Shown here in pieces: positions 1 through 43,558 of a DNA stretch of 43,558 nucleotides. Source of the DNA: Micromonosporaceae bacterium. GTDB taxonomy: Bacteria > Actinomycetota > Actinomycetes > Mycobacteriales > Micromonosporaceae. The first letter of the stretch is position 1. Every line of letters begins with the position of its first letter. The notes under the pieces were generated by a model. The model was not told where the DNA came from, searched no databases, and was given only the letters and a program-made list of their open reading frames with translations. Where the stretch lies: NCBI GenBank assembly GCA_050701815.1, contig JBOGDL010000443.1, positions 1 to 43,558 on the forward strand, read 5' to 3'. Made by a program: the position numbers and the translations under genes.

Positions 1-512
1 ACGAACAGCAGGTCGGAGAGCCGATTCAGGTACTTCGCCGGAAGCGTTTCGGTGGTGTCGGGCTCGTGCTCGATCAGGATCCACGCCGAACGCTCTGCGC
101 GTCGGGCAAGCGTGCGGGCCTGGTGCAACAGCGCCGCTCCCGCGGTCCCCCCGGGAAGCACGAACGAGTCGAGCTTGCCCAGCTGGGCGTTGTACGCGTC
201 GCACCAGCTCTCCAGGCGCGTCACGTAATCGTCGGTCACCCGTAGCGGCGGGTACTTCGGGTTCTCCGCGATCGGGGTGGCCAGATCGGCGCCGACATCA
301 AACAGGTCGTTCTGGATCGTGGTCAGCACCGATCGCACGTCGTCGGCCAGATCGCCGAGCGCCAGCGCGAGCCCAATCGCGGCGTTGGCCTCGTCCACAT
401 CCGCGTACGCCCCGATTCGGGGATGTGACTTCGGCACTCGGGAGCCGTTGCCTAGAGCGGTGGTTCCAGCGTCGCCGGTCTTGGTGTAAATGCGGGTCAG
501 GTGGACAGCCAT
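1..512 (-). CDS. ATP:cob(I)alamin adenosyltransferase, PduO type. The 3' end runs off the window, so there is no stop and it is absent from the ORF track.
   Basis: Hand translation from the reverse-strand ATG at 512-510 gives MAVHLTRIYTKTGDAGTTALGNGSRVPKSHPRIGAYADVDEANAAIGLA...IQNDLFDVGADLATP...FVLPGG...LPAKYLNRLSDLLF. This is the characteristic PduO/MMAB-type adenosyltransferase sequence. Confidence 0.85.
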   Translation of the reverse strand, partial: MAVHLTRIYTKTGDAGTTALGNGSRVPKSHPRIGAYADVDEANAAIGLALALGDLADDVRSVLTTIQNDLFDVGADLATPIAENPKYPPLRVTDDYVTRLESWCDAYNAQLGKLDSFVLPGGTAGAALLHQARTLARRAERSAWILIEHEPDTTETLPAKYLNRLSDLLF

Positions 513-761
513 GACAAGCACTCTAGCCGTGCGTTCAGGCGCGGGCGTCAGCCCCAAGATCGCTGAGCCAGATCTGGTGGCCACCTCCTTGATTACCGCG
601 GTGGGTTTCCTCGCGTGTGCCAGCTGGTTTTGGCTCGCACACATCGGGTAGTAGCCCGTGACCCTGAGAAATCTCAGGGCTGACCCGCTGGTGCGGGAAC
701 TACCGGCAATCACTAGCGTTACAGGTAAGAAGAGTGACATTGGTCATTTGGGGGGACGGGG

Positions 762-1337
762 ATGAGAGCGCCGATCGACATGCGTGACGGTGGATCGGAC
801 GGCGAAGACACCGGGGAACTGGTCACGCTCGTCGGCCGGATCGACGCCCACTCCGCCAGTCAGCTGCGAGAACGGCTGCACCGGGCGGTGGATGGCGGCG
901 CCGGGATGCTGGTGCTTGACATGAGCAGTGTCGAGTTGATCGACGCCACCGGGCTTGGGGTGCTGGTGGGCGCGTCCCGGCGTGCGCTTCGGGCGGATCG
1001 GCAGGTGGTACTGCGGGGCGCCGCGTCCCGGCTGTGCCGGCTGTTGCGGGTGACCCGGCTTGACCGGCTGTTGCCGGCGGAACGCCCGTCTGATGGGGCC
1101 ACCTTCGGTTCGGGCCAGTGCTCGGAGTTGAGGGGAGCAGCACGCTCAGAGCCGGCGAGAGGCGAACGCTGGGGGGCGGGCAGGTCAAACGCCCCCGCCT
1201 CAGCGTCCGACCAGCTGTTGGCAGATCCGGGCGCTGAGTCAGAGATCGTGGAGCCGCAGCGGGCCGACTGGACGCTGCCGAAGGCTCGCCAGCCGGAGCG
1301 GGCCGCGTCCCCGGTCAGGCTGGGCTCACCCTCGTGA
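762..1337 (+). CDS. STAS-domain protein (anti-sigma-factor antagonist family) with a long disordered C-terminal tail
   Basis: ELVTLVGRIDAHSASQLRERLHRAV...MLVLDMSSVELIDATGLGVLVGA...VVLRGAASRLCRLLRVTRLDRLL matches the SpoIIAA/RsbV-type STAS pattern. Confidence 0.7.
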   Translation: MRAPIDMRDGGSDGEDTGELVTLVGRIDAHSASQLRERLHRAVDGGAGMLVLDMSSVELIDATGLGVLVGASRRALRADRQVVLRGAASRLCRLLRVTRLDRLLPAERPSDGATFGSGQCSELRGAARSEPARGERWGAGRSNAPASASDQLLADPGAESEIVEPQRADWTLPKARQPERAASPVRLGSPS

Positions 1338-1444
1338 GCCGTCTCACCGCGCGGTGACGCTACTCGCCAGTAAGCTCGGCTGAAGAGGTGGCCCGTGTGG
1401 CCTGAGCGCCACCTCCGCGAATCACCCCAGCCGGGAGGTGTGCG

Positions 1445-3604
1445 GTGCCTGCTTCTGAGCCCGATCCCGCAGCAGTGTCCGGATCCGGAGGGCGCAGCGC
1501 CGGGTCGGGCCAGCCCGTACGCCCGGAGCGTGACCGTCCGTGGGTGATGCGCACGTACGCGGGGCATTCCTCCCCAGCGGAGTCGAACGCGCTTTTCCGT
1601 CGCAACCTCGCCAAGGGGCAGACCGGGTTGTCAGTGGCTTTTGACCTGCCCACCCAGACCGGGTACGACCCGGATCACGAGCTCGCCCGAGGCGAGGTGG
1701 GGCGGGTCGGCGTCCCGATCGCGCACCTGGGGGACATGCGGGCGCTGTTCGAGGGCATTCCGCTGGCCGAGATGAACACCTCGATGACGATCAACGCCCC
1801 CGCGATGTGGCTGCTCGCGCTCTACGTGACCGTCGCCATGGAGCAGGATCAGGGCGGCGTGGCTGCGGCGCAGGCTCACGACGATCCGGAGCGAGCGCTC
1901 GCATCGCTCACCGGCACGATCCAGAACGACATCGTCAAGGAGTACCTGTCTCGGGGCACGTACATCTTCCCGCCGGGACCCTCGCTGCGACTGACGGCGG
2001 ACACCATCGCCTGGACCGTGCGGCACGCGCCCAAGTGGAACCCGGTCAACGTCTGCTCGTACCACCTGCAGGAGGCCGGCGCCACGCCCGTGCAGGAAGT
2101 CGCGTACGCGCTGTCCACCGCGATCGCGATCCTGGATTCAGTGCGTGACTCCGGCCAGGTGCCGCAGGACAAGATGGGCGAGGTGGTGGCTCGGATCTCG
2201 TTCTTCGTCAACGCGGGGGTGCGGTTCGTCGAGGAGCTGTGCAAGATGCGCGCCTTCGTCGAGCTGTGGGACACGATCACCCAGCAGCGGTACGGCGTCG
2301 CCAACCCCCGCCACCGGCGGCTCCGCTACGGGGTGCAGGTCAACTCGCTCGGTCTGACCGAGGCGCAGCCGGAGAACAACGTGCAGCGGATCGTGTTGGA
2401 GATGCTGGGCGTCACGCTCTCCAAGGACGCTCGGGCGCGGGCGATCCAGCTGCCGGCCTGGAATGAGGCGCTGGGCCTGCCCCGGCCGTGGGACCAGCAA
2501 TGGTCGTTGCGGATGCAGCAGGTGCTGGCGTACGAGACAGATCTGTTGGAACACGACGACCTGTTTCGAGGCAGCCACGTGGTGGAGGCCAAGACCCGAT
2601 CCATCGTGGAGGGCGCGTCCGCGGAGATCGAGCGGGTGTTCGAGATGGGCGGTGTGATCGCGGCCGTGGAGAGCGGTTACGTGAAGAGCCAGCTGGTCGC
2701 CTCGCTCGCGGAGCGGCGACGCCGGATGGAGAGCGGCGATGAGGTCGTCGTCGGCGTCAACCGCTACCTGGAGACCGAGCCGAGCCCGTTGACGGCCGAA
2801 GGCGCGGCCCCGATCCACACCGTCGACCCGGACGTGGAGCGTCGGGCCCGGGAGTCGGTTGCCGCGTGGCGGGCCAACCGGGACGACGCGGCGGCGCAGG
2901 CGGCCCTGCGCCGGCTGCGGGAAGACGCCAAGAACGGCGGCAACCTGATGGAGGCGAGCCTGACCTGCGCCCAAGCGGGCGTGACCACCGGAGAATGGGC
3001 GGACGCGTTACGCGAGACGCACGGCGAATACCGCGCCCCGACAGGCATCTCCGCGACGCCGGTCGCCGGTGACACCGGGCTGGCCGCGGTGCGAGAGCGC
3101 GTCATCGCCACCGGCAAGCAACTGGGTCGGCGGCTGCGCCTGCTGATCGGCAAGCCGGGCCTGGACGGCCACTCCAACGGAGCGGAGCAGATCGCGGTGC
3201 GTTCCCGGGACGCCGGGTTTGAGGTGATCTACCAGGGGATCCGGCTCACACCCGAGCAGATCGTGGCGGCCGCGGCCCAGGAGGATGTGGACCTGATCGG
3301 CCTGTCGGTGCTCTCCGGGGCGCACCTGTCCCTGTCCGCGCAGGTGCACGACGGGCTTCGTGCGGCGGGGCTGGGCGACGTGCCGCTGGTGGTGGGCGGG
3401 ATCATCCCCGCGGAAGACGCCGCTGCGTTGCGACAGCGGGGGGTGGCGCGGGTGTTCACACCCAAGGACTACGAGTTGACCGAGATCGTCAATGAAATGG
3501 TGACCGTGGTACGCGAGGCGCATGGCCTCGATGGTCCGGGTGACGTGGCGCCCGAAGCGGCGCGCCCATCGCGACCCGAAGCCGAGGCCGCCCGCGACCG
3601 GTGA
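1445..3604 (+). CDS. meaA: Ethylmalonyl-CoA mutase (MeaA/Ecm): fused acyl-CoA mutase catalytic domain and B12-binding domain
   Basis: RDRPWVMRTYAGHSSPAESNALFRRNLAKGQTGLSVAFDLPTQTGYDPDH..., GTIQNDIVKEYLSRGTYIFPPGPSLRL and the C-terminal GKPGLDGHSNGAEQIAVRSRDAGFEVIYQGIRLTPEQIV closely follow the Streptomyces MeaA sequence as I remember it. GTG start at 1445. Confidence 0.85.
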   Translation: MPASEPDPAAVSGSGGRSAGSGQPVRPERDRPWVMRTYAGHSSPAESNALFRRNLAKGQTGLSVAFDLPTQTGYDPDHELARGEVGRVGVPIAHLGDMRALFEGIPLAEMNTSMTINAPAMWLLALYVTVAMEQDQGGVAAAQAHDDPERALASLTGTIQNDIVKEYLSRGTYIFPPGPSLRLTADTIAWTVRHAPKWNPVNVCSYHLQEAGATPVQEVAYALSTAIAILDSVRDSGQVPQDKMGEVVARISFFVNAGVRFVEELCKMRAFVELWDTITQQRYGVANPRHRRLRYGVQVNSLGLTEAQPENNVQRIVLEMLGVTLSKDARARAIQLPAWNEALGLPRPWDQQWSLRMQQVLAYETDLLEHDDLFRGSHVVEAKTRSIVEGASAEIERVFEMGGVIAAVESGYVKSQLVASLAERRRRMESGDEVVVGVNRYLETEPSPLTAEGAAPIHTVDPDVERRARESVAAWRANRDDAAAQAALRRLREDAKNGGNLMEASLTCAQAGVTTGEWADALRETHGEYRAPTGISATPVAGDTGLAAVRERVIATGKQLGRRLRLLIGKPGLDGHSNGAEQIAVRSRDAGFEVIYQGIRLTPEQIVAAAAQEDVDLIGLSVLSGAHLSLSAQVHDGLRAAGLGDVPLVVGGIIPAEDAAALRQRGVARVFTPKDYELTEIVNEMVTVVREAHGLDGPGDVAPEAARPSRPEAEAARDR

Positions 3605-3666
3605 GCTTCGGGCGCCGGGAGCGGGGTTCGGCTCCGCCCAGGCTTGGCGCCTGACGGCGCCGGGCC

Positions 3667-4284
3667 TCAGGTAGGGGTTCGAGCGTCGGCCGGCGCTTCG
3701 CGCAGGGCCTTGCGCCTGGCGCGACGGCGCCACAGCCTCCAGCCCACCGCCGCCATCACGCCCAACAGCAGCAGCACCAGGATCGGCGCCAGGATCGCGA
3801 CCACCGACATCACCACGCTGGCGCCGTCCTCTCCGGTGCTCACCACCGGGGCGGCGAACCCGCCGGTGGCGAGGTTCGCGACCGGCCGCGCCATCGCCTT
3901 GAATCCGTGCACCACCAGCGCGACAAAGGCGCCCGCCGCGAGCGGGAGCAAGGTCCTCCAGTCGGAAAGCGCAGCCGGGTCGGACATCGCCACGGCCGGC
4001 GCCCCGGCCGTGGCGCTGAAGGCCAGCCCGCCGGCGGTTGGGCGTACCGCCGTGCCGATCACGTCATTGATGTGATCGACCACGGGGATCTTGTCGGCCG
4101 TTGTCTCCACCGCCAACAGCACGACGAGGATGGCCAATGCCCAGCCGTTCTCCAGCCAGTGCCAGGCCGCCGGCAGGGTGATCAGATCCGTGTACCGGCC
4201 CAGCAACCCGACCACGACCAGCGGCACGTACGCGTTGAGCCCCGCCGCGGCGGCGAGTCCGGTGCCGGTGAGGGCTTCAAGCAT
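3667..4284 (-). CDS. DUF4126-like integral membrane protein
   Basis: [28 protein letters not shown]...[21 protein letters not shown] is followed by several hydrophobic helices and a basic C-terminus. ATG at 4284. Confidence 0.65.
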
Positions 4285-4427
4285 CGTGCGCTCCCTGGTC
4301 GTTCCTGGCCCAACGGCGGGTCGGCGAAGGCGGGTGGCGAGATGCCGTGGGCGAGGTCATCGTCGCACCGTCCGACAAGGACCCGGCGCGGGGTCGCTGT
4401 GGTTCGTCGATTCGCTACCCTCGGTCG

Positions 4428-5087
4428 GTGCGATTGGTGATTGCTCGGTGCTCAGTCGACTACCAGGGTCGGCTGCAGGCGCACCTGCCGATGGCGTTGC
4501 GGCTGCTGCTGATGAAGGCCGACGGGTCGGTGCTGGTGCATTCGGACGGCGGCTCGTACAAACCGTTGAACTGGATGTCGCCACCCTGCCGGGTGGAAGA
4601 GGAACCCGGGGTGTGGCGGGTTGTCAACAAGGCGGGCGAGGAGCTGCGGATCACGATCGAGGAGATCCTGCACGACTCCAACCATGAGCTCGGGCTCGAT
4701 CCCGGACTGAGGAAGGACGGGGTGGAGGCGCATCTGCAGGAGCTGCTCGCCGCCGAGCCGGCCGCGTTGGGGGAGGGCTTCACCCTGGTGCGGCGGGAGT
4801 ACCCCACCGCGATCGGGCCAGTGGACCTGCTGTGCCGGGACGCCACCGGGGCCGCCGTCGCGGTGGAAGTGAAACGCCGGGGCGAGATCGACGGCGTGGA
4901 GCAGCTCACCCGGTACCTGGAATTGCTGAACCGGGAGCCGTTGCTGACGCCGGTGCGGGGAGTGTTCGCCGCGCAGGTGATCAAACCGCAGGCGCGGGTG
5001 CTGGCCGAGGACCGGGGGATCGAGTGCGTGGTGGTTGATTACGACGCGCTCCGCGGCCTCGACGATCCCAGCCAGCGGCTGTTCTGA
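4428..5087 (+). CDS. nucS: Endonuclease NucS (mismatch-specific)
   Basis: [54 protein letters not shown]...GPVDLLCRD...[23 protein letters not shown] is the NucS signature. I prefer the GTG at 4428 over the track start at 4347 because NucS proteins begin MRLVIA. Confidence 0.9.
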
Positions 5088-5171
5088 AGCCGCTGGTCAG
5101 ACCGGCTCTGCGTGGGGCCGGGCGGTCCCTGGTCGGTGTTGTCACGGGCCGGTCAGCCGGGCGGCGTGTGG

Positions 5172-6326
5172 TCATGAGCCGGCACGTCGCGGGCTGCGTC
5201 GGAAGGGCCCGAAAACCTCGTACGTGACGCCGTCGAAATCATCCCCGGCGGCCCCCCGCTGTGAGGAGAAGTAGAGCCGATCCCCAGCCGGGTTGAACGC
5301 CGGGCCAGTGATCTCCGACCAGCGGTGTCCCGTCACCCGAAGGAACGGCGCCGCGACAGCGTCCGGTGTCACCACGCAGATCTGCATGTCACCACTGTCC
5401 TCAGCGACGAACAGATCCCCGGCCGGCCCACCGGTGATGTTGTCCACCCCGGTGAGCGGCGCCGCGGCGCCCGTCTCCTGGTACGCCAGCGTGAGCCGAT
5501 GCCGGCGGGCGTGATAAGCCCAGATCCGGTTATCCCCCTTGGTGGTGAAGTAGCAGGTGCCGTGGCTGAAGCAGGCGCCCTCGCCGCCGTTGAAGACGAT
5601 CGTCTCCGCGAGCTGGTGACGGGTTCTGGTCGACCTGGCGTACGGGTCGGGGACGTCCTTCCACGACAACCCGCCGCGTGTGGTCGCCAGCGCTTGCAGC
5701 GTCCCGGACGAGAGATCCCCCCACTGATCGGGCACGAACCGGTAGAAGCAGCCATCCGGCTCGTCCTCGGTCAGGTAGATCACCTTCCGGGCCGGGTCAG
5801 CCGCGGCGGCCTCATGCCGGAACCGACCCAGGGCGTCCCGCCGGATCGCGTCCCGCCCGTCCTGCGGATGGGTCTCGAACACCCAGCCGCGATCGACCTC
5901 CTCGCAGGAGAGCCAGGTGCCCCACTCGGTCGCGCCGCCGGCGCAGTTGCGATTGGTGCCTGAGAGCAGCCGGCGGGCTCCGGTGATCTCACCGGAGCTG
6001 GAGAGCCGCACCGCGCTCACCCCGCCCGCCCCGTAGTCGATTTCGGAGTTGGACACGTAGATCCAGCCGTCGCCGTCGCCGAAGCAGGCGCCGCCGTCCG
6101 GCGCCCCGTGCCAGATGTGGGACGTGCCGACCACCGGTTGCCCAGAGCGGGCGATCACCCTGCTGGTGAAGCCATTGGGGAGCATGACGCCGTTGCCGTC
6201 GGGCTGGCGTAACGCCCCGTACGGGCTCGGGCCGGCCTGCGGGAGGGTGTCCCGGCGCAGGGTGAACCCCAGCGCCACTGAGCCCGCGCCAAAGGTCGCA
6301 GCTCGGAGGAATGAGCGACGTTCCAC
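5172..6326 (-). CDS. Tat-secreted DUF839/PhoX-like beta-propeller protein
   Basis: A GTG at 6326 gives VERRSFLRAATFGAGSVALG, a twin-arginine signal. It is followed by WHGAPDGGACF, YVSNSE, NCAGGATEWGTWLSCEE, YLTEDEPDGCFYRF and GPAFNPAGDRLYFSSQ motifs typical of DUF839. The track ORF extends to 6575 only by reading through a 22-bp non-coding repeat. Confidence 0.7.
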   Translation of the reverse strand: MERRSFLRAATFGAGSVALGFTLRRDTLPQAGPSPYGALRQPDGNGVMLPNGFTSRVIARSGQPVVGTSHIWHGAPDGGACFGDGDGWIYVSNSEIDYGAGGVSAVRLSSSGEITGARRLLSGTNRNCAGGATEWGTWLSCEEVDRGWVFETHPQDGRDAIRRDALGRFRHEAAAADPARKVIYLTEDEPDGCFYRFVPDQWGDLSSGTLQALATTRGGLSWKDVPDPYARSTRTRHQLAETIVFNGGEGACFSHGTCYFTTKGDNRIWAYHARRHRLTLAYQETGAAAPLTGVDNITGGPAGDLFVAEDSGDMQICVVTPDAVAAPFLRVTGHRWSEITGPAFNPAGDRLYFSSQRGAAGDDFDGVTYEVFGPFRRSPRRAGS

Positions 6327-6345
6327 TTGTGCCAACCTACGTTGA

Positions 6346-6447
6346 CCCGCCGGCCCGGACGGTGTGGCCCGCCGGCCCGGACGGTGTGGCCTGCCGGCCC
6401 GGACGGTGTGGCCTGCCGGCCCGGACGGTGCGGCCCGCCGTCCCGGC
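6346..6447. repeat. 22-bp tandem repeat, about 4.6 copies (cc[c/t]gccggcccggacggtg[t/c]gg)
   Basis: Copies counted directly at 6346-6367, 6368-6389 (identical to the first), 6390-6411 and 6412-6433, plus a degenerate partial copy from 6434. The period is not a multiple of 3. The repeat lies between divergent genes. Confidence 0.95.
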
Positions 6448-6538
6448 TGCGGCACACAACCGGTCGATATGGGATGCTGCCCTGCTGGGGGGTGCATTGG
6501 GGCGATAACCGGATGCTGCAGCCAGGAGGTGCGACGCG

Positions 6539-7510
6539 ATGGTCGAGGAGCTGGTGCGGCGAGTCTGCGCATCATCGCCCCCGGATGGTCGCTCGTTGTT
6601 TCGCTTGATGCTGGCTGGCCGCAAGGACCCGACGGTGCTCACCCCGTACCTCGCCGAGCTGCTCGATGCCGGTGTGCTGTTCCCGTCGGAGCTGTACCGG
6701 GCCGCCGATGGCGAAGTGCAACGAGATCTCGTCGACCGGGTCGAGAAGGGCGTGCCCGCCGAGCAACTGAGCCGGCTGCTGCGGGCGATCGCGCAGACCG
6801 GTGGCGCCATCGCCGAATCGGCATTCCGGCGATGGCGGGTGCAGCCGCCCGAGAACGCGGACGGTCTCGGCTCGCCGGTGGGCGAGTACACCACTGAGGG
6901 CGGGTGGACGCTCGCGGCTGACGGTCGCCGCCGGCTGTGCTCCTCCCGGTCGTACTCCTTGGTTCCAGCCCGGCCGAAGCACAGCCCGGTGGCGGGAGGG
7001 CCTGCCGCGGCGAACTGCCCCCAGTGCGGCAACCGAATGTGGTCGGTGCTGGCCGTCGACTCCGAAGACCCACGGGTGGACGCCGCGTTGGCGCACACCG
7101 GGTGGCAGGGGCGGCTGCGCATCGTCACCTGCTACCGCTGCGCCTGCTACGGGACGGTCTATTGCGAGGTGACCCCTGAAGGCGCCGTGCACTGGTCTCC
7201 CCACACCAAGGCGCCGGACTACGTCGACGACGGGGACTGGGCGATGCCCTCGGGGTGGCTGACCATCGGGGCTGCGCGGAGCACCCCGTACATCGCTGAT
7301 GTGTTGGCGCCGGGAGGCTCGACGCTGGGCGGGTTTCCCGACTGGGGGCTGCAGGGCGCGGATTATCCCCATTGCCCGGTCTGTGGAGTGGCGATGCCGT
7401 TCCTGGCGATGCTGCACGGCGGCGACTTCGAGCAATGGGGCGAAGGCGTGCACTACATCTTCCTGGACGCCCGCTGCGGCCTGGCCGCTGTCAACTATCA
7501 ACCGAGCTGA
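6539..7510 (+). CDS. Hypothetical Cys-rich protein with zinc-ribbon-like CxxC pairs and a C-terminus reminiscent of DUF1963/YwqG
   Basis: High GC3 in this frame and a balanced composition. Motifs: CPQCGNRMW...TCYRCACYG and GGFPDWGLQGADYPHCPVCGVAMPFLAMLHGGDF...GVHYIFLDARCG. The antisense ORFs are Arg/Pro/Gly-rich. Confidence 0.55.
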   Translation: MVEELVRRVCASSPPDGRSLFRLMLAGRKDPTVLTPYLAELLDAGVLFPSELYRAADGEVQRDLVDRVEKGVPAEQLSRLLRAIAQTGGAIAESAFRRWRVQPPENADGLGSPVGEYTTEGGWTLAADGRRRLCSSRSYSLVPARPKHSPVAGGPAAANCPQCGNRMWSVLAVDSEDPRVDAALAHTGWQGRLRIVTCYRCACYGTVYCEVTPEGAVHWSPHTKAPDYVDDGDWAMPSGWLTIGAARSTPYIADVLAPGGSTLGGFPDWGLQGADYPHCPVCGVAMPFLAMLHGGDFEQWGEGVHYIFLDARCGLAAVNYQPS

Positions 7511-7627
7511 CCATCCCGGGAGCAGCGACCCCGCCCCGGATGGTTCGGTCAAGGGTTATGCGGCGCACTCCTCGGAGCACATGGCAGACTCGCGAAAAAG
7601 GCAGCCGCCTCGACGAGGAGACAATCC

Positions 7628-9433
7628 GTGGGACGCGATTCAGCATCCGGTACGGCACGTGAGTTCCGCACCGTGGGCGTGGTCGGCCTGGGCACGATGG
7701 GGGCCGGAATCGTCGAGGTGTTCGCCCGCAGCGGCTTGGACGTGATGGCGGTCGAGGTGGACGCGGTCGGGGTGCAACGCGGGCAGGACGTGCTGCGCGG
7801 TTCCCTGGAGCGCGCCGTCTCCAAGGGCAAGCTCTCCGAGGCCGAGCACAAGGCGCTGTTGGGCCGGGTCCGGTTCGGTGTCGGCCTGAGCCACCTCTCC
7901 GAGGCCGACCTGGTGATCGAGGCGGTGCCCGAGCATCTGGACCTGAAGCAGAAGATCTTCGCCGAGCTCGACAAGGTCGCCAAGCCCGACGCCATCCTGG
8001 CCACCAACACCAGCTCGCTGTCGGTCACCGAGATCTCAGTCGCCACCCACCGCCCGGCGCGGGTGGTCGGGATGCACTTCTTCAACCCGGCCCCGATCAT
8101 GAAGCTGGTCGAGGTGATTCGCACCGTGGTCACCGAACAAGAGGTGGTCGACGACGTCGAGGCGCTGTGCGCCCGGCTGGGCAAGGTGGACGTCACCATC
8201 GCCGACCGCGCCGGCTTCATCGCGAACGCCCTGCTGTTCGGATACCTCAACCACGCGGTCTCGATGTACGAGTCCAAGTACGCCAGCCGCGAAGACATCG
8301 ACGCCGCGATGCGGCTCGGCTGCGGCCTGCCGATGGGCCCGCTGGCGTTGATGGACCTGATCGGCCTGGACACCGCGTACGAGATCCTCGACACCATGTA
8401 CCGGCGCGGCGGCAGGGACCGGCGGCACGCTCCGGCGCCGCTGCTGAAGCAGATGGTCACCGCGGGGCTGCTGGGCCGCAAGAGCGGGCGCGGCTTCTAC
8501 ACGTACCTGAAGCCGGGTTCGCCGAAGGTGGCGTCGGACGAGCACACCCCGCAGGCCGAGGCCCCGGCGCCGGACGCGTCAGCGGTACGTCGGGTCGGGG
8601 TCGTCGGCTCGGGCACCATGGCGACCGGAACCATCGAGGTCTTCGCCAAAGCCGGGTACGACGTGATGTTCACCACCCGCGGCGAGGAGAAGATCGCGAA
8701 GGTGCGCGCCGCCATCGAGGCGTCGATGGAGAAGGCGGTGCAGCGCGGCAAGCTCGGCGCCGACGAGCGGGACGCCGCGCTCGCGCGGATCACCGGCTCC
8801 ACCAAGCTGGATGATCTCGCCAACGCGGACCTGGTGGTCGAAGCCGTGGTGGAAGAGCTCACCGTCAAGAAGGCGCTGTTCGCCAACCTGGACGAGATCT
8901 GCAAGCCGGATGCGATCCTGGCCACCGCCACATCGAGTCTGTCGGTGGTGGAGTGCGCGGCGTCCACCGCCCATCCGGAGCGGGTGGTCGGGCTGCACTT
9001 CTTCAACCCGGCCCCGCTGATGAAGCTGGTCGAGGTGGTCCACACGATTCAGACCTCGCCCGAGACGGTGGCCACCGCGCAGGCGGTGTGCTCGACGCTG
9101 GGCAAGCACCCAGTGGCGTGCGCCGACCGGGCCGGCTTCATCGTGAACGCGCTGCTGTTCCCGTACCTCAACGACGCGGTCAAGATGCTGGAGGCCAGCT
9201 ACGCCACCGCCGACGACATCGACTACGCCATGAAGGAAGGCTGCGGCTACCCGATGGGTCCGTTCGAGTTGTTGGACGTGGTGGGGCTGGATGTCTCGCT
9301 GGCGATCCAGCGCGAGCTCTACCTGGAGTTCCGGGAGCGCGGCTTCTCGCCGGCGCCGCTGCTGGAGCAGCTGGTCACCGCCGGGTATCTGGGTCGCAAG
9401 ACCAAGCGCGGCTTCCGCGACTACCACCGCTGA
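7628..9433 (+). CDS. 3-hydroxyacyl-CoA (3-hydroxybutyryl-CoA) dehydrogenase, tandem-duplicated two-module protein
   Basis: Two complete modules. Module 1: VGVVGLGTMGAGIVEVFA...TNTSSLSVTEI...VVGMHFFNPAPIMKLVEV...ADRAGFIANALL. Module 2: VGVVGSGTMATGTIEVFA...TATSSLSVVEC...VVGLHFFNPAPLMKLVEV...ADRAGFIVNALL. Confidence 0.85.
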   Translation: MGRDSASGTAREFRTVGVVGLGTMGAGIVEVFARSGLDVMAVEVDAVGVQRGQDVLRGSLERAVSKGKLSEAEHKALLGRVRFGVGLSHLSEADLVIEAVPEHLDLKQKIFAELDKVAKPDAILATNTSSLSVTEISVATHRPARVVGMHFFNPAPIMKLVEVIRTVVTEQEVVDDVEALCARLGKVDVTIADRAGFIANALLFGYLNHAVSMYESKYASREDIDAAMRLGCGLPMGPLALMDLIGLDTAYEILDTMYRRGGRDRRHAPAPLLKQMVTAGLLGRKSGRGFYTYLKPGSPKVASDEHTPQAEAPAPDASAVRRVGVVGSGTMATGTIEVFAKAGYDVMFTTRGEEKIAKVRAAIEASMEKAVQRGKLGADERDAALARITGSTKLDDLANADLVVEAVVEELTVKKALFANLDEICKPDAILATATSSLSVVECAASTAHPERVVGLHFFNPAPLMKLVEVVHTIQTSPETVATAQAVCSTLGKHPVACADRAGFIVNALLFPYLNDAVKMLEASYATADDIDYAMKEGCGYPMGPFELLDVVGLDVSLAIQRELYLEFRERGFSPAPLLEQLVTAGYLGRKTKRGFRDYHR

Positions 9434-9537
9434 GGCGCGACCGCCGTCCTTTCCGCCGCCGTCGTTCCCACCAGGCGAGGGCGGCGCCAGGTGGGCGGGA
9501 ATGTGGGGTCTCGCCATTCCCGCGTACGCTCGCCAGC

Positions 9538-9906
9538 GTGAGTCCGCGCCGCAACCGTCGTCGTCTCGGCACGGCAAGCGGGGAGCAGCGCACCTCTCAC
9601 GCGCCGCGCGCTGAGGCGAGAGAGACCTGGCAAGACGGAGAATGGGTGGTACGTGCCGTCGCCGGCGCCGCCGGGCCGCCCCACCCGTCAGCGGGACGTG
9701 TGCCTGGCCAGGCGGGCGACGCCAAGGCGTACCGGTGCCCCGGTTGTGACCACGAAATCCCCGCCACGATGGCTCACCTCGTGTGTTGGCCTGTGGCGGG
9801 CGGAGTGGCGCAGCGCAGGCACTGGCACCGTGCCTGCTGGCGAGCGCGTGAGCGGCGGGGCCCGCCACCCGAGCGACCCCGGCGCCTGCCGACGCGCTTC
9901 AGATAG
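9538..9906 (+). CDS. Small conserved actinobacterial Cys-containing protein, often annotated 'ATP/GTP-binding protein'
   Basis: It is hidden in the 3' part of track ORF 8953..9906. GTG at 9538 gives VSPRRNRRRL...ETWQDGEWVVRAVAGA...YRCPGCDHEIPATMAHLVCWP...RRHWHRACWRARERRGP. I recognise the WQDGEW...YRCPGCD...RRHWH.ACW pattern as a conserved small actinobacterial protein. Confidence 0.6.
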   Translation: MSPRRNRRRLGTASGEQRTSHAPRAEARETWQDGEWVVRAVAGAAGPPHPSAGRVPGQAGDAKAYRCPGCDHEIPATMAHLVCWPVAGGVAQRRHWHRACWRARERRGPPPERPRRLPTRFR

Positions 9907-9961
9907 GGTTCCCAACCCAGATAGCCACGCCCGCAGGGTGGCAGAGCCCGCGAGGGACCTA

Positions 9962-9991
9962 GGGTTGGTGTGCCGGGGGTTGGTGTGCCGG
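9962..9991. repeat. 15-bp perfect tandem duplication (gggttggtgtgccgg x2), intergenic
   Basis: Read directly from the sequence. Confidence 0.9.
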
Positions 9992-10058
9992 GGCAGCGGC
10001 GACGAGCCCATCGCGGTGCGCTGGCGTCCCCGGCCGCGTCGGGAAAGAACGCCGGCCG

Positions 10059-10970
10059 ATGCGAAGACGATCTGGGGAAGCACGAATCGTGAGTGGTACG
10101 AGCGCTGATCAGCCTGGTGACGGCACGCCTCAAGCGGGAGTTGGCGAGCCCCAGCCTGGTGACGGCACGCCTGACCAGGGGACCCCGATCCGGGCGAATT
10201 CCATCCTGCCGGCGCGGCGGCAAGACATCGAGCTCCACACCGCTGACGGGCTGACCCTGGTGGGGGAGTTGGCGCTGCCGGCAGACCGGGACCCTGTCGC
10301 CACCCTGGTCTGCCTGCATCCGCTGCCCACTCACGGCGGCATGATGGACAGCCACGTGCTGCGTAAGGCCGCCTGGCGACTGCCGGCCCTCGCTGGGCTC
10401 GCGGTGTTGCGGTTCAACACCCGAGGCACGTCCAGTCAACGGGGGGTCAGCGAGGGCACGTTCGATAGCGGTCGAGGGGAGCGGAACGACGTCGTAGCCG
10501 CGATCGAGTACGCCGAGTTCAGCGACCTGCCAAGGATCTGGTTGCTGGGTTGGTCGTTCGGCACAGACCTGGCCCTGATGCACGGATGCGATCCTGTCGT
10601 GGCTGGCGCGATCCTGCTGTCGCCGCCGTTGCGCTCGGCGCAGCCTGAGCACTTGGCCAACTGGGCTGATTCGGGCAAGCCCGTGACGGCGCTGGTGCCC
10701 GAGTTCGATGACTATTTGCGTCCCGCCGAGGCGGCGGATCGGCTCGGCGCGATACCGCAGGCTGAAGTGGTGGGGGTCCCCGGCGCCAAGCACCTGTGGG
10801 TGGGCGATGCGGAAACCGTCCTCGACGAGGTCGTGAAGCGGGTGGCGCCTGAGTCGAGCCCCTTGCCCGAGGTGTGGCGTGGCCCGATCGAGCGGGGGGA
10901 CGCGAGCGCGTACGCGGATCGCACAGTGGCTGCCTTCGCCGACACCCCGCTGCCGCGGGACGCGACTTGA
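10059..10970 (+). CDS. Alpha/beta hydrolase with a disordered N-terminus. The start is uncertain, and the GTG at 10089 is also possible.
   Basis: LHTADGLTLVGELALP...LVCLHPLPTHGGMMDSHVLRKAAWRLP...LRFNTRGTS...LLGWSFGTDLAL...GAKHLW has an alpha/beta-hydrolase fold pattern with the nucleophile in GWSFG. The N-terminus holds a 21-bp sequence repeated at 42-bp spacing (10110-10130 and 10152-10172, QPGDGTP x2). Confidence 0.75.
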   Translation: MRRRSGEARIVSGTSADQPGDGTPQAGVGEPQPGDGTPDQGTPIRANSILPARRQDIELHTADGLTLVGELALPADRDPVATLVCLHPLPTHGGMMDSHVLRKAAWRLPALAGLAVLRFNTRGTSSQRGVSEGTFDSGRGERNDVVAAIEYAEFSDLPRIWLLGWSFGTDLALMHGCDPVVAGAILLSPPLRSAQPEHLANWADSGKPVTALVPEFDDYLRPAEAADRLGAIPQAEVVGVPGAKHLWVGDAETVLDEVVKRVAPESSPLPEVWRGPIERGDASAYADRTVAAFADTPLPRDAT

Positions 10971-11126
10971 GCCCGCGCGGGGCATGAGCAACTGGCCCCG
11001 CTCGTAGCGCTCGATCGTGATGCTGCGTGGTGGAGGCGTCTGACCTGCCAAGAGTGGTGGGATCTGGCGAAATGGTTCGGTGTTTTGCCAGGCTTGGGCC
11101 GTTCCGGTCAGCTACATTGAACCTCT

Positions 11127-11144
11127 TGTAATCGGATGATTACA
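11127..11144. promoter_or_regulatory. Perfect 7-4-7 palindrome TGTAATCggatGATTACA, overlapping a TTGAAC(-35)-17 bp-TTACAT promoter-like arrangement upstream of the long peptide gene
   Basis: Read directly. TTGAAC is at 11117-11122. The local stretch is visibly AT-richer than its surroundings and lies about 140 bp upstream of the GTG at 11282. Confidence 0.4.
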
Positions 11145-11281
11145 TGCTGCGACGTTTGCGGGCAGGTCCCTCCGGCCAGACATGGTTTTACCCACCGGGC
11201 ACATCATCGCCGATGTGCCTGGCTGCACGTCTGCGACTTCTGGGAAGCCCGTCGAATGTCGTGGGACTCAGAGGAGTAGAT

Positions 11282-11857
11282 GTGGGAGTTTTCATCAGTT
11301 ACCAGGCCCTGGACCGGGTTGCCGGTCAGATGCTGCCTGAGCGTCTTCTGATGTCGACAGTGCTGCCACCGATATCTGGGACCGGCGAGGCCGCCGGGGA
11401 TGCTCCGGGCGACATGGGGGTCGCTTCGACTAGCACGGTGGACGCTCCGGCCGACACGGCGACCGCTCCAACCGGCACAGCGACCGCCCCGACAAGCACG
11501 GCGGACGCTTCAGCCGACCCCGCCAATGCTCCGGTCGACACCGCGAGTGCTCCGGCGAGCACGGCAGACGCCGCGTCCGGTGCTCCGGCGAGCAACGGCG
11601 GTGCTGGGTCCGGCGCGGCTGCCGCTCCGGCGAACGACGCCCCGGCAAACACAGGCGGCACCCCGGCAGCGGACGGAACGTATAGCGCTGCCAACAACGG
11701 GGACGCCTCGGCGGGCAACCAGGGCAGCACATCGGTTGCCTACGCGTGCCAGTACACCGCGAACCCCGGCCCTCCTGCCCTGCTGTCATTCCTGGGCCTC
11801 GCAGGCTCACCGGGGTACAGCATGAGCTGTGTTCCGGCTGCAGTGGTGACTCGCTGA
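11282..11857 (+). CDS. Peptide-family member P0 (191 aa): family leader, then a ~110-aa Ala/Thr/Pro/Asp-rich linker, then the family two-Cys core
   Basis: GAGGAG at 11271-11276 lies 5 nt before the GTG at 11282. Leader: VGVFISYQALDRVAGQMLPERLLMSTV. Core: SVAYACQYTANPGPPALLSFLGLAGSPGYSMSCVPAAVV. A strong terminator follows immediately. Confidence 0.7.
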   Translation: MGVFISYQALDRVAGQMLPERLLMSTVLPPISGTGEAAGDAPGDMGVASTSTVDAPADTATAPTGTATAPTSTADASADPANAPVDTASAPASTADAASGAPASNGGAGSGAAAAPANDAPANTGGTPAADGTYSAANNGDASAGNQGSTSVAYACQYTANPGPPALLSFLGLAGSPGYSMSCVPAAVVTR

Positions 11858-11872
11858 CCACTTGACCACTTG

Positions 11873-11930
11873 ACCGTGGTCGCTTCGCTGCTCGTACGGA
11901 ATGGGTGAGCGACGAGGCGACCACGGTTTT
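11873..11930 (+). terminator. Intrinsic terminator after P0
   Basis: A 21-bp stem (accgtggtcgcttcgctgctc / gagcgacgaggcgaccacggt, 1 mismatch and 2 G-U pairs) with a 13-nt loop, followed by a TTTT run. It is preceded by tgaccact x2.9 (11855-11877). Confidence 0.7.
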
Positions 11931-12164
11931 GGTGTGCGCCCGAAAACTGGGCTGTGCTCTTGTCGCTGGGCTGCCCGGCGCCAAGCGCGAAACTGGCGCC
12001 CAGCGCGAATCAGCGGCGCTTAGGCCGTGTCCTGCCGATCAGCTGAGCTTGCCACCGCCTCAGTCAAGCCACCCCTGCGAGGCCTTCCTAGCGTCACCCG
12101 CCGGTGACCTGCTAGGCCTGCGCCCAGAGTCTCCCCGCTATCCCCGCAGGAGCGCCCTCCGGGG

Positions 12165-12198
12165 CTCAGGTGGCCCAATAAGCCTCAGGTGGCCCAAT
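12165..12198. repeat. 19-bp-period direct repeat (ctcaggtggcccaat x2) in a ~466-bp apparently non-coding gap
   Basis: Read directly. Nothing in 11858-12323 has protein-like ORFs. Confidence 0.8.
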
Positions 12199-12323
12199 GA
12201 GCTGGGGGGCGATGAGTCAGAGTGCGTCTGCCTTGGGGCAGCGCTGCAGGGACAACTGGCTGGGACACGGTCGCGATCCAGGGACAGCGGCGCCAAGAGG
12301 CCTGCCACGGTGGTTGTGGCAGA

Positions 12324-13859
12324 TCACCTCGCGTGACGGGCGGCGTACTGCCAATACCGGGCGCGGACCATCCGAAACCCGCCACGGAGTGCCAACCAGG
12401 CCAGGAGTATCAAGCCCGCCACCGGAATCAGCAAGATCAGGATCTGCAGCGCAGATGTGATCACACCAAGGATCGGGTAGCCGGAACCGCCGGTGGCTTG
12501 GATGGCGAGGACCTGGATTGAGATCCATATGTTCTGGAGGATCACCGGCACCTGGGTGGAGAACATCGCCAGCTGGATCGCGATACCCGGGATCACCACG
12601 ATCACCCAGGTAGAGACCACGATCTGGGGCCACCGCTTGAGCAGGCTCAGCCGCTGGTCAGCGGGACGTCGTAGGAAGGTCCGCTTCAGGATCGGTCCGA
12701 TGTAGCGGAACAGGTCTGGGACGCCGACCAGGTCGGCCACGATGTAGTAGCCGTCAAATCGCAAGGTCGGCAGTAGCTGCTGCATGATCTCGAGGTTCAC
12801 GGCCAGGATGCACACGAGGAAGGGTGGGAACTCCGTCCAGGTGTAGAGCATGCCCAGGATGACAACGACGATCGCGTTGAAGTAGACGCCACCCAGGTCG
12901 GCTCGTAGCCGGCCGGCCCGGTTCAGTCGGTACGAGTTCGTGATGTCGGTGTAGAAGGCAGGCCAGACCAGATAGATACCGAATCCCATGGGCCCTGGCG
13001 CCACGCCTCCATAGCGACACGCGGTAGCGTGCCCGAACTCATGGAACGCGGCGGACATCATGGCCATCAGCAGCACCAGCAGCACGCTGGAAGGGGAGAT
13101 CAAGGTCAGCTGAAGCGCGGCGGCGATGTCCTGTGAGCTGAGCAGCCACACCTCGCTGGCGAGCGCAGTGGTGAGGACCAGAAAGAGCGCGAACGGGTGG
13201 AAGAGCCACAGGAACATCCCAGCGATGGCCCAGGTCGCCTTCTCCGGGATCACCGCGACCTTGAACTTCAGCGCGAGGAACGGGCTTGGCTTGATGAGGT
13301 TCGGGGCAGTGCCATCGCTGAAGGTGGTGACCCCGAGTGGGGCCAACTTCTTGTCCAGAAGGTACGAGATGTGCTCCGGAGCCAGTTCGATGTCGGTGTC
13401 GCGGCTGACCCCGGTGGCGACCGCGGACAACAGCGCCTCACGTTCCTGGGGGCCGCCTGTGGTCTCATCCCGGTCGACCAGGTGTCGTACCACTGAGTAG
13501 AGCAACAGGGGCAGTCGCACCAGCTGTCCGTCGCCACGGCTCACCAGGTGAGGTGGTTCCCGGTAGCCGGACCCCTGGAACTCGCCCACCAGCTCAGTGC
13601 CCTCTGTCAGCGCAGGCAGGGGTTGCGCGACTGGCTCGGGAGTTGCTTCCTGGATGGCGGCGGCGGCCGTTGACTCGTGATCGGGATTCGAGCCCGTCTC
13701 GCCGTTGGCCGGCCGGGGTCGGGGTCGGGGTCGGGGTCTCGGTCTGGGTCGCGGTCGCGGTTTGATAGCGCTCTCCCAGGGGTCGGGTTCCGGCTGGTCG
13801 CCATGGTGCGGTTGCCCTTTGTCGCCGCGTGGAGGAAAGCGGAGGGCGCTACCTGTCAC
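12324..13859 (-). CDS. M50-family (site-2-protease-like) polytopic membrane zinc metalloprotease with a soluble N-terminal domain and a (Pro-Arg)8 tract
   Basis: HEFGHATACRYGG is an HExxH motif inside a hydrophobic helix. Further evidence: AFYTDITNSYRLNRAGRLRADLGGVYFNAIVV, LRFDGYYIVADLVGVPDLF and at least six hydrophobic segments. The N-terminal part LTEGTELVGEFQGSGYREPPHLVSRGDGQLVRLPLLLYSVV resembles proteins annotated 'putative peptide zinc metalloprotease'. The GTG start at 13859 is the only start before the membrane domain. Confidence 0.8.
   Translation of the reverse strand: MTGSALRFPPRGDKGQPHHGDQPEPDPWESAIKPRPRPRPRPRPRPRPRPANGETGSNPDHESTAAAAIQEATPEPVAQPLPALTEGTELVGEFQGSGYREPPHLVSRGDGQLVRLPLLLYSVVRHLVDRDETTGGPQEREALLSAVATGVSRDTDIELAPEHISYLLDKKLAPLGVTTFSDGTAPNLIKPSPFLALKFKVAVIPEKATWAIAGMFLWLFHPFALFLVLTTALASEVWLLSSQDIAAALQLTLISPSSVLLVLLMAMMSAAFHEFGHATACRYGGVAPGPMGFGIYLVWPAFYTDITNSYRLNRAGRLRADLGGVYFNAIVVVILGMLYTWTEFPPFLVCILAVNLEIMQQLLPTLRFDGYYIVADLVGVPDLFRYIGPILKRTFLRRPADQRLSLLKRWPQIVVSTWVIVVIPGIAIQLAMFSTQVPVILQNIWISIQVLAIQATGGSGYPILGVITSALQILILLIPVAGLILLAWLALRGGFRMVRARYWQYAARHAR
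13710..13760 (-). repeat. Imperfect hexanucleotide repeat encoding K(PR)8PA in the M50 N-terminus
   Basis: ccgcga ccgcga cccaga ccgaga ccccga x3 ccccgg, read on the minus strand. Confidence 0.9.
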
Positions 13860-14070
13860 GCGCGAGCGGGATTAGCTTGCAGGCAAGAATCCCTTTTGAG
13901 ATTGAAAAATCATCTTTTGTCATCCAATCGAGGGAACCAACGGGCAGGTCGATCAATTACGGTCTGTAGCGCGTGATATACGTTAGGTGCTCTTCCCGCC
14001 AGACAAGGCGGAGAGGCCGTCTGGAGCTCGCGGTGAGATCCAGGTGTCACGACAAGATGGAGGAACACCA
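13860..14070. promoter_or_regulatory. Divergent control region between the M50 gene and the peptide array. It contains the most AT-rich stretch seen in the window.
   Basis: ttttgagattgaaaaatcatcttttgtcatccaatcgag, an imperfect hairpin gggattagcttgc/gcaagaatccc (13868-13893), and a conserved 5'-leader block at 14021-14066 that recurs at 15135-15177. Confidence 0.5.
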
Positions 14071-14337
14071 GTGCAGACTCTTATCAGCTACGCGGAACTG
14101 GACGAGGTTGCGGGAGAGCTGCTTCCCGAGCGTGCCGTGATGTCCACAATGGTTACTCCCATGATGGGCGGTAGCGCCGAGTTCGGCGGTGCTGCGAATG
14201 GCGGCCCGACCGTGGTGGCGTACGCGTGCTCCGCTGGCTCTTCGCCGGCCACCAGCGCCAACGGCGCCCTGGGCATCCTCGCGGCCACGCCGTCGGTTGG
14301 CCCGGCCTGTGTGCCTGGCGGCATCATCACCGGCTAG
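14071..14337 (+). CDS. Peptide-family member P1 (88 aa)
   Basis: GGAGGA at 14059-14064 lies 6 nt before the GTG at 14071. Sequence: VQTLISYAELDEVAGELLPERAVMSTMVTPMMGGSAEFGGAANGGPTVVAYACSAGSSPATSANGALGILAATPSVGPACVPGGIITG. Confidence 0.75.
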   Translation: MQTLISYAELDEVAGELLPERAVMSTMVTPMMGGSAEFGGAANGGPTVVAYACSAGSSPATSANGALGILAATPSVGPACVPGGIITG

Positions 14338-14365
14338 TTAGCAAGCCATTCAGGCCTTTGGCCTT

Positions 14366-14398
14366 ACGTGTGGGGAGAGCCCCGCTCTCCCCACACGT
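14366..14398 (+). terminator. Perfect 14-bp stem-loop (acgtgtggggagag-ccccg-ctctccccacacgt) after P1, with no T-tract
   Basis: Read directly. A second hairpin, cgcctgagtcac/gtgagtcaggcg, follows at 14406-14432. Confidence 0.55.
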
Positions 14399-14458
14399 GA
14401 TAACTCGCCTGAGTCACTCGGTGAGTCAGGCGTAAACGACAAACATGGAGGGCAAGTC

Positions 14459-14692
14459 ATGACTTTCGCAGAACTCGACAAGGTTGCTGGGGAGCTGCTT
14501 CCCGAGCGCGCTGTGATGTCCACCGTCGTGCCGCCGATGTTCGGCGGCCAGGCTGAGAACGGTGTCGTGGTGGCGTACGCGTGCTCCGCTGGCTCGTCGC
14601 CGGCCACCAGCGCCAACAGCCTTTTGGGCATCCTCGCGGCCACGCCGTCTGTCGGCCCGGCCTGCGTGCCCGGCGCCATCATCGCACACTGA
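14459..14692 (+). CDS. Peptide-family member P2 (77 aa)
   Basis: GGAGGG lies upstream of the ATG at 14459. Sequence: MTFAELDKVAGELLPERAVMSTVVPPMFGGQAENGVVVAYACSAGSSPATSANSLLGILAATPSVGPACVPGAIIAH. The core is near-identical to P1 at the DNA level. Confidence 0.75.
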   Translation: MTFAELDKVAGELLPERAVMSTVVPPMFGGQAENGVVVAYACSAGSSPATSANSLLGILAATPSVGPACVPGAIIAH

Positions 14693-14727
14693 TTTCTGTG
14701 TGATCACTTGGCGTCACGCCTGACGTT

Positions 14728-14755
14728 CGGGGAGGGCGGGCAACCGTCCTCCCCG
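14728..14755 (+). terminator. Stem-loop cggggagggcgg-gcaa-ccgtcctccccg after P2
   Basis: 12-bp stem with 1 mismatch and no T-tract. Confidence 0.45.
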
Positions 14756-14806
14756 GATGGAAAGTGATTTCAGGAGAAGATCAAGTGCAAATGGGGGGAA
14801 CAGAGA

Positions 14807-15052
14807 ATGCAGAAGACCATCAGCTATGCGGAGCTGGACCTGACCACCGGCGAGCTGCTCCCTGAGCGTGCTGTGATGTCGACCGTCATGCCGTCGATGT
14901 TCGGCTACGCCGAGGGTGGCAACGTCGTGGTGGCGTTCGCGTGCTCGGCGGGCTCGTCGCCGGCCACCAACACCAACAGCCTCCTGGGCATCATTTCGGC
15001 CACGCCGTCTGTCGGCCCGGCCTGTGTGCCTGGTGGCATTGTCGCCGGCTAG
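14807..15052 (+). CDS. Peptide-family member P3 (81 aa)
   Basis: A G-rich SD (ggggggaa) lies upstream. Sequence: MQKTISYAELDLTTGELLPERAVMSTVMPSMFGYAEGGNVVVAFACSAGSSPATNTNSLLGIISATPSVGPACVPGGIVAG. Confidence 0.75.
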   Translation: MQKTISYAELDLTTGELLPERAVMSTVMPSMFGYAEGGNVVVAFACSAGSSPATNTNSLLGIISATPSVGPACVPGGIVAG

Positions 15053-15090
15053 TTCGGTGCGTTTCTAGTCAGGCATTTCGCCTGACCATG

Positions 15091-15121
15091 GGGAGGACGG
15101 CAGCATGCTGTCCTCCCTTTT
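15091..15121 (+). terminator. Intrinsic terminator after P3 (gggaggac..gtcctccc stem followed by TTTT)
   Basis: It is preceded by a small hairpin gtcaggc-atttc-gcctgac at 15068-15086. Confidence 0.6.
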
Positions 15122-15134
15122 GCGTGGCAAGGGT

Positions 15135-15177
15135 CTGGACTCGCAGGGAGATCCAGATGTCACAACAGGATGAGGAA
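15135..15177 (+). other. Orphan copy of the P1 5'-leader block (ctggactcgcagggagatccagatgtcacaacaggatgaggaa) with no family ORF after it. It is probably a relic of a deleted array member.
   Basis: It aligns by eye with 14021-14066 (ctggagctcgcggtgagatccaggtgtcacgacaagatggaggaa). The P3-P4 spacer is 284 bp, against 114-131 bp for the other spacers. Confidence 0.45.
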
Positions 15178-15336
15178 GTCCCGGGGAGGGTGGCAGCCTT
15201 CCGCCACCCGCACGCAGGAAAGGGGGTCCCGTAAAGGCGGTACGAGCCAGACGGAAGGGCGCCAACTCGCTGTCCTCACATGGGGGAGGGCCTGAGGGGC
15301 CACAGCACCATGCAAGAAGGGATTGGAAACAAAGGA

Positions 15337-15606
15337 ATGCAGGCTCTTATCAGCTATCCGGAGCTGGACCTGGTCGCGGGGGAGATGCTTCCTGAGCGTG
15401 CCGTTATGTCGACCGTGTTGACGCCGATGTTCGGCAGCCAGGCCGAAGCCGAGTCAACGGTGGTGGCGTACGCCTGCTCATCCGGCTCATCGCCGGCCAC
15501 AGCGATTGGCTTCCTGTTTTTCGACGTCGTCAATCCGTTGAAAGATCTTTCGGCGGCGCCATCGTCAGGTCCGGGATGCGCGCCAGCTGGCATTGTCACC
15601 GACTAG
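15337..15606 (+). CDS. Peptide-family member P4 (89 aa), divergent core
   Basis: The ATG at 15337 was chosen by alignment with P3 (MQALISY vs MQKTISY); the track ORF starts at 15280. Sequence: MQALISYPELDLVAGEMLPERAVMSTVLTPMFGSQAEAESTVVAYACSSGSSPATAIGFLFFDVVNPLKDLSAAPSSGPGCAPAGIVTD. Confidence 0.7.
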   Translation: MQALISYPELDLVAGEMLPERAVMSTVLTPMFGSQAEAESTVVAYACSSGSSPATAIGFLFFDVVNPLKDLSAAPSSGPGCAPAGIVTD

Positions 15607-15641
15607 TTCGGTGTTGTTCTCGTCAGGCACACGCCTGATGA

Positions 15642-15680
15642 CGGGGAGGACGGCTACATGCCGACCTCCCGTTTGCGTTT
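15642..15680 (+). terminator. Stem-loop cggggaggacggc/gccgacctcccg followed by tttgcgtttt, after P4
   Basis: It is preceded by the small hairpin tcaggc-acac-gcctga at 15623-15638. Confidence 0.55.
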
Positions 15681-15737
15681 TGGCAAGTGGCTGGGCTCAC
15701 GGGGAGCCCGGCATCATGAGGAAACGGGGGAAGTCTC

Positions 15738-15977
15738 ATGGAAACACCTGTCAGTTTCGGGGGTTTGGAGCAGGTCTTCGGGGAGTTGCTCCCTGAACGG
15801 GCTGTCATGTCCACCCTGGCCCCGATGGGGGTTAACGGCAACGCCGAAGTGGGCCCGCTGTTCGCATTCGCGTGCTCCAGCGGCTCAGCCCCAACTGCCA
15901 ATGACTTCAGCCTGCTCGGAGACACGGAATCCGGGTCAGTTGGTCCGGCGTGTGCGCCGGGCGCCATCGTGATCTAG
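15738..15977 (+). CDS. Peptide-family member P5 (79 aa), the most divergent of the short members
   Basis: gggggaag lies upstream of the ATG. Sequence: METPVSFGGLEQVFGELLPERAVMSTLAPMGVNGNAEVGPLFAFACSSGSAPTANDFSLLGDTESGSVGPACAPGAIVI. Confidence 0.7.
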   Translation: METPVSFGGLEQVFGELLPERAVMSTLAPMGVNGNAEVGPLFAFACSSGSAPTANDFSLLGDTESGSVGPACAPGAIVI

Positions 15978-16005
15978 CTGAGGTCGGCGGTCAGCTCGTG
16001 CTGGC

Positions 16006-16036
16006 GGGTGGGGAGGGCGAGCCGCCCTTCCCACCC
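16006..16036 (+). terminator. Stem-loop gggtggggagggcg-agc-cgcccttcccaccc after P5
   Basis: 14-bp stem with one G-U pair. It marks the end of the array. Confidence 0.5.
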
Positions 16037-16077
16037 GGTCTCAAGTTTCCGCAGCCACCGAATTCCAGGAGAATGGG

Positions 16078-16854
16078 TTGATGCTTGCCTGCACCCGTAC
16101 CGGCGCCGGTGTGCCACTGATGCTGCTGCACGCGTTTCCCCTGTCGTCCGCGATGTGGGACGCGCAGCGTGGTGGCTTGAGCCGGGAGTGCGAAGTGATC
16201 ACCCCGGACCAGCGTGGCTTCGGCGAATCAGCACAGCTCCTTGACGGGGCGGAGCCGAGTCTGTATGTGCTGGTCGATGACCTTGCCGAGCTGCTTGACC
16301 AGCTTGAGTTGGACCGGGTGGTGCTGGGCGGGCTCTCCATGGGCGGGTACGTCGCGATGGCATTCCTGCGACGACACCCGGATCGAGTGCGAGGGCTCGT
16401 GCTGGCCAACACCAAGGCCAGCCGCGACACACCTGAGGCGGCTGACAACCGGCGCCGGATCGCCAGCGCGGTCGAGACCGCGGGCAGCAGCGAGCCGCTG
16501 CTCGACACGGTGGCCCCGAATCTGCTCGGTACGCGTTCCCGCGCCGATCGTCCGGAGTTGGCCAGGGCCGTGGAGCGTATGACGCTCGCAGCCCCGTACC
16601 AGGCGGTGGCCTGGGCGCAGCGGGCGATGGCGGCGCGAGACGACTCGTTTGACGTGCTGGCGGGCCTTCAAATCCCGGTGCAGGTGATCGCGGGCGAGGA
16701 CGATGCGCTCATGGATGCCTCCGAAGCGCAGGCGATGGCATCCGCCGTGCCGCATGGGGAGTTGACCACTCTCTCGAACGTCGGCCATCTGAGCGCGATG
16801 GAAGCGCCGGCCCACTTCAACGCCGCCGTCAGCGACCTTGTGAAGCGGGCCTGA
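16078..16854 (+). CDS. Alpha/beta hydrolase (enol-lactonase/haloperoxidase-like)
   Basis: PLMLLHAFPLSSAMWDAQ...ITPDQRGFGES...LGGLSMGGYVAMAFLRRHPDRVRGLVLANT...NVGHLSAMEAP. The start is TTG at 16078 or ATG at 16081, with AGGAGA at 16066-16071. Confidence 0.8.
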   Translation: MMLACTRTGAGVPLMLLHAFPLSSAMWDAQRGGLSRECEVITPDQRGFGESAQLLDGAEPSLYVLVDDLAELLDQLELDRVVLGGLSMGGYVAMAFLRRHPDRVRGLVLANTKASRDTPEAADNRRRIASAVETAGSSEPLLDTVAPNLLGTRSRADRPELARAVERMTLAAPYQAVAWAQRAMAARDDSFDVLAGLQIPVQVIAGEDDALMDASEAQAMASAVPHGELTTLSNVGHLSAMEAPAHFNAAVSDLVKRA

Positions 16855-16893
16855 CCATCACGACTGCCGCAGCCAGCTAGCTGCGCGGCTGAC

Positions 16894-18300
16894 TCATTTC
16901 TGCGCTGCGGGCTTGCCTGTGGTTGAGGTCTGACGCTTGTCAGAGTCGTGTTCCGCAGACTTCGACTGCTTGGGCGGCGCCCCGTTGCGATGAGGATTCG
17001 ATGCCTTGCCGTTCAGCTCCTGGTCGGGTTGTGCCGACTCGTCCTCCCCGGACGGGTCATCGCCAGAACCGGGGTCATCAGCGCCGCTTGGTGACGATTC
17101 GGCAGTTGGCTCATCTGAGCCTGACTGTCCCTCTGCAGACTCCTCGAAGTCTTCGTTGGCGAGCAACGCCGCGGAGCTGCCAGCCAAGCGGGCGACCGCC
17201 TCCTTCAAGTGATTCAGGTTTCGGCGGATCTGGCGGCGCTGGTCTTCCAGCTCGTCAACCTTGCGGCGAGCATCCTCGACGAGCTCGTCGGCTGTGGCGC
17301 GGGCAGTCGCCACCAGCTTGTCGGCCTCCTCCTGCGCCGTTTCCACAGTGCGTTTGGCTCGCTCCTCCGCCTGCGCCGGAATCTCGGCCACCTGCTGTTT
17401 GATCTGCGCCAAGACCTGGCTGGCGTGTGACTCGGCGTCGTCGCGGACCTTGGCGGCGTCCTGCTTCGCTGTCGCACGCAGGTGATGCAGCTCCGCGGAC
17501 GTTTCCTCCCGCAACTGCGTGATCTCGTGGTTGGCGGCGGTACGCTTCTCGGTCATCTCCTGCTCAGTGGCCTCGCGGAGGGTGTTGGCGTGATTTTCGG
17601 CGTCAGAGCGAAGCTGCTGCGCGTACGCGGTCGCCTCATCACGGACCTTGCGCGCTTCTTCCTGCGCGCTTAAGTGAAGCTGCTCCGCGTGCGCCTTGGC
17701 CTCTGAGCGCAGCTTCTTGGCGTGCTGCTCAGCCACATCGGCAGCCTGCTGCGCCTCCTGCCGAAGCCGCTGCACGACCGTGGTCTTCTCCGTCACGTAC
17801 GAGTCGACCTTGGCCCGCCGGTCGGCGCTGGCTCGCTCTTCCTCGGCGCGACGGCTGGCGAGCGTTGTCTCGAAATCCTTGCGCGCCTGCTCGGCCTCGG
17901 CTTTAGCTTGGCTGAGGGTCTTCCCGGCTTCCTCGCGCTGCTGAGTGATCTCACTCTGGGCGCGCTGCTTGAGGTACTCGGCTTCCTCTTCCGCAAGCGA
18001 GAGGATCTGCTCCACTCGGGCGCCCAGGTGCCGATAGGTCGCGCGGTCGCCGGTGACCGCGCGGCGCCGCAGGTCGGTGGTCTCGCTCTGAAGCTGCTGT
18101 AGCTGCATGGCGAGGGATTGGGCCTGGCTGTAGACCTGATCGCGCTCGGTGAGCAGCGCGGTGTTCTCAGCGACCAGCTGCTCAACGTATCGATCTACCT
18201 GCTTGCGGTCATAGCCACGGAGGGACAGCTCGAAGCCCGGATCGGCGTCGCCGGTGGTCCCGAGGGCGTTGAACAGGGTGTGGTCACCGCTGTGCGACAT
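16894..18300 (-). CDS. DivIVA-domain coiled-coil protein (Scy/FilP-like; homologues are often annotated 'cellulose-binding protein')
   Basis: The N-terminal FELSLRGYDRKQVDRYVEQL is the DivIVA-domain motif. It is followed by about 300 aa of heptad-like A/E/R/K/Q-rich repeats and an acidic Ser/Pro/Gly tail. Confidence 0.8.
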   Translation of the reverse strand: MSHSGDHTLFNALGTTGDADPGFELSLRGYDRKQVDRYVEQLVAENTALLTERDQVYSQAQSLAMQLQQLQSETTDLRRRAVTGDRATYRHLGARVEQILSLAEEEAEYLKQRAQSEITQQREEAGKTLSQAKAEAEQARKDFETTLASRRAEEERASADRRAKVDSYVTEKTTVVQRLRQEAQQAADVAEQHAKKLRSEAKAHAEQLHLSAQEEARKVRDEATAYAQQLRSDAENHANTLREATEQEMTEKRTAANHEITQLREETSAELHHLRATAKQDAAKVRDDAESHASQVLAQIKQQVAEIPAQAEERAKRTVETAQEEADKLVATARATADELVEDARRKVDELEDQRRQIRRNLNHLKEAVARLAGSSAALLANEDFEESAEGQSGSDEPTAESSPSGADDPGSGDDPSGEDESAQPDQELNGKASNPHRNGAPPKQSKSAEHDSDKRQTSTTGKPAAQK

Positions 18301-18319
18301 GCGTTCATCCTCACACGGA

Positions 18320-18360
18320 ACGTCCCGCCATCCGCAGGGGGCCTGCGGATGGCGGGACGT
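18320..18360 (-). terminator. Perfect 19-bp stem with a 3-nt loop between the two DivIVA-domain genes. It could be an intercistronic terminator, attenuator or stabiliser.
   Basis: acgtcccgccatccgcagg-ggg-cctgcggatggcgggacgt, read directly. It ends 19 nt upstream of the 18300 start codon and has no U-tract on the minus strand. Confidence 0.6.
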
Positions 18361-18439
18361 CAGTCACTCGTTTTCGCCAATATCTCTGCTTTGTTTCGCT
18401 GAGCGGAAATCCAGCTCCGGCGCCGTGACAGCTGGGCCG

Positions 18440-19699
18440 CTAGGCGCCGATCTTGTTGTCGGAATCCTTCTTGCCATCGTCCTTCTTCTTGCTGGTGTCC
18501 TCTGCGGCGGCAATCGCGGGAACCGCACCCGGCATGATGCCGCCGAGCATCTCACGCAGCTGGCCCAGCTGCGCCGTGATCGCATCGCGCTGGCGACCGA
18601 GATCCTCGACTTCGCGGCGTGCGGTCTGCGTGGTGTCCTCGGCTTCGGAACGCGCCGAGGAGAGCAGTCGCTGCGATTCGGCCCGAGCATCCGCCACGGT
18701 CTTGTCGGCGTGAGCCTTGGCTTTCTCAATGGTGTCGTTGGCGTGCTGCTCAGCCTCACTGCGCCGGGACTCGGCACGCTGCTCGATCTCTTTGGCGCGG
18801 TCATCCGCGGAGCGGGCGCGCTGCTCGGCCTCGGTGACCAGCTTCTGAGTCGCCTGCACTGCGGAAGCGTGACGCTCGGACTCTTCCCGCTCGGCGGTCT
18901 CGCGCCGCTCAGCGAGCTCGAGCGCGAGGGCCTGCAGCTCCTTGTCGCGCTTCTCCTTGGCGTCGTTGTAGAGCTTCGCCGCCTCGGCCCGCTTCTCCTC
19001 AGCTTCCCGCATCGCCTTGGCGCGCAGCTGGGTGATCTCGCGCTCAGCGGTGGCCCGGAGCGTCGCCACCTCACGCTCGGCGGTCGCCTTGGTCTCGGCG
19101 ACCTCGTGGGCGGTGGCGCTACGCAGCTGCTTGGTCTCGCGGTCGGCGTCACCGCGCAGTGTCTCCGCCTCACGCCGGGCGGCCACCCGGGTTTCCGCCG
19201 CCTCGCGCTCAACGGCGGTGCGCAGGCTTCCAGCCTCCCGCTCGGCAGCAGCCTTCAGCGCCGCGGCCTCAGCCCGCGCCTTGTCGGCGATCTCTCGCGC
19301 CTCGAGTCGGGCGGCGGAAAGGATGCCTTCGGCTTCTCGTTTCGCCTCTGCCCGGTGCTCATTGGCCTGCTCCTCGGCCAGGCGCAGAATGTGCTCAACC
19401 TTGGTGCCGAGGCCGGAAAGAGTGGGGCGGCTGTTCTCTTCAAGCTGCTTCGCCTGATCGCCGAGCTTCTGCTCCAGCCCGGTGGAGCGTTGCTCAGCCT
19501 GGCGCAGCCGGCGCTGGGCGTCGGTCATCCGACGCTCGGCCTCGCCGCGCTCAGTCTCCTTCTGCGCGATCAGCGCGTTCAGACGCTCCACGTGGGAGTC
19601 GACCTGCGCGCGGTCGTAGCCGCGGAGGACAACGGTGAAGTCGGGTTGTTGGTTGGCTGCTTCAAAGAATGACAGGGAGGGCTGCTGGGGCATTGGCAC
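18440..19699 (-). CDS. DivIVA-domain coiled-coil protein, a paralogue of the downstream gene
   Basis: FTVVLRGYDRAQVDSHVERL is followed by long AERE/ARxEA-type repeats. The start is GTG at 19699 or ATG at 19693. Confidence 0.8.
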   Translation of the reverse strand: MPMPQQPSLSFFEAANQQPDFTVVLRGYDRAQVDSHVERLNALIAQKETERGEAERRMTDAQRRLRQAEQRSTGLEQKLGDQAKQLEENSRPTLSGLGTKVEHILRLAEEQANEHRAEAKREAEGILSAARLEAREIADKARAEAAALKAAAEREAGSLRTAVEREAAETRVAARREAETLRGDADRETKQLRSATAHEVAETKATAEREVATLRATAEREITQLRAKAMREAEEKRAEAAKLYNDAKEKRDKELQALALELAERRETAEREESERHASAVQATQKLVTEAEQRARSADDRAKEIEQRAESRRSEAEQHANDTIEKAKAHADKTVADARAESQRLLSSARSEAEDTTQTARREVEDLGRQRDAITAQLGQLREMLGGIMPGAVPAIAAAEDTSKKKDDGKKDSDNKIGA

Positions 19700-19878
19700 A
19701 TACTCGCAGACGGCAGGGGTCCTTGTGCAAGACCGGTCGGGACATGTTGCCGCTGAAGGAACAGCGGGAATCCCATTGCGCGTCCCACGGCGAGCCCTCA
19801 GTGGCTATTTTAGGCGTTACTTACCATATGTACGTTCTGAACGCAATCATAACGGTCGTTACGCTCACGTTCTCACCG

Positions 19879-19908
19879 CCCCGCAGTTGACCCCTGTCAA
19901 CCACGGGG
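19879..19908 (-). terminator. Hairpin downstream of ccr (ccccgcagttgac-ccct-gtcaaccacgggg)
   Basis: 13-bp stem with 2 mismatches around the GTTGAC/GTCAAC core, about 30 nt after the ccr stop. Confidence 0.4.
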
Positions 19909-19935
19909 AGGGCGCAAGACGGACCCAGCCATTTG

Positions 19936-21294
19936 TCAGCGGTCTCGGAACCGGTTGATCCGGGTGAGATGCCGGCTCCTGAGCTCTCGATCGTGCGCGC
20001 CGAGGCCCTCCTCCGGGGCCAGGCAGAGCACGCCCACCTTGCCCTGGTGCTGGTTGCGATGCACCTCGTACACGGCTTGCCCGGTTTGCTCCAATGGGTA
20101 AACGCGCGAGAGCGTCGGGTGGATACGCCCTTTGGTTATGAGACGGTTAGCTTCCCACGCTTCTCGGTAGTTTGCGAAGTGGCTTCCGATGATCCGTTTC
20201 AGGTTCATCCATAGGTAGCGGTTGTCGTACGAGTGCAGGAAACCCGAGGTGGACGCGCAGGTGACGATCACGCCACCGCGCTTGGCCACGTAAACGCTGG
20301 CGCCGAAGGTCTCCCGGCCAGGGTGCTCGAAGACAATGTCCGGGTCCTCGCCGCCGGTCAGCTCCCGGATCTTGGCGCCGAGGCGTTGCCACTCCTTCGG
20401 ATCTTGATTGTGCTCGTCCCGCCAGAACTGGAACCCCTCGCCGGTGCTCTGGCTGCGGTCGATGATCAGCTCGGCGCCCATGGCACGGCAGATCTCGGCC
20501 TTCTCAGGGCTGGACACCACGCACACCGGGATGCCGCCGCCGGCGAGGGCGTACTGGGTGGCGTACGAGCCGAGGCCGCCGGAGGCGCCCCAGATCAGCA
20601 CCACGTCGCCCTGCTTCATGTCGGCGCCGTTGTGCGACACCAGCTGCCGGTACGCCGTGGAGTTCACCAGCCCGGGGCACGCGGCCTCCTCCCACGTCAG
20701 GTGGGCGGGCTTGGGCATCAGCTGGTTCGCCTTCACCAGACACATCTCGGCGAGCCCGCCGAAGTTGGTCTCGAAGCCCCAGATCCGCTGCTGCGGATCC
20801 ATCATCGTGTCGTCGTGGCCCTGCGGGTCCTCCAACTCGACCGACAGGCAGTGCGCCACGACCTCGTCGCCGGGGCGCCACTTCGTCACCCCGGGCCCGA
20901 CCCGGAGCACCACGCCGGACGCGTCCGACCCGACCACGTGGTACGGCAGATCGTGCCGCTTGGCGAGGTCGGACACTTTGCCGTACCGGCGTAGGAAGCT
21001 GAACGTGGACACCGGCTCGAAGATCGAGGTCCAGACCGTGTTGTAGTTCACAGCGCTGGCCATCACCGCGATCAGCGCTTCCCCGGGGCCCAGCTCGGGG
21101 GTCGGCGCCTCGGTCACCCGCAGGGACTTGCGGGGGTCTTTGTCCTTGGCTGCCTGTCCTTCGAACATCTTTGAGTCGTCTGAATGCACCATCACGGCCC
21201 GGTACGACTCCGGGATCGGTAGCTCGCCCACCGCGTTTGAGTTTCCGCTTGTGATCGCGTCCCGAATCTTCTCCATGGGGCTGACCTCCGTCAT
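19936..21294 (-). CDS. ccr: Crotonyl-CoA carboxylase/reductase
   Basis: It is nearly colinear with Streptomyces Ccr as I remember it: KDPRKS...PELGPGEALIAVMASAVNYNTVWTSIFEPVSTFSFLRRYGKVSDLAKRHDLPYHVVGSDASGVVLR...RIWGFETNFGGLAE...VLIWGASGGLGSYATQYALAGG...HQGKVGVLCLAPEEGLG. The start is ATG at 21294 (or 21276). The track start at 21447 is an upstream extension. Confidence 0.92.
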   Translation of the reverse strand: MTEVSPMEKIRDAITSGNSNAVGELPIPESYRAVMVHSDDSKMFEGQAAKDKDPRKSLRVTEAPTPELGPGEALIAVMASAVNYNTVWTSIFEPVSTFSFLRRYGKVSDLAKRHDLPYHVVGSDASGVVLRVGPGVTKWRPGDEVVAHCLSVELEDPQGHDDTMMDPQQRIWGFETNFGGLAEMCLVKANQLMPKPAHLTWEEAACPGLVNSTAYRQLVSHNGADMKQGDVVLIWGASGGLGSYATQYALAGGGIPVCVVSSPEKAEICRAMGAELIIDRSQSTGEGFQFWRDEHNQDPKEWQRLGAKIRELTGGEDPDIVFEHPGRETFGASVYVAKRGGVIVTCASTSGFLHSYDNRYLWMNLKRIIGSHFANYREAWEANRLITKGRIHPTLSRVYPLEQTGQAVYEVHRNQHQGKVGVLCLAPEEGLGAHDRELRSRHLTRINRFRDR

Positions 21295-21484
21295 GTCACC
21301 CTTGGCTGCGGGTCCGGCGCCAGTGCCAGAGTTCGCTAGGTTACCCGTGAGTAATACAGGAGTGGAACAGCTATGTGAGGCACACATCATCCCGCGTGCC
21401 GGCAGGCTTCGCTGCGGGTTCGGCGGCAATCTGCGCGGGGCCGCCACGACAATTCGCCCAGGTCGCGCAGGGAGGCGCTCTGCC

Positions 21485-21979
21485 CTAGGAGTGCGCTGAT
21501 CGAGCCGGCTCCACCAGCTCGATCAACACCCCGCCGGCGTCCTTGGGGTGCACGAAATTGACCCGGGAGCCCGCGGTGCCCCGCTTCGGGGTGTCGTAGA
21601 GCAATCCCACCCCGCGCTCACGCAATGCCGCGCAGGCGGCGTCGATGTCGGCAACGGTGTACGCCAGCTGCTGCAGTCCCGGGCCCCGGCGGTTTAGAAA
21701 CTTCGCGATCGTGGAGTCCGCAGACAGCGGCGCCAGCAGTTGCAGCTGCGCGCCCGGCGTCCCCGAACCGCCCGGCGTCCCCGAACCGCCCTCGGCGCCG
21801 GCGCTGGGGTCAGGACCCACCGCCAGCATCGCCTCGCGCACACCTTGCTCCTGGTTCTCCTCGGTGTGCGTGAGTCGCATCCCGAAGACACGTTGATAGA
21901 ACGCGATCCCTTCGTCGAGATCGGCTATGGCGATTCCCACGTGATCAATGCGTAGGAGCCCGATGCCCGCAGAGTCCAT
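21485..21979 (-). CDS. mce: Methylmalonyl-CoA / ethylmalonyl-CoA epimerase (VOC/glyoxalase fold)
   Basis: LLRIDHVGIAIADLDEGIAFYQRVFGM...QLQLLAPLSADSTIAKFLNRRGPGLQQLAYTVADIDAA...FVHPKDAGGVLIELVE. It carries an internal GGSGTP x2 insertion. Confidence 0.85.
   Translation of the reverse strand: MDSAGIGLLRIDHVGIAIADLDEGIAFYQRVFGMRLTHTEENQEQGVREAMLAVGPDPSAGAEGGSGTPGGSGTPGAQLQLLAPLSADSTIAKFLNRRGPGLQQLAYTVADIDAACAALRERGVGLLYDTPKRGTAGSRVNFVHPKDAGGVLIELVEPARSAHS
21753..21788. repeat. Perfect 18-bp tandem duplication inside mce (encodes GGSGTPGGSGTP)
   Basis: cccggcgtccccgaaccg x2, read directly. Confidence 0.95.
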
Positions 21980-22095
21980 GCTCGGTAGTGTTGCGCCTGA
22001 ACGTTGGTTTGGGTGGAAACTCTCCCAATGACATCGGTCTCACAGCTCTCCCGGGCGGCTGCTGCCGCGTCGCCGCGGGCTGATTAGGAGGCGGC

Positions 22096-23280
22096 ATGGG
22101 CTCGGTCATCGTCAGCGGCGCCCGTACCCCAATGGGTCGGCTGCTCGGCTCTCTCAAGGACTTCTCCGGCGCTGATCTGGGCGGGGTCGCGATCAAAGCC
22201 GCGCTGGAGCGCGGCGGCGTCGCGCCCGAGCAGGTGGAGTACGCGATCATGGGGCAGGTGCTGCAGGCCGGCGCCGGTCAGATCACCGCCCGGCAAGCCG
22301 CGGTCGCCGCCGGGATCCCGATGACCACACCTGCGATCACCGTGAACAAGGTGTGCCTGTCGGGTTTGGACGCGATCGCGCTGGCGGACCAGCTGATCCG
22401 CGCCGGCGAGTTCGAGATCGTGGTGGCGGGCGGCATGGAGTCGATGACGAACGCGCCGCACCTGCTGATGAATTCCCGCAAGGGTCACAAGTACGGCACT
22501 GTCGAGATGCTCGACTCGATGGCGCATGACGGGCTGTTCTGCGCGTTCGACCAGTGCGCGATGGGGGAGTCGACCGAGCGCTACAACGCCGGGCTGGGCA
22601 TCAGCCGCGAAGCGCAGGACGAGTTCTCCGCCAGCTCGCACCAGCGGGCAGCCGCGGCGCAGAAGAACGGCGTCTTCGAAGCGGAGATCGCCCCGGTGGA
22701 GGTGCCGCAGCGCAAAGCCGACCCGTTGGTGGTCGCCAGCGATGAAGGCGTACGCGGCGACACCACGTCCGAGACGCTCGCCCGGCTGCGTCCCGCGTTC
22801 GCGCCGGACGGCACCATCACCGCCGGCTCGGCGTCGCAGATCTCCGACGGCGGCGCCGCGACCGTGGTGATGAGCAAGGCCAAGGCGACCGAGCTCGGGC
22901 TGTCGTGGCTCGCCGAGATCGAGGGGTACGGCACGGTGGCCGGCCCTGACGCGTCGCTGCAGTCGCAGCCGGCGAACGCGATCAAGAAGGCGCTCGCGAA
23001 GCGAGGGCTCGCGATCTCCGACCTGGACCTGATCGAGATCAACGAGGCCTTCGCCTCAGTGGCGATCCAGTCGACCAAAGAGCTCGGCGTAGCCGACGAG
23101 ATGGTCAACGTCAACGGCGGGGCGATCGCGCTGGGGCACCCGATCGGGATGTCCGGCGCCCGGCTCGCGGTGACTCTCGCGATGGAGCTGCGGCGGCGTG
23201 GCGGCGGCCTCGGAGCGGCCGCGTTGTGCGGCGGCGGCGGCCAAGGTGACGCGCTGCTGGTACGAGTCCCGGGAGCCTGA
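22096..23280 (+). CDS. Acetyl-CoA acetyltransferase (thiolase II)
   Basis: [18 protein letters not shown]...[17 protein letters not shown]...[13 protein letters not shown]...NEAFASV...[18 protein letters not shown]...[20 protein letters not shown] lies 5 nt upstream of the ATG. Confidence 0.92.
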
Positions 23281-23286
23281 TCAACG

Positions 23287-24300
23287 ATGGCTGACGGCGA
23301 CCGCGACGCCGCGGAGCCTGCGACGAGCGTCCGCCGATCAGTGGACGTGTCTGCCCTGATCACCGCCGCTCGGGAAGGCGACCCCCGTTCGGTGGCTCGG
23401 TTGATCTCGTTGGTGGAGGACGAGCATCCGACCCTGCGTGAGGTGATGGCCGGGCTGGCCCCGCACACCGGCGCCGCCCGAGTGGTGGGGCTGACCGGGG
23501 CCCCCGGCGTGGGCAAATCGACCTCCACCAGCGCCCTGGTGGCGGGGTACCGCCGCCAAGGCCTGCGGGTGGGTGTGCTCGCGGTCGACCCGTCATCGCC
23601 GTTCACCGGCGGGGCGATTCTGGGCGACCGGGTGCGGATGCAGGAGCACGCTGTCGACCCGGGCGTCTACATCCGTTCCATGTCCTCGCGGGGGCACCTT
23701 GGCGGACTGGCCGCCACCACCCCCCAAGCGGTGCGCGTGCTGGAGGCCGCGGGCTGCGACGTGGTGCTGGTGGAGACGGTCGGCGTGGGGCAGGCCGAGG
23801 TGGAGGTGGCGAGCCTGGCCGACACCACGGTGGTGCTGCTGGCCCCGGGGATGGGGGACGCGATCCAAGCCGTCAAGGCCGGAATCCTGGAGATCGCGGA
23901 CGTGTTCGCGGTGAACAAGGCCGACCGGGACGGCGTCGACAACACCGTGCGGGACATCCGCGGCATGATCGCGCTTGGCCAGCGCAGCCCGGGGGAATGG
24001 CGGCCGTCGATCGTGAAGACGGTGGCCTCCCGCGGGCTGAACGCCGGTTCCGGGTTGGACGAACTGCTGGGCGCCATCGACAAGCACCGGGAATGGCTGG
24101 TGGACCACGGTGAGCTGGAGCGTCGCCGACGCGCCCGGGCGGCCGCCGAGATCGAGGCGATCGCGATCGCCGCGGTGCGGGGTCAGATCGTGGCCCGGCA
24201 GGACGGCGCGATGCTGGAATCGCTGGCGGGCAAGGTGGCCGGCGGATCCCTGGACGCGTACGCGGCCGCGGACGAGTTGATGCAGGGTCTGGAGATCTGA
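23287..24300 (+). CDS. meaB: Methylmalonyl-CoA mutase-associated G-protein chaperone MeaB/ArgK
   Basis: The P-loop is GLTGAPGVGKSTSTSAL. Further motifs: AVDPSSPFTGGAILGDRVRM, VLVETVGVGQAE and NKADRDG. Confidence 0.9.
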   Translation: MADGDRDAAEPATSVRRSVDVSALITAAREGDPRSVARLISLVEDEHPTLREVMAGLAPHTGAARVVGLTGAPGVGKSTSTSALVAGYRRQGLRVGVLAVDPSSPFTGGAILGDRVRMQEHAVDPGVYIRSMSSRGHLGGLAATTPQAVRVLEAAGCDVVLVETVGVGQAEVEVASLADTTVVLLAPGMGDAIQAVKAGILEIADVFAVNKADRDGVDNTVRDIRGMIALGQRSPGEWRPSIVKTVASRGLNAGSGLDELLGAIDKHREWLVDHGELERRRRARAAAEIEAIAIAAVRGQIVARQDGAMLESLAGKVAGGSLDAYAAADELMQGLEI

Positions 24301-24375
24301 CGCTCACGATGTGCGCAGCGGGGGTCGGATGGACAGTTTGTCGCCGGCCCGCCCGGCGACGGCTACGGTGCCAGT

Positions 24376-24888
24376 GTGGGTAAGCCGCTCAACCTGCCCT
24401 TCGACCCGATCGAACGGGCCGCCGAGCGCTGGGAGTCCGAGTTCGGCCCCAGCACGCCGATGAAGGTGGCCACCTCGATCATGCGCGTGCAGCAGCTGTT
24501 GCTCGCTCGGTACGACGAGCTGCTGCGGCCGTACCAGCTCACTTTCGCCCGGTACGAGGCGCTGGTGCTGCTGCGCTTCAGCCGCCAGGGCGAACTGCCG
24601 ATGCGGGTGCTGGGCGAGCGCCTGATGGTGCACCCCACCAGCGTCACCAACATCATCGCCCGGCTGACCCGGCAGGCGTACGTGCGGCGCCGCCGGAACC
24701 CGCGCGACGGCCGGGGCGTGTTGGCGGTGATCACACCGGAGGGTCGCTCGGCAGCGGACCGATCCACTAAGGATCTGATGGCGGCTGGGTTCGGGCTGCA
24801 GGCGATCGACTCGGAGCAGTGCGAGGAGATCTTCGCCGGGTTGCGCCACGTGCGGCTCGGGGCCGGCGACTTCACCTCACCCGGCTGA
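24376..24888 (+). CDS. MarR-family transcriptional regulator
   Basis: LTFARYEALVLLRFSRQGELPMRVLGERLMVHPTSVTNIIARLTRQAYVRRRRNPRDGRGVLAVITPEGR is a winged-HTH MarR pattern. Confidence 0.8.
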   Translation: MGKPLNLPFDPIERAAERWESEFGPSTPMKVATSIMRVQQLLLARYDELLRPYQLTFARYEALVLLRFSRQGELPMRVLGERLMVHPTSVTNIIARLTRQAYVRRRRNPRDGRGVLAVITPEGRSAADRSTKDLMAAGFGLQAIDSEQCEEIFAGLRHVRLGAGDFTSPG

Positions 24889-24889
24889 C

Positions 24890-24933
24890 CCGCCCGGGTT
24901 CGCTGCTCGGACCGCCCAGGTTCGCTGCTCAGA
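24890..24933. repeat. 22-bp tandem duplication immediately after the MarR stop (ccgccc[g/a]ggttcgctgctc[g/a]ga x2)
   Basis: Read directly. Confidence 0.9.
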
Positions 24934-25031
24934 CTAGGACCCAGGCCACACCACGCGACCCCGGTGAGGGACGCCCCGCGGTGATCTTCCAGCATGTGGG
25001 AGATATCCGCATTTGACTCCTGGAGGCAGGC

Positions 25032-25358
25032 GTGCTGCGCGACCCCATCACGTTGTTTCGGATCGCCGCGGTGGCGGAGGCGGTGTCCTGGCTGGGGCTG
25101 CTCACCGGCATGTTCTTCAAGTACGTGGCGGTGCATGACGAGCTGGGCGTGAAGATCTTCGGGCCGATCCACGGCGCGCTGTTTCTGGCGTACTGCCTGG
25201 CGGTGCTGGTGGTGCGCGGGGAGCAACGCTGGGGGATGCGCACCACCAGCTTCGCGTTGCTCGCGGGGGTGCCGCCGTTGGCCACGGTGTGGTTCGAGCG
25301 TTGGGCCACCCGGCGCGGTGAGTTGGACCGCAGGGAAGTCGTCGCCGACGCCGGCTGA
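25032..25358 (+). CDS. DUF3817-like small membrane protein
   Basis: LFRIAAVAEAVSWLGLLTGMFFKY...GPIHGALFLAYCLAVL...LLAGVPPLATVWFERW. GTG start. Confidence 0.7.
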   Translation: MLRDPITLFRIAAVAEAVSWLGLLTGMFFKYVAVHDELGVKIFGPIHGALFLAYCLAVLVVRGEQRWGMRTTSFALLAGVPPLATVWFERWATRRGELDRREVVADAG

Positions 25359-25365
25359 CCCGGGG

Positions 25366-26367
25366 CTACGTCTTGGCGGGTTCGGGCTCGGCCGCCGGGA
25401 TCTGCTCCGGCATCACGACGGCGGTTTCGCTGGTCGCGGTCTGCGCGACGAAGGCGCCGGCGAGCACCACGAACCCGCCCGCCACCTGCAGCGCAGAGAG
25501 CGCCTCGCCCAGGACAACCCAGGCGATGCCGGCGGCGACCACCACCTCCAGGCACGCCACCGCGGCGGCGACCTGAGCTGACAACCGCCGCACCGCCCAC
25601 ACCCCGGTGAGGTACGCCAGCACCGTGGTCACCAACGCGAGCAGCGCCACCAACAGCGCCGCCGGCGCGGAGCCTGACCCGAACGGCGCCGCGTCCGACC
25701 CGAACTGCGCGGAGCCGGCGAGCAGCGCCCAGTCCATCTGCCAGGGTCGGCTCACCACGGTCAGACCCACGGTCGCGGCGAGCAGACCGTAGGAGATCAT
25801 CGCCCGGGGATCGACCGGCTCCGCGTCGGCTGAGCCGGAATCGGCGAGCACGAAATAGAAGGCCTGACAGCACGCGGCGCCAAATCCGAGCAGCAGCCCC
25901 ACCGGGTCGAAACGCATCCCGGACCACACTTCGACCACCATGGCCAGGCCGGTGACGGCGAGCACCACGCCCACCGCGGCCCGAGCCGACACTGGCCGGC
26001 GCGCTCCGAACTTGATCCACAGCAGCACGATCACAGGCCCGGTGAACTCCACCAGGATCGCGACCCCGATCGGGATCCTGGACAGCGCCGCGAAATAGAA
26101 CGCCTGGCAGCCGGCGATCGCGATCAACCCGTACCCGATCACGAGACCGGGGTGGCGTCGGGCCTGAGGCCAGTAGCGGACCAGCAACGGCAGCAGCGCC
26201 AACGCGGCGCCGGCGACCCGCAGCCAGGTGACCTGCAGCGGTGTCACACCCGCTTCGATCAGGGGTTTCGCGAGCGCTCCCGACCCCCCGAACGCGGTCG
26301 CGGACACCAGCGCCAGCGTTAGCCCGAGGCCACGGCTGCGAGGAGGAGTTTGGTAAGGACTGGACAC
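25366..26367 (-). CDS. EamA/DMT-family transporter
   Basis: Ten hydrophobic segments. ATAFGGSGALAKPLI...LQVTWLRVAGAAL and a duplicated EamA-like half. Confidence 0.8.
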   Translation of the reverse strand: MSSPYQTPPRSRGLGLTLALVSATAFGGSGALAKPLIEAGVTPLQVTWLRVAGAALALLPLLVRYWPQARRHPGLVIGYGLIAIAGCQAFYFAALSRIPIGVAILVEFTGPVIVLLWIKFGARRPVSARAAVGVVLAVTGLAMVVEVWSGMRFDPVGLLLGFGAACCQAFYFVLADSGSADAEPVDPRAMISYGLLAATVGLTVVSRPWQMDWALLAGSAQFGSDAAPFGSGSAPAALLVALLALVTTVLAYLTGVWAVRRLSAQVAAAVACLEVVVAAGIAWVVLGEALSALQVAGGFVVLAGAFVAQTATSETAVVMPEQIPAAEPEPAKT

Positions 26368-26456
26368 GATTTGACATGTTACGTGGCTCGCTGCCTGCCG
26401 TCACGGGCGATGACGTGAGATCCACGCGTCATCTGGCCCAGGTCGGCGGACGGCAA

Positions 26457-26476
26457 ATAGTAGGACGTCCTAGTAT
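26457..26476. promoter_or_regulatory. 20-bp palindrome ATAGTAGGAC/GTCCTAGTAT (one mismatched pair) in the EamA-icmA divergent intergenic region
   Basis: Read directly. A second inverted repeat gatgacg-N11-cgtcatc lies at 26409-26433, and a consensus TTGACA at 26371-26376. Confidence 0.45.
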
Positions 26477-26538
26477 TTAGGCAGGAGACATGCCGCCGGC
26501 CACAAGCCGCGGGCGAGTCAGACCGGAGGGCCACCGCC

Positions 26539-28245
26539 ATGGACGCTGATCAGATCGCTGCCGGGCAAGCACGTTGGCAGCGGCGCCACGCCGCCGCGCG
26601 AGAACGCGGCCAGATCCGGTCCGCTGACTTCACCACCTTGTCAGGGGTGGAAGTGGACCCGGTGTACGGCCCGCCGCCCGGTCTCGACGACCCGCGCTTC
26701 GAGCGGATCGGCTGGCCCGGGGAGTACCCGTACACCCGGGGGCTTTATTCGACCGGCTACCGGGGGCGGACCTGGACCATCCGGCAGTTCGCCGGGTTCG
26801 GCAACGCGCAGCAGACCAACCAGCGCTACAAGATGATCCTCGCCGCCGGGGGTGGTGGCCTGTCCGTCGCGTTCGACATGCCGACCCTGATGGGGCGCGA
26901 CTCCGACGACCCGAAGAGCGTCGGCGAGGTCGGCCACTGCGGGGTGGCGATCGACACCGCCGCCGACATGGACGTGCTGTTCTCCGACATCCCGATCGGT
27001 GACATCACCACGTCCATGACGATCTCGGGGCCCGCGACGCCGATCTTCTGCATGTACCTGGTCGCCGCCGAACGGCAAGGCGCCGACCTGTCCAAGCTGG
27101 ACGGCACGCTGCAGACCGACATCTTCAAGGAGTACATCGCGCAGAAGGAGTGGCTCTTCGAGCCCGAGCCGCACCTGCGGCTGATCGGCGACCTGATGGA
27201 GTACTGCGCCGCCGAGATCCCGCGCTACAAGCCGCTGTCGGTGTCCGGCTACCACATCCGGGAGGCCGGCTCCACCGCCGCGCAGGAGCTGGCGTTCACC
27301 CTCGCCGACGGTTTCGGGTACGTGGAGCTGGGGCTGGCACGCGGCTTGGATGTGAACCAGTTCGCCCCGGGGCTGAGCTTCTTCTTCGACTCCCACCTGG
27401 ACTTCTTCGAGGAGATCGCGAAGTTCCGGGCGGCCCGCCGGATCTGGGCCCGCTGGATGCGGGACACGTACGGGGCGACCAGCGAAAAAGCGCAGTGGCT
27501 GCGGTTCCACACCCAGACCGCCGGGGTGTCGTTGACCGCGCAGCAGCCGTACAACAACGTGGTGCGCACCGCCGTGGAGGCGCTGGCAGCGGTGCTGGGC
27601 GGCACCAACTCGCTGCACACCAACGCGCTGGACGAGACGCTCGCGCTGCCCAGCGACGAGGCCGCCGAGATCGCGCTGCGTACCCAGCAGGTGCTGATGG
27701 AGGAGACCGGGGTGACCAACGTCGCCGACCCGCTCGGCGGCGCCTGGTACGTGGAGGCCCTCACCGACAAGATCGAAGCCGAAGCGGAGGAGATCTTCAC
27801 CCGGATCAAGGAGATGGGCGGCGGCGACGCCGTGAATCACAAGATCGGGCCGATCACGTCCGGGATCCTGCGCGGGATCGAAGACGGTTGGTTCACCGCC
27901 GAGATCGCCGACGCCGCGTTCGCGTACCAGCAGGCGTTGGAAAAGGGCGACAAGAAGATCGTCGGGGTCAACGTCCACACCAAGACGGTGGAGAAGCCGC
28001 TGGAGATCCTGCGGGTGTCGCACGAGGTGGAGATCGAGCAGAAGCGGGTGTTGGGTGAACGGCGTACGGCTCGCGACGCGGCCACGGTCGAATCCTCGCT
28101 GCGGCGGCTGGTGGAGACCTCGCGAACCTCGCAGAACATGATCCCGGCGATGCTGGACGCCTGCCGGGCCGAGGCCACGCTGGGAGAGATCTGCGACGCG
28201 CTACGGGCTGAATGGGGCGAGTACTCCGAACCTGCCCGGTTCTAG
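26539..28245 (+). CDS. icmA: Isobutyryl-CoA mutase large (catalytic) subunit, with no B12-binding domain
   Basis: TIRQFAGFG and [11 protein letters not shown] carry the Phe and Gln that replace the Tyr/Arg of methylmalonyl-CoA mutase. The length (568 aa) and the absence of a DxHxxG B12 domain fit IcmA. Confidence 0.8.
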
Positions 28246-28303
28246 GACACACCCCGATGGCGCTGCCCGCCGCTGGCGTCGGCACCCCCGAAACGCTCCC
28301 GCT

Positions 28304-28918
28304 CTAGTCCAGGTACAGCTCCGCGCGTCCGCACGCCTCTCTGGCGCTCTTGGTCGTCGCCTCGCCGGTGCGGTCCAGTGTGTCGAACATCTCCGACGCT
28401 TCGTCGACGCATCGGGCCAGCACTCGCTTGACCTTCTCCGCGTCCTTCAGGTCGGCCTTGTTCGCCTTCAGCGCTTCCCGTGAGTCCTTCAGCGTCACTC
28501 GTAGGTCTTTGATGTCGCTGTGAGCCGCGTCCAGTTCTGCCCGCTTGGCGAAGTACAAGCCGGTCATGGTGGCGGACAGGATGAAAAAGAGCGCTGTGGT
28601 GATCGCGAGCACCAACGTCCACCGGCGTCGAGGCGCGGGCGCCGGCGTCGAGTCGCGCAGCGGGATCGACACCATCTCGCCCGGCTGCTGCGGGAACGAC
28701 GCCTGCTGTGGGAACAGCTGCTCGTGCGGGAACGGCGGACCTTGCGGGAACGGCTGTTGTTGCTGCAGCTGCGGGAACGTCTGCTCCTGCTGCGGGAACG
28801 CCTGTTGCTGCGGCGAGAAGGGCGGCTCGGGCTGCTCCGGGGTCGGCGGTGACCCCGCGGCGGGGTAAGAGTGAGTGGCGGCGGGGTCGGGGAAGGGTTC
28901 ATGCGGAGGAACAGTCAT
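28304..28918 (-). CDS. Hypothetical single-pass membrane protein with a Pro/Gln-rich (FPQ-repeat) N-terminus and a C-terminal coiled-coil-like ectodomain
   Basis: FPQQEQTFPQLQQQQPFPQGPPFPHEQLFPQQASFPQQ, then the TM segment WTLVLAITTALFFILSATMTGLYF. GGAG lies 7 nt upstream of the ATG at 28918. Confidence 0.55.
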   Translation of the reverse strand: MTVPPHEPFPDPAATHSYPAAGSPPTPEQPEPPFSPQQQAFPQQEQTFPQLQQQQPFPQGPPFPHEQLFPQQASFPQQPGEMVSIPLRDSTPAPAPRRRWTLVLAITTALFFILSATMTGLYFAKRAELDAAHSDIKDLRVTLKDSREALKANKADLKDAEKVKRVLARCVDEASEMFDTLDRTGEATTKSAREACGRAELYLD

Positions 28919-29256
28919 CGTGATCTCCGGCGGTAGGACGTGCGGCTGTCAGCCGTGCCGTCATCACACCGGGTCCCCGTCGGGACTGGTCCCGGCTGAG
29001 GGGCTTGACACGTCCGTACGACCGTGGTCCAGGCCCGTATGCCACGGTTCGTACGGATATAGACGGAGCGGGAGAGTCCGCGGCGACCACGTGTCGTGAG
29101 GTCGGTCGTGCCTGTTGTGAGGCGCCGCGAGTTGGCCCGGGGTGCCTGACAGCGCCGTGCGGGCATCAAGTGCGAGACTGTTCCTATGAGCAAGCGACTC
29201 GACACGCACAGCCTTTCAGAGCCCTGGATGGTCAGTCTGAAGAGTGGGGCGCTCGC

Positions 29257-30213
29257 ATGAGAGCCGATGATCCCCGGATGGCGGCGGCGTCCTTCGCGCG
29301 CGGCGCCGTGGACCTCTCAGCGCTGAACGCCCGCACCACGGCGCCCAGCAACCCTCAGCCCGCGGCCGGCAACCGGGCGTCGGATGCCAACGGCGGCGTC
29401 ACGATCATCGACGTGACCGAGGCCACGTTCCAAAGCGAGGTTTTGGAGCGGTCCCTGACCACGCCGGTGGTGGTCGACTTCTGGGCGGAATGGTGTGGGC
29501 CGTGCAAGCAGCTCTCGCCGGTGCTGGAGAAGCTCGCGGTGGAGGGCGGCGGCAGCTGGGTGCTCGCCAAGGTCGACACCGAGGCGAACCCGCGGATCGC
29601 CGCGGCCTTCCAGATCCAGAGCATCCCCACCGTGTACGCGGTGATCGGCGGCCAGCCGGTGGACGCCTTCATGGGGGTGATCCCGGAGAGTCAGCTACGG
29701 CAGTGGATCGACGCTTTGCTCAAGGCCGCTGAGCAATCGGGGTTGAGCGGCGACACGCCCGACCAGGGCAATGCCGGAGAGGACGGGCAGCAGGCCCCGG
29801 CCTCGGAGCCACCGGATCCTGCCGAAGAGGCACTGGCCAGCGGTGATTTCCAGCGGGCGGAAGAGATCTACCAGAAGGCGTTGTCCGACAACCCCGCGGA
29901 CGCGATGGCGGCGGCTGGTCTCGCTCAAGCCAGGTTGCTGCGCCGCACCGAGCAGCTCGACCCCGACAAGGTGTTCGCGGCCGCCGCGGAGAACCCCGAC
30001 GATCTGGAGGCGCAGACGCAGGCCGCTGACATCGAGGTGCTCACCGGCAACGCCGCGACCGGGTACGCCAGGCTGGTGGATCTGGTGCGCCGCACCGCCG
30101 GTGATGACCGGGGGAGGGCCCGGGATCATCTGGTCTCGCTGTTCGCGATCGCCGAGCCGGACGACCCAGCGGTGGCTGCGGCGCGACGCGACCTCGCGAA
30201 CGCGCTGTTCTAA
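29257..30213 (+). CDS. Thioredoxin-domain plus TPR protein (YbbN/CnoX-like co-chaperone)
   Basis: VVVDFWAEWCGPCKQLSPVLEKLA...IQSIPTVYAV is followed by a TPR-like helical region. I prefer the ATG at 29257 over the track start at 29005. Confidence 0.75.
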   Translation: MRADDPRMAAASFARGAVDLSALNARTTAPSNPQPAAGNRASDANGGVTIIDVTEATFQSEVLERSLTTPVVVDFWAEWCGPCKQLSPVLEKLAVEGGGSWVLAKVDTEANPRIAAAFQIQSIPTVYAVIGGQPVDAFMGVIPESQLRQWIDALLKAAEQSGLSGDTPDQGNAGEDGQQAPASEPPDPAEEALASGDFQRAEEIYQKALSDNPADAMAAAGLAQARLLRRTEQLDPDKVFAAAAENPDDLEAQTQAADIEVLTGNAATGYARLVDLVRRTAGDDRGRARDHLVSLFAIAEPDDPAVAAARRDLANALF

Positions 30214-30234
30214 CGGCGTAAGGCGACTCGCCCG

Positions 30235-31206
30235 ATGCGTCGAATCGCTGTCCTGGACGCCCCCTCCAATCTCGGCCTGCGACCACCTGGCCCGGGTGTC
30301 TCTCCCGGGTGCGCCAAGGCCCCTGGCGCTTTGCGCGACCACGCTCTGGTGGCGCGCCTGGGCGCGTTCGACGCTGGTTGTGTGGTCGCTCCCCGCTACG
30401 ACCCGGATGGTTGGCGGCCGGGCGACGGGGTGTGCCAGGCGGAGTCGATCGCGGAGTACACCGAGCGGCTGGCTGGCCGGATCGGCATGCTGATCGATCG
30501 GGGCGATTTCCCCTTGGTGCTCGGCGGCGACTGCTCGGTCCTGCTCGGCGGCGCGTTGGCGATGCGGCGGCGACGGGCGCGGGACGGCGGACGCCACGGG
30601 TTGGTCTTCGTCGACGGGCACTCTGACTTCCGCCATGCTGGCAACGCCGACTACATCGGCGCCGCCGCTGGGGAAGACCTGGCGCTGGTGACCGGCCGTG
30701 GCCAGTCAGACCTGACTGACATCGGCGGGTTGCGGCCGTACCTGCGCGAGGAAGATGTGGCCGTGCTCGGGATCCGGGACTCTGACGAGTACCGGATGGA
30801 CCTGAGGGCGGCGGGTGTGGTGCACCGCACCGAGCCGCAGATCCGCACCGACGGGCCGAAGCGCAGCGCGGCGTGGGCGCTCGAGGAACTCGGCGAGGTG
30901 TACGGGTTCTGGGTACATGTCGACGTGGACGTGCTGGATCCGGCGGCGATGCCGGCAGTGGACGCTCCGGATCCGGGCGGGATCGCCTTCGTTGAACTGG
31001 AGCAGATCATCGCCGAACTGACAGCCAGCCCGAGGTGCCTGGGGCTTGAGGTGACCGTCTTCGACCCGGACTACGACCCGGATGGACGGTACGCCGCGCA
31101 GATCGTGGACACGCTGGTCAGCGGACTGCGGCCGGTGTGGCGGCATAGCCAGCAGCCATTGGGCGAGGCCGGGGTTGATTCGCCCGAACAGCCGATAGCC
31201 GAGTAG
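30235..31206 (+). CDS. Arginase/agmatinase/formiminoglutamase-family hydrolase
   Basis: The metal-ligand motifs of the ureohydrolase fold are present: LVLGGDCSV, FVDGHSDF and HVDVDVLDP. Confidence 0.75.
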   Translation: MRRIAVLDAPSNLGLRPPGPGVSPGCAKAPGALRDHALVARLGAFDAGCVVAPRYDPDGWRPGDGVCQAESIAEYTERLAGRIGMLIDRGDFPLVLGGDCSVLLGGALAMRRRRARDGGRHGLVFVDGHSDFRHAGNADYIGAAAGEDLALVTGRGQSDLTDIGGLRPYLREEDVAVLGIRDSDEYRMDLRAAGVVHRTEPQIRTDGPKRSAAWALEELGEVYGFWVHVDVDVLDPAAMPAVDAPDPGGIAFVELEQIIAELTASPRCLGLEVTVFDPDYDPDGRYAAQIVDTLVSGLRPVWRHSQQPLGEAGVDSPEQPIAE

Positions 31207-31307
31207 TCGGAACAACAGCCGAGCAAAATAGCAGGAATGTCGTCCTTGGCCTGCCACCGGAGTGGAGGCCGAGGAGCCTTAGGCTTGCCAAAGAGGCCCA
31301 CGATGGC

Positions 31308-34300
31308 GTGGGCGAGGGGAGTGACCACCCGATGACGCGGCGTCGGGCCAGCACACGGCCGACAGAGACCCCGGACAGCACCCGTCAGGCGGACGCGCCA
31401 GCGGGTTCGACCCGTCGGGGCGGTGGCTCCCCACAACCGGGCAGGCAGGCGGCGGACTCCCCCGGGGAGGACTCCACGAGCGCTCGTCCAGATGCGATGT
31501 CGGACGAGGGCGCCGACGGCGAGGAGTTGCTGTCAGATGTGCCCAACCGAGAGCGCCTGATCGCTGAGGCCGTCGAGCTGGCCGCGGGCCGGGACGGGCT
31601 GCCCGAACTGGTGGATCGCTACTGGCGGCTGGTGCCGGACGAGGAGCTTTTCGGGCACACCGCCGGTGACCTGGTCGACGCCGCGGCCGCCCACCGGGAG
31701 CTCGCCGAGCAGCGGCTCCCCGGGGAAGTCAAGCTCGAGGTGAGCACTCCCCAGGAGCGGCCGGGCACGCCTCGCAACACGATCGTGAAAATTGTGGTCG
31801 ATGACATGCCATTCCTGGTCGACTCCGTGACCGCGGCGGTGGTGGAACACGGCCTTGAGGTGCACCTGCTGGTGCACCCCCAGGTGGTGGTGCGCAGGGA
31901 GTTCCTCGGCAAGCTCGAAGCGCTGCACCCGGATCTGGAGCCCCACGAGGCCGGATCCGACGACCAGGTGGAGAGTTGGATGCACCTGGAGGTCGATCGG
32001 CAACGTGACCCGGCAGCCCAGCAGGAGCTGCGGGACGTGATCGGCAGCGTGCTCACCGACGTCCGGGAGGTCGTCGAGGACTGGCAGAAGATGCGGCACC
32101 GGGCGTTGGAGTTGGCGGACTCGCTCACCGGTCCGCAGGCCAGCAAGCTCCCGGTGCCCGGCAAGGACATCACCGACACGGTGGAGCTGCTGCGGTGGCT
32201 CGCCGAGGACAACTTCACGTTCCTGGGTTACCGGGAGTACCGGCTGGTGACCGACGAGCGGGGCGAGCAGGTGCTGGAGGCGGTGATCGGCACCGGCCTG
32301 GGGGTGCTGCGCTCCGACCAGCAGTCGCCCAGGGTGCTCTCGTCGATGACGCCGGAGGCGTACGACAAGGCGTTGGAGAAGCGGCTGCTGATCATCACCA
32401 AGGCGAACTCGCGCGCCACCGTCTACCGGCCGTCATACCTGGACTACGTGGGCGTCAAGCTCTTCGACGACCAGGGTGAGGTGGTCGGGGAGAAGCGTTT
32501 CATCGGGCTGCTCGCCTCCGCCGCGTACCTGCATTCGGTGCGGGACCTGCCGGTGGTGCGCCGCAAGGTAGCCGAGGTGGTGGAGCGTTCCGGGTTGGCG
32601 CCGCGCAGCCACTCGGGCCGGGATCTGATGGAGATCCTGGAGACGTACCCCCGGGATGAGCTTTTCCAGACCACGGTCAACGAGCTGTGGGCCAACGTGA
32701 TGGGGGTGCTGCGGCTGGCCGGCAGGCGGCAGCTGCGGCTGTTCCTGCGCAAGGACGCGTACGGCCGCTTCATGTCCTGCCTGGTGTACCTGCCGCGGGA
32801 CCGGTTCACCACCCGGAACCGGCTCAAGATCCAGGACATTCTGCTGCGCGAGCTCAACGGCATCGGGGTGGACTACACCACCCGGGTGAGCGAGAGCACG
32901 CTGGCCCGGATCCACTTCATCGTCCGCACCGACCCCGCAGACCCGCCCCGCGGGTACGACGTCGAGGCGATTCAACGCCAGTTGGTGGAGGCCACCCGGC
33001 ACTGGGACGACGACTTCGACCTGGCGCTGGAGCGCAAGCTCGGCGAGGAGCAGGCCAAACAGCTCTATCAGCGGTACGTGGACGCGCTGCCGCAGACGTA
33101 CAAGGACGAGCACACCCCGTACGAGGCGATCAGAGACCTCGCCAAGCTGGAGTTGCTGGACGATCCCGGCCAGCTCGCGATGCACCTCTACCGCAAGGGC
33201 AACGACCCGGACCAGGTCCGGTTCAAGGTGTTCCGCCGGCAGCAGCCGATGATGCTCTCGGCGGTGCTGCCGGTGCTGCACTCGCTGGGGGTGAAGGTCG
33301 CCGACGAGCGCCCGTACGAGATCCGCCGCGGCGACGGCGCGATCTACCTGTACGACTTCGGGCTGGTTCCTCCGGAGAACTGCCTGGACATGGCCGAGGT
33401 CCAGTCGAAGGTGGAGAACGCGTTCTCGGCCGCATGGCGGGGCGAGTCCGAGGTGGACAACTTCAACGAGCTGGTGCTGCGCGCCGGGCTGACCTGGCGC
33501 CAGGTGGTGATCCTGCGGGCGTACGCGAAGTACCTGCGACAGGCGGGCACCCCGTACAGCCAGGACTACATGCAGAAGACCTTCAGCGAGTATCCGGGCA
33601 TCGCGGTGCTGTTGGTGGCGCTGTTCGAGACCCGGTTCAACCCGGCGCTCGCGGTGGACGACGAGATGCGCTCGGCCTGCACCGACGATCTGGTGGACGC
33701 GATCCGGGTCGAGCTGGACCGGGTCGGCAGCCTGGACCAGGACCGGATCCTGCGCAGCTTCCTGAACCTGGTGCTGGCGACGCTGCGCACCAGCTTCTTC
33801 CAGCGGGACACCCGCGGCGAGCACGCCGGGCGGCCGAAGCCGTACGTCGGGTTCAAGCTGGAGCCGCAGCGGATCCCGGAACTGCCGCTGCCCCGTCCCC
33901 GGTTCGAGATCTTCGTGTACTCGCCCCGGTTCGAGGGGGTTCACCTGCGGTTCGGCGCCGTGGCACGGGGCGGGCTGCGCTGGTCGGACCGTCGGGAGGA
34001 CTTCCGCACCGAGGTGCTGGGCCTGGTCAAGGCGCAGATGGTCAAGAACGCGGTGATCGTGCCGATGGGCGCCAAGGGCGGCTTCGTGCTCAAGGACGCC
34101 CCGAACCCAGCAGCCGACCGCGACGCCTACTTCGCCGAAGGCAAGGCGTGTTACCAGATGTTCATCTCGGCACTGCTGGACGTCACCGACAATCTCGACC
34201 CGACCTCGGGCAAGGCGATCCCGCCACCGCAGGTGGTGCGTCACGACGAGGATGACACGTACCTGGTGGTCGCCGCCGACAAGGGCACCGCCACCTTCAG

Positions 34301-36485
34301 CGACGTCGCCAACGCGATCGCCGTTGACTACGGGTTCTGGCTGGGCGACGCGTTCGCCTCCGGAGGGTCGGTCGGGTACGACCACAAGAAGATGGGGATC
34401 ACCGCCCGCGGCGCCTGGGAGTCGGTGAAGCACCACTTCCGCGCGCTCGGGCTCGACACCCAGGCCGAGGACTTCACAGTGGTCGGCATCGGCGACATGT
34501 CAGGTGACGTGTTCGGCAACGGGGTGTTGCTGTCTGAGCACATTCGCCTGGTGGCCGGCTTCGACCACCGGCATGTCTTCATCGACCCCTCCCCGGACGC
34601 CGCGACCGGTTTCGCCGAGCGCAGACGGCTCTTCGACCTGCCCCGGTCCACGTGGGAGGACTACGACGAGTCCCTGATCAGCGCTGGCGGCGGGGTGTGG
34701 CCACGTAGCGCCAAGTCGATCCCGATCTCACCCCAGGCGCGTGAGGCGCTGGGGATCGACGACCCGGACGTCACCGAGTTGACGCCGCCCGAGGTGATCA
34801 AGGCGATCCTGCGGGCGCCGGTCGACCTGCTGTGGAACGGCGGCATCGGCACGTACGTCAAGGCGACCGTGGAAACCCACGCGGCGGTGGGCGACAAGAC
34901 CAACGACCAGGTGCGGGTGGACGGTCGCGAACTGCGGTGCAGGGTCGTGGGGGAGGGCGGCAACCTGGGGCTCACCCAGCTGGGCCGGATCGAGTACGCG
35001 TTGCACGGCGGCTCCGACGCCGGAGGGCGGATCAACACCGACTTCATCGACAACTCGGCCGGTGTGGACTGCTCAGACCACGAAGTCAACATCAAGATCC
35101 TGCTGAATCGGGCGATCACGGCGGGCCGGCTGCAGGAGGCTGAGCGGGCGGACCTGCTCGCCGAGATGACCGACGAGGTCGCCTCGTTGGTGCTGGCGCA
35201 CAACTACGACCAGGCGACCGCGCTGGGCAACGCCAGGCAACAGGCCGGGCAGTTGCTGCCGGTGCACCGCCGGCTGATCGCGGACCTGGAGCGCAATGGC
35301 CGCTTGGACCGCGACCTGGAGGGTCTCCCGGACGAGGAGGAGCTGGACACGCGGGCAGCTGCCGGGACCGGGTTGACCACTCCTGAGTTCGCGGTGCTGT
35401 TGTCGTACGTCAAACTGGGCCTGGCCGAGGACGTCCTGGCCTCTGAGTTGCCGGATGAGGAGTGGACGCGACCGCTGCTGGTGAACTACTTCCCCACCCC
35501 GCTGCGGGAACGGTTCAGCGACCTCACCAGCGAGCACCCGCTGCGCCGGGAGATCGTCACCACCCGGCTGACCAACGAGGTGGTCAACCGTGGTGGCACC
35601 ACCTTCGTCTACCGGGTCGCCGAGGAGACCGGCGCCAGCTACGCGGACATTCTCCGGGCGTACGTGGTGGTGCGCGAGGTGTTCGGCCTGCGGCGCATCT
35701 GGAGCGCGGCAGAGGCGCTGGACAACCAGATCACCGCGACGGCGCAGACCCGGGTCTTCCTCGCCAGCCGCCGGCTGCTGGACCGCGCCGTGCGCTGGCT
35801 GGTGCAGAACCGCACCCCGGTCGACGTCGAGGCGGAGATCAGTCGATTCGAGCCGGGCGTCAGCGAGTTGCTGCCGCGGGTGGGCGACCTGTTCCGTGGC
35901 ACCGAGCAGGAGTCGCTGCGCGCCGAGGTGGCCAAGCTGATCGACCAGGGGGTCCCGGAAGACCTGGCTGACTGGGCGATCCGGCTGATCTACGGCTTCG
36001 GCCTGCTGGACGTGGTCGAGACCTCGCACGCGTTGGGAATGGACCCCAACGAGGTCGCTGAGGTCTACTACGCGCTCTCGGAGCGGTTCGGCATCGACGC
36101 CCTGCTGGACCGGGTCTCGGCGCTGTCGCGGGAGGACCGGTGGCAGACGCTGGCCCGGATGGCGCTGCGTTACGACCTGTACGCCGCGCTGGCCGCGCTC
36201 ACCGCCGAGGTTCTCACCGGGGGCGACGGGTCTTATGGCGGCGATCAGGCCGGCCGATCTGACGGCGCCTCCGCGGAAGACGGCGATGCGGCGCCAGCGG
36301 ATGCTTCGGCTGACGCGGCGGCGTCCGCTGACGCCCGTATCGACGCGTGGGAGCAGGCGAACTCGTCCAACATCGCGCGGGCACGTAACGCGATCGGGGA
36401 GTTCGGGGAGTCCCAGGCGGACCTGGCCGCGCTGTCGGTGGTGCTGCGTCAGATCCGAACCCTGGTCCGGTCGTCCCGGTTGTGA
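31308..36485 (+). CDS. gdh: Large (L180-class) NAD-specific glutamate dehydrogenase. The start is uncertain, with in-frame alternatives at 31332 and 31497.
   Basis: About 1,700 aa with the characteristic central catalytic block: [40 protein letters not shown]...[16 protein letters not shown]...[11 protein letters not shown]...[10 protein letters not shown]. Confidence 0.88.
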   Translation: [1725 protein letters not shown]

Positions 36486-36551
36486 CCGGGCGCCACCTGG
36501 TCAGGCCGGGTCGGGGCTGGGCTTGATGGGCCGCGTGGGCGGCGAGTTCGG

Positions 36552-38561
36552 TTAGGGCGTGTGGGGTCGCAGCCAGATCACGCTCAGCGGGGGCAGGTTG
36601 ACCAGCGCCGAGGCCGGCATGCCCTGATGCGGCTCGGCGTGCGCTTCCACGCCGCCCAGGTTGCCGAGCCCGGCGCCGCCGTACTCGATCGCGTCGGTGT
36701 TGAGCACCTCAACCCACCGCCCGGGGTGGGGCAGGTCGACCGGGTGCTGCGACCATTCGACGCCGGAGAAGTTGGCCAGGCACGCCAACGGCCGGCCGTC
36801 CACGGCAGGGGCCGGCCGGTCGCTGCCGGAGGCGGCTGGCTGGTCGTGGCTGGCCGGTGTCGCGGCGGGATGGCGTAGGAACGTGACGACGTTGTGCGCG
36901 GCGTCGTCCGGGTCGATCCAGCTGAACCCGCCGGGCTGGGTGTCGGCCGACCACAGCGCGGCGGCGCCGCGGTAGATTCGATTCAGGTCTGCGACCAGCC
37001 GTCGCACCCCGGCGTGGCCCGGGTCGTCCAGCCAGGACCAGTCCAGCCCGTGTTCCTCGCTCCACTCCGAGGCCTGGGCGAACTCGCAGCCCGAGAACAG
37101 CAGCTGCTTGCCGGGATGCGCCCACATGTACGCCAGCAGCGCGCGCAGGTTCGCCAGCTTCTGCCGCTCGTCCCCGGGCATCTTGGCGTACAGCGAGCCC
37201 TTGCCGTGCACCACCTCGTCGTGGCTGATCGGGAGCATGAAGTTCTCGCTCCAGGCGTACGTGAGACCGAAGCTCAACTGGTGGTGGTGGTGGGCCCGGT
37301 AGATCGGATCCTTGGAGAAGTAGCCGAGCGTGTCGTGCATCCAGCCCATGTTCCATTTGAATCCGAACCCGAGCCCGCCGGCGTCGACGGGGCGGGTCAC
37401 CCCGGGCCACGCGGTGGACTCCTCCGCGATCATCATCACTCCGGGGTGCTCCCGGTACGCGGCCGCGTTCACCTCCTGTAGCAGCGACACCGCCTCCAGG
37501 TGCTCGCGTCCGCCGTGGACGTTCGGCGTCCATTGCCCCGGCCCCCGGGAGTAGTCGAGGTAGAGCATCGAGGCCACCGCGTCCACCCGCAGCCCGTCGA
37601 TGTGGAACTCCTCCAGCCAGTAGAGCGCGTTCGCGACCAGGAAGTTGCGCACCTGGGGACGGCCGTAGTCGAACACGTACGTGCCCCAGTCGGGTTGCTC
37701 GCCGCGGCGCGGATCCGGGTGCTCGTACAGCGGGGCGCCGTCGAAGCGGGCCAGCGCCCACTCGTCGCGGGGGAAGTGTGCGGGCACCCAGTCCAGGATC
37801 ACCCCGATCCCGGCTTGGTGCAGCTGGTCCACCAGGTGCCGGAAGTCGTCCGGGCTGCCGTGCCGGGCGGTCGGCGCGAAGTACGAGGTCCCCTGGTACC
37901 CCCACGACCCCCCGTACGGGTGTTCGGCCACCGGCAGCAGCTCCACGTGGGTGAAGCCCAGCTCGGCAACGTACTCGACCAGTTCGTCGGCGAGTTGCCG
38001 GTACGACAGCCCAGGGCGCCAGGAGCCGAGATGCAGCTCGTAGATCGACACCGGACGCTCGTGCCACGGGGTCGCCTGCCGCGCCCGCATCCACTCGGCG
38101 TCGCCCCAGGTGTGCTCGGACCGGTAGATCACAGACGCGTTCTTCGGCGGCGCCTCGGCGGCGAAGGCGTACGGGTCGGCCTTGTCCCCAAAGCCGCCGT
38201 CGATGCCGTGGATCCGGTACTTGTAACGGTCACCTGGCTTCGCCTCGGGGATGTGGGCCTCCCAGATGCCACCGCCGACCGGGCGCATCGGGGCGCCGTC
38301 GTACGGCCCCCAGCCGGCGAAGTCGCCGATCACCCGGACTTCTCGGGCATTGGGCGCCCAGACCGTGAACCGGACCCCGGACGCCGGGCCGGCGGTCGCG
38401 GCGTCGCTGGTGGGTGCGGCGTCGCTGGTGGGTGCGGCGTCGGGCGGCAGCGGGTGCGCGCCCAGCACCGTCCACGGCCGCTCATGGCGACCTTCGGCGA
38501 TCAGGCGCAGATCCAGCTCGCCGTACGGCTGCTGTCGGGGGTCGGGCACGGTCCTCGGCAC
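36552..38561 (-). CDS. glgB: 1,4-alpha-glucan branching enzyme, short form without the extreme N-terminal domain
   Basis: [24 protein letters not shown]...[18 protein letters not shown]...[26 protein letters not shown]...DWVPAHFP...[20 protein letters not shown]...[12 protein letters not shown]...[11 protein letters not shown]. The start is GTG at 38561 with AGGAG upstream. Confidence 0.9.
38401..38442. repeat. 18-bp tandem repeat, about 2.3 copies, inside glgB (encodes [15 protein letters not shown])
   Basis: gcgtcgctggtgggtgcg x2 followed by gcgtcg, read directly. Confidence 0.95.
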
Positions 38562-38611
38562 TGCGGCTCCTGTCCCATCAGTCCTGGCTCAACAGCAGCT
38601 CAGCCGTTGAG

Positions 38612-40111
38612 TCACGGTGTGGCGTGTCGCGCCACCAGCGCGCTGATCGAATGCAGCGGCACCGGCAGCCACTGGGGTCGGTTGCGCGCCTCGTACACGG
38701 TCTCGTAGACGGCCTTGTCCAGCTCGTACGCGCGCAGGATCACCAGCTGGTCGTTCGGGTGGGCGCCGGCGCCCTCGGCGTACCCGTCGCAGAAGGCGCC
38801 CCGGTTGCGTTCCGTCCACTCCTGGGTGCGGCGCCGCAGCTGGGCGTCGCGATCGTCGTGGCCGGGCTCGATCGCGTTGCCCGCCAGATCCACGAGCGGG
38901 TCGCGTTCCTCAGCGAGCAGCAGTTGCGCCGCCGCGTACTCGAAAGATCGAAGCATCCCGGCTACGTCCCGCAGCGGCGAGTCCAGGCGGGTCCGCTCCG
39001 GCAGCGGTGTGGCCGGCTCCCCTTCGAAGTCGATCAGCAGCCACCGCGTCGGGGTGCGAAGCACCTGACCCAAATGCAGGTCACCGTGGATGCGTTGGAT
39101 CGGGACCGGCGTGCTCACCTCGGCCAGCGCCGCGTACGCGCTGGTCAAGAACTCCTGGTACGTCTCCAGCTCCGGCACCACCCGGATCGCCGCGGCGGCC
39201 CGGGCCGTCATCCGGTCGGCCAGCGTGGCCAGGCCCTCAGCGTCCAGGACGGCCACCCCGAGCGTCCGCGCCAGGTCAGCGTGCACCGCCGCCACCGCCT
39301 CGCCCAACCGGTGCGCCTCAGCCCCGAAATCAGCACCCACCTCATCGGGATGCAGGTCGCCGTCGGCGAGCAGGTCCCGCACGCTGGCCAGCGCCATCGA
39401 CCAGCCGTCGGCGGAGTTCTCCACGTACTCGCTGAGCATTCCGTAGCTCGTCACCTGTCCATCCAGTTCCCCCTCGATCCCACCCAGCAGGCGGGCCACG
39501 TGCTCGTTTCCGGCGCGCCCGAGCACGCGGTTGATTTCCAGGTCGGGGTTCGTCCCGGGTGTCACCCGCCGGAACACCTTCAAGATCGCCGCGTCGTCGT
39601 AGACCACGCTGGTGTTGCTCTGCTCCGACTCGACCACCCGGCTGGGCAGCGGGCCGTCGGGCGAGCTAGGCGTCGTCGCGCCCGGCTCGGGAACGAACAC
39701 CACCTGATGCTGGCCGGCGGTGGCTGCCGCCTTCATCAGCCGCATCAGCTGGTCAACCGCGGTCTCGTCCCACAGGCCGTCGTAGCAGATCCAGCCGTCG
39801 GGCAGGTCGGTGATCCGGACGTGCTCCAGTTTCACTGACAGCTGCCGGGTGAAGCCGATGAACACCTGGTACGTGTCCGGCGCGCCCTCATCGGCGTACC
39901 AGACCCGCAGCACCGCGTGCACCAGGTCGACGCCCGCCGGCGCGGGAATCGGGGTCTGCTGCAACATCGACACCACCGAGATCTGGCGGTGTTTCGCGGC
40001 GAACCAGCGTTGCTCCGGCAGCCACTCGGCCAGCGCGTCAGTCAACTGCGGTGTAAGCGCGTCCAACCAGTCCGGCAGGCGCGCCGGTGAGCCACGTGCG
40101 GGATCTGTCAC
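38612..40111 (-). CDS. pep2: Maltokinase (Pep2/Mak)
   Basis: [10 protein letters not shown]..., [18 protein letters not shown]...[19 protein letters not shown]...LIDFEGEP and [14 protein letters not shown]. The GTG at 40111 overlaps the treS stop (GTGA). The track ORF to 41038 is a read-through extension inside treS. Confidence 0.85.
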
Positions 40112-42015
40112 GTCGCCAGCTCCTCTCGCGGGGTGAGTTGAAACCAGTAGAAGGCGTGGCCGGGCAGCGTCAGCAGGTACGGCAACTCGCCAATCGCCGG
40201 GAACGGCGCCCGCCCCGTCAGCTCCACCGGCACGTAGCCCTCCCATTGCCGCAAGCTCAACTCGATCGGCTGCGGGAATCGGGAGAGGTTGTTGACACAG
40301 AGCACGATGTCCGGGGCGTGCCCGGCGCCCCGCCCCGGATCGGGCTCCGAGCCGGGGTGTTCGCGCACGTGGGGGCCGGGGTGTTCGCGCACGTACGAGA
40401 GCACCGTCGGGTTGGAGCCGCCGAGGTCGTGAAACTCGCCCACCGCGAACGCCGGGTGCCGCTTGCGCACCTCGATCAGCCGGCGGGTCCAGTGCAGGAA
40501 CGATGTGGAGCTGTCCCGGTTCACCTCCACATTGACCGCCTGATAGCCGTAGATCGGGTCCATGATGGTCGGCAGGTAGAGCCGCCCCGGAGTGGCGCTG
40601 GAGAATCCGGCGTTGCGGTCCGGGGTCCACTGCATCGGGGTGCGCACCGAGTCCCGGTCGCCCAGCCAGATGTTGTCGCCCATCCCGATCTCGTCGCCGT
40701 AGTAGAGCACCGGTGACCCGGGCAGCGACAGCAGCAGCGCCGTGAACAGCTCCAGCTGGTCCCGATCGTTGTCCAGCAGCGGCGCCAGCCGGCGCCGGAT
40801 CCCGATGTTGGCCCGCATCCTGGGATCTGTCGCGTACTCGGTGTACATGTAGTCGCGCTCTTCGTCGGTGACCATCTCCAGAGTCAGCTCGTCGTGGTTG
40901 CGCAGGAAGATCCCCCATTGGCAGTGCTCGGGGATCGTCGGCGTCTGGGCCAGGATCTCCGACACCGGGAACCGGGACTGCCGGCGCACCGCCATGAAGA
41001 TCCGTGGCATCAGCGGGAAGTGAAAGGCCATGTGGCATTCGTCGCCGCCGGTGTCAGCGTCGCCGAAGTACTGCACCACGTCGGTCGGCCACTGGTTCGC
41101 CTCGGCCAGCAGCACCCGGCCCGGGAACTGGTCGTCGACCACCTTGCGCACCTGCCTCAGGAAGGAGTGCGTCTCGGGGAGGTTCTCGCAGTTGGTGGCG
41201 TCCCGCTCGTACAGGTACGGCACCGCGTCCAGCCGGAACCCGTCGATTCCCAGGTCCAGCCAGAACCGCAGCACGTTCAGCATCTCGTCCCGGACCCGCG
41301 GGTTGTCGTAGTTCAGGTCCGGCTGGTGCGAGAAGAAGCGGTGCCAGTAGAACTGTTGCCGCACCGGGTCGAAGGTCCAGTTGGACTCCTCGGTGTCGAC
41401 GAAGATGACCCGCGCGTCGGGGTAGCGGCTGTCGGTGTCCTGCCACACGTAGTAGTCGCCGTACTCGCCGTCCGGGTCACGGCGGGACTCGGCGAACCAC
41501 GGGTGCTGATCCGAGGTGTGGTTCATCACCAGGTCGGTGATCACCCGGATGCCGCGCTGGTGCGCCTCGTCCAGCAGCAGCACGAAGTCTTCGATCGTTC
41601 CGTAGTCCGGCAGCAGCTTGTAGAAGTCGCGGATGTCGTACCCGCCGTCGCGCAGCGGCGAGTCGTAGAACGGCGGCAGCCACAGGCAGTCCACGCCCAG
41701 CCAAGCCAGGTAGTCCAGCTTCCCGGCCAGGCCTCGCAGGTCTCCGGTGCCGTTGGCGGTGGAGTCGTGAAAGGCGCGCACCAGCACCTCGTAGAAGACG
41801 GCCCGTTTGAACCAGTCCGGTTGCACCGGCAGCACCCGGGCAAGTCGGAAGTCGTCAGCCGTGGGGTGCAGCACGTGCCCGTCAGCGACCTGGCTGCCGC
41901 TGCTCCCGGGGTCGCCGCCACGGCTGGGTCCGGGGTCGCCGCCACGGCTGGCGACGTTGATCTGCGCTGACCCCCCGCCCGGAGGGTCAGGCGTGACGAT
42001 AGACCGTGAAGACAT
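40108..42015 (-). CDS. treS: Trehalose synthase / maltose alpha-D-glucosyltransferase
   Basis: [18 protein letters not shown]...[42 protein letters not shown]...[14 protein letters not shown]...[13 protein letters not shown]...[10 protein letters not shown]. Confidence 0.92.
40351..40398. repeat. 24-bp tandem duplication in treS (encodes HVREHPGP/YVREHPGS)
   Basis: gccggggtgttcgcgcacgtgggg / gccggggtgttcgcgcacgtacga. Confidence 0.95.
41906..41953. repeat. 24-bp tandem duplication in the treS N-terminus (encodes [16 protein letters not shown])
   Basis: ccggggtcgccgccacggctgggt / ccggggtcgccgccacggctggcg. Confidence 0.95.
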
Positions 42016-43558
42016 GCGCTGGCTCCTGATGGGGATCCAGTCGTACGGTGTTGTGCTCGCCCCAGTCGTGACTGGCCCCGGTGATCTCGTCCCGGACGGC
42101 GAACCGCTCGTGCCAATCGAAACCGATGGCTGGCATGTTCAACGAGGTGTTGCCCCATTGGACGTTGCGCGGATCCAGCGTGCAGACCACGAGCACCGTG
42201 TTGTCCTCGCCGCCGGCCGCCTCGCCAGGGGAGCGCTTGGACCAGCACAGCAGGGCGTCGTTGTCGATCTCGTGAAATCGCAGGTTCCGCATCCAGGCCA
42301 ACGCCGGGTTGCGGCGCCGGATCTGGTTCAGCCGGGTCAGGTACGGCGCCAGCGAGCGACCTTGACGCGACGCCGCGTCCCAGTCGCGGGGCCGCAGCTG
42401 GTACTTCTCGTTGTCCAGGTACTCCTCGGCGCCGGGCCGAGCCTGGTGCTCGTACAGCTCGTAACCCGAGTACACGCCCCAGCTCGGCGCGAGCAGGCTG
42501 GCCAGCACCGCCCGGATCTTGAACATCGCGGGCTCGCCCCGCTGCAGCTCACGGTGCAGGATGTCCGGGGTGTTCACCCAGAAATTCGGCCTCATGTAAT
42601 CCAGCGCGTCCACCAGCTCCAGGCAGTAGTCGATCAGCTCCTGCTTGCCGTTGCGCCAGGTGAAGTAGGTGTACGACTGCGAGAAGCCGATCTTGGCGAG
42701 GCCGTGCATCAGCGCCGGCCGGGTGAACGCCTCCGCCAGTAAGATCACGTCCGGGTGCTCGTGTCGCAGCTCGTCGATCAGTTTGCGCCAGAAGGTCAGC
42801 GGCTTGGTGTGAGGGTTGTCGACCCGGAAGATCTTGACCCCGTGGTCAATCCAGTGCCGCACCACCCGCAGCACCTCGGCGTAGATGCCTTCGGGGTCGT
42901 TGTCGAAGTTGATCGGGTAGATGTCCTGGTACTTCTTGGGAGGATTTTCCGCGTACGCGATGGATCCGTCCGGCTGGGTGGTGAACCATTCCGGGTGCTC
43001 AGCCACCCACGGGTGGTCGGGGGCGGCTTGCAGCGCCAGGTCCAGCGCCACCTCCATGCCCAACTGCTCGGCGTGCGTGACGAACGCCTTGAAGTCCGCG
43101 GAGTCGCCCAGTTGGGGGTGGATCGCGTCGTGCCCACCCTCGGCTGAGCCGATCGCCCACGGCGAGCCGACATCGTCTGGTCCGGCGACCAGCGCGTTGT
43201 CCCTGCCCTTCCGGTTGACCTTTCCGATGGGGTGGATCGGGGGCAGGTACACGATGTCGAAGCCCATCTCGGCGATCGCGTCCAGCCGCTTGGCGGCGCT
43301 GCGGAACGTGCCATGAACCGGCTGCCCGGCGCGGGATGAGGTAGCGGCCGTGTTTGGTGAGATTGCGGTGTTTGACGGGATTGCGGCCCCGCGCGCCACC
43401 TCGGCTTGTCGCATCGGGTCCGGCTCGGAGCGGGGGAAGAACTCGTACCAGGCGCCGAAGAGCGCCAACGGCCGGTCGACCCAGATCTGGCAGGGCGGGG
43501 AACGGCTTGGCAACCGGCGCACCGGATGCCGCCACATCAGGTCGCGGAGCCGCAGCGC
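41987..43558 (-). CDS. glgE: Alpha-1,4-glucan:maltose-1-phosphate maltosyltransferase GlgE. The 5' end lies beyond the window.
   Basis: [19 protein letters not shown]...[24 protein letters not shown]...GSPWAIGS...[14 protein letters not shown]...[10 protein letters not shown]...FWVNTPDIL. The frame is open to position 43558. Its stop lies 29 nt inside the treS start. Confidence 0.9.
43350..43385. repeat. 18-bp imperfect tandem duplication in glgE (encodes [12 protein letters not shown])
   Basis: gtgtttggtgagattgcg / gtgtttgacgggattgcg (15 of 18 identical). Confidence 0.85.

What the first reader, a model, noticed from the sequence alone, without database searches (positions are those of the whole stretch)
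11100..16040. Six paralogous leader+core peptides around an M50 membrane metalloprotease: a candidate uncharacterised precursor-peptide system
**What the sequence shows.**
- Six + strand ORFs share one architecture: P0 11282-11857, P1 14071-14337, P2 14459-14692, P3 14807-15052, P4 15337-15606 and P5 15738-15977.
- Each has an acidic, non-signal-peptide N-terminus with the motif (I/V)S(Y/F)xELDxVAGE(L/M)LPERAVMST.
- A short variable Gly/Ala/Glu spacer follows, then a hydrophobic core, (V/F)A(Y/F)AC-X25-33-GP(A/G)C(V/A)P(G/A)(I/V)(I/V). The core has exactly two invariant Cys and a Ser/Thr-rich segment between them.
- Every copy has its own GGAGG-like SD at 5-9 nt from the start, and a stem-loop after the stop.

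**Evidence for selection on this frame.** Across the 12 codons G-E-L-L-P-E-R-A-V-M-S-T, P2 and P5 differ at 6 nucleotide positions, and all 6 are synonymous in the + frame (ctg/ttg, ctt/ctc, ccc/cct, gag/gaa, cgc/cgg, gtg/gtc). That argues for purifying selection on this frame and against the mirror-image antisense ORFs.

**Gene context.**
- The only dedicated enzyme nearby is the M50 protease (12324-13859, HEFGH). It is convergent with P0 and divergent from P1-P5.
- I see no LanB/LanM/LanKC, YcaO, radical-SAM, ATP-grasp, C39-ABC or HlyD genes anywhere in the window.

**Established precedent.** M50 proteases process small peptides in other systems. YydH acts in the B. subtilis yydFGHIJ epipeptide operon, and Eep matures streptococcal and enterococcal pheromones. 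ELxxVAG(G) resembles double-glycine-type leaders.

**Inference.** These may be precursor peptides whose leader is removed at or after LPERAVMS by the M50 enzyme. The product could be a disulfide-bridged or otherwise Cys-linked hydrophobic peptide acting as a pheromone, bacteriocin or surface-active peptide. I cannot place the family in any RiPP class I know.
Basis: partly seen in the sequence, partly recalled or inferred. Interest (0 to 1): 0.88.

Follow-up and report, generated by a model that had tools for sequence, protein, structure and literature searches.

The report
Leader peptides with dedicated membrane protease
Six related small genes and the adjacent membrane metalloprotease form an unnamed, widespread actinobacterial cassette in which the protease most likely cuts a shared leader off short two-cysteine peptides, with no other modifying enzyme involved.

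Summary
Six + strand paralogues (P0–P5) share an acidic leader, a variable spacer and a core of about 42 aa with exactly two Cys. They surround an HExxH…FDG intramembrane metalloprotease.

- **Selection:** dN/dS among P1–P5 is 0.26–0.44, lowest in the leader.
- **Linkage, peptide first:** 10 of 12 genome loci found from the peptide motif carry a protease homologue within a few kb.
- **Linkage, protease first:** 4 of 4 arbitrarily chosen protease homologues have two family peptides directly upstream.
- **Metagenomes:** 55 of 62 protease loci with enough upstream DNA carry 1–5 leader-bearing ORFs. That is 180 peptides, against 0 in a reversed control.
- **No third partner:** no tailoring enzyme or exporter recurs.
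- **Core swapping:** the same leader and protease occur with unrelated cores, so leader plus protease is the conserved module.
- **Cysteines:** they are the only invariant core residues, and some precursors carry two tandem cores.
- **Closest relatives:** the daptide (MpaP/DapP) and epipeptide (YydH/LiaK) proteases, but membership fails for both.
- **Prior description:** no Pfam or NCBIfam model, source name or paper describes the peptides.

Verdict: a real, uncharacterised, protease-only precursor-peptide system. Cleavage, export, a disulfide and the biological role are all inferred, not shown.

The parts
11282..11857 (+). P0: a 191-aa precursor. It has the leader MGVFISYQALDRVAGQMLPERLLMST, a 123-aa acidic Ala/Pro/Thr/Asp-rich spacer and the two-Cys core ..VAYACQY..SMSCVPAAVVTR. 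The core is the 'YACQ' subtype that usually forms the second peptide of the pair in other genomes.
   Evidence: The core closely matches the Saccharopolyspora flava L003 peptide VAYACQYQQDPGPPALLASLGLAPTTPGHTMTCVPAAIASEH.
11872..11928 (+). Stable hairpin after the P0 stop codon.
   Evidence: -39.6 kcal/mol, z -6.1.
12324..13859 (-). 511-aa intramembrane HExxH metalloprotease. It has a disordered N-terminus with a (PR)n repeat, a conserved soluble N-domain at about residues 82–205, then about 6–7 TM helices.
   Evidence: NCBIfam daptide_HExxH E 4.6e-22 and YydH/LiaK E 1.8e-11, both below cut-off. About 4000 actinomycete homologues. AF2 model pLDDT 75. Hydropathy profile.
13029..13043 (-). Codons for HEFGH (H273, E274, H277), the zinc-binding catalytic motif, at the end of a TM helix.
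   Evidence: Invariant in 45 homologues.
12750..12758 (-). Codons for F368-D369-G370, the end of N..LLPxLRFDG. This is the second site-2-protease-type motif and supplies the third metal ligand.
   Evidence: Invariant in 45 homologues.
13245..13616 (-). Soluble N-terminal domain of the protease (residues 82–205): three short strands followed by three helices. It is the proposed leader-binding domain (RRE-like).
   Evidence: Many invariant residues. Secondary-structure order from the AF2 model. Collinear with the RRE segment of daptide proteases. Direct family searches were inconclusive.
14071..14337 (+). P1: an 88-aa precursor (GTG start).
   Evidence: (identical to the called protein P0001).
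14365..14399 (+). Hairpin after P1 (GGGGAGAGC...GCUCUCCCC).
   Evidence: -38.4 kcal/mol, z -6.1.
14459..14692 (+). P2: a 77-aa precursor.
   Evidence: GC3 0.83.
14724..14759 (+). Hairpin after P2.
   Evidence: -41.8 kcal/mol, z -5.5.
14807..15052 (+). P3: an 81-aa precursor.
   Evidence: (P0002). GC3 0.86.
15090..15118 (+). Hairpin after P3, followed by UUUUG.
   Evidence: -37 kcal/mol, z -5.2.
15337..15606 (+). P4: an 89-aa precursor whose core carries a 7-aa insertion (Cys–Cys spacing 33).
15644..15670 (+). Hairpin after P4.
   Evidence: -35.3 kcal/mol, z -3.6.
15738..15977 (+). P5: a 79-aa precursor and the most divergent copy, with an anionic core.
   Evidence: (P0004).
15979..16043 (+). 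Hairpin after P5, closing the array.
   Evidence: -44.3 kcal/mol, z -4.4.

Best explanation
The region is a self-contained two-component cassette: ribosomal precursor peptides plus one dedicated intramembrane zinc metalloprotease.

**Precursors.** Each peptide has three parts:
- an acidic N-terminal leader, (I/L)(S/T)xxEL(D/N)xLxGE(L/V)LPERAV(L/M)S;
- a spacer that is free to vary in length and composition;
- a hydrophobic, uncharged-to-anionic core of about 40 aa, closed by two invariant cysteines.

**Proposed mechanism (inferred).**
1. The protease's conserved cytoplasmic N-domain binds the leader.
2. That presents the peptide to the membrane-embedded HExxH/FDG active site.
3. The leader, probably with the spacer, is cut off.
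4. The core is released at or across the membrane. By analogy with EpeP/YydH, the protease may itself be the exit route.
5. The two cysteines then probably form an intramolecular disulfide, giving a stapled hairpin.

No other enzyme is needed. In most genomes two different peptides (an 'SACQ' type and a 'YACQ' type) are encoded together, so the products may act as a pair. In this genome one type has expanded to five tandem copies.

**Shown:** the coding status of the ORFs, the conserved architecture, the tight genomic linkage, the intact catalytic motifs, and the absence of any other conserved partner.

**Inferred:** leader binding, cleavage, the cleavage site, export, the disulfide, and the biological role. 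The neutral hydrophobic cores point more towards a surface-active or signalling peptide than a cationic bacteriocin.
For: **Real genes under purifying selection.** dN/dS is 0.26–0.44, strongest in the leader, with a near-neutral spacer.

**Linkage from the peptide side.** 10 of 12 loci found with GELLPERAV in GTDB genomes have a protease homologue within a few kb. One of the other two is cut by a contig end.

**Linkage from the protease side.**
- 4 of 4 arbitrarily chosen homologues (Streptomyces, Actinomadura, Amycolatopsis, Spirillospora) have two family peptides immediately upstream on the same strand.
- Among 80 metagenomic protease loci, 65 have leader ORFs, including 55 of the 62 with at least 800 bp upstream. 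That is 180 peptides against 0 in the reversed-sequence control. 164 of the 180 lie upstream on the same strand.

**No third partner.** Only these two gene families recur.

**Interchangeable cores.** The leader and protease persist while the core is swapped for unrelated sequences: Cys-free NANVAAPVN, Gly-rich and others.

**Multi-core precursors.** Some have two tandem cores after one leader: P0133, P0134, P0145, P0174 and P0189.

**Conserved residues.** In 44 diverse two-Cys members the only invariant residues are the leader Pro and the two Cys.

**Protease.**
- Its best matches are the daptide and epipeptide leader peptidases.
- HExxH and FDG are invariant in 45 homologues, as is the N-domain.
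- The N-domain model is strand-strand-strand-helix-helix-helix and sits where daptide proteases carry their RRE.

**Precedent.** EpeP is thought to both cleave and export its peptide (PMC10885120).

**Weak hints of disulfide chemistry.**
- One homologue is fused to a MauE/DoxX domain and follows a DsbA-like gene; another is followed by VKOR.
- A low-confidence AF2 model pairs the strands that carry the two Cys.
Against: - **No experimental data.** No transcript, peptide or cleavage data exist.
- **N-domain identity unproven.** Only stray winged-helix hits at E 0.04 and 0.22 were found, and there are no PDB relatives.
- **No exporter or immunity gene.** None is conserved, so export is an assumption.
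- **Disulfide hints are anecdotal.** The VKOR, DsbA and MauE links occur in 2 of about 100 loci, and the MauE-fusion contig carries no peptide.
- **Unusual substrates.** The cores lack a TM-grade hydrophobic stretch (maximum KD(19) 0.8–1.6), which is atypical for site-2-protease substrates.
- **Exceptions to linkage.** One peptide locus (L001) has no protease within -10 kb to +2.5 kb, and 7 of the 62 informative metagenomic protease loci have no detectable peptide.
- **Weak M50 match.** The Pfam M50 model does not match significantly.
Confidence: 0.65

Rival explanations
1. The peptides are true RiPP precursors whose Cys and Ser/Thr residues are modified by enzymes encoded elsewhere in the genome (for example a lanthipeptide synthetase making thioether rings). 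The adjacent protease only removes the leader.
For: - The cores are Ser/Thr-rich with two invariant Cys.
- Some members fit S-x-x-S-x-x-x-C spacing by eye (for example ..SPSSSMTC..).
- Unlinked leader peptidases and tailoring enzymes are known in class III lanthipeptides (PMC10885120).
Against: - No tailoring enzyme recurs in about 100 loci across many genera.
- The Ser/Thr positions are not conserved, whereas the Cys are.
- The same leader and protease serve Cys-free, Ser-poor cores.
- Class-specific leader motifs are absent (own knowledge of lanthipeptide leaders: FxLD for class I, ILELQ for class III).
Confidence: 0.12
2. The small proteins are not secreted products. They are regulatory substrates or partners of the protease, a regulated-intramembrane-proteolysis switch in which cleavage releases or destroys a small cytoplasmic or membrane-associated factor.
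For: - Site-2 proteases classically act in signalling (established knowledge of RseP and SpoIVFB).
- There is no exporter or immunity gene.
- Some loci neighbour kinases, phosphatases or two-component systems.
Against: - Tandem multi-copy genes, hypervariable cores behind a fixed leader, core swapping and two-core precursors are hallmarks of secreted-peptide precursors, not regulators.
- No sigma or anti-sigma gene, or other regulator, is consistently linked.
- The nearest protease families are RiPP leader peptidases.
Confidence: 0.1
3. The system is simply a daptide or an epipeptide cluster that is incompletely contained in the window.
For: The protease hits NF041824 (daptide) and NF058609 (YydH/LiaK). 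There are multiple precursors with an acidic leader, as in daptides.
Against: - The scores are far below the curated cut-offs: 78.7 against 300, and 44.2 against 225.
- No peptide ends in the invariant daptide Thr.
- There is no DapB/C/D/M, radical-SAM epimerase or ABC transporter in the window or in any related locus.
Confidence: 0.02
4. The ORFs are chance or antisense artefacts of a high-GC genome.
For: High-GC DNA throws up many spurious ORFs, and mirror ORFs exist on the - strand.
Against: - The changes are synonymous-biased in the + frame.
- Homologues occur in many genera with the same frame and architecture.
- The reversed-sequence control gives 0 hits.
Confidence: 0.01

Closest known systems
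Daptide biosynthetic clusters (MpaA1-3 / MpaP; DapA/DapP), Ren et al. 2023, PMC10036551
   Same: - A membrane site-2-type HExxH protease with a soluble N-terminal domain ahead of the TM region. The window protein's best NCBIfam hit is the daptide protease model.
- Several paralogous precursors per cluster (2.3 on average in daptides).
- An acidic, conserved leader motif containing E-L-...-P.
- Hydrophobic cores.
- Present in Actinomycetota.
   Different: - No oxidative decarboxylase, aminotransferase, methyltransferase or ABC transporter.
- The peptides do not end in the class-defining Thr.
- The leader motif is ELxxLxGExLPER rather than ELExMEAP.
- The cores carry two invariant Cys.
- The protease scores 78.7 bits against the 300-bit equivalog cut-off.
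- The protease is the only conserved enzyme.
Epipeptide system YydFGHIJ / EpeXEPAB of Bacillus subtilis (protease YydH/EpeP; NCBIfam 'YydH/LiaK family')
   Same: A small precursor is processed by an M50-type intramembrane metalloprotease, which is thought to both cleave and export the peptide (PMC10885120). This is the second-best family hit of the window protease.
   Different: - No radical-SAM epimerase and no ABC transporter.
- The leader and core are unrelated.
- 44 bits against a cut-off of 225.
- Different phylum.
Class IIb (two-peptide) and other double-glycine-leader bacteriocins
   Same: - Unmodified or merely disulfide-bonded peptides made with an N-terminal leader.
- Often two different peptides are encoded side by side.
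- The first half of the leader, (I/L)SxxELxx(V/L)xG, mimics the LSxxELxxIxGG consensus (own knowledge; sequences).
   Different: - The motif ends in GE and continues with LLPERAVLS.
- No C39-peptidase ABC transporter, accessory protein or immunity gene.
- The cores are neutral or anionic rather than cationic.
- The processing enzyme is a metalloprotease.
Canonical site-2 proteases (Pfam PF02163 Peptidase_M50: RseP, SpoIVFB, MjS2P)
   Same: HExxH within a TM helix, and a downstream N..P..DG-type motif in another TM helix.
   Different: - The Pfam model is not matched (9.3 bits).
- There is no detectable sequence or fold match to solved S2P structures.
- No PDZ or CBS domains.
- The substrates are small soluble-looking peptides encoded next door.

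Membership tests
Daptides | Invariant C-terminal Thr on every precursor (the site of the class-defining modification) | tested here: not met
   The C-terminal residues of P0–P5 are R, G, H, G, D and I. The defining feature is taken from PMC10036551.
Daptides | Co-encoded oxidative decarboxylase pair (DapB/C), PLP aminotransferase, methyltransferase and ABC transporters | tested here: not met
   Pfam scans of all large ORFs in the window found none. No recurring third gene family was found in 13 + 80 related loci.
Daptides | Protease reaches the NCBIfam equivalog cut-off for NF041824 | tested here: not met
   78.7 bits against a cut-off of 300. The match covers only residues 185–383.
Daptides | RRE (leader-binding winged-helix) domain fused N-terminally to the site-2 protease | tested here: inconclusive
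   The AF2 model shows three strands followed by three helices at residues 89–172, directly before TM1. Pfam and PDB searches of the isolated domain gave only stray winged-helix hits at E 0.04 and 0.22.
Epipeptides (YydF/EpeX) | Radical-SAM epimerase (YydG/EpeE) adjacent to the precursor | tested here: not met
   No radical-SAM gene in the window or in related loci.
Epipeptides (YydF/EpeX) | Protease reaches the NCBIfam cut-off for NF058609 (YydH/LiaK) | tested here: not met
   44.2 bits against a cut-off of 225.
Peptidase family M50 (site-2 proteases) | HExxH zinc site inside a transmembrane helix | tested here: met
   H273-E-F-G-H277 lies at the end of the hydrophobic segment 253–276 and is invariant in 45 homologues.
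Peptidase family M50 (site-2 proteases) | Second motif with the Asp ligand (N-x-x-P-x-x-x-x-D-G type) in a later TM helix | tested here: met
   N355..L362-L-P364-T-L-R-F-D369-G370. E357, Q361, L362, P364, R367, F368, D369 and G370 are invariant. The comparison with the S2P consensus rests on own knowledge.
Peptidase family M50 (site-2 proteases) | Match to Pfam PF02163 above the gathering score | tested here: not met
   9.3 bits against 27.2. No relatives among solved structures.
Lanthipeptides (classes I-V) | A LanB/LanC, LanM, LanKC/LanL or class V synthetase in the cluster | tested here: not met
   None in the window or in related loci.
Double-glycine-leader bacteriocins | GG (or GA/GS) cleavage site, and a C39-peptidase ABC transporter | tested here: not met
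   The leader has G-E at the equivalent position and continues for about 10 more conserved residues. There is no ABC transporter.
Precursor-peptide systems in general (leader + core logic) | A conserved leader with variable cores, several paralogous precursors per locus, and a co-localised processing enzyme | tested here: met
Precursor-peptide systems in general (leader + core logic) | Demonstrated removal of the leader and a mature product | not testable with these tools
   Needs expression and mass spectrometry.

The most novel reading that the evidence does not exclude
The cassette is the founding example of a large, undescribed superfamily of actinobacterial ribosomal peptides. A single RRE-like/site-2-type membrane protease would serve as recognition module, leader peptidase and Sec-independent exit route in one. 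It would do this for any core placed behind the shared ELxxLxGExLPER leader: two-Cys hairpins, NANVAAPVN repeats, Gly-rich peptides and others. That would make it a minimal 'protease-only' peptide maturation and secretion pathway, with the two-Cys peptides as a new family of disulfide-stapled hydrophobic peptides that usually act in pairs.
Probability: 0.4. Interest if true: 0.85.

Novelty: new variant of a known kind. Interest (0 to 1): 0.72.

Why it matters
**Scale of the gap.** If the inference holds, thousands of actinomycete genomes, including Streptomyces, Actinomadura, Amycolatopsis, Saccharopolyspora and Micromonosporaceae, and many soil metagenomes encode a family of secreted or membrane-released peptides that no genome-mining tool currently recognises. 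The cluster has no tailoring enzyme, no Pfam or NCBIfam model for the peptides, and genes that are often not even called.

**Why it is tractable.**
- It is a two-gene system small enough to move into a heterologous host.
- It may provide a leader tag and cognate protease for releasing arbitrary peptides.
- It offers a test of whether site-2-type proteases can double as peptide exporters, as proposed but not settled for EpeP.

**Biology.** The role of the products (surface activity in aerial growth, signalling or antagonism) is open and could bear on actinomycete development.

Tried and rejected
- **Peptide family models:** Pfam and NCBIfam scans of the six peptides, of diverse family members, of the isolated cores and of the Cys-free variant gave no family.
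- **Protease fold search:** Foldseek of the protease model against the PDB gave nothing significant (best E 0.16, TRP channels and transporters).
- **Protease profile search:** profiles of the whole protease and of its N-domain against PDB sequences gave only a designed helical repeat protein, which I rejected as spurious.
- **RRE test:** a Pfam scan of 12 isolated N-domains was inconclusive.
- **Disulfide machinery:** I looked for conserved VKOR, DsbA or MauE after seeing them in L013 and L014. They are not found in any other locus, so they remain anecdotal.
- **Third conserved gene:** I looked twice. The only finding was a lipoprotein-like gene in about 10 loci of the Cys-free class.
- **Streptomyces interval:** I examined the 1.6–3.8 kb between peptide copies in Streptomyces loci for a hidden enzyme. 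There is only a block of about 500 bp conserved at DNA level with no clear frame.
- **Known RNAs:** Rfam on 10.5–16.5 kb gave no match.
- **Promoters:** the sigma-70 promoter scan found none, which is uninformative in actinomycetes.
- **Literature:** searches on the motif string, on M50 + precursor + Streptomyces, on daptides and on RRE surveys found no description of this family.
- **Peptide structure:** the AF2 model has low confidence (pLDDT 60) and is used only as a weak hint.
- **Not possible with the tools:** a protease–leader complex prediction.

Full report

Yes. The ORF listing returns all six + strand ORFs at the stated coordinates, and the 511-aa ORF at 12324–13859 on the - strand.

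Aligned, the six peptides share three parts:
- a leader ending in G(E/Q)(L/M)LPER(A/L)(V/L)MST;
- a spacer of 13–20 aa, or 123 aa in P0, where it is Ala/Pro/Thr/Asp-rich with net charge -12;
- a core of 40–49 aa with exactly two cysteines, 25–33 residues apart (26 apart in four of the six).

In the GELLPERAVMST stretch, P2 and P5 differ at six positions, and all six are synonymous.

I extended this with Nei-Gojobori estimates over all ten P1–P5 pairs:

| Region | dN/dS |
|---|---|
| Whole peptide | 0.26–0.44 |
| Leader | 0.05–0.40 |
| Core | 0.27–0.60 |
| Spacer | erratic, roughly neutral |

Each start has a purine-rich SD-like sequence 5–9 nt upstream. Each stop is followed by a very stable hairpin of -35 to -44 kcal/mol, z -3.6 to -6.1. 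The region has lower G+C (0.63–0.66) than its flanks (0.69–0.72).

**2. What surrounds it?**

GC3-supported ORFs across the whole window were scanned against Pfam. They encode:
- methylmalonyl-CoA mutase subunits and MeaB;
- NucS and PhoX;
- 3-hydroxyacyl-CoA dehydrogenase, a ccr-like reductase and thiolase;
- a DivIVA-domain protein;
- MarR and EamA;
- a thioredoxin-TPR protein;
- NAD-glutamate dehydrogenase;
- the GlgB/TreS-Mak/GlgE glucan genes;
- alpha/beta-hydrolase-type genes on either side of the cassette, only one of which (16078–16854) matches Pfam.

There is no RiPP tailoring enzyme and no ABC exporter. MeaB is 78–81 % identical to proteins of Micromonosporaceae MAGs, so the window comes from an uncultured relative of that family.

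**3. The protease**

- **Family matches.** Pfam's M50 model is not matched (9.3 bits). NCBIfam gives daptide_HExxH (E 4.6e-22, 78.7 bits, cut-off 300) and YydH/LiaK epipeptide maturation metalloprotease (E 1.8e-11, 44 bits, cut-off 225). It is therefore a distant relative of the two known RiPP-associated intramembrane metalloprotease families and a member of neither.
- **Abundance.** About 4000 homologues score E < 1e-5, the closest at 50–64 % identity. They come from Streptomyces, Actinomadura, Spirillospora, Saccharopolyspora, Amycolatopsis and many metagenomes. All are 'hypothetical' or 'putative peptide zinc metalloprotease'.
- **Conserved residues.** In 45 homologues H273, E274, H277 and ...E357, Q361, L362, P364, R367, F368, D369, G370 are invariant. 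So are many residues of a soluble domain at about 82–205.
- **Topology.** Hydropathy suggests 6–7 TM helices after residue 205.
- **Model.** The AF2 model (pLDDT 75, pTM 0.62) has a disordered N-terminus that includes a (PR)n repeat. This is followed by three short strands and three helices (residues 89–172), and then the helical membrane domain.
- **Solved relatives.** No solved structure is detectably similar, by fold or by profile.

**4. Are peptides and protease linked elsewhere?**

*From the peptide side.* A scan of 185,579 species genomes for DNA encoding GELLPERAV gave 12 loci in Streptomyces, Actinomadura, Saccharopolyspora and Actinocatenispora.
- Ten contain a protease homologue within a few kb.
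- One (L008) is a 4-kb contig that ends just after the peptides.
- One (L001) is a true exception, with an orphan peptide.
- A six-frame HMM search shows 1–4 family peptides per locus, usually directly upstream of the protease on the same strand.

*From the protease side.* Four arbitrarily chosen homologues from finished or large assemblies each have two family peptides immediately upstream. A fifth, a protease–MauE fusion on a 5.9-kb contig, has none.

*In metagenomes.* A scan with the protease profile found 541 relatives, and the best 80 loci (37–57 % identity) were examined.
- A strict leader-only HMM finds peptides in 38 loci.
- A relaxed leader pattern finds them in 65 loci.
- Among loci with at least 800 bp upstream, 55 of 62 (89 %) have peptides.
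- In total there are 180 peptides, against none when the same translations are reversed.
- Copy number is 1–5, and 164 of 180 lie upstream on the protease strand.

*Other partners.* All-against-all clustering of neighbouring ORFs finds no other recurrent gene family, either in the 13 genome loci or in the 80 metagenomic loci. The one partial exception is a lipoprotein-like gene downstream in about 10 loci of one sub-class.

**5. What the family looks like**

- **Size and naming.** An exhaustive profile search of 1.84 billion representative proteins finds 115 clusters at 50 % identity (59 at E < 1e-10). Every member with a source name is a 'hypothetical protein'.
- **Invariant residues.** Across 44 diverse two-Cys members the only invariant positions are the Pro of LPER and the two cysteines.
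- **Pairs.** Most genomes encode a pair: an upstream '(S/N)ACQ...TC(T/A)P' type with a long Gly/His/Asn-rich spacer, and a downstream 'YACQ...TCVPA' type. In the window, P0 is of the second type. P1–P5 are a divergent five-fold expansion ('YACS...GPAC(V/A)P'). Six copies is more than in any of the roughly 100 loci sampled.
- **Multi-core precursors.** Five members carry two tandem cores behind one leader, for example P0134. Its locus (L020) has the same divergent protease/peptide layout as the window.
- **Core swapping.** The leader and protease also occur with entirely different cores. Of the 180 metagenomic peptides:

| Core class | Count |
|---|---|
| Cys-free 'LINANVAAPVNAAVAANVLSD...' | 135 |
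| Two-Cys type (the window's class) | 11 |
| Other: Gly-rich (GGRGGNGG...LNLFGDQ), GNGNGN-rich, short Pro-rich | 34 |

The conserved unit is therefore leader plus protease, and the core is a cargo.

**6. Mechanism: what is shown and what is inferred**

*Shown:*
- the ORFs are coding;
- the architecture is leader, spacer, core;
- leader-bearing genes and the protease are tightly and specifically linked;
- the protease keeps intact metalloprotease motifs and a conserved soluble N-domain;
- nothing else is conserved.

*Inferred:*
- **Leader binding.** The N-domain binds the leader. This rests on its position and strand-strand-strand-helix-helix-helix order, which match the RRE fused to daptide proteases (PMC10036551). 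Direct tests were inconclusive.
- **Cleavage.** The protease removes the leader.
- **Spacer.** The spacer probably goes with the leader, because it is unconstrained and the repeat unit of two-core precursors begins just before the first Cys.
- **Release.** The core is released at or across the membrane, by analogy with EpeP, which is thought to cleave and export (PMC10885120).
- **Disulfide.** The two Cys form a disulfide. Support is their invariance, a weak AF2 hairpin that juxtaposes them, and two anecdotal genomic links to thiol-oxidation machinery: a DsbA-like gene plus a protease–MauE fusion, and a VKOR gene downstream. These links do not recur elsewhere.

The cores are uncharged to anionic with GRAVY 0.55–1.1, and none has a TM-length hydrophobic stretch. 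That fits a surface-active or signalling peptide better than a cationic pore-former, but the function remains open.

**7. Comparison with known systems**

- **Closest in mechanism:** daptides (RRE–site-2-protease fusion, multiple precursors, acidic leader) and epipeptides (M50 protease that matures and perhaps exports).
- **Daptide membership fails:** no C-terminal Thr, no DapBCDM or ABC genes, and 78.7 bits against a cut-off of 300.
- **Epipeptide membership fails:** no radical-SAM epimerase, and 44 bits against a cut-off of 225.
- **Lanthipeptide and double-glycine bacteriocin membership fail:** the defining enzymes are absent. The first half of the leader does mimic LSxxELxxIxGG, but it ends in GE.
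- **M50 membership is partial:** the protease meets both catalytic-motif criteria but not the Pfam model.

**8. Novelty and verdict**

No model in Pfam (2025) or NCBIfam (June 2026), no source annotation, and no paper in the searchable library describes these peptides or this cassette.

The kind of system is known: a leader-guided precursor matured by a site-2-type protease. New here are the protease-only organisation, the shared leader with interchangeable cores, and the two-Cys core family. I therefore rate it a new variant of a known kind, well supported as a genomic entity and untested biochemically.

Noticed in passing
window 13708-13760 (-): The protease N-terminus carries a (Pro-Arg)8-9 dipeptide repeat (residues 34–50) in a region that is disordered in the model and not conserved among homologues.
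   Followed up: partly
window 14365-14399, 14724-14759, 15090-15118, 15644-15670, 15979-16043 (+): All five hairpins after P1–P5 are built from the same arms, 5' GGGGAGG (Shine-Dalgarno-like) and 3' CCUCCCC (anti-SD-like). They are part of the duplicated unit. Whether they only terminate or stabilise transcripts, or also affect translation, is unknown.
   Followed up: partly
window 11360-11728 (+), within P0: P0 has a 123-aa Ala/Pro/Thr/Asp-rich spacer with net charge -12, far longer than any spacer in P1–P5 (13–20 aa). Other family members have Gly/His/Asn-rich spacers such as GGHGHGGHGGHGGHDHGG, which look like metal-binding sequences.
   Followed up: no
window 16894-18300 (-): A 468-aa DivIVA-domain coiled-coil protein with apolipoprotein-like repeats. 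It accounts for the strong AT skew (-0.37) at 17–18 kb.
   Followed up: partly
window 18440-19699 (-), 10059-10970 (+), 6539-7510 (+), 28304-28918 (-): Four ORFs lack any Pfam match. Three have a good third-position GC signal (18440–19699, 6539–7510, 28304–28918). The fourth, at 10059–10970, did not pass that filter, but it has a GWSFG nucleophile-elbow motif and looks like an alpha/beta hydrolase.
   Followed up: no
L013 295-3655; L014 10334-10975: One protease homologue is fused C-terminally to a MauE/DoxX domain (Pfam E 5e-29) and is preceded by a DsbA-like thioredoxin gene. Another is followed by a VKOR gene. These are possible links to disulfide formation, but they do not recur in other loci.
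   Followed up: yes
L019 7323-8652; L027, L031, L033, L041, L044, L046, L047, L050, L052, L060, L074, L078, L082, L083, L087, L088, L097, L100 and others: A much more abundant sister class in soil metagenomes: arrays of 2–5 peptides with the same leader and a Cys-free core LINANVAAPVNAAVAANVLSDNSxAYANAEQxxxIxQSN, upstream of proteases about 40 % identical to the window's. Gene callers often start these genes at the internal Met of ...LPERAAMSL, which removes the leader from the annotation.
   Followed up: partly
L031 1176, L033 1942, L050 1403, L060 3855, L074 3951, L088 3945: In the Cys-free arrays the first gene is often a different, short Pro-rich peptide carrying the same leader, for example ...GEPLPDREVMSVIRGVRPLPEPVFPID...
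   Followed up: no
L029 6643-8361 and about 9 other metagenomic loci; L019 11489-12265: A lipoprotein-like gene (signal peptide ending ..LAGCG, then a conserved domain) lies downstream of the protease in about 10 loci of the Cys-free class only.
   Followed up: no
L005 5284-7035, L006 10216-12437, L008 1903-3759, L010 10222-14011, L011 10213-11795: In one Streptomyces sub-clade the two peptide genes are 1.6–3.8 kb apart. The interval holds a block of about 500 bp that is conserved equally in all reading frames, so the conservation is at DNA level with no clear ORF.
   Followed up: partly
L001 9938-10237: An orphan family peptide in an Actinocatenispora MAG, with a shortened core and no protease within -10 kb to +2.5 kb.
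   Followed up: yes
P0133, P0134 (L020 4792-5415), P0145, P0174, P0189: Precursors with two tandem two-Cys cores behind a single leader.
   Followed up: partly
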